Shown: one piece after another, positions 1 through 64,000 of the stretch | Position numbering within the stretch: position 1 is the stretch's first letter | Layout: each line of letters opens with the position of its first letter | Assembly (NCBI GenBank): GCA_951406725.2 | Contig: OX597833.1 | Location: 7,006,001 to 7,070,000 of the forward strand | DNA: 64,000 nucleotides | DNA from: Octopus vulgaris | Lineage: Eukaryota | Direction: 5' to 3' | Notes under the pieces: model-generated | What the model was told of the DNA's origin: nothing | Databases searched by the model: none | The model's input: only the letters and a program-made list of their open reading frames with translations | Made by a program: the position numbers and the translations under genes

Positions 1-1
1 T

Positions 2-440
2 CGCTGTCCTAAAATAGAACGTTGCCCGGCAAATCACATCTGTCATCTATGCACAAAACTCGAAAATTCCTTCCGAAATAGATGGGTTGAATGCAGTAAA
101 TGTCGTGTTTCGATCTGCTTTCAATGTGCCACAAACTTTCAGAAGATCCCAGGTCAAAAGAAAGGACACCATACTTCTATGATGGATAAACTCTGGGAAA
201 TGGTCCAGCTACCAAACTGGTCGTTTCAGTGCCTGACTTGTGTGTCCCCTGCCACCATTGCTGCTGAACAGCAAAAACCGACTACTTTGTCTCCCAAAAC
301 CAGTCCTGTTGTTGAAGAACAACAGCAAAAACTGAAGCCGCCCGTGTCTTCCTCCCCTGTCACTCTTCAACAGCAGCAACAAAAATCGGCCATTCATGTT
401 GAAGAACATCAACAGAAACAGAAACTTAAGCCGCTGTCGT
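2..440 (+). CDS. Partial ORF entering from the window edge that encodes a PHD-like Cys8 zinc finger followed by a Q/P/T-rich linker (LINE ORF1 or host exon)
   Basis: The frame of the 179..514 ORF is open from base 2: RCPKIERCPANHI-CHLC-x10-WVE-CSKC-x4-CFQC-x34-CLTC, with WSFQ before the last Cys pair. The spacing and the WVEC/W-x-F motifs match PHD fingers, with Cys in place of the usual His. Confidence 0.5.
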
Positions 441-445
441 TGTTG

Positions 446-511
<66 letters not shown>

Positions 512-512
512 T

Positions 513-728
513 GATAAATCGGGTATAGCTGATGATGTATGGAAAAATGGAGATCTTCTCCCCCCGTGGGATGAAGTTAAAGTAATAGACAGAGAACACC
601 ACTGGAAAATACGAAAACTAAAAGCACATATGCTAGGACACAACAACCTCCTACGCAGACCAAGTGCAGATGTGAGCAGCATATGGGAACCGGTATTAAG
701 GAAGGATAGGAGAATATTAGATTTATAA
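513..728 (+). mobile_element. Penelope-like element GIY-YIG endonuclease, C-terminal fragment
   Basis: DKSGIADDVWKNGD..PWDEVKVIDREHHWKIRKLK resembles the PLE endonuclease C-terminus (S.IA.H.W..G....W.EV.I.D.E..W..RK.KE). The fragment is 5'-truncated at a (TTA)n run. Confidence 0.7.
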
Positions 729-758
729 GCCCAAAAAATTCACTCCATAATTGCCCAC

Positions 759-850
759 GGTCATATTGGCATAGTGCTTAAGAGCGCGGGCTACTAACCC
801 CAAAATTCCGAGTTCGATCCTTGGCAGTGACCTGAATAATAACAACAACA
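759..850 (+). mobile_element. tRNA-derived SINE-like head
   Basis: A-box-like TGGCATAGTGCTTAAG and B-box-like GAGTTCGATCC, then an (AAT/AAC)n tail. No intact cloverleaf. Confidence 0.5.
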
Positions 851-1837
851 ACATCGAAATTTCCCCCAAGACACCTGGACAAATATCCGTCAAATGTAAA
901 TAATGTAAATAAGTTTTTTGGTGGATGTACTGCTGAAGTTATGGGAGATATTGGACTAGGATTTGGCGTTGTTAATGCAAGAAATGGTTTCTGATTTAGG
1001 TACAAGACCAGATATTTTGAGGGGATGGGTTAGTCAGGACCCTCGAATACCCTATTAGACTTCCACATCATTGTATCGACCTCGGTAGGATGAAAGGCAA
1101 AGCTGACCACAGCAGGATTTGAACTCAGAACGTAGAGACCCAGAATTGACATGGCAAAGCATTTTCTGACACTCTATCGATTCCCCTAATACAACAACCC
1201 TTTTGATAACAACCTGCCTATGACCGCTCCTGGTTCTACAGTTCAAACCTCCCGTTTTAAAGTGTTCTAAATTAAAACCTGTCATCAAAAATTCACCTCA
1301 ATTTTAAGTTCCATTCACCAAATTAATAATGAGAGAGTTAAGTGATTAAATTCTTCATTGTCTTGAAAATTAACTGAAACAAAAGCAGCGGGAAAATGGT
1401 AACAAAAGTCTCCGACGCTTGCAGCGAAGGTGCTTGAAATATCTGGTTTGAAGCGATCTCACTTACGTTTTGCCTACATGAATAATTTCGCTTGAAGACA
1501 GTGAGAGAGAAGTGGATAGAATTACATTCAGACAGAACTAAATCGAATGTTTTGATTATCACAACACTTTAAACGATGTGAATGGGAATTTATAAAATAA
1601 ATGGGGGATCGTTGATGAGACATGAATAGGCGTCGAAACTATTGAGTTCGTTCGCTAAATCTGAAGATCAAGGCGAAAGCATGTGATGTAAACACATTGT
1701 TTATTTATGTATATTTGCTAAAAATACATATTCGTCAGGTAAACCCTGCATTTCAAACCGTGTCAAAGAAAAGGGGTAAAAAAGTCAGTGTACTTGTTAA
1801 TATGTGGGTGGGAGGAGAATGTCAGAAGGATATACAG

Positions 1838-2290
<453 letters not shown>

Positions 2291-2559
2291 AAAAGAGCGA
2301 GAGGGTGTAACGAGACAGAGAGAGAGAGGGGGAGTGAAAGGGGAAAAAGAAGGGGACAGAGACAGACAGAAATAGAGAGAGGCTGAAAGAGAGAGAGCGA
2401 TAAATTTGAGAGATTCTGCCTGCAAAATCGGACCCATTAAAACAGATGGTTTTTCCTCTGCTCGCTTCACAATTAACCCATTTCTCTTTTTCCATCTATT
2501 TTTCACTGTTGTTGTTCTTGTTGTCGTTGTTACCCATGTTCGTTTTTTTTCTTTTTTCT

Positions 2560-3921
2560 TTTGTTTTCGTACATTTCGCTGCATTTGTTGTAGTTTTTCT
2601 GGGTTTTTTTTGTTTTTTGTTTTTCAGCCCAACGTAGTCGCTGACATTCCAGCCATGCCCATCTCGAGTCATTTTTTTCTTTTTCTTTCAAGCATAGTGT
2701 AGCCTGGACAACATTAAGACTTCTGCGGTTTGATTTAAGAGAGATTTGGCTGCTATTTCTAACAAGTGGATCACAACAACAACCATGCCCATTCCAGCCA
2801 TGCCCATCTCGAGTCATTTTTTTTCTTTTTCTTTCAAGCATAGTGTAGCCTGGACAACATTAAGACTTCTGCGGTTTGATTTAAGAGAGATTTGGCTGCT
2901 ATTTCTAACAAGTGGATCACAACAACAACCATGCCCATTCCAGCCATGCCCATCTCGAGTCATTTTTTTCTTTTTCTTTCAGGCATAGCCTGAACAACAT
3001 TAGACTTCTGCGGTTTGATTTAAGAGAGATTTGACTGCTATTTCTATCAAGTGGATCACAACAACAACAACGCAACCCCATCAAGTTGTTGTTGTTTGAC
3101 TTCAGGTAAACCCAAATCGAACTTGTCAATGAGCAAAGGCGTTCCAGCCATGATCATCCCGTCTTTTTTTTATGTTAGAAATAACCCAGCAATTCCTTAT
3201 CCAATGAGACCAGTTTTAAGATAATGGGGTGTTATTTAAGGGACATGTTGCTGTTATTTCTGGCAACCAGGGCGACCATATAAAGCCAATCATGTTGTTG
3301 TGATTTATCGGATTGTGTGACAAACAATACCTTGTGGTGTTTGCTTACGATCCCATACGTCCTGAGTTCAAGTCCCACCGAGGTAGACTTTTTCATTCAT
3401 AATTCCAGGAACCGACAATGAAAGTACCAGTCAAATTCTCGGGGACGTTTCCTTTTCTATACATTCTTCTCCTCATTTTGGACGTAGGGGTTATTGTCAA
3501 TTTGATGGATCTTCCGTCAATTTCGACGAGGAGCAATCAGTTTGATTATTTGAACTTCTGACTCGTTAAGTTAACGTATAGACTGGATAAGGAAGTGCTG
3601 GGTTATTTCTACATTAAAAAAACGGGACGATCATGGCTGGAACGCCTTTGCTCATAGACAAGTTCGATTTGGGTTTACTTGAAGTCAAACAACAATAACT
3701 TGACGGGGTTGCGTTGTTGTTGTTGTGATCCACTTGTTAGAAATAGCAGCCAAATCTCTCTTAAATCAAACCGCAGCAGTCTAATGTTGTTCAGACTATG
3801 CCTGAAAGAAAAAGAAAAAAATGACTCGAGATGGGCATGGTTGGAATGTCAGCGACTACGTTGGGCTGAAAAACAAAAACAAAAAACCCACAAAAACTAC
3901 AAAAAATGTACGAAAACAAAA
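2560..3921. repeat. Long inverted repeat: arms ~2560-3203 and ~3584-3921, spacer ~380 bp
   Basis: 3584-3921 is the reverse complement of the left arm with a single copy of the 145-bp unit (for example GAAATAGCAGCCAAATCTCTCTTAAATCAAACCGCAG versus CTGCGGTTTGATTTAAGAGAGATTTGGCTGCTATTTC). Confidence 0.9.
2646..3070 (+). repeat. Three tandem copies of a ~145-bp unit
   Basis: The unit ATTCCAGCCATGCCCATCTCGAGTC...GGATCACAACAACAAC starts at 2646, 2791 and 2937. Confidence 0.9.
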
Positions 3922-4527
3922 TAAATGTGTACTTCATGTAATTCCTGAGCAGTTTCATTGTGTGTGAAAAGACTGGATTATTTAGTTACTGGTTCAATCC
4001 ACTGAACGGGCTTCAACTCAGTTTCATCCTACCCCTAGGACTATTGACAAAGCTTGGTGAGGCACGAGGGGTAGTGATAAGAGGCACTTGGCAAAGATGC
4101 TATGCAGTGAGATGGAACCTGGAACCGCCTGATTGCAAAACGAATTTCTTAACTACCAAGAACTTCCAGCATCCATATTGTCTATTTAATAAACCAATAT
4201 TGTTACCGGTGGCGGTGGCGGTGGGGGGGACGGCGGTGGCGGTGAGGATGGTGATGGTGGTGGCGGTGAGGATGGTGGTTGCGGTGGCGGTGAGGATGGT
4301 GATGGTGGTGGCGGTGAGGATGGTGATGGTGGTGATGCCGCTAGTGATGTGGGCAGTTGTGTTGATAGTGGGGGAGTGTGTCACCCTGGTGTGACGGTTG
4401 CATTCTCTGGTGAAGAAGTCAGTACACGTGGGTGTATATGTATATATATATTTGTGACTCCACGTGTATATGCGACTATGTATATATAAATATAAATATA
4501 TATGTGTGTGTGTGTGTGTGTATGTGT

Positions 4528-4568
<41 letters not shown>

Positions 4569-4725
4569 GGTTTTCCTCTGTGTACGTATGTGTATGACAT
4601 ATTCCTACCCAGAGAAACCAGTTTGAAAAACATATGCTTATGTATGTACGCATATGTTTGCATACATGTATGTAGTGTGTGTGTGTGTGTATGTGTGCTT
4701 CTGTATGCATATATATACCATAAAT

Positions 4726-4775
<50 letters not shown>

Positions 4776-4864
4776 GAATACATTTATGAATATGCCGCCT
4801 AATGTCCCACCAGGGACAAAGCTGATTAAAAATGTATATATATATATATGTATGTATATATAAA

Positions 4865-4897
<33 letters not shown>

Positions 4898-5700
4898 AAG
4901 TATATACGCACACGCACACACACACACGTATGAAAAAAATGCTAATGTCTCGGTGTGTGTCCATATTTATAGAAGCACTGGCTGACGTATCATCTTTCAT
5001 CGTGACATTCTCTCCCTTGTCAAACGATACTTTTTTAGTCATCACGTGACGTTCTTCTTTACTGATTTGACCTAAAAATTGGCAGCCATATTTATTACAC
5101 ACACATCATAAAAAATATATATAACTTTCATCTAAACAAAAATTATTTAAATCTAAACAAAGTTGTTAATTTATTTTGTTGAATTAATTACCATTGAAAT
5201 TTGAATATCAAAATCTGTATTGAATATCTACGTTCATTATATTTCATTGTTGTTGTTGTAGTGGTCTGTGTAACTAATTTTGTGTGGCGCAGAATTAACT
5301 GATTTTGCTTAGCCTCGAGTGAGTCGGAACTATGTAGTTAATTCTATGATCAAAGAGTACCAACCGTGACCATTCCATAAATTCGAGAATATTTAGGATT
5401 GCATCGATCAATCTGTCTTCCTATTTTTCAGACAATATTCTATGATGTGAAAGACTTTATGTGTTATTTCTAGCAGGTTTGCGTGACTAGGTACAAAGTC
5501 CAAAAGTCTAATACGAAATAATGAACATCAGAACGAGTTCAAATCCTGCCTATTTGAAACTTGATTTTCCTTCCTCCTTGTTCCACAAAATATTTAATAG
5601 AGGTATACTTGGTCTTGCGCTGCCAGTATAAACCTCTCGGTCTCTTTTTTTTTTTTTAGTGTTCCTTTCTTCAGCTATCCCACCTATTTTTCCAGTAATA

Positions 5701-6305
5701 TTTTTTTTCTTTCAAATTTACTTCCATTTCTTGCCGAGTGTCTTCCCGACTCCTAGGGCAAAGAAACTCATAGTATACATTGGTAGGCCATTAAACCAAA
5801 CTCAATAGTTCGTTCATTTTTTTTTCTTGAGTTAAATTAAAATACATGGGTAGTAATAGTTCTCACATCGACAATACTCTTCTCAATACGTGTGATGTAC
5901 CAGTTAAGACAATCTTTTGCACTTCTTGCAGGGATGGTAAGCCAGGGATCATTCTCATATAATTTTCGGTTCCCTTCTTGATCATTCCTAGTACTCCTAC
6001 GATCACTGGTATTGTAACCGCCTTGAGATGCCACATTTTCTCAATTTCAATGAGTAGATCTTTATATTTTCTGAGCTTGTCAAACTCTTTCGCCAAGATA
6101 TTAGGATCACAGGGGATGCTCATGTCGATCAATAAGCAAACTTTATTGTTTTGGTCTTTCACAACAATATCTGGTTTATTGGCTTTGATGGTTCGGTCTG
6201 TATGTACTGGAAAGTCCCACAGAATCGTTACATTTTCTCCTTCAGTTACAGCTTCAGGGTGGTGATTATACCACTTGTCGGCAGTTTTGATATTGTAATG
6301 CCGAC
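5701..6305 (-). mobile_element. 5'-truncated R4/Dong-like non-LTR retrotransposon: restriction-like endonuclease C-terminus plus 3' UTR
   Basis: WYNHHPEAVTE..VTILWDFPVHTDRTIKANKPDIVVKD....CLLIDMSIP..KYKDL..EIEKMW..IPVIVGVLG carries the PD..D RLE motif; stop at 5863. The 5' end abuts (TAA)n on the minus strand. The same 3' end recurs at 60034. Confidence 0.88.
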
Positions 6306-6365
<60 letters not shown>

Positions 6366-6689
6366 GTTTTTGGATTTGGTTTGCAAGATTCTTTATGTGA
6401 GTCAGGACTATTGAAAAGGTTGCAAGACGCAACGAAAATTTTAGGAAAATAAAAAAAAGAAATAAGTGGAAATTTTACCGTTGAGTATGTTAAATTATAA
6501 GCCACAAAAAGAAAATGACTCTCCCCAGACACAACAGAATTATTATTATTATTAGAACTCAAGAAATACATGGAGGACATGAAGAAGCACCACACAACAA
6601 GGGACTATACCATCAAGGGACTATACCATCAAGTCCATGCTGCCACAAGTGAAGTTGCTGGACAACATAGGTAAGACTGGTAGGGAACT

Positions 6690-7170
6690 CCGATAAAAGA
6701 GACCGAGGGCTCAATATTGGCAGCGCAAGACCAAGCTTTGACCACAAATTGGAGGGTCAACATTAGGAATGAACAAATGTCGCCACTGTGCCGAATCTAT
6801 TTTGAGTTGACAAAGATATTGCCTATATCGTGTGAACGAATGCCCACGACTTGCCCAAAACCAATATAAGTTGTGGTAGTACCGCGAAATATGAAAAGTG
6901 CTACATATGAAATTTTATGATAAGTGGGGGCTACAGAGGGGCAAGATATGGTATGAGCACAAACCGCAAAGAATGGCGGACTCAGAAACCTGCAAAATCC
7001 GGTGGGCTTTCCCAAACCAAACAGACCGGGTACTAGAAAATAACAAACCGAACCTAATGGTGGTTGACAATGTGAATCAAATGTGCTCCATAATTGTTGT
7101 TACATGTCCCTGTGACACACGGATTGTCAAGAAGGAAGATGAAAAAATAGACATAGACAACCCTCTTAAC
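6690..7170 (+). mobile_element. Degenerate R4/Dong-like RLE retroelement fragment
   Basis: ETEGSILAAQDQALTTN, a degraded CR.C zinc-knuckle region, and WYEHKP..W.FP.QTDRVLENNKPNLMVVD..VTCPCD; frameshifts present. Confidence 0.75.
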
Positions 7171-7254
7171 TATTTTGAGAATGAAAGTGAATATAGTGCC
7201 GTTACTGATGAGTCATTGAGGACAAGATCAGAAGACATCAGGAGGGAATCGGAA

Positions 7255-7797
7255 AATATAGCAAGGATTGTCCGTTGGACGCTTTGCAACAAGTATGGAC
7301 TTGACAGAGCAAAAAAGTGGTACGAACATAAACCTGAAGGCATCATCGAAAATGATAATGCAAAGATCCTATGGGATTTTATGATTCAGTGCGACCATGA
7401 GATAGAGACATAGTGTTGAGAAAGAAAGCAAACGATGCTGGATCATAGATATAGCATGCCCAGCTGACAACAAGGTATGCAATAAGGAAGAAAGAAAAGT
7501 TCAGAGATATGACAGGTTAGCTTGGGAGGTTAAGCAGTTGTGGTTGATGAAAAAGGTGGAAGTAGTACCAATAATTGTCGGAGCCCTGGGAACAGTGAGT
7601 AAAAATCTTGAGAAGTACATGAAACAAATAGGGGCTGCAATAAGGGTGGTGCACTTGCAGTAAATAGCACTAGTTGGAACCGCTCGAATACTCCAAAAGG
7701 TGCTCGAAAAATAAGGAGTGTTACCTGATTTCACTGGTAGTGAACAGCTGACACCGTAGTACATCTCCAGCGTTAGAATCTGTGCAAAGACAATAAA
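7255..7797 (+). mobile_element. R4/Dong-like RLE retroelement 3' end (second family) with a (TAA)n tail
   Basis: IARIVRWTLC..KWYEHKPEGIIENDNAKILWDFMIQCDH, CWIIDIACPAD..EVKQLW..VVPIIVGALGTV and GTARILQKVLEK*. A short 3' UTR runs into (TAA)n at ~7797. Confidence 0.85.
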
Positions 7798-7811
7798 TAA
7801 TAATAATAATA

Positions 7812-7864
<53 letters not shown>

Positions 7865-7955
7865 AATAACAATAATAATAATAATAATAATAATAACAAC
7901 AACAGCAGCAATGATGTCACTATTCTCCGGGGTATGCCCATCCACCAATAACATA

Positions 7956-8366
7956 GGCGCAGGAGTGGCTGTGTGGTAAGTAACTTGTTTACCAGCCACA
8001 TGGTTCCGGGTTCAGTCCCACTGCGTGGCACCTTGGGCAAGTGTCTTCTACTATAGCCTCGGGCCGACCAAAGCCTTGTGAGTGGATTTGGTAGACGGAA
8101 ACTGAAAGAAGCCCGTCGTATATATGTATATATATATGCGCGTGTGTGTTTGTGTGTCTGTGTTTGTCACCCTAGCATTGCTTGACAACCGATGCTGGTG
8201 TGTTTATGTCCTCGTTACTTAGCGGTTCGGCAAAAGGGACCGATAGAATAAGTACTCGGCTTACAAAAGAATAAGTCCCGGGGTCGAGTTGCTCGATTAA
8301 AGGCGGTGCTCCAGCATGGCCGCAGTCAAAATGACTGAAACAAGTAGAAAGAGAAAGAGAAAGAGT
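7956..8366 (+). mobile_element. Full-length tRNA-derived SINE, family A (octopus OR/OK-like, CORE-like box), with an internal TA/TG microsatellite
   Basis: Head GGCGCAGGAGTGGCTGTGTGGTAAG..GGTTCAGTCCC, CORE-like CACCTTGGGCAAGTGTCTT, tail CCAGCATGGCCGCAGTC..GAAACAAGT(AAAGAG)n. Near-identical copies occur elsewhere in the window. Confidence 0.9.
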
Positions 8367-8374
8367 TAAGAGAG

Positions 8375-8535
8375 TGATAAAAACCAACACACCTAACATG
8401 GTCGTCGGGGATGAGAAAGACAGCAGGTGTATACTTATCGACATTACAAATACCAATGACAGTCTCAGAGAAACTGACCAAATACAAAGACCTGGAGATC
8501 GAAACTAACAGGATGTGGAATATGAAAAGTGAAAT
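8375..8535 (+). mobile_element. RLE retroelement fragment
   Basis: NTPNMVVGDEKDSRCILIDIT and EKLTKYKDLEIETNRMW. Confidence 0.65.
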
Positions 8536-8569
8536 ATTTCTACTGGGGGGAAGGGGGATAGACGATGAC

Positions 8570-8700
8570 ATCGACCCCAGTGCGAAACTGGTACTGAGGT
8601 ACTTATTTCATCGACACCGAAAGAATGAAAGCAAAGTCGACCTCGGCGGAATTTGAACTCAGAACGTAGCGGCAGATGAAATACCGCTAAGCATTTCGCC
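8570..8700 (-). mobile_element. SINE family B fragment
   Basis: Reverse complement of GTTCTGAGTTCAAATTCCGCCGAGGTCGACTTTGC(C)TTTCAT, as seen at 26400-26930. Confidence 0.75.
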
Positions 8701-8811
8701 TCGGGTCGACCAAAGCCTTATGAGTGGATTTGGTTCACGGAAACTGAAAGAAGCCCGTCGTATATATATATATATATATACGACGGGCTTCTTTCAGTTT
8801 CCGTCAAGCAA

Positions 8812-8874
<63 letters not shown>

Positions 8875-9110
8875 CTATATATGTGTATGTATGCGTTTGT
8901 GTGTGTGTTTGTGTCTGTTTGCCTCCCTTCCCAACATCGCCTGACAACCGATGTTGGTGTGTTTACGTCTCCGTAATTTAGCGATTCGGCAAAGAGACCG
9001 ATAGAATAACCACAAGGCTTACAAAAATTAAGTCAAGGGGTCGATTTCTTCGCTTAAAGGGCGGTGCTCCAGCACGGCCGCAGTCAAATGACTGAAACAA
9101 AGTAAGAGAA
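8701..9110 (+). mobile_element. 5'-truncated SINE family A copy containing a fold-back palindrome
   Basis: Matches 8060-8350; 8737-8804 is a perfect palindrome. Confidence 0.85.
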
Positions 9111-9170
9111 GGCATGCATGCCTGTATACGTGTGTATGTATGTGCACATGTGTATATATATGCGTGTATA

Positions 9171-9238
<68 letters not shown>

Positions 9239-9558
9239 CGCGTAGTAATGTGGTCTGTCTAAATTGATGCGATCTGTTCCTTTGTTTATTTTCTGGAGAG
9301 TCGACGATGATAGCGGCGATGATGATGACGACGATGATGATGATGATGATGGTGATGATAAAGACGACGATGATGATGATGATGATGATGATAAGGAGGA
9401 GGAGGGGAGCGAGGGGGAGAATGATGAGGATGATAGAAGGCTGACGATTCATGAATCGTTGAATGTGGGCATGCATACACTGACACAGCAGGACAGACAG
9501 ACAGACACACACACAGACAGACAGACAGACAGACAGATAGATATAGAGATAGATAGAA

Positions 9559-9621
<63 letters not shown>

Positions 9622-9921
9622 TAGATAGATAGATATACACACACACACAAGCACGTGTGTGTCTGTATGCGGGTGTGTGTGCGTGCGTGTTCATAACTCC
9701 CACAAGTGTGTACATCTAAAAATGTCGGTAGATCGGGGGGTGGAGGTGGAGGTGGAGGTGGCGGTGTTGCAGATAGGCAGTAGATCGGGGTGGAAATTAA
9801 GGGTGCAGGTGGGTAAGTGGTTGGTTTTTGTAGGGGTGGAAGTGATAGAATGGGGTGGTGTGATCCTAGAACCACCCTTTTAACTCGGCTGTTTCAATAC
9901 CCCTTCCTACACACTCACACT

Positions 9922-9958
<37 letters not shown>

Positions 9959-10660
9959 GCTGTAATATATATACACGCGTGTGCAGACATACCCGCTATA
10001 CACCCCACATCCTTCTACACACAGATAAATACTGATTAGACGGAGACATGCTTCCATAGTCGTGCGTAGGGTATCTGATTTTTACATTATATATATATAT
10101 ATACACACACACATACAAATATATACATATATACATATACATATATACGTGTGTGTGTATTGTGCATTTGGTTGTCTATGCATTCATGCTTATATTTTTA
10201 TTGGTGTGAATGTGTATGCGTTGGTATTTGAATATATATATACATATGCATACGTATTTGAATGTGTGTGTGTGTGTGTTTGTGTGTGTATGCGCCTGTG
10301 TGTTCATATATTTAGTTGCGTGTATATTGTGTACGCATGCCTATATATGTCTGTATACGGGAATATAGATATATTTTTTTTTAACGTGTACACGAATATA
10401 TGTGTGTGTGTGTGTGTGTATGTGTGTGAACGCATGTATATAGACAGACAGATAGATGAATACATACATACACATACACACACATACACACATATATATA
10501 CATTTATATTTGTATACATACATACATATATATATACACATGTATGTATGTATGTATGTATGTATCCATTAATTAATGACAGACTTGGTCCAGGCCATGT
10601 CTAACATAACAGCGCCACCTGGTGAATTCTATTGAAAACTATATTTTGGAAAACTATACC

Positions 10661-11086
10661 CAGGGCCGGATTAAGACCCATCGAGGCCCTAAGAACTCAA
10701 AAGATTTAGGTGTCCCCATAAAATATTATGTAATTTATAATATAAACGATAACAAACCATGAAATAAATTTTTATTTTTCTAAACGAAACAAAACAGTAA
10801 GAGGGAAAATAATGTTTATTTTTGTATAATTCTACATTATTTAGATTCGAAAAGTTTCCTCCTACTTTTTTGAATGGCAAAGTCTTTGATAAAATCCTCA
10901 AAATTAATCTTAAGTAACACATCTGGATCTATACTTTGTAGAGATAAAGGCATCCCGAATATTATTTTAACAAGTTTAAAGTGATTTCTTTTGTTCCGTA
11001 AACCAATAACCATTTCTGTAGTGCCCCCTCCCTCCCTTGATGCCCTAAGCATGTGCTTATTTTGCTTAATGGTTAATCCAGCGCTG
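10661..11086 (-). mobile_element. Non-autonomous hAT element retaining a transposase C-terminal remnant
   Basis: TIRs CAGGGCCGGATTAA / TTAATCCAGCGCTG; 8-bp TSD ACTATACC / ACCATACC. The minus-strand peptide LSLQSIDPDVLLKINFEDFIKDFAIQKSRRK resembles the end of the hAT dimerisation domain. Confidence 0.85.
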
Positions 11087-11469
11087 ACCATACCCCATGG
11101 GGTAGCAAAAAATTTATTGCTGATCGAAATGTCGCCGGGTGTCAATAGTTTCATGGAGAATGTGTCCATGTACCGTTTAAAGAATAAGGTGCTTTATTTC
11201 AGGGTAATGTTGAATGAAGCGGGGCTGGTTGGGGTAAAAACAAGCTGTGTGACAATGTAGTTATGAGATGTGAGTTCGATATTTTGTAAGGGTTATATAT
11301 CAAGGAAGTCAGCCTTGGAGCGACTTTAAAATAAAATTGATGTTTACATCGTCACTCAATCAACAGCACTCTTTGTAAAACGGGAGCTGTTCCTTGTACT
11401 ACGATCTCATGGACTGCATAAATATTCATGTTCCTTGAGATACGTTAAGTGAACTTTACCATTCCTTTC

Positions 11470-11890
11470 TTCGTGAGTCCCAGTGATTTAAAGACTTCTG
11501 CTATTATTCTAGTCTTCACGTTCCACTTCCTGTTCATTTCGATCTCCAGGTCTTTGTACTTTGTCGGTTTCTCAGTGACTTTCTGGTTTTGAAAAGCCTA
11601 ATTTCTCAAGATTGCTATTTAGGCAGTGAGTTACATATCTCAGTGCCCTAATAATTACAGGTATAAACCTGAACCTGTAATCTGGATAGAGTAACTGCAG
11701 ATTTCTCAATAGTTCAGCATAGATGTTCCCTTTTTCACTGATCTTCAGCTTTATGTTAACATCCGCTAGGCAGCTAATTTTCACAACTGTGCACAGTTTG
11801 TCTTCGCTGTCCCTAATCATTATATCGGGTCTTTTGTGCTTACATTTTATTGAGATCTTGACTGGGACATTCCACCAGTATTCCTTTTTA
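11470..11890 (-). mobile_element. Two abutting RLE (R4/Dong-like) endonuclease fragments
   Basis: EYWWNVPVK...KHKRPDIMIRD...CTVVKISC..FIPVIIRAL, followed by EKPTKYKDLEIEMNRKW. Confidence 0.75.
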
Positions 11891-11921
11891 TGTAAGTATG
11901 TATGTATGTATGTACACATAT

Positions 11922-12330
11922 AGGCGTACGAGTGGCTGTGTGGTAAGTAGCTTGCTTACCAACCACATGGTTCCGGGTTCAGTCCCACTGCGTGGCACCT
12001 TGGGCAAGTGTCTTCTACTATAGCCTCGAGCCGACCAAAGCCTTGTGAGTGGATTTGGTAGACGGAAACTGAAAGAAGCCCGTCGTATATATGTATATAT
12101 ATATATATGTATATGTGTGTATGTGTTTGTGTTTGTCCCCCTAGCATTGCTTGACAACCGATGCTGGTGTGTTTACGTCCCCGTCACTTAGCGGTTCGGC
12201 AAAAGGGACCGATAGAATAAGTACTGGGCTTACAAAAAGAATAAGTCCCGGGGTCGATTTGCTCGACTAAAGGCGGTGCTCCAGCATGGCCGCAGTCAAA
12301 TGGCTGAAACGAGTAAAAGAGTAAAAGAGT
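11922..12330 (+). mobile_element. Full-length SINE family A copy
   Basis: Near-identical to 7956-8366. Confidence 0.9.
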
Positions 12331-12344
12331 ATATATATATAATA

Positions 12345-12382
12345 TGTAGTAAGAAGTTTGCTTCCTAGGAACATGGTTCTGG

Positions 12383-12413
<31 letters not shown>

Positions 12414-12655
12414 CTTGACCCCACCCCTCCCACTACCACTTAACAACTGTGCTGATGTGCTTACGTCTTCGTGACCTAGCGGTTCAGCAAAAGATACTGA
12501 TGGAATAAGTACCAGGCTTTACCCACCAAAAACAAAAAAAAAAACAAAACAAAATAGCAAAAACCGGGGTCAATTCGTTCGAGTAAAATATTCTTGAAGC
12601 CCGTGCCCCAGCATGGCCGCAACCTAATGACCGGAACAAGAGATAAAAGATTAAA
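12345..12655 (+). mobile_element. Older, diverged SINE family A-related copy
   Basis: TAGCGGTTCAGCAAAAGA..GAATAAGTACCAGGCTT..CCCCAGCATGGCCGCA. Confidence 0.7.
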
Positions 12656-13282
12656 GACAGATTTCATTTTGCGATGTTATCTCTCTCTCTTATTACTCTC
12701 ACCCCCCTCTTCCTTCCTTCTTTCTCTCATTCTGTCTTACCCCCCTCTCTCTACGTATTCATCTCTTCCTCTCCAACGCCTCACCTCCTCCTCTCCTTCT
12801 TGACCCTGCTGATGACTGACTACCACAGGTTAACTTCTGTCAGTGTGTGTATGTGTGTGTGCATGCGCGTATGTGTGTGTGTATGTGTGTGTGTTTGTGT
12901 GTGTGTGTTTGTGTGTGTGAGCGAGTGTATGTGTGTGTGTGCGAGCGTGTGTGTGTGTATGCGCGTGTGTGTACGTGTGTGTGTTTGTGTGGGTGTGCAT
13001 GTGTGTACGTGTGTGTGGGTTTGTGTGTGTGTGTGTGTATGCGTATGTGTGTGTTTGTGTGTGTGTGTGTGCGTGTGTGTGTGTGTGTGTGCATGTGTGA
13101 GACTATGTCATGGTGTTCGCTAATTTTCATCGCCACTGGAATAGCAGACGATTACTACCACCATCATCATCATCATCATCATCACCATTAGGGACACTAT
13201 CATCATCATCATCATCATCGTCGTAGTCGTCGTCTTCCCCCTAAGGCTGAACCACCACAACCACACATCAACACCACCACTG

Positions 13283-13315
<33 letters not shown>

Positions 13316-26959: not shown

Positions 26960-27270
26960 GACGCGTGGCTTAGTGGTTAACACATTCGGTTCACGATCGT
27001 AAGTCATGAGTTCGAAAACCGGCGGCGCGTTGTGTCCTTGAGCAAGACACTTTACTTCACGTTGCTCCATTCCACTCAGCTGGCAAAAATGAGTTGTACC
27101 AGTAATTCAAAGGGACCAGCCTTGTCACGTTCAGTGAATCTTCCTGAGAACTACGTTAAAGGCACCCGTGTCTGTGGAGTACTCAGCCACCTTTGCGTTA
27201 ATTTCATGAGAATGTTCTTCCGTCGATCCGATCGACTGGAGCAATCATCGTCGTAACCGACGGAGTGCCA
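26960..27270 (+). mobile_element. tRNA-derived SINE with a CORE-like box and a family C tail
   Basis: GTGGCTTAGTGGTTAA..GAGTTCGAAAACC..TGTGTCCTTGAGCAAGACACTT, then the same tail as 24790-24935. Confidence 0.8.
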
Positions 27271-27645
27271 GTTGTTGTTGTTATTGTTGCTGTTGTTGGT
27301 GCTGTAATTTCTGTGTGCGCCAATTCTGTGTGTGTGTATCTATGTGTGTGTTTGTGCTACGTGTGTGTGTGTGTGTGTGCTCGTGTGTATGTGTGTGTGT
27401 GTGTGCGCTCGTGTGTGTATGCGTGTGTGAGCATGCTCATATGTGCGTGTGCGTGTATGTGTATATGTGTGCTCGTGCATGTGTGCGCACGCGCGTACGT
27501 GTGTGTTTGTGTGTGTTCATGTGTATTTGCGTTTGTGTTGTGTGTGTGTGTGCCCTTATGTATTTGCGTTTGTGTTGTGTGTGTGTGTGTGTGATGTGTG
27601 TGTGTGCATACATGCACGCACTTTCACGAATGCACGTGTGTGTAA

Positions 27646-27683
<38 letters not shown>

Positions 27684-28490
27684 GTGTGTGTGTGTGTGTG
27701 TGCCTCTATAAACACGCGTGTGTTTGAGTGCATATATGTCTGCTGTATGAATACCGCGTCGTATGTTTGTATAAAGACGTGTGCGTAGATGACGTAAGGG
27801 GCCTTTATAGGAGGAGATTCTAAACGCGCCAACGGACTCACTCTCTCCGACAGACGAGTAATCCAAGAGATTGGTTCTGACACCAAAATGTCAGGAATAC
27901 ACAAATACACCAATCACACCTTTAACCGCCCAGAATGAAATCTTTATACATCATCACCTAATTAGTTCCCTGGCGTTTATATCATCACCATCATTACCTC
28001 CACCACCACCACCACCACCACCACCACCACCACACCATCATCATCATCATCATCATTGATATTATTATTATACTCAGGATCATTATCCAAACACTGGTAA
28101 CATTGTTCCACAGCTGTAATGTACTCCATTGCCTAATATCCATTCGTGTGTAAACTGATGCGCATCGTAATATCGCAGGAATAATATCTACCTCTCTGAT
28201 AATGGCCAGTGGGGAAGCAGAATTTTAAAGGTAACGATGATGATAATGAAAGTGTTAATCAATGAAATTAAGATTTAATACACTGATGTGGCCTGTATGG
28301 TAGTTGAGACTATAGGTGGTTTTAACTGGAGATAATTAAAATATTTTTAATTAACCAAGGGAGATAAAAACCTAAAAGGATAACGCAGGAAAATGATTTG
28401 ATGCACTAGTGTTGCAATTAATTAATATTTGGATAAATATTGTTGTGAGAAGGGAAGAGCAGTCTACTGCTTGGTAAACAGAGATGATTA

Positions 28491-28531
28491 CTTCAGGCAT
28501 GTTTCGGTATTATTAAACCTCCTCAGCGAAG
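28491..28531 (-). ncRNA. Degenerate minimal hammerhead-like motif
   Basis: Minus strand: CTTCG CTGAGGA GGT TTAATAAT ACC GAAAC AT GCC TGAAG. The triplet is GCC rather than GUC. Confidence 0.45.
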
Positions 28532-28572
28532 GAGTGTCATGTGTTTGCTGGATTTATATATATATATACATT

Positions 28573-28614
<42 letters not shown>

Positions 28615-29238
28615 TACACACATATATATATATATATGCATATATGTATATACGAATGTATATCTGCATATAGGTGGTAGGTAGGTAGGTAGATAGTAGA
28701 CAAGTAGCTAGTAGTCCCCACCGACTACCTACCTCTCCCCTCCACCACTCTTTACCGTCCACTTCACCAATTCTACCTTTAAGTTTCCCTGCATCTTTAT
28801 CTGAATAGTCAGATATCTATCTCCCCCTCCTGAAGACGGGAGCTGGGTCTATCTAATGTTCATTTGCTCCCGTTACTGCTGAATTATGGTCGAGAACTGA
28901 TGAAGGAATCGAACTGATCTGGGCCTCTTCATCTTCCCCGATATATATCTATGTGTGTATGTGTGTGTGTGCGTGTGTGTGTGTGTTTCTCTGTGTGTGT
29001 GTATAGAGAAAGAGAGTGACTATACACGCATATCGCACATATACACACACTCAAAAGTATATGCACATATATACATACATAAAACACACACACATATATA
29101 TATATAATATAGAGAGAGATTCATACTTATATATTTTATATATATACATATATATGTGTGTGTGTGTGTACCAATATACATACATACATACATCATACAT
29201 ACATACATACACACATACATCATACATACATACATACA

Positions 29239-29272
<34 letters not shown>

Positions 29273-30261
29273 CATATCGCTAGAAAAAAGGGTCATAGCT
29301 GTTCTTGTGTCTCCTCTCATCTGAGAAAGACATAAAAGAAACAGTTGGGCCTCGGGAATGGATCTTGTTAATAATAATAATAATAATAATAATAATCAGA
29401 AGAAGAAGAAGAAGAAGAAAGTTGACGATTTTTATATGAGAGTAGGGGAGTAGCAGAAGCAAGAGTTTACAGAGAAAGGCTGGGGGTGCCAAGGGAATTC
29501 TCTCGAATATTGCTATTTATTTATTCTGTCCGACCCCTGGAGGAATTAATGATAGGTAAAATCAACAGTGGTGAGATTTGAACGCAAAACGTGAAGATAA
29601 TAACAAGATTTAATCCAAACACATCCTCCTCTTCCCCGACGCCCTCTTCCACCAAACTATTTATAATTCCATTTTCACTAGAAATTTGTCCAAGTTCTAT
29701 AAAGTTAGAGAATCGTTTAAATCGATATTAGGATGGCATACAACATGGGTTGACGTGTTAAATATCTATTTAGAAAGACCATGGTATATTACTGGTACCC
29801 GTATAGCGACTGTTCTTATTCCGGAATGTTAAGCACAAAAGAAAAATAGCGAAATGTCTGCGAAACTCTTAGAGTCTAAGACGAGGAATATTTATTTTCT
29901 GTTATCTTTGAGGGTACCAAGTTGATATGTGGGTAGCTAAACACACACACACACTCACACACACACATACACAAATACATACACACACATGTTAGAATAT
30001 ATAGATGCATACAGACGCGCGTGCGCACACTTATTCGAAATCTTACATATAAACATATACGTAGAGATAACTTCCAGCGTACGCACATACACACATAAAC
30101 ACATAGGCGCATACGCATACATATATACACACACACACACACATACACATACACGTTTAATCACATAAACACATAAACAGACATACACAGCCACACATAA
30201 ACTCATGTACACACATATGTATAAACATATTAGGTACAAGTACACACACAGCTACACAAAG

Positions 30262-30306
<45 letters not shown>

Positions 30307-30388
30307 CACGCACACACACATGACCACTGAAGCACACACATATACACACTTATACATAAACACAGACAGAAACACGCACACATAAACG

Positions 30389-30434
<46 letters not shown>

Positions 30435-30825
30435 CATACACATATAGGCATACTTCGAAAGCTGGAGTATAAACACACCCACCGACAAGAGTAGTAGGCC
30501 ACCGCGCCACTGGGCCACCACGCCCACCGACCAACATACGACTTGTGTCAGAACCATCACAACTCGACTACGACTACCACCACCACTACTACCACCACCA
30601 CTACTACTACTGCTGCTGCTTCTTTATCTAACAGGTCTTAAGTTTTAGTTACTAACACTAATAGTTAAATGTGTGTGTATAGGTGTATGTGTGAGTGCGT
30701 ATATATTTGTGTGTGTGTGTGTATGAGTATCTGTGTGTGTGTGTGTGTGTGTGTGTACACGAGGCGGTGCCCCAGCATGGCCGCAATCTAATGACTGAAA
30801 CAAATAAAAGCATAAAACAAAACGA

Positions 30826-30856
<31 letters not shown>

Positions 30857-31045
30857 CAACACACACTTGCACACTCAAACACACATATTTATAGACACAC
30901 ACACACACATGCTTACATAAGTATGCGTATATGCAAGCATATACATACACATATACACACATATAATAAATATATACTTATACAAACATATGTGTCTGCG
31001 TATGCACGGGTATATAGGCGCGTGTCCATAGATATATATACATAC

Positions 31046-31104
<59 letters not shown>

Positions 31105-31177
31105 GAGAGAGAGGGGGGAAGAGATAGATAGGCACACACACACATATACTTATGTATGTATGTATGTATGTATGTGT

Positions 31178-31250
<73 letters not shown>

Positions 31251-31960
31251 CAGACACACACACAGTCACTATATAAAATGTATAAAAAGCAGAAAGCGAT
31301 AGGGAAGAGTTTATCATTAAGATGGCGCAAAGATCGGTGTGTGTGGGGGTGGGGGATGGGGGTGGGGGATGGGGGTATCTTTATGGAGGAGAGGGGACTC
31401 GGGGTGGGGGCGGGCGTAGTTGTTTTTGTTGCTGTCTATGGTGATGGCGGTGGTGGCGGTGGTGGTGGTGGTAGAAGTGATGCTGCAAGAGTATGGTGGA
31501 TGGTGGTGGGGTGGGGAGGCCTTACCCCCGGTGGTATGGCACAGAGAACCAGTCAAGAAGTGAGCAAGAGGACGGGGGGAAGACTAGGTTTAGTTCTAAG
31601 AGATTTAGGGGTCATAAGGAGGAGGGGGAGGAGGAGGAGAAGGAGGAGGAGGAGAAGGAGGAGGAGGAGGTGAGGGATAGATGAGATGACATAGCATGAG
31701 ATGGGAATAGTGGTGGGTGGGGGGTAGGAGAAGGTAACAAGAGGAGGCGGTGGAGGAGGAAGATGAAGAAAAAAACATTAGTTACAGTATGATACTGATA
31801 GTAGTAGTAGTAGTAGTAGTATAAGCCCAACAGATATATACACACACGCATATATATATACACATATATATTTGTATATATTTCTATTTATATATACATA
31901 CAGACATTCGAAGGTATGTGTGTGCACGCGCGAGTGTGTATGAATATATGTGTATTTGTA

Positions 31961-32066
<106 letters not shown>

Positions 32067-32068
32067 CG

Positions 32069-32100
<32 letters not shown>

Positions 32101-32517
32101 TATATATATGTATATATATACATATATGCACATATATATATATACACATACAGACACACACACATATGTATATACGTATATCATTGTAATAAAGATATAT
32201 AGACAGTGTCACACTTATATGCATGTTTGTGTATATGTGTGCGTGCGTAAATGTATGTGTGTATGTACATATATATATATGCATACATATACGTACTTGT
32301 ATTTACATGTAAGTGCACACACACACACACACACACATACACACACTCACATACACACACACAAATATACATGCATGCATACATACATCTACATATACAC
32401 ATGCAGGGCTCTAAGCACAGCTGAGCGCGCGCCTGGGTGTGCGTTTTTGTACATGCAGACTTCCATACATACATAGATACACACACACACACACACACAC
32501 ACAACATATGCATCCAT

Positions 32518-32553
<36 letters not shown>

Positions 32554-32844
32554 GTGTGTCTCAAGGCTACATCAGGCGGCATCAGCAATGATATTGAATA
32601 TCAGAAACCCACGTGCCCATGCAGGAGAGGAGAAACGGGTAGAGCAGAGAGGGATGGGGCGGGTGGGGGGGGGGGGGGGGCAGGGGTGGAATTGGTGGGA
32701 GAAGGGTGGAGGGTGGCGGTGTTCGGGGTAGAAATGCTGGAAGTCTTGATAATGCTAAGGGTGGAGATGGTGGTGGTGGTGGTGGTGGTGGTGACGGTGT
32801 TGTTGTGATAGTGTGACGGTAGTAGTAGTAGTAGTAGTAGTAGT

Positions 32845-32891
<47 letters not shown>

Positions 32892-33529
32892 TGGTGGTGG
32901 TGGTGGTGGTGGTGGTGGTGTAGGTGGTGGTGAATTGGGGTGGGAGTGATAATGGTGTCAGTGGTGGTGGTATGTGCTGATAGTGGGGGAAGTAGTAATA
33001 CTAGTGCATTCGTAGTGGTGGTGGTGGTGGTGGTGGTGGTGTTAGTGTAGTTGTTTGTTAATTAACTCCAGGCCGACCCTCGATGAACAGATTCACGATG
33101 GAAAGCACTTCCAGCCGTGGCCGTCCCTTCTTTCTTAAAGCATTGCGTATCTAGGAGTACATTCTGTTATGTGTCCTGTCGTTTTTCTTTAAGGCAGTGG
33201 TTGGCGGGGTGTGGTGGGGCAGAAGTGTTCTGTGGTGGCGGAGTGTAGGTAGCGGCGCAGTGGTTTGGTGTAAAAGCGTTGGGGTGGGTGGGGTGTCAAT
33301 GATGCTGCTTGGTATAAAAAGAAACGATTCCAAAAGTGTAAGCAGGGATAGGGGTGGGGAGTAGTGGTGGCGGTGGTAGTGGTGGTTTGCACAGGGGAGT
33401 GGTGATGATAAGGGTGGGGATGGTGGGAAGGGAGGTGGTGTGATGAGGGCTGAATGCTTGAAGAAAGATGAATAAAAACGGGTATAATGAAGATGAGGTG
33501 AGATGAAACTGTGAGGAACAGAGTGAGGG

Positions 33530-33985
33530 TATGATACGGGTAGAGGACGGGCAATGTAAGTTCGCTATAGACATGGATAATAGTTGGGCACAAGGATAGG
33601 CAATATAAGGGCGTGATAAGGGTGGATATAGCCGGGTAGAAGGACAGGCAACATAAGTGTGTACTAGGTATGGAAGATAGTTTGGTAGAAGGAAGGGAAA
33701 TAGTTGGGTAGAAGGTCATGCAGTATAAGGGCGTGATAGGGGTGGGAGATAGTCGGGTAGAAAGACAGGCAGTTGGCATGATAGGAGTGGGAGATAGTCG
33801 GGTAGAAAGACAGGTAGTATAATGGCGTGATAGGGGTGGGAGATAGTCGAGTAGAATGACAGGCACTATAAGAGTGTGCTAAATGTGTGAGATGGTCGGG
33901 TACAAGGACGGGAGAGAGTTGGGTTGAAGGACAGACAATATAAGGGTGCTATAAGGGTAGCTAATAGTCGGGTAGAGAATGTGTT
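33530..33985 (+). repeat. Degenerate ~40-60-bp minisatellite
   Basis: Recurring (GCGT)GATAGGGGTGGGAGATAGTCGGGTAGAAAGACAGGCA. Confidence 0.75.
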
Positions 33986-34083
33986 TGGGTAGTAAAAGTA
34001 TAGGAAATATCACACAACACTCATCCCAAGTGAAAAATGCTCGCATAACCACACATACAACTGTATGTAACAGCATACACACA

Positions 34084-34118
<35 letters not shown>

Positions 34119-34333
34119 GCTTACATAGGGATGTGCGTACAATGATGACGTCATTAAACCACTACACCCGTGAATATAACTGGTTTAAGATATCAAGGGT
34201 TAGGAATATGTTTTTTTTATTTTTTGCTTTTTTATTTATTTATTTTTTTTCGATTGTATTTTCATTATTACATGTATTTGTATATCACCAGATGTATGTC
34301 TGTATAGAAAGAAAAAAAGGCATTTGTTTAAAA

Positions 34334-34697
34334 CAGAAGTTCTCAACAGGGTCCACATGACCCTTAAGGGTCCACATAAGATTTTGTTGCTAAAATTTAT
34401 GTACAATAAATTGGTTATATTTCCACAAAACAAAAAATATTTGAACAATTTTTTAAAATATAATTCCTAATATTTAATTCTAAAAACATGGGCGACTGCT
34501 GTTCTTCCATAAACAACCTTGTCCGGACTTGAACCTAGGAAGGAAACTTTCTATGTGTAATCCCGTGGACATTCACGGCTGAAGGGGGTCTTTACCCTTT
34601 TTTTAAAAACATCAGATGGCTATGATGGTCCAACTCGGGTAAAATAGGAATGAAAGGGGTTCATAGGTAAAAAAAAAAAAATGGTTGGGGACCACTG
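34334..34697. mobile_element. hAT/Charlie-like MITE
   Basis: TIRs CAGAAGTTCTCAAC / GTTGGGGACCACTG; imperfect 8-bp TSD GTTTAAAA / ATTTAGAA, similar to the Charlie NTCTAGAN target. Confidence 0.65.
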
Positions 34698-34734
34698 ATT
34701 TAGAAGCAACAGAGGTGGGCTGCTGCTGCTGCGG

Positions 34735-34785
<51 letters not shown>

Positions 34786-35534
34786 TTGATGATGATGATG
34801 ATATCGTCGTTATCACCACTACAATCACAACACTCCAACAACAATAACACTATCACCACCACCACTACTACTACTACTACTATAAATGCCATCAACGTCA
34901 CCGCCTCAACCCGACACCAACACCACCACGACCATCACATCGACCAACGACTACAGAACTACCACCTCCATCACTACATCTCCCTCGCAACAACCAATAC
35001 CATCGCACCACGAAGACAACCACCACCACCACCACCCCTATTACAAGTACAGAAAATGATTCCAGTGGCAGTGTCAGGTTAGGGGTGGGGGTGGGGGAGA
35101 GAAATGGGGGAGAGAGTCGGGGTGGAGGGGACTCCTCGTCATAGGTAGGTTGGTATGCAAGATAGGGTGGTGGTGGTGGTGGTAGTGGTGGTGGTGGTCG
35201 TCGTCGTCGTCGTGGAGAGGAAGGGTCTGAAGAGAGAGGTTGAGAGAGAGAGAGAGAGAAGATAAATATAGAGGGATGAGAAGTTGGGTATGTAACCACA
35301 TCCCCACCGCCACCACCACCGCCACCGCCACCGCCACCCGGTTCCCCGCACCAGCACCCGAGACAAACAGCTGCACCCTTCATGTGTCTGCCATCATTTT
35401 TGAAATATGTTAGGAGTTCTCTTGAAGAAAATAGCAGAAGAAATATTACACACACATCTACAGACAACAAACGCGTGTGTATGTATATATACATACATAT
35501 ATATATATATATATATACGTATAGATATATGTGC

Positions 35535-35583
<49 letters not shown>

Positions 35584-35794
35584 TACATACACACATATAT
35601 ATATATATATACACACAAAAATGTATATATACGTATATATATACATATATATATAGGTATATATATATACAGCATTTTTAACATGGGTATATAAGTGTGT
35701 CTGCCTATTCGCACGTGTGTATTTCTACGTTTATAAATAAGTATGCCTGTATATATCTATACACAATCCTATACATACATGCATATGTATGTAT

Positions 35795-35827
<33 letters not shown>

Positions 35828-35828
35828 C

Positions 35829-35876
<48 letters not shown>

Positions 35877-36414
35877 GAGATAGATAGAGAGATAGATAGA
35901 TAGATATGAGATATCTGGGAAGGTAAACGGTGGGGTGGGTGGGGTGAGCAGCAAGGTGTAGATAAAGACCTACTTTTTATAACAATGTCCCTGCGAGGAT
36001 TACATGCCGTCCTGACATCAATCCAGCATCCCTACCACAACACCAACAACACCAACATTATCACCACCACCACCACCACTATAACCACTACCAACGCAAC
36101 CATCGTCGACATAGAGCGAAATCAGTTATAAGCCCCCCCGTCTCCACATATCAGCCACACCACCACAACCACCACCACCACTACCACAACCACCCTTAAT
36201 ACCCTGCCAAAAAAAAAAGCCCTACCCATTACCACACCATAACAATAAAACTTGGGGAACAATTTTCTCGTTTATTTTTACCTTCCATTTTTGATCCACG
36301 GCCCTTGACGAAGACGGCGTTTTCGGATTATCATACGATAGTCAAAGTAGTAATACTGCTAAATTAGCTTGGATTGAGCCAATTTCTTGCTTATACCAGT
36401 TAAATTACACACAC

Positions 36415-36477
<63 letters not shown>

Positions 36478-36487
36478 TAGATAGATA

Positions 36488-36797
36488 TGTTTCTTTATTA
36501 GCCACACAAGGCTGCACACAGACAGAACAAATTACAAGGTAGAGCTTTTCTTTTGGGGGTAAAAAAAGAAGGGGGTTGGTTTTCGATCAAAAGGGATCGT
36601 AAAAGGAAAGAAAGAGGACAAAAAAGGGGAGGATTTTAAAAAAAGAAGTGGGAGGGAAAAAAAGAAAAGGGGAGAGGAAAAAAAGTTGATCAATAGGGAT
36701 CGTAATCACAGAAATGTCAATATGAAGTGTAAAGGGGAGTACAGGTGAGGTTTACCCGTGGAAAGAAAAGCCTACGGAAAAGACCACGGTAACCTCG
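36488..36797 (-). mobile_element. 3' UTR-only copy of a Tx1/L1-clade retrotransposon, inserted in (GATA)n
   Basis: Matches 46861-47163; ends ...GGCTAATAAAGAAACA; GATA repeats on both flanks. Confidence 0.85.
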
Positions 36798-36799
36798 AC

Positions 36800-36870
<71 letters not shown>

Positions 36871-37498
36871 TGTGTGTGTGTGTGTGTGATGGCACGTGGC
36901 CTAGTCACCAGATTGGGTGTTCGATTCCCGGGTTCTAAAGCAAAATTCTTCATTTGACGTTGCTCTGCGGGTGGAGTGCGGCAGAACAGTTGGGGCGTCG
37001 GAATAAATGTTTTTAACGGTCTATCTTCCAGCTCTCTACATTCTGTGTTCAAATCCCACCCGCCTGGAGGGCAAACTACTCGAGTTTTCCTCCTCAAATC
37101 TCAAGTCTAGTCGTGAATGGCAGCGGATTGTTTAGGGAGTGCTAGAAAGGGTTAACAGGCACGGAATCTGCTCAATGGCAGAGCACCACTGGAAAATGTG
37201 TGTGTGAGTGAGTGTGCGTACGTGATATGTATGTATATCTATCTATTTATCTCTGTATATATATCAGCCGAAATTGCGAGGATGATCTAGTTCTTGACTG
37301 AGGATAGAAAGCTTCGAATTGTTTTTTTGTATCGTCTATCTGGATGTTTTGTTGTCCCTTTTTGTATCACCTAATTGTCCGGATGTTTTGCGTTCTTGTC
37401 CCATTTTGTACTTTATATATATATATATATACCGGAGTAAACACATAAATGTGAAACAAGGTGGAAAAAAGAGTACTCAAATACCAGTGGTAGAGTAA

Positions 37499-37657
37499 TA
37501 TACTTTATTTAAAGCAGCAGAAAATTCAACAAAACCTGTTACTCTGAGTTTCCCGTTGCCGTTCATCGGACAGTTTTTCTACCAAAACTGTCCGATGAAC
37601 GGTAACGGGAAACTCAGAGTAACAGGTTTTGTTGAATTTTCTGCTGCTTTAAATAAA

Positions 37658-37662
<5 letters not shown>
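37499..37662. repeat. Near-perfect ~160-bp fold-back palindrome (Penelope-type) between (TA)n runs
   Basis: TACTTTATTTAAAGCAGCAG...CGGACAGTTTT, short loop, AAAACTGTCCG...CTGCTGCTTTAAATAAAGTA; about one mismatch. Confidence 0.95.
37588..37625 (+). ncRNA. Minimal hammerhead-like motif, with an inverted copy at 37536-37573 on the minus strand
   Basis: CTGT CCGATGA A CG GTAA CG G GAAAC TCAGA GTA ACAG. Stem I is CTGT/ACAG, stem II is capped by GTAA (GCAA in the other arm), stem III is palindromic (ACTC-A-GAGT), triplet GUA. Confidence 0.6.
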
Positions 37663-37704
<42 letters not shown>

Positions 37705-37709
<5 letters not shown>

Positions 37710-38240
37710 AATGTCTGAGAAAACCGTTGAAAATCACCTGGCAAGACACGAAGGACTTCTCTTGAGCTGATCAGCCAAGCATTTACACACTGTTGTGGGG
37801 AAGGCAGGTCGGGTGGTCAAGCCACCTCGTTCGAATGCCAAACACACGACTACCCAAAAGACTGTTTTACAGTGAATTGGCAGAAGATAACCACGCTCAG
37901 GGTGGATAAAAAAGAAAAGAGCGCTTCAAAGATACACTTGAAGCCTCAATGAAGCACTTTGGGATCAACCCTGACAGCGGGAAAATGCAGACACAGGACC
38001 GCTCTGCCTGGCGTATCTGTACCAACAGATGTGCCCCTTCTTACAAACAGAACAGGATTGCAGGAACACGTGAGCTGTGCAGAGCCAACCCCTTGCCTTC
38101 ACTTACGGCAGACCACCACTGCCCGAAGAGCCTTCTCAGTACGCATCGGACAGACCGGCCACAGTCGGACGCACCGTGATCCCTCTTCTCCTCTCACGTG
38201 TTGTCCTTGGTCAGCATCGACAGCAACGGACGAACATCAT
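37705..38240 (+). mobile_element. RTE-clade LINE 3' fragment
   Basis: CLRKPLKITWQD, WSSHLVRMPNTRLPKRLFYSEL and RFKDTLEASMKHFGI..QDRSAWR match the C-terminus of RTE reverse transcriptases. Confidence 0.85.
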
Positions 38241-39324
38241 GTATGTATGTATGTATGTATGTATGTATGTATGTATGTATGTATGTATGTATGAATGTAT
38301 GTATGTATGTATGTATGTATGTATGTATGTGTGTGGTGCCTGAGTGACGTCATCAAAAGCGAACACATTCTAAGTGGTCTCATTCAAAAATGTAGTTCTT
38401 TGGGGCTTTTAAATTTTCGTACGAAGTCTATTTCTGTTCCTTTTGTTCCTTTCTCTCTCTCTTTCTCTCTCTCTTTCTCTTCCTCCCTCTCTCCCTTTCT
38501 CTTTCTCTCTCTCTCTTTTCCCCTCCCCTCTCTACTCCATGTATCTCTCTCTATCTCTCTCTCTGCCCGCTACCACTTTTCTCCCTCCTACTCCTGACAC
38601 GTAAGCAGTGGTCATCGTCATCTCTTATTCTCTCTCTCCTCTCCTTTTCACGCCGACCGCCGAAGCGGTTGGTCGTCTTTTCTCTCGTCTCCCACTTTCA
38701 ATTCGTTTCCCTGTTTCACTGTTGCCCTTTTATTTCTGATCCTTTAGGATATTCCTCTTGGCGTTAACCCCATATTCCGTCTCCTGTCTGGCCCTAAGGC
38801 CGTGCCCTGTTTATTTATTTCAGTTCGTTCGTATGTCCACACTTTGGCTTGCTGGCTTTCATCTTTGTCCCTCGTTTGTCCACCAATGGCCTCGTCTTGA
38901 ACCACTTTTATTTCGTGTTTGTATGTTAAATTTCTGTACTGCATATTTGTTTATTTATTGTTTGTTTGTTCCCTTTCTGTCATGTCTGGTCCCTTGTTCG
39001 TTAGTTCGCCATCACCCGACAGTTTCTTGCTGTTGGCGTCACTAGATGGGTTCAATATTATCGTTGAAGGCGCAAAATTTCTTTGATCCTCTGACCGATA
39101 ACTGATGAGGATTTGACGATCTTCTGTGTTCGGTTTTCCGTTTGTTTGTGTATTTATTATGTCTTTTAACTTACCATACATCCCCCCACACACACACGCA
39201 CACATACATATACATATACATATATATATTGGTGCCTTGTAGTCTCACTAATCTATATTTATATTTATAAATATATATATATATATATACACATCCATAT
39301 ATATATGTATGTGTGTATATATAC

Positions 39325-39382
<58 letters not shown>

Positions 39383-39532
39383 TTCGATAGGAGAATGAAT
39401 TATTCTGTTTATCGTCAACATGGAAAATTCGATGAACCGATACCAGGGTAGCAAATTCACGTCAGAAACACGGTTGAAGCGACCTGTCCAAGGGTAGAAA
39501 CTCCGGGTTCATGTGCAGAAATTTGTGTGTTG

Positions 39533-39642
39533 TATATGAATAAATAAATGAATGGATTTGAACGAAGATGTTAACAAAATTACTTTACTCGAGAGTAAAG
39601 GAATTTTGTTAACATCTTCGTTCGACTCCATTCATTTATTTA

Positions 39643-39650
<8 letters not shown>
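39533..39650. repeat. ~118-bp fold-back palindrome of the 20166-family tail
   Basis: TATATGAATAAATAAATGAATGG..CTTTACTC GA GAGTAAAG..CCATTCATTTATTTATTCATATA. Confidence 0.92.
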
Positions 39651-39684
<34 letters not shown>

Positions 39685-39696
39685 GGAATACAAAAA

Positions 39697-39903
39697 ATGG
39701 GACGAGAACGCAAAACATCCAGACAGATGATACAAAAAAGGAACAAGAAAAAACACGGACGGGTCATTCGGAGTTTTTTTTCCTCGGTCGAGTTCCAGAT
39801 TATTTTTACTGAGGAAAGAAAACTTCGAATGACCCGTCCTTGTTTTTTCTTGTCCCTTTTTTGTATCATCTGACTGTCTGGATGTTTTGCGTTCTTGTCC
39901 CAT
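39697..39903. repeat. Inverted repeat (arms ~39697-39790 and ~39807-39903), related to 37290-37410
   Basis: ATGGGACGAGAACGCAAAACATCCAGACAG versus CTGTCTGGATGTTTTGCGTTCTTGTCCCAT; lies next to a (TA)n run. Confidence 0.85.
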
Positions 39904-41117
39904 ATACATATGTGTGTGTGCGTGTGTGTGTGTGAGTGCGTGAATTTGTGTGAGTGTGTGTGAGTGTGTGTGCGTGTGTGTATAAGTAATGTTTATCGTC
40001 ACTTGACCATGGCCGTTTCGTAGGCACCGACGTTACTGCTATTTTTAACCCCAGGAGGACGCCTTATTCACCTGGTTATTCTATGTAAACTGCACCCAAT
40101 ATATATTGCTAGCAGGGGAGTGAACCCCTACCATCTTCCAGCCACGAGAACTCCAGACCATACAGTTTCGACCTTTCTGTGGTCATCCTCGGTGGTCGAT
40201 GTGTATGTGTGTGTGGTGTAAATGTTTGCTTTAGTTATGATAAGACGAACTTTACGTTAAATTCCAGGATTACTCAATACATTTGGGAGAGTATAAATTT
40301 ATTAATCTTTAACAAGAATTTAGTTTTAACAGGGAATAGGTTGTTTCAGCTCGCTTAAACTTCGAAGTCCCTGCCAATATTACACTTCTTATATATTATA
40401 ATGGCCGGGCAATTTGTATCTGATCGTTCAACCAACCATCTGGCCAGCTCTACTGGATCAGTACCGACCTGGGGCTGTACAATAACAACGTTGACTATAT
40501 CACTCGGGTGGTTAAAGCAACGCTACCACCACTTTAACAACACTGCATCTACCCTTAATCTCCCCACTACCAGTACTATCACTACTACTACTACTACTAC
40601 TAGTACTACTACTACTACTACTAACATCATTAGTTAAAACACTAGCACCGAAACACTACACCAACATTTTCCACAGGATGTTTCATTCATGATAAAGCAA
40701 CAGCTTACACACACACGCACACACACGCACACACACGCACACACACACACACGCACGCGCGCACACACACACACAGACACACACACGCACACACGCACAC
40801 ACACGAGTTATCTGAATGCAAGCGAGTGCTTCACTGGAGACGGGTACCTAAATATAGCACTGCCCCACCCCCACCTTAACCACCACCACCATCTTCATCA
40901 TCCTCATCCTCATCACCATCATCATCATCATCATCAACACCATTACCGTCAGCATCTCCACAGCCCTCTTCCACCACCGCCGCCACCACCACCACCATCT
41001 TCATCATCTTCATCAGTTAGTGTTGGAGCATCGCTGAATCTAAGACAAAGGCAGGCATCTCTCACACACACACACACACACACAAAACATACACACTTGC
41101 ACACATAAACATGTAGT

Positions 41118-41169
<52 letters not shown>

Positions 41170-41236
41170 CACACTGCCAGACACGTATACAGAGATATAC
41201 GTGCTTTGTCCATGCAGGTCTCTTTCTTTCTTTCCT

Positions 41237-41270
<34 letters not shown>

Positions 41271-41322
41271 TTTCTTTCTTCCTTTCTTTCTTCCTTTCTT
41301 TCTTTCTTTCCTTTCTTTCTTC

Positions 41323-41357
<35 letters not shown>

Positions 41358-41675
41358 AATATTATACGGCAGTATATATACATACATATATATATGTGTG
41401 TATATATCAATATACAGAGAGAGAGACACACACACACACACACACATACACATATACATACACACACAAACACACACATGTATATACACATAGATACACG
41501 CACACCACACGCGCACACGCACACAAAGGAAAAGATGTTGGAGAGAAGGATTTTCTGAGCGAATAACTACAAAAATATATAAACATATATGTATGCGTGC
41601 ATGTTTCTGTGTGTGTGTGTGTGTCTATACACACATACACACACACGCATGCATATATACATACGTACATATATC

Positions 41676-41716
<41 letters not shown>

Positions 41717-41739
41717 CATATATATATATATACTGTATA

Positions 41740-41792
<53 letters not shown>

Positions 41793-41929
41793 TCTTACAT
41801 ACAAACACATGTTCGTGTGTATACACACACACAAGCACTCGCGCGCGCACACACACACACACCCGCATACATACATATATATATATAATTATATATATAC
41901 ATACGTATACAAACACATGTTCGTGTGTG

Positions 41930-41966
<37 letters not shown>

Positions 41967-42279
41967 ATGAAAGAGAGATGTGTGGGTAAGAAAGCCCACT
42001 GTGCATATGTGTGTGTGTGTATCTCTAAACCAGATGGAACCATTCCAAGACTTTACACATCAAACTCACCGTAATCTTTCAGTTCCAGGTTTTCTTCCTT
42101 TCATTCATTCCTTTACTCTCTTTCCCTTCTTTCTTTCTCTCCCTCTTTCCCCCCTCCTCCCCCCCCCTCTCTCTCTCTACTCATTCAGCTTTAACTTTTC
42201 TTCTTTTTCTTTACTATTTTCATTCGTTTTATTCCTTCTGTTTTTCCTTTAGTCTTTCTCTCTTTCACACCTCATCTTT

Positions 42280-42449
42280 TTCGTCTTCCTTCCACTCTTC
42301 TTCTCATTCTTCTTCTTCATCTCCTTCTTCATATTATTCTTCTTCATCTTCATTTTCTTCTTCTTCTTTTTCTTCTTCTTCATCATTTTCTCCTTCTTCT
42401 TCTTGTTCTTCTTGTTCTTCTTCTTCTTCTCCTCATTCTTCTTCTTCTT

Positions 42450-42480
<31 letters not shown>

Positions 42481-42695
42481 TTCTTCTTCTCCTTCTTCTT
42501 CTTCTTCTTCTTCTTCTTCTTCTTCTTCTTCTCATTCTTCTTCTCCTTCTTCTTCTCCTTCTTCTCCTTCTTCTTCTCCTTCTTCTTCTTCTTCTCCTTC
42601 TCCTTCTTCTTCTTCTTCTTCTTCTTCTTCTTCTTCTTCTTCTTCTCCTTCTTCTTTATCTTCTCCTTCTTCTTCTCATTCTTCTTCTTCTTCCT
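42280..42695. repeat. (TTC)n/(TCC)n homopyrimidine tract
   Basis: Read directly from the sequence. Confidence 0.95.
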
Positions 42696-42802
42696 CTTTC
42701 ATTCCTTTCTTATTCACACCCACTCAGCACTCCTTAACTTTGCTGAGTCGACCACTCCATATTCACAAACGCATGCTTACATATGTTCACGCACACACAT
42801 AT

Positions 42803-42896
<94 letters not shown>

Positions 42897-43264
42897 AGTG
42901 AATGGATTTCGACGATGATGATTCGATTATATTCGATCCACCTGTTTCTTTGAATTAACGTGTGACTGAGTACTCCGCAGACACATGTACCCTAAATGTA
43001 ATTCTCAAATAGAATCAGCGTGAAAAAATGCCGAATTACTTGTAATGATCTAATCCACAGGATTCCACAGAGTTTCTCTCTCTTCTACTCTGTTTCACTT
43101 TACAAGGTTTGGGTCGGTCCCAGTTTATAGAAAATGACACCTTTGCAAAATATCAGGCAGCGGAATCGAAACCTGGATCTTATGAGTGCGACACGAACTA
43201 CTCAACCATTCAGGCGCACAATGCCCTCCCCACTCTCTCTCTGTCTGTATGATTGCATGTACAG

Positions 43265-43297
<33 letters not shown>

Positions 43298-43432
43298 ATT
43301 ATGTATGTATCTATAAATATGTATACATATAATTATATATATAGATACATAAATACATACATGTACACACACATATATTTGCATGTGTATACATACATAT
43401 ATACATATGTATATCAATGGAAGACGAGTACG

Positions 43433-44361
43433 GGATCTTTTCATTTGTGAAGTCAGTTTTTTCAAATTTTTCCTACTGAACCAAACAATTTGAAACTTCG
43501 TATACTTGTAGAATGTGTCAAAAGTAAAGTTAATTGTAAACCAGAATGAAAACGGAATTGTAACTTCTAAGTTTAACATTGTTTAATAATTAGAATTTTA
43601 ACCAATCGTATTCCGTCTTTCGGCTTCATATTATTTACTCCGTCTCGACCACCAATTTGGTGACGTAGTAAACATATGGTATGTAAACAAAACAATAACG
43701 ATGAAATTTTTTACTCGGTGTATGTGTATATGTATGAATGTATGTATGTATGAATGTATGTATGTATGAATGTATGTATGTATGTGTGTATGTATCTATG
43801 TATGTGTGTGTGTGTGTATGTGTGTGTATGTATGTGTGTGTATGTATGTATGTATGTATGGCCGATTCGGTGTTTAGTTTTTTCGGGTGAATACTCGGTG
43901 TATGTGTATCTGTATGTATGTGTGTGTGTATGTATCTATGTATGTGTGTGTGTATGTGTGTATGTATGTGTGTGTGTGTATGTATGTATGTATGTATGGC
44001 CGATTCAGTGTTTAGTTTTTTCGAGTGAATACTCGGTGTATGTGTATCTGTATGTATGTGTGTGTGTGTGTGTATGTATCTATGTATGTTAGCCTCAAAT
44101 GTGCACAGTTGCCTACGTCACAAAACTGCTTTCTACGTCACACTAACAGAATGCAGTAACGTATTAAATATGAAAACAAGCAATCTCATTGGTTAAAATT
44201 CGCAGTTTTAATCTACGATTAAAGTTATAAAATAGATTTTTCTCAAATAAACTAGTTCCAACCTGTGTCTTGTTTTGAAACACTGTACCAGCATACGAAG
44301 TTTCAAATTATTTAGTTAAGTAGAAAGATCTGGGCTCCTGGTCACACAATTGAAAAGATCC
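43433..44361. mobile_element. Non-autonomous DNA transposon (~930 bp) with long imperfect TIRs and an 8-bp TSD
   Basis: Termini GGATCTTTTCA.TTGTG / CACAATTGAAAAGATCC, with TIR similarity extending ~90 bp (AATTTGAAACTTCGTAT). TSD CGAGTACG / AGAGTACG. An empty site exists in the paralogous copy at ~48592. Confidence 0.85.
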
Positions 44362-44952
44362 AGAGTACGACAATTAATGTAAATATGGATAAATGCATTT
44401 CGTCGGCCGGACTTTTATCTAGAGACATTACGATATCGGCATTGAAAATACATGGAATCGTTCATCTAGAAAATGCCATTTCTTATTCCATTATTTGTTT
44501 CAGTTTGCGGACTGTAAGCAAGCCGGAGCTGAAGCACCACTTGGAGTATTGCTCATGGCGACTGTAGAATGGTAGAAGACATAAAACAGATTAGGGATTT
44601 CCATAGAGTTTATGACTGTCGATTCCACTTATAAGGTCCGAAACTGCAGCAGAAGACACTTGGTCTCTGTGTCACACAGCAGGGAGGAACACGAAGCTAG
44701 GTAGTTGCGGTGCGCGAACCTCTTAGCCAATCAGCCTTGTCTACGCTGATGGCGTCAATAACAGACCGGCAGGGGGTAGTGGTTATCCCTGCTGTACTCT
44801 TTCACCACTCTTTCTCTCACTCTTTCTTCTGTTGGCCTGCTCGCTTAGCCAGCGGGGTGGCGTCATTTGAAGGCTAAAAAACAATGCGAAGCGCATTGTG
44901 ACCAGCGATGTGTAACAACATCTGATGGCCTGGTCGGTCACGTGATCACGTG

Positions 44953-45001
<49 letters not shown>

Positions 45002-45100
45002 ATGGTTAATGTGTATGTGTACAACGTCTATAATACGTTAAGTTCAAATCACGAAGGATACTCATCAGGCGGTGTCATCTTCTCTTATCAAGAAGAAGAA
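44362..45100 (+). repeat. Local duplication, copy 1 (copy 2 at ~48582-49112)
   Basis: CGACAATTAATG.AAATATGGATAAATGCATTTCGTCGGCCGG...GATGGCGTC.ATAACAGAC and GTACAACGTCTATAA..CTCTTATCAAGAAGAAGA are shared. Confidence 0.9.
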
Positions 45101-45317
45101 GAAGAAGAAGAAGAAGAAGAAGAAGAAGAAGAAGAAGAAGAAGAAGAAGAAGAAGAAGGAGAAGAAGAAGAAGAAGAAGAAGAAGAAGAAGAAGAAGAAG
45201 AAGAAGAAGAAGAAGAAGAAGAAGAAGAAGAAGAAGAAGAAGAAGAAGAAGAAGAAGAAGAAGAAGAAGAAGAAGAAGAAGAAGAAGACGACGACGACGA
45301 CGAAGAAGAAGAAGAAG
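45090..45317. repeat. (GAA)n homopurine tract
   Basis: Read directly from the sequence. Confidence 0.95.
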
Positions 45318-45680
45318 TGTAATCAGCCGGTACTTATTTTACACACCCGAAAGGATGAAAGGTAAAGTCGACTCCAGCGGCATTTGAACTCAGAACGCAG
45401 AGTTGGAAGAAATGTCGCAGTGCATGTAACTAGCCCAGCCGGTTCCCCGTTTTACGCCTATCTAATATTAAATCAGCTACCATATTTTTCGTGTTTTAGG
45501 GGCTGTAAGGTGTGATTTGAGTGAAATCTAACACGTGACCCTCCGGTCCGTGGAAGAAACTGTCCGTCATGAAACCAGTATGGGGATGGGGGAATTGGGG
45601 AGTCGCTGACGTAGAGTGACCCTTGCTGAGTGTGAAAAACTAGTTTGATGAGAGCAACTACAACTAAAAAAACAGACCAT

Positions 45681-45838
45681 AGGCGCAGGAGTGGCTGTGT
45701 GGTAAGTAGCTTGCTTACCAACCACATGGTTCCGGGTTCAGTCCTTGGGCAAGTGTCTTCTACTATATCCTCGGGCCGACCAAAGCCTTGTGAGTGGATT
45801 TGGTAGACGGAAACTGAAAGAAACCTGTCGTATATATG

Positions 45839-45899
<61 letters not shown>

Positions 45900-46115
45900 A
45901 TGTTTGTGTGTCTGTGTCTGTCCCCCTAGCATTGCTTGACAATCGATGCTGGTGTGTTTACGTCCCCGTCACTTAGCGGTTCGGCAAAAGAGATCGATAG
46001 AATAAGTACTTGGGCTTACAAAGAATAAGTCCCGGGGTCGAGTTGCTCGACTTTTAAAGGCGGTGCTCCAGCATGGCCGCAGTCAACTGACTGAAACAAA
46101 TAAAAGAGTAAAGAG
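45681..46115 (+). mobile_element. SINE family A copy
   Basis: Near-identical to 7956-8366, with a small internal deletion. Confidence 0.9.
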
Positions 46116-46372
46116 TATACTCTTATGCACCCTACTCACTGATCCCTAGGGGATTTTGATGTAGTTCTGTTGCAGGGAAACATTGGTAAGGTGCCTGGGT
46201 GTCATAAAGCTTATGGAATCGCATTCATGTATTTATCAAGGCCGCAGATAAACATCGTCGTAATCACCCGGCGAAGTATTATATAAATTTATGAAAAAAA
46301 TTTGGCAGTTTGTCAGAATCTGCTGTAGTAGATATGCAGATGTGATAATATGTAAACAGGTGAGTAATTTTG

Positions 46373-46432
<60 letters not shown>

Positions 46433-46779
46433 GTGTGTGTGTGTGTGTTTTGAGATTCTTTCATGATTCATGTCTACCTGAAAAAATACACAACCACTCC
46501 AACGAGAAGACATCCCCCGTGTGCCAAGGTGAGGAAATAATAATAACTAAGTATAATAACGATGATGATGATGATGATGATGAGGATGATGATGAGGATG
46601 ATAACAACAACAACAACAACAACTGGTGGCTATGATGAGAGTGATTATAATAACAATAAGTCACATCCTGTAACTGATACGATGATTATATTTATAGATA
46701 GATAGACAACATTATATATATATATGTATATATATACATATATTTATATATATGTGTGTATATATATATATATATATAC

Positions 46780-46860
<81 letters not shown>

Positions 46861-47962
46861 TGTTTCTTTATTAGCCACACAGGGCTGCACACAGATAGAA
46901 CAAATTACAAGGTAGAGCTTTTCTTTTGAAGGTTTAAGAAAGAAAAAAAAAAAAAAAAAGGAAGGGGGAGTTTCGATCAAAAGGGATCGTAAAAGGAGAG
47001 AAAGAGGACAAAAAAAGGGGGGTTTAAAAAAAAGGGGGGAGGAAAAAAAGATTGATCAATAGGGATCGTTATCACAGAAATGTCAATATGAAGTGTAAAG
47101 GGGAGGACAGGTGAGGTTTACCCGTGCAAAGAAAAGCCTACGGAAAAGACCACGGTAACCTCGGTCAATGATGTCACATTTTATATTTCTTTTTTTTTTT
47201 TTTTTGCAAATAAGCAACTCTCTGTTTTCGATTTCTGGGTTCATAGGACTATGCTCAAGGTGGCTTCGTCATTCATACGTGCCATTCTTGCTACATTCAC
47301 CCATCTTTTTTTAAAACATTCGCTAGACAAAACTTGCCTCTCTACTCTCACTTTCCTTTTCAAGTGGTACTTGAAGAAGTTGATGAGAGATTGACCAGAG
47401 AGGAAAGTGTTTGTCTCCAATCCTTTCAGACGCGTCCACCAGATACATTCTTTCGCCATAGCCACAAGGATGATGAAAATAGCTCTTCCTTCCCGTTTGA
47501 AGGAAGGAGGCGTGACAATATTGACGATAGACTCAGCTGATAAACCGACTCGTCCCACACGTGACAGCAGTTGTTCGACATAAGCCCACAGGTCGGAAAT
47601 TGTTGGACACTGAACGAGTGCGTGCAGAACGGTTTCGTCGCTCTGACCGCATCTCGGGCAGGTCGGCCCCGTGTTTCTCGAGCCGTATCTGTAGAGCTTA
47701 TCCCGAACGGGTAGCGCTTCTCGGTAGCACTGCCAGGCCAGGGATCTCTGGAAGTTGTCCATGGGCCCTGGCCCGAAAGTCGTCCTGAACAGGCGGGTCA
47801 GGTACTCCTCGTCGACGTCCAGGTTCGCCCCGAGCTCGTCGTCGTACCTCCCCTCCACTAAACCCCTATAGAATGCTTTGGTTGTGTTGAAGTCACTTAA
47901 GGTCGACCCAGGACGGCAGAGTTGCTTGAGAGCAACGCGACACTCGCGGTGCCATTCGCCCG
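46861..47962 (-). mobile_element. 5'-truncated Tx1/L1-clade non-LTR retrotransposon (ORF2 C-terminal zinc finger plus 3' UTR), inserted in (GATA)n
   Basis: Uninterrupted frame 47962->47241: ..RSLAWQCYREALPVRDKLY..CPRCGQSDETVLHALVQCP..LW..AKECIWWTR..F..RW (zf-RVT CCHC). The 3' UTR has AATAAA; GATA repeats lie on both sides. Confidence 0.9.
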
Positions 47963-48058
<96 letters not shown>

Positions 48059-49221
48059 TATCCCTCATATATAACTGTACTGTCCGAATGTTTTGTTGTC
48101 GCCTGTTACGGACAGTTAGACGATACAAAAAAAGGACAGGAAAAAAACAAAGACGAGCTATTGGGCGCTTTCAATTTTCAGTCGAGTACCAGATCGTCTT
48201 TGCAGTTTCGACCGGTTATTCTCGGCACTGGTCTAATCTGGCCAGCCCCAAGAATATCTAAGCTAAGAGGACTAGATTCTTTGGAAGAAAGCAAGCGAAT
48301 GTATACGAAAACAAGGACGAAAAAATACGGAGAAATGGTACACGATTACAAATATAAACAACAAGACATTAACAACAGGTGTCTTTCGACTAAGGACGAA
48401 TTAAATTAAGCTGGTGTGTGTGTTATATGCAGTAATCCCTCGTAACGCTTAGACGTGTTAACAAAGGGATGTGGGTTCAAGTCCCACGCGGATAGGAAAG
48501 CCTTCTTTTTCTGTCGAGAGCTTACATGCCCCGTTATTAGACTATTTTCCTTAGTATACATACATATATACATATGTATATTAATGGAAGACGAGTACGA
48601 CAATTAATGCAAATATGGATAAATGCATTTCGTCGGCCGGACTTTTATCTAGAGACATTACGATATCGGCATTGAAAAAACATGGAATCACTCATCTGGA
48701 AAATGCCATTTCTTATTCCATTATTTGTTTCAGTTATCGGACTGTAAGCAAGCCGGAGCTGGAGCACCACTTGGAGTATTGCTCATGGCAACTGTAGAAC
48801 GGTAGAAAACATAAAACAGATTACGGATTTCCATAGAGTTTCTGCCTGCCGATTTCATTTATAAGGTCCGAAACTACAACAGAAGACACTTGGTCTCGGT
48901 GTCACACAGCAGGAAGGAACACGAAGCTATGTAGTGGCGGTGCGCGAACCTCTTAGCTAATCAGCCTTGTCTACGTTGATGGCGTCGATAACAGACTGTA
49001 TTGATGGGTGTGTATCTATATATGTTGGTTAATGTGTACAACGTCTATAACACGTTAAGTTCATATCACGAAGGATATTTACCTGGTGGTGTCATCTCTT
49101 ATCAAGAAGAAGATTGCACGGTGATCGCCATAAGATTTAAGCTTATATAAGAATACCATTATTGTTATTTACAGGATTGTAAAATACGGCATCGTATAAC
49201 AAAACCATTCGCACCGAAAGC

Positions 49222-49259
<38 letters not shown>

Positions 49260-49310
49260 GATCATACGCACACAAACACACACACGCACACGCACACACA
49301 CATATATATG

Positions 49311-49388
<78 letters not shown>

Positions 49389-49602
49389 GTGTGTGTGTAC
49401 GGATGCAGAAAACGCAGGAGGCCACCAGATGGATTGTACCAGTAATTAATTGGTGCAGAACCATGCCACGCTGTTTCAGGTTGATTCTGGCTCAGAATTA
49501 CGTAAAAGGTACAGGTGTCTGCTAAAATATCCAAACACTTTACATGTTAAATCAGTTATTCAGTTAGTAACTTTGCTTGGAGCGGGGAAGCACACACATA
49601 TT

Positions 49603-49640
<38 letters not shown>

Positions 49641-49644
<4 letters not shown>

Positions 49645-49850
49645 TAATCCAAACAAGAAAACACAAAGAGAAAACACAAGAACGCGAGGACGTGGAACAA
49701 ATATAGTATTATTAGACGCTCAGGAAAGATGGGAAGAAGGAGGGTTTAACGTTTCGAGCGGAGCTCTTCGTCGGAAACATAGGAGAAGGAAAGATCCAGA
49801 GAAGGGAAGACAGAGGGAAAAAAATCGCCAACGGTACACACGAGGTCACA
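49641..49850 (-). mobile_element. ~210-bp Penelope-type element with a minimal hammerhead motif (49744-49778), abutting (TA)n
   Basis: Minus strand: GTTT CCGACGA A GAGC TCC GCTC GAAAC GTT AAAC. A second copy lies at 51921-52127. Confidence 0.7.
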
Positions 49851-49874
49851 ATAGATAGATATAGATAGATAGAT

Positions 49875-49962
<88 letters not shown>

Positions 49963-49964
49963 CC

Positions 49965-50128
49965 ACTACACACATTTTTTTCTCTCCTTGTTTTTTCTGT
50001 GTCTCTTTCTGTAGAAGAGTGTAGGATCGAAACGTAAAAGACTTTTTCTATTCCTGAGCGTTAAACATCTGTTTGTTTTGTACACCACCTGCCTTCGTCT
50101 TTTGTTGTTTTTCGTAAACTCTCCCTAT
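49965..50128 (+). mobile_element. Related Penelope-type element with a degenerate hammerhead motif (50004-50041)
   Basis: TCTTT CTGTAGA AGAG..ATC GAAAC GTA AAAGA. Its tail CCACCTGCCTTCGTCTTTTGTT is repeated at ~50680-50740 between (TA)n runs. Confidence 0.55.
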
Positions 50129-50129
50129 A

Positions 50130-50165
<36 letters not shown>

Positions 50166-50621
50166 TGTATGTATGTATGTATGTATGTATGTACGTACGT
50201 ATGTATGTATGTATGTATGTATGTATGTATGTACGTATGTATGTATGCATGTATGTATGTTTGTACGTATGTATGTATGTATGTATGTATGTATGTATGT
50301 ATGTATGTATGTATGTATATCGTGCAGAACTTTGTGAATTCTGTTGATGTCTTATTGTCTAATGTGCGTATCTAAAGTAGAAGAAAGTGCCGTGGTAAAA
50401 AAAATACGCGGAAAAAGTTAAATCTAAGAATCTTAAATGCGAAATTGCAAAATCCAAAAGCGTAGATCGGAGAAGGCTTGGGAGATCGATGCAGCATGCG
50501 GACTGCAACGACGGTAAAAATGGACGACGGAAGTTTGGGTTAAGAGCAAAAGTGCCTGAAGAGGAGAAGTATTTGTTCGTGTCTGTGTGATTCGATAGTG
50601 TCTGTTGTCGGCTGAAACGTG

Positions 50622-50679
<58 letters not shown>

Positions 50680-50739
50680 CATTTGTTTGTTTGTACTCCA
50701 CCTGCCTTCGTCTTTTGTTTATTTTCGTAAACCTTCCCG

Positions 50740-50796
<57 letters not shown>

Positions 50797-50808
50797 TAAA
50801 CACACGCT

Positions 50809-50843
<35 letters not shown>

Positions 50844-51775
50844 CTCTTTATAAAATCACTCTGATTCCATGGAAGCCACTAATTCTGTCATTTTGTCTAT
50901 AACTCCCAGCCATAATCCTTCCAAAGGCATCAAGAAGCAGCGCCAACACCACCACCACCACCACCACCACCACCACCACCACCACCACCACCACCACCAC
51001 CACCACCACCACCACCATTACCACCACAAACATCACCACGTCCACCATTGTCATACCACTATCACCATCTTCTTCCCCACCCCATCACCACTACCGCCAC
51101 AAGAACCGCCGCCATCATCTCACCACCATCACCACCACCACCTCCTTCGCCCTATCTATCTACCACTGTGTCAAGGTAACCGCTGAACTGGAATCAACCT
51201 ATTGCTTCTACACCAGGAAGCTTACCTCCAAATGCACCAGCGAAACCCCTTTGAAACTTTGAACGACGCTGCTCCCTGCAACAGAGACAGGGGAACGAAA
51301 TGCAGTCTTTTACATAAGGGAGATGTAAATTGCTAACGAAAACTGTGTTAATCCCTGAACAGGGAGCCAACACAAAACATTACCGATAACTCCTTCCACT
51401 CCCTGTACCCCGTCTCTTCCCCTCTGTCTTCACCCCGTCTCCTCTCCCCACCTGCAAGGGCAGAACCAGGTATTGCAATAGACTGGGGCCCAAAGGAGTT
51501 ACGCAGTTTCTTCAATATAAGAGATTTGTTAAGGAGCAGAAACGAAGTGAATAGGGACTAAGATGTTTTAGGGTGCACAAGCCGAGCTGAACCCACATCG
51601 CAGCAAGGGAAGCACTTGTGGGCAAAGGCCTGAAAAACTGTCTCGTTCACTAAACACATGAACCATGGAGCGAAGGGTGAAGTGGCGCATTGAGGGTGGC
51701 GCTTCTGTATGGCATGGCCACACACACGCTCGTCTCGTACATGGAACTAAATACAGGGCGACGCGCGCAAGGAAG

Positions 51776-51840
<65 letters not shown>

Positions 51841-51846
51841 TATATG

Positions 51847-51920
<74 letters not shown>

Positions 51921-51924
<4 letters not shown>

Positions 51925-52127
51925 TAATCCAAACAAGAAAGCACAAAAAACACAACAACGCGAGGACGTGGAACAAATATAGTATTATTGGACACTCAGG
52001 AAAGAAGGAAAGAAGGAAGGTTCAACGTTTCGAGCGGAGCTCTTCGTCGGAAACATAGGAGAAGGAAAGATCCAGAGAAGGGAAGACAGAGGAAAAAAAA
52101 TCGCCAACGGTACACACGAGGTCACAT
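51921..52127 (-). mobile_element. Second copy of the 49641 Penelope-type element (hammerhead motif at 52020-52054)
   Basis: High identity to 49641-49850; abuts (TA)n. Confidence 0.75.
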
Positions 52128-52212
52128 TTTGAAAGACATACATATATATACATATATATATATATGTAAATGTATGTATGTATGTATGTATGTATGTATG
52201 TATGTATGTATG

Positions 52213-52243
<31 letters not shown>

Positions 52244-52522
52244 TTTTTATCTGAGACGCCAGATGAACCCAGATGGCGACAAGAGGGTCCAATAAGAGCT
52301 GTTTCGTCCAACTCGCTCCTTTAACAGAAACTGTACAGAAAAGACACCCAAACACACACACTGAAAGGCATTGCTCGCTCCAAGCATGACCTCACCCTAT
52401 GGCTGAAACCAGTTAGAAATAAGAGATAATAAAAGATGTGTGTGTGTGTGAGTGCACATCCCCCCTAAGCACCGTCTCACCATTATTCCCCTCCACCCTT
52501 ATTCAAAAGTAAATATTACACA

Positions 52523-52559
<37 letters not shown>

Positions 52560-54101
52560 GCACTCCCACCAAAATTAACTAATCTCACAATTAAAAAAAA
52601 TTAATTAAATTGAACTAAATTGTTTCTATCAACAGACATTCTAGATTTAGTATCTGCGAATGTAATGAGGCCGGGTTCGATCTTGAACACACTCCGTTCG
52701 CCTTACTAAAATCCATACGCAATACACACACACACATATATATATGTACACACCACACACACACACTGGCGCAACGAGGTAGGGATCTTTAGGACCAAAA
52801 GGAACCGAAATATATAAAGGTGTGTGTATGTATTTGTGTAGAAATGTTTATCTGTGTATGAACATCAGTGTGTGTGTGTGTATATTTATTCATGCTTATG
52901 TGATATATATATATATATACGTACAGATAGATAGGTTCATATCGGTATATACAAAATATAATTACATATTTACATTCATATGTGTATATACGTGAATATC
53001 TGCGCACGCACATATATATATATATATATGCGTATACGCTCATGTATATATATATATATATATATATGTAAGCTTTAAGTTGTAATAGTCTTTATTCCCT
53101 AATTTTCACCAAATTTTCAAGGAGCACACTCCTCCTCCTCCTCTTCATTCCTCTATCCCTCTCCCACCCTCTTTTTCTTTACATACTCCTCCCACTCCGT
53201 CCTCCCCCTCCTACCACCATTATATTGCCTGCTAAACTGTGAAATCTTGTCTAGCTTTCGGCTCCACCCCCTTCGTAGACACCTCGCTCTCTCAGCCTCA
53301 TTCAGCACTCTCTCTCTCCATCTTTCTCTCTCTCTTTCTCAATCTATTTGTCTGTCTGTCTCTCTCTCTTTCTCTCTCTTTCTCAATCTATTTGTCTGTC
53401 TGTCTCTCTCTCTTTCTCTCTCTGTCTCTCTCGCAGTCTATCTAATTCTCTATCTTTTTATCTCTTCCCTTGTCTCTCTCTTTTTCTCTCATTGCATCTG
53501 TCTAGAATATCTCTTTGTAGTTCTCTCTTTCTTTCTGTCACTTTGTCTCTCTGTTTCTCTCTCTTTCTTTCAGTCATTCTCTTTTAATCTCTCTTTTACT
53601 CTCTCTTTCTCTCTCCCGCTCTATCCATTTATCTGTATGTGTCTATCTCTCTATCTTCCTGTCTATCTTTCTATCTATCTATCTATCTCTTTATCTGTCT
53701 CTCTCCTTCTCACTCTCTGTCTGTCTGTTTGTCTGTCTATCAATCTATCTCTCTATGTCTCTCTCTGTGTTTATCTGTCTCTCTCTCACTCACTCTATCT
53801 CTCTATATATTTATATCTCTCACGCTCTGTCTCTACCTACCTATCTATCTCTCTGTCCATCTCTATCTATCTCTATCTCTATCACCTTTGCTATCTTCCT
53901 CTCCCAGAGTATCTCTCGTTCAACACACCGCCAGCATATACACCCAGTTATTCTTCACTTCGCTCTTCGTAACACACACACACACACACACGGCATAAGA
54001 TACACATACAGACTTTGAAACTATACCGATGACCAAAACATGATGTGCATGCATATATATATACAACACATGTGTGTATGTATGTATATATATGTATGTG
54101 T

Positions 54102-54109
<8 letters not shown>

Positions 54110-54152
<43 letters not shown>

Positions 54153-54468
54153 GAAACCAAGGTGATAAGTGTGTGCGTAGATCTATGTATGAGACGAGAG
54201 AAGATGGGTGATAAGTGTATGTCTGTATATGAGTACGCGTGCGAGCGTGTGAGTGTGTGTGTGTATGTGTGTGTGTGTGTGTGTGTATGTGTGTGTGTGT
54301 GTGATTGTTTGTGTGTGTGTGTGTGTGTTTGTCACCGTCAAACAAACAGAGGTGGATGAAAATGACAGGAAAAGAAGGCGTGACTTAGTTTGACACAAAA
54401 ACTATACGGGCGCGCGTGTGCGCACGCGTTCAACTGCTTGCATACATTTCCACACGCCCTCACATGCA

Positions 54469-54501
<33 letters not shown>

Positions 54502-54539
54502 TCGTGCACACATCTTACTTTTCCTCTCCCTCCCTAACT

Positions 54540-54586
<47 letters not shown>

Positions 54587-54877
54587 ATACATATGTTATT
54601 ATATATATATATATATGTACTTACACTTTTATATACGTATAGACAAACATACATGAATGTATGTAAGTATATAATTATATATATATATATATATATATGT
54701 GTATACGCACAAGCATATGTATTTCTACATCTATGCTCCTATACACATATATACACACATGCCGACACGCTCCTGCCACTCACTAAATTAACTCGCACAT
54801 GTGTTCAAATAAAAACACCCGTATCATAACATATATATTTTATATGAGTGTGTTTGTGTGCGTGTGTACAAATACAT

Positions 54878-54914
<37 letters not shown>

Positions 54915-54938
54915 CATACATATATGTACACTCATACG

Positions 54939-54978
<40 letters not shown>

Positions 54979-55109
54979 GAAACCAAGGTGATAAGTGTGT
55001 GCGTAGATCTATGTATGAGACGAGAGAAGATGGGTGATAAGTGTATGTCTGTATATGAGTACGCGTGCGAGCGTGTGTGTGTGTGTGTGTTGTGTGTGTG
55101 TGTGTGTGT

Positions 55110-55146
<37 letters not shown>

Positions 55147-55308
55147 TTTGTGTGTGTGTGTGTGTGTTTGTCACCGCCAAACAAACAGAGGTGGATGAAA
55201 ATGACAGGAAAAGAAGGCGTGACTTAGTTTGACACAAAAACTACACGGGCGCGCGTGTGCGCACGCGTTCAACTGCTTGCATACATTTCCACACGCCCTC
55301 ACATGCAT

Positions 55309-55344
<36 letters not shown>

Positions 55345-55382
55345 TCGTGCACACATCTTACTTTTCCTCTCCCTCCCTAACT

Positions 55383-55425
<43 letters not shown>

Positions 55426-55711
55426 ATACATATGTTATATATATATATATGTACTTACACTTTTATATACGTATAGACAAACATACATGAATGTATGTAA
55501 GTATATAATTATATATATATATATATATATATGTGTATACGCACAAGCATATGTATTTCTACATCTATGCTCCTATACACATATATACACACATGCCGAC
55601 ACGCTCCTGCCACTCACTAAATTAACTCGCACATGTGTTCAAATAAAAACACCCGTATCATAACATATATATTTTATATGAGTGTGTTTGTGTGCGTGTG
55701 TACAAATACAT

Positions 55712-55752
<41 letters not shown>

Positions 55753-55787
55753 CATACATGTACACTCATACGTGTTTGTGTGTGTGT
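54110..55787 (+). repeat. Tandem duplication of an ~830-bp unit
   Basis: GAAACGAAACCAAGGTGATAAG occurs at 54148 and 54974. The unique cores are nearly identical, SSR lengths differ, and the junctions fall in (TG)n. Confidence 0.92.
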
Positions 55788-56259
55788 TAGAGTGTATTAT
55801 GTAAATATACACATACATATATCTACACACTGCCACATCATAAATACATTAATGTATATATATACTTATGTGTGAATGTGTGTGTGTCTGCATTATACAT
55901 ACATGTACATGTGAGTGTGAATGCGTGTATGTGTGCTTTTGTCTATGTATTTATGCATATATGTTTAAATATGTGTGTGAATGTTTATGTGACTAAACAC
56001 ATACACGTACACACTATTGTATATATATATGTACTCATACATATGCGTGCGTGTATATATATATATGTGTGTAGATGTGTTTATGTGTGAAATATGTATG
56101 TACATACGCATGCATTTATCTATATATTTATATAAACTTTCATTGCTTCGCACTTACGCATACGTAAGGACAGCGATGTACATAAGCACACACACATCAA
56201 CACATACACACACACACACACACATTTCTGTATTTACATTACACAAAATTCACACTTAA

Positions 56260-56540
56260 CGTGTGTCGCGCGCGCTTCCAGCCAGTACGCATGCGCCGGA
56301 TTCCCTCCACCCCCGGCAACCACCCGTCTGCCACCGTCCGCTCGGCCTTGTCCCTCGCATTCCGCCCACTTCGACGGGCACCAGACCACGCACCACCCTC
56401 CACCCACACCCATTCGGTTCCATCCTTTCATCCAAAAACTCCACCCGCCCTCCACCCTCCACCGACCCTCTCTCGCACCCCATCTTTCCAACACCTCACC
56501 CCCGCACCCCACCCCCCAAGAGCCACACTTCACCATCCTG
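56260..56540. promoter_or_regulatory. GC/CpG-rich unique island ~0.9-1.1 kb upstream of the putative TSS
   Basis: CGCGCGCG, ACGCATGCGC (NRF1-like), CCGCCC and CACCC boxes amid AT-rich SSRs. Confidence 0.45.
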
Positions 56541-57179
56541 CCTAATATCAACACACACACATACACATACACACATAGGCACACATACGCGTATAAACGC
56601 ACATATATGTTCACATACATATACTACAGGCACACGTACACATACATATACATACATATATATATTCATATATGTATGTATATACATACGTATATTTGGT
56701 TATACATACATCCATACATACATACACATAAAGTGTGATACATGTAGGCATACACGCACATATAAACACGTGCTTACAAACATACACATACATACATACA
56801 TATCCATTGATTCATATATATATATCCATACTTAAACACACCCTTACATATATATATATATATATACATGTATACATACACACACAAATAGCAACCACAC
56901 ACAACTCACGACAAACATACACATATCTACATATACCCACAGAGAAACACACACACACACACACATATATATATACATATATATACACACGCACTTGTCC
57001 AATCCCCAGTAACACACACATGTACGCACGCGCGTGGACGACATCGCACACAGACACACAGCGCGCATAAACACACACACACACTTATCTTGGCTGGTTT
57101 ACCATCTAACCTAAGTCCCTCCACACACACACACGTACACACGTACACACACATAGATCCACACATACACACACACCTT

Positions 57180-57492
57180 ATCAGACAGTTTCAATTCGTC
57201 AGCATGAGACCGAGGGTTTGCGCGGCGCGCGGGCAGGCGAGAGGGTGGTTTGGTTGGTGGTAGGTAGGTAGGGCGGAAGGGGTTACCCTCGTCCTTCCCT
57301 TGCCCGCCTTCTATCTTCTTCTCGAGGGTCCCCCCACCTTGCTCCAACTGTTGCAAAAGCAAGCACACCCCTCTCGGCTGGCGAACGTTGCTTCAGTTAA
57401 ATATCATCGTACACACGTAGCAGAAGGAAGGCGACACGCGCTAACACACTAACCACGGCTTCATACGTCGGTTGTCAAGCACGGAGCAAGCA
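57180..57492 (+). promoter_or_regulatory. Putative core promoter and 5' UTR of the SNAG-domain gene
   Basis: CpG-rich; GC box GGGCGG at 57271, a CACCC box, and Inr-like TCAGTT at 57393-57398. No ATG lies between the Inr and the ATG at 57493. Confidence 0.55.
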
Positions 57493-57613
57493 ATGCCACG
57501 CTCCTTTCTCTTCACCAACAAGCGATATTTCGCTGCTGCTTTGCCAGTGAGCAGCGCAACCAACTATGCTTACACTACATACATACAAAACCACGACAGT
57601 GAGGGCGAACACG
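57493..57613 (+). CDS. First coding exon of a SNAG-domain transcription factor (Snail/Scratch/Gfi/INSM/Ovo superfamily)
   Basis: The ATG has a purine at -3 and gives MPRSFLFTNKRYFAAALPVSSATNYAYTTYIQNHDSEGEH. MPRSFL plus basic residues at the N-terminus is the SNAG motif. The exon ends at G|GTAAAT (phase 1), just before an in-frame TAA. Confidence 0.8.
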
Positions 57614-57793
57614 GTAAATAATCCACATTTATTTATATCTACATCTATGTATAATTGTTTATTGAACTATCTACCTCTTTGTCTATCCATCCATCCATCT
57701 ATCTATCTATCTCTGTTTCTATCTATCTATCTATCTCTTTGTCTATGTATCTATCTATCTATGTATCTGTCTATTTATCTATCTATCTCTTTG

Positions 57794-57827
<34 letters not shown>

Positions 57828-59033
57828 CTATCTATCTATCTCTTTGTCTATGTATCTACCTATCTATCTACCTATCTATCTATCTATCTGTCTATCTATC
57901 GGTATATCTGTCTATCTGTCTGTGTTTTTGTCTATCTGTCTGTGTTTTTGTCTATCTGTCTGTCTATTTATATCAAAGTGCCGTTCTATCTATCTCCCTA
58001 TTTATTGGTCCTTAATTTCTATGTTGATAGTACTTTAACTATTTACATATTATGGAGATGTACTTGCATAGCAAGTGAATCGAACGGCTTTTGTGTGTTT
58101 CTTAAATGGCTTACAAACACCTTCCACGCTGCAATTATTTACATATTGTTACATACATATCTCTCTCTCTGCTTATGTTTATGTTGGCGAGCAAAAAAAT
58201 GAACCAATTGTGTATGTGTGTCTCTATGTGTGTATATATGAATTTGAAAGTTATGCGTCTCAGGTGTCTTCAACAAAATTCGAACCACCTTTTATCACCA
58301 ACTATCCATTGAACAGGTGAACACAATTATTAAACAAGTTAACACTGCCATTTCTTCAATGAAATTTCTTGTTTACATGCGTGGACTTACGAACATACGT
58401 ACGTATGTATGTATGTATGAATGAATGTATGTTTACAGTATCTATATATGTGAAGATGTACGTATGTTTTTTGTTTATACGTACGTAGAGGTATGTGTAT
58501 GTATGTATGAGTGAATGAATGAAATGAATGAATTACTATAGTAAAATAAAGTCTCCTATCTAAACTTTAATTTTAAACACACACATATATATATATATAT
58601 ATAACATGTAAAACAATAAAAGAATAAAAGGAATATATATATCGGCATGCGTCTCAGCGCACATGTATTCATACGAACATGTATGCAAACATGTAATCCG
58701 GCATAAACAAAGCGAAAACTTTTCGAAAAATTTTTGAAAAGAACTTTTCGGATTTACAAATTTATTTATTGTTTTCCTCAATATTTGTAAACACATACAT
58801 AAGTTCATACATGTAGACATGTAGAGATATGCATACACACACACACACACACACATATATATATGCATGTCGATATATATATTTTATTGTTTTATTGTTT
58901 TACTAGTTATATATATATATATGTGTGTATGTTTAAAAAAAAAACAATATGTTTCAACACACGACTTCACATAAAAAATCTTGCACAACAAATATATAAA
59001 CGTACTATATATACATATATATATATGTATATA

Positions 59034-59098
<65 letters not shown>

Positions 59099-59102
59099 TT
59101 AT

Positions 59103-59144
<42 letters not shown>

Positions 59145-60033
59145 TATATTTATATATATTTATATTTATTTATATTTATATATATATCGCATCACATTGT
59201 ATGAATGTGCAGGTGCGTGTTTTGTGTAAATGAGAAATAATTTTAATTATCTTCTCACTTCCACCTCTCTGAATTCATCGACTCATCCTTCATTCCCCCT
59301 ACCCATCCCCACTCTCTCTTCTCTCTTCTGTCTCTCTTTTTCTCTCTCCACCTACCCTGTATCACTACCCCTACCACCCCACGTCTGCATGTAATGACTT
59401 TGTTATGCAGCGAAATATACTGCACCCCTAGCAACTGAAGAAGAAACCCCTACAACAACTGCAATTGCCAAGGCGGCATGCTCAGCATCATCATCATCAT
59501 CATCATCACCACCACGACCACCACGGTCCCATCACCTGCACTACCATTATCATCAACACCGCCACCACCATCACCAAACCACTATCACCATAATCACAAC
59601 AACAGCCACCACCACCACCAACAACACCAGCTCAACCACCACCACTAACCACCACCACCGCCATCAATACCACTGCCACCACGTGCTACAACCATCAAAC
59701 ATGGAAGCCTCGACATGCTCATACATACATGTGAACATATGTATGTGTATATGTGTATGTGTATCTATACACACTCATATATGAATACACGCATTCATTT
59801 ATGCATGTATACATATGTGAGTTTATGCTTGTTTGTTTAAGCACACATGCACATGGTGCACCTGTGCAGGTATGTAAGGCATGCATGCCCTTATGCATGT
59901 ACTTATGTGTGCATTTCTCACTGCACACTTAATCATCGTCAGTAACTCATGCCTTTATAAATATATTCAACATCAATTTTTATTACACACAATGGTTATT
60001 ACATTACATTACACTAACAACAACAAAAACAAT

Positions 60034-60312
60034 AAGGGAACCGAAAATTATATGAGAATGATCCCTGGCTTACCATCCCTGCAAGAAGTGCAAAAGATTG
60101 TCTTAACTGGTACATCACACGTGTTGAGAAGAGTATTGTCGATGTGAGAACTATTACTACCCATGTATTTTAATTTAACTCAAAAAAAAAAAATGAACGA
60201 ACTATTGAGTTTAGTTTAATGGCCTACCAATGTATACTATGAGTTTCTTTGCTCTAAGAGTCGGGAAGACACTCGGCAAGAAATGGAAGCAAATTTGAAA
60301 GAAGAAAAAAAC
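60034..60312 (+). mobile_element. 3' end of the same R4/Dong-like family as 5701-6305, followed by (TAA)n
   Basis: KGTENYMRMIPGLPSLQEVQKIVLTGTSHVLRRVLSM* is identical to the end of the 5863 ORF; the UTR matches; (TAA)n at 60315-60358. Confidence 0.9.
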
Positions 60313-60313
60313 A

Positions 60314-60358
<45 letters not shown>

Positions 60359-60559
60359 GAACAATACTATGTGCAAAACCAAATATATGACACCCTAGGA
60401 ATAACACCAACATGAGGTTCTAACTTGTCTCTTGAGGTCTCTGGGTGAGACTTAGACCCAACTTGTACAAATACAAAGCAAAAGTCAAACAACAACAACA
60501 ACAATAATAATAATAATAATAATAACAGTCCTCTGAGATTTCCCAATCCTTGTGACGGA

Positions 60560-60955
60560 GGGCAAGATGCACTACATGTGCTGTATGGCTGATGTTGCAT
60601 GTCCCTTTGACCCACGAATAGTCAAGAAGGAAGACGAAAAGATAGATAGATAGATCCAACCCTCTTAAGTAAGAAATAGCATGGCTATGGAAAATGAAGA
60701 AGGGGTGAAGATTATTGTTGGGTCCTTGGGAACAGTATAAGAAGGGGTCAAGGGGAATATAAGGGAAATTGGAATAGAGTGCCCAGTGGAACTGTTATAA
60801 AATGCTTGTCCCTTTGGCATGGCCAGAATAATCAGGAAAGTATTAGATAGGTGAAAAGAACGGATAGCATGGTACCCGTAGGCTGCGGGTAACAAGCCCC
60901 CGCTACACATGCAAGACCCCAGGAGCGCCAACAAAACCTGGGATAAAGAGAATTA
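60560..60955 (+). mobile_element. Degenerate R4/Dong-like RLE 3' end with a (TAA)n tail
   Basis: ADVACPFDPRIVKKEDEKID, EIAWLWKMKK, IIVGSLGTV and GMARIIRKVLDR*, then a UTR and AAT repeats. Confidence 0.75.
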
Positions 60956-61198
60956 ACAACAATAATAATAATAAAAATAAAAGTAATAATAATAAAAATA
61001 ATAATAAAAATAGTAATAATAATAAAAGTACTAATAATAATAATATAGCCACTAGCCATGCTACTACAACACTAGCTGTCACTACTTCAGCTAATACTGC
61101 ATGTACAACTACTACAACAACCACTATTGCTACTACTACAACTACTACTACAGGTACAACCACTATCAACACTACTCTACTAGTACTAATGCTGCTGC

Positions 61199-61231
<33 letters not shown>

Positions 61232-61961
61232 TACTACAACAACCACTTCTACTACTTCTAGTAGTACTGTACTACTAGGTGGTCGTTTAACATGCTAGAT
61301 AGAGTAGCCTAATCTTGCTCAAATCGTACCTCAGTCTTTCGAGAAAAGGAGGACGCACCGTTTGATAATGTAGCTCCAGAGAGCCCAAAGAAAGACGAGA
61401 TGGTCGCGGCTGGATTTACAAACACTGATATAACTACACGACTCTAACATCCTGTATACAAAAACACCAGAAACAAGTTGTTACATGACCACCGAGATGA
61501 CGATTCGATCTCAAGTTCTTGGGTTTACTCTGACAGGAATTCTTGTCATAAATAACAGAAGTGGATGGGAGGGGGAAGAGGGAGAGAGGGGGGAGCGAGA
61601 GACAAACAGACAGACAGATGGCAGCAGGGATAGAGAAGAACATAGAGGGGTGGTTGTAGTGATAAACAGGGTAGGAAAAGGGTGGATACGAAAAGGGTTC
61701 AGGGTTAAAACATGAAAGTTTCTTGCAAAACATCTGTAGTGGTAATTACAGGGTGTACGGGTATGGGGTGGGGGGTGGGGATATCACGTGGGGGGTAGAG
61801 TGGGGTGGAATGTTGGTATGGGTAGATATTCTAATTCAGCTTATTATATTTCCACAAAATATACCCAGGTACATTCTTGTGTGTATCTCTCTATATATAT
61901 AGATAGACGTGTGTGTATATGTGTATGTATACATACGCATTTGTGTATCTATATATACAAT

Positions 61962-61993
<32 letters not shown>

Positions 61994-62639
61994 GTATACA
62001 TATACATATATTATATAATATATATACATATATTATATATGTATATATATATATAATACATATGTATTTATATATATATATATATCTTCATATCTACATA
62101 TATATGAGTATATGTGTGTACCTATGTATATATATATATACACATACACAAATACTCACACACATACAAGCATACATACACATATATATGCACAGTGTAT
62201 AAGTGAGAGAGAGAATTTGTTGTGGAAAGTTTTCTTGAATGATGAGACAGAAAGGGAAAAAATATATAAGAAAAGGAGAGAGAGAGAGAGAGAAGGGTAT
62301 GTGTAGGATGGAGGGGTTGGTGGCGGTGGCGGTTGTTGTTGTATTTCAAGTTGTTTACTAACAAAACAATTTACTCACCACACACACACACAAAACACAC
62401 TTCGCCATCGTCGTTAGCATCATCATCGTCATCATTATCATTATCAACAATACCAACATCATCCTCTCATCATCATCACCATCACCACCAACATGGTCGA
62501 CATCACCATCACCACCATCTGATATCCCGCCACCACCACTCTCACTGCTCATCATCTCATCACCTCCTCCTCATCCTCCTCTATTCAGCTATCCCTACTT
62601 CTTCTTTCCTTCCTTCCACCACCATCACCTCCTTCTACA

Positions 62640-62675
<36 letters not shown>

Positions 62676-63001
62676 CTGTTGCATCCTGGGCGCGTGCCGC
62701 CTGTCCTAGACTAATGAATGCCAGATGCCAGATTCCCTGTTGCTGGCACGGATGGAGGGGAGGAGGAGGTTGTTCATGGTGGTGGCGGCAGTGGAAGAGT
62801 TCTGTGTGTGCGTACATGTGTATGTGTGTGCGTGTGTGTCAGCGTGGAATGCGTATAACCATCCACTCATCGCGCACAAGCACACGTCGGTCTAGGAGTA
62901 TGCGCGTGGCGTGTGCATATATTGATGTATGCATGTGTGTACGTACGCATACATATTTTATGCTATATATATATATATATATATATATAATTGTGTGTAT
63001 G

Positions 63002-63076
<75 letters not shown>

Positions 63077-63083
63077 CTGTGTG

Positions 63084-63162
<79 letters not shown>

Positions 63163-63423
63163 CTATGTCTATTTATATATATATACATATACAAGTATGT
63201 ATGTCTATGTGTGTATGTATATATATATATAAAATTATTTATGTATGTATGTATGTGTGTGTATATATATATATATACATATATACATACATACATATAT
63301 AATTGTGTATGCTAAGCAGAGAGCGCAATACTTAAAATGCTTGTATTATTTATTATTTTCTGAAAAACTAACATTCTTGATTTAAAGTCTGAAGGTTTCG
63401 TGCAAACGTACTCAACCAACCAC

Positions 63424-63503
<80 letters not shown>

Positions 63504-63669
63504 GACAAAGTGCTAATACAAGACCCACATTAAAAATCCTCACTTGTATCACTGTCGAATCAAGAGTTTAACTACGGACTCTTCCATAGCACTTACTTAG
63601 CGTTACCTGCCGCTCTTTGGGTCTTCTAGATACAAATACCTCTGATACATATATATATGTATTTTTTTT

Positions 63670-63798
63670 TTTTACTTGTTTCAGTCATTTTGACTGTAGC
63701 CATGCTGGAGCACCGCCTTTAATCGAGCAACTCGACCCTGGGACTTATTCTTTGTAAGCTCAGTACTTATTCTATCGGTCTCTTTTGCCGAACCGCTA
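63670..63798 (-). mobile_element. SINE family A tail fragment
   Basis: TTACTTGTTTCAGTCATTT..CCATGCTGGAGCACCGCC..TTTTGCCGAACCGCTAA. Confidence 0.85.
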
Positions 63799-63826
63799 AA
63801 TATATATATATACATACACACACATA

Positions 63827-63899
<73 letters not shown>

Positions 63900-64000
63900 T
63901 TATACATACTCATAAGTAGACACAAACACATATATATGAGTATGTATTAATATATGTACACGTGTGTGTATGCGTGTGTGTGTATGTGTGCGTGTGTGTG

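Follow-up and report, generated by a model that had tools for sequence, protein, structure and literature searches.

A palindrome of head-to-head repeat copies turns within two bases of a predicted hammerhead cleavage site in Octopus vulgaris

The palindrome at 39533-39650 of the window (the whole stretch of 64,000 nucleotides of Octopus vulgaris DNA analysed here) is built of two copies, placed head to head, of the final 60 bases of a repeat that bears a hammerhead and is present in high copy number; we refer to this repeat family as family A. Judged from its sequence, the palindrome is very probably an inverted stub of the Penelope-like element (PLE) type, an assignment that rests on structure, with the ORF that defines these elements not found in the window. 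The left arm begins at +3 relative to the predicted cut in the family-A hammerhead, so that the palindrome turns within two bases of the bond and is not a perfect fold at it. We consider it likely that the palindrome is an ordinary PLE head-to-head insertion scar.

A sequence-only reading of this DNA had described a fold-back palindrome at this place, and the palindrome is real: blastn recovered a self-match of 118 bp at 93% identity (E 1e-44), and 55 of 58 positions are complementary in an ungapped pairing of the arms 39533-39590 and 39593-39650 around a 2-base GA loop (39591-39592). All three arm mismatches are carried by the left arm (p 0.25). This arm (39533-39590, minus strand) is an inverted family-A 3' end running from +3 after the predicted cut to the TA boundary, and the right copy (39591-39650, plus strand) is a family-A 3' end running from +1, or from -2, to the TA boundary; the right copy matches 20131-20215 (minus) over 88 columns at 93% identity. 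The 22-mer with which the right copy opens has three matches in the window, at 20192-20213 (minus), at 39591-39612 (plus) and, with three mismatches, at 39571-39592 (minus), and it was matched in 0 of 100 shuffles. The right copy had been said to be preceded by its own reverse complement, and an inverted copy does precede it, but in this copy, the left arm, the tail's two opening bases are missing. Both arms stop at one 3' boundary, and no one-sided tail of 30-40 bases is present at the palindrome, which occurs as a single copy in the 64-kb window and whose arms are pieces of a longer, one-directional element. The (TA)n tract at 39646-39678, common to the palindrome and a neighbouring inverted structure (39697-39903), was likely the target and primer of the insertion; because the left end keeps only TATA, any target duplication is unreadable. 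Both arms end at the TA boundary, and the earlier proposal of reverse transcription anchored at (TA)n is supported.

The family is represented elsewhere in the window by a 5'-truncated copy at 20166-20362 (minus), which retains the whole ribozyme motif and is followed by (TA)n at 20131-20165; both family-A insertions in the window (2 of 2) end in (TA)n. The element at 20166-20291 (minus) reads as previously given, and the type I hammerhead motif delimited by a descriptor and a pair table (20201-20299, minus) reaches beyond 20291 to 20299 with the second part of stem I. It comprises a 6-bp stem Ib (20299-20294/20201-20206), a 5-bp stem Ia (20291-20287/20209-20213), the core (20286-20280), a 6-bp stem II (20279-20274/20226-20231) with a 42-base insert, GAAA at 20225-20222, a stem III of 2 bp within an 8-base palindrome (20222-20215), and the triplet GUC at 20216-20214. 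Hammerhead cleavage falls after an NUH triplet, and this rule together with the descriptor places the predicted scissile bond after C17 (20214), that is, at 20213/20214 on the minus strand. All 19 listed pairs are standard or G-U. The motif was the top of five matches to the hammerhead descriptor in the window (score 15), against a background in which 5 of 30 shuffles gave one match scoring at least 11. Rfam gave no match in the window at the gathering threshold and no hammerhead among the 27 matches at E<=10; the window copy that was scanned has G at position 9 and a long stem II insert.

Contigs from four of 24 listed sequencing runs, bearing four organism labels, were aligned to 20150-20682 only; the alignment skipped 20150-20179, and contig depth is not equivalent to copy number. 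Family A proved to be high-copy in all four runs (5557, 4294, 4183 and 2540 contigs aligned). The core of the window copy reads CUGAUGG, and the canonical A at 20280 accounts for approximately 100% of contig depth in each of the four runs (83, 58, 34 and 30 contigs); CUGAUGG is a private change of the window copy, and the core of the family is the canonical CUGAUGA. The majority letters of the contigs at 20230 and 20296 convert two G-U pairs (20275/20230 and 20296/20204) to G-C, and letter variants at 20209, 20211 and 20291 are unphased in the contigs. The canonical core and the majority letters point to a conserved canonical motif in family A, a predicted ribozyme. The earlier assignment to the hammerhead family is thus borne out by the complete pair table and by the core in all four runs, with cleavage itself a prediction from sequence. 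In each of the four runs, 7-14 contigs have a loose end at 20231, where a family-A subfamily with a different stem II insert departs, and four contigs of run X8 continue with different letters beyond 20359.

These features resemble those of PLE hammerheads, which are described as marked by a stem III that is short and palindromic and as lying close to the 3' end (PMC4209133, PMC6765202, as far as the available text of each goes). Like the PLE pseudo-LTR hammerheads treated in part of Cervera and De la Pena 2014 (PMC4209133), family A has a type I motif with G10.1-C11.1, occurs as dispersed, single, high-copy motifs, and has a 2-bp stem III inside a palindrome (the dimer type). It is larger than the minimal forms in that text, with a stem I of 5 + 6 bp and a 6-bp stem II with its 42-base insert, and it differs in that position 9 is followed directly by position 10.1. 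The same source also describes metazoan hammerhead motifs paired 100-700 bases apart on opposite strands. Animal non-LTR retrozymes are tandem hammerhead units according to portions of PMC7761336 and bioRxiv 10.64898/2026.07.22.740005; family A is like them in being non-coding, in carrying a type I hammerhead and in probably being moved by PLE proteins, and differs from them in being dispersed and, here, truncated. No tandem family-A copies were found in the window, and no end-to-start joint was present among the 15 joints listed of 17. Likewise, no family-A ORF was detected in the 64-kb window, nor was an autonomous partner found there.

The junction itself can be read in more than one way. 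The minus-strand reading of the palindrome gives cDNA up to +1 and then sense sequence from +3. The junction TCGA (39589-39592) is self-complementary, with GA as the 2-base loop; since TC (39589-39590) is also the native UC of GUC, the right copy is equally readable from -2, and the left arm would start at +5 if TC were assigned to the right copy. A cDNA ending at +1 has 0 bp of tight self-complement, and one ending at -2 has a 2-bp snap-back and reproduces the observed junction letters exactly. At least 2 bp of self-complement are offered by 42 of the 173 possible cDNA ends, which makes the bond site permissive rather than special. If ends are taken as uniform over 60-200 bases, the chance of a symmetric turn in a 5-base window is about 3-8% per palindrome, and the chance of at least one such turn among the approximately four palindromes of the window is 10-29%. 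At the level of sequence, the junction letters alone are unable to decide between cut and uncut RNA, the break point being ambiguous by two bases. The idea of a palindrome turning at a cleavage site therefore holds to the extent that the turn lies within two bases of the predicted bond, with its exact position ambiguous by that same distance. Cleavage as the cause of the turn was not supported, as uncut RNA read two bases past the bond fits the junction at least as well.

Both arms are the family-A 3' end, both end at TA and they meet at TCGA, and from this arrangement we infer every enzymatic step that follows. A PLE protein acting in trans would nick the (TA)n tract, and reverse transcription would start at the fixed 3' boundary of family A on an uncut RNA. 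Synthesis would stop after about 60 bases, two bases past the predicted bond, and the last two cDNA bases (GA) may then pair with the cDNA's own TC two bases back. Self-primed synthesis would copy the cDNA back to TA, where its end would be joined to TA on the other side. We favour this account as a whole (uncut RNA, PLE in trans and GA/TC self-priming, with the near-bond turn a coincidence aided by microhomology) tentatively, at a little short of an even chance. It draws on the junction letters, which an end at -2 yields with 2 bp of pairing where an end at +1 has none; on the even contig depth across the bond in three runs and on the inverted structures nearby that keep or cross their motifs, both set out below; and on a further family, two copies of which share a 5' end approximately 75 bases upstream of an intact motif. 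Against it stand the low chance per palindrome of a turn so close to the bond, the very weak primer that a 2-bp stem with a 2-base loop would make, which 42 of 173 ends would equal or better, and the autonomous partner of family A that was not found in the window.

The literature on PLEs and other retroelements bears on this account from both sides. The available text of PMC8557442 describes, for EN+ PLEs, inverted 5'-truncated copies with an optional one-sided tail of 30-40 bases and a (TA)n/(CA)n bias, and that of PMC3846280 describes head-to-head junction palindromes of PLEs in the rotifer Adineta vaga that were read as self-priming, again with an optional tail. The present palindrome is like the EN+ PLE inverted copies of these sources (Craig et al. 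2021, PMC8557442; PMC3846280) in its head-to-head truncation, its junction palindrome, the hammerhead in the repeat and a microsatellite target that hides the duplication. It differs from those described there in measuring only 118 bases, in having no ORF, in its near-perfect symmetry, in the missing one-sided tail and in a pivot at the predicted bond and not upstream of the motif. These texts already document both self-priming and inverted copies with truncation in PLEs, so the palindrome does not represent the new route to hairpins that had been suggested. The relevant parts of PMC11167929 report that the protein of a lizard PLE makes nicks in AT-rich DNA and carries out extension on both strands, that ribozyme cleavage is dispensable in vitro, mutants of the ribozyme having no effect on insertion, and that RNA reads neither begin nor end at the cut; minimal PLE hammerheads, according to part of PMC4209133, cut poorly and as dimers. 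All of this favours uncut RNA. The R2 snap-back junctions discussed in portions of PMC11371274 and PMC11331408 are like the palindrome in that a cDNA 3' end self-primes before joining. They often follow full-length cDNA, which speaks against a stop on uncut RNA and for run-off on a cut one. R2 differs in its protein, its rDNA target, its engineered templates and the minor junction class concerned, and priming there occurs at internal cDNA positions, with a 2-base loop not demonstrated in those portions.

In the model put forward in the earlier reading, as framed here, the hammerhead cut the RNA after GUC, reverse transcription ran off at +1, and the cDNA end folded back on itself or, alternatively, was joined to another cDNA that had ended at +3. 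It accounts at once for a minus strand that reads cDNA to +1 and sense from +3 and for a turn that has only the small chance given above of falling at the bond in any one palindrome, and the canonical family core and the stems conserved in contigs also count in its favour. We nonetheless regard it as unlikely, if well short of negligible. No self-complement is available at +1 to prime the fold, and the native UC precedes GAGAG at the junction; moreover, the hammerhead fold of the window copy (-24.4 kcal/mol) lies 3.6 kcal/mol above the free minimum (-28.0 kcal/mol), the lizard PLE needs no cleavage in the sections of PMC11167929 cited, and the 10-29% chance that one of about four window palindromes would match the bond weakens the coincidence. 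If the prior probability that the template had been cut is put at a few percent, which is our own estimate, we think it rather improbable that this copy of the palindrome records cleavage.

A peak of truncation or inversion points at the GUC bond, which the cleavage model had led one to look for, was sought in the contigs of the four runs, and no pile-up of contig beginnings or ends was seen at the cut or elsewhere in the aligned region (a weak test). Neither the 24 loose ends listed (of 915) nor the 15 joints listed (of 17) include one at 20213-20215. The depth ratio 20218/20211 across the bond was 1.03 in X4, 0.92 in X7 and 0.96 in X8, showing no step; in run X1 it was 0.65, rising again by 20230, and this fall across the bond counts against uncut RNA. 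The depth fall upstream of the bond was not used as a truncation curve, because it partly reflects the stem II subfamily at 20231. No family-A strand switch appeared among the 15 joints listed of 17, which we do not take as evidence of absence. As the tail is short and partly skipped by the alignment, and as the window's own palindrome did not show up in it, the test excludes only a dominant class of ends.

Two further inverted structures of the window that bear hammerheads have their turns upstream of the predicted cuts, and most of the inversion joints listed for a neighbouring family cross its cut; this indicates that fold-backs form here without cleavage, and it argues against run-off on cut RNA. 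The palindrome at 37498-37663 is young: 79 of 80 positions are complementary around a 6-base spacer, it has a TA end, and each arm holds a hammerhead-like motif, with the core at 37592 on the plus strand and at 37569 on the minus strand (read by eye and with a pair table). Its arms begin at the first base of stem I, and it turns 38 bases upstream of the predicted cut of this family C (37621/37622). The elements at 49608-49888 and 51888-52165 (minus) are 91% identical, have a TA end and an intact minimal hammerhead, and begin sharply at the same 5' position, which lies about 75 bases upstream of the motif. In family B (20373-20682; motif core 20632-20626, minus, with a palindromic stem III; predicted cut 20586/20585), one arm of the window copy at 20467-20822 is inverted (20684-20822) and ends at -20, and the other arm reaches further upstream. 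Six opposite-strand joints of family B were listed, which we assumed to be head-to-head. None of their 12 ends lies within 3 bases of the predicted cut and one lies within 5 bases (37% by chance), in the joint 20450/20581 (+5), which falls at a 3-base reference gap where exact placement is impossible. Five of the six have an arm crossing the predicted cut, and four of the six have one end at 20649-20657, which suggests that the 5' boundary of the family is fixed, some 70 bases upstream of the cut.

The same joints bear on a third account, in which the PLE protein nicked both TA strands, the RNA was uncut and two cDNAs, stopping at -2 and +3, were joined through GA/TC microhomology. Purified PLE protein, for which a dimer is predicted, cleaves and extends both strands in the text available from PMC11167929, the asymmetry of the family B joints amounts to 36-154 bases, and the arms of two inverted structures in the window differ in their 3' ends, as independent cDNAs would give. 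Independent cDNAs, on the other hand, would seldom come to a stop only 2-6 bases apart, and the two arms of the palindrome end at a single 3' boundary and agree at +5 in the rarer letter, the other letter holding 57-67% of contig depth at this position (20209). Twin priming thus seems to us unlikely, and marginally more so than run-off on cut RNA.

A later event at the DNA level, by template switch or break repair at TCGA, or a palindrome that is itself a small mobile unit copied whole, such as a MITE or another DNA transposon derivative, is very improbable: TCGA is self-complementary and the left flank retains only TATA, both in its favour, but the left arm stops exactly at the TA boundary without the unique right flank, the same architecture recurs in three other families within 64 kb, and the window has only one copy of the palindrome. 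Fold-back chimeras occur in sequencing libraries, and the palindrome locus itself was not covered by the contig alignment, but an assembly or library artefact is hardly credible here, with arms that differ at 3 of 58 positions and a left arm that has its own unique flank.

The broader proposition that the family-A hammerhead cuts in the germ line, that the 3' product templates the PLE enzyme, and that a subclass of stubs and palindromes across the genome starts at +1 to +3 appears doubtful to us. If true, it would provide a fossil record of in vivo PLE hammerhead activity, and the in vivo role of PLE hammerheads is called a mystery in part of PMC7761336. Copy ends that peaked at the bond would offer inexpensive evidence of germ-line cleavage, which one ambiguous junction does not. 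This genome is well suited to such a count of ends, with thousands of contigs per run and several hammerhead-bearing families within 64 kb, and searches of the open literature found no study placing the inversion points of PLEs relative to the hammerhead bond. As it stands, the palindrome is ordinary retroelement debris able, by its predicted fold, to form a stable RNA hairpin (-71 kcal/mol).

Several further observations concern repeats of the same kind. The inverted pair at 39697-39903, which has the longer 3' end on one side only, belongs with 37270-37431 and 48075-48240 to a third TA-ended family, of which the copy at 48200 has a possible degenerate hammerhead upstream; the hammerhead of that family is not fixed, and 39697-39903 was counted neither for nor against cleavage. 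Hammerhead-like motifs are also present at 40192-40150 and 28526-28490 (minus), the latter with a changed cleavage triplet as read by eye; the motifs at 28526 and 37592 were missed by a relaxed descriptor and rest on reading by eye and a pair table. Outside the window, the 22-mer had no match in public metagenomes, and the search of GTDB genomes gave none either. A looser 20-mer gave 31 matches in public collections, all 31 with unrelated flanks and rejected as chance, and four viral matches were likewise rejected, all four being unrelated.

The DNA of the window is animal-like and rich in microsatellites. A 72-aa reading-frame remnant at 510-728 (plus) resembles the C-terminus of a PLE GIY-YIG endonuclease; it had no Pfam match, its Atlas score of 0.89 to a cluster with 17% GIY-YIG members gives a lead only, and it is unlinked to family A. 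An 84-base palindrome centred on a TA run (8698-8812) derives from a piece of an abundant 400-base repeat, copies of which lie at 7952-8360, 11920-12333, 17213-17610 and 45678-46122. Non-LTR retrotransposon remnants, with a zf-RVT match (E 6.6e-08), and a direct duplication of 913 bases whose copies are 94% identical are together found at 47244-48170 (minus), 5866-6474 (minus) and 54066-55795.
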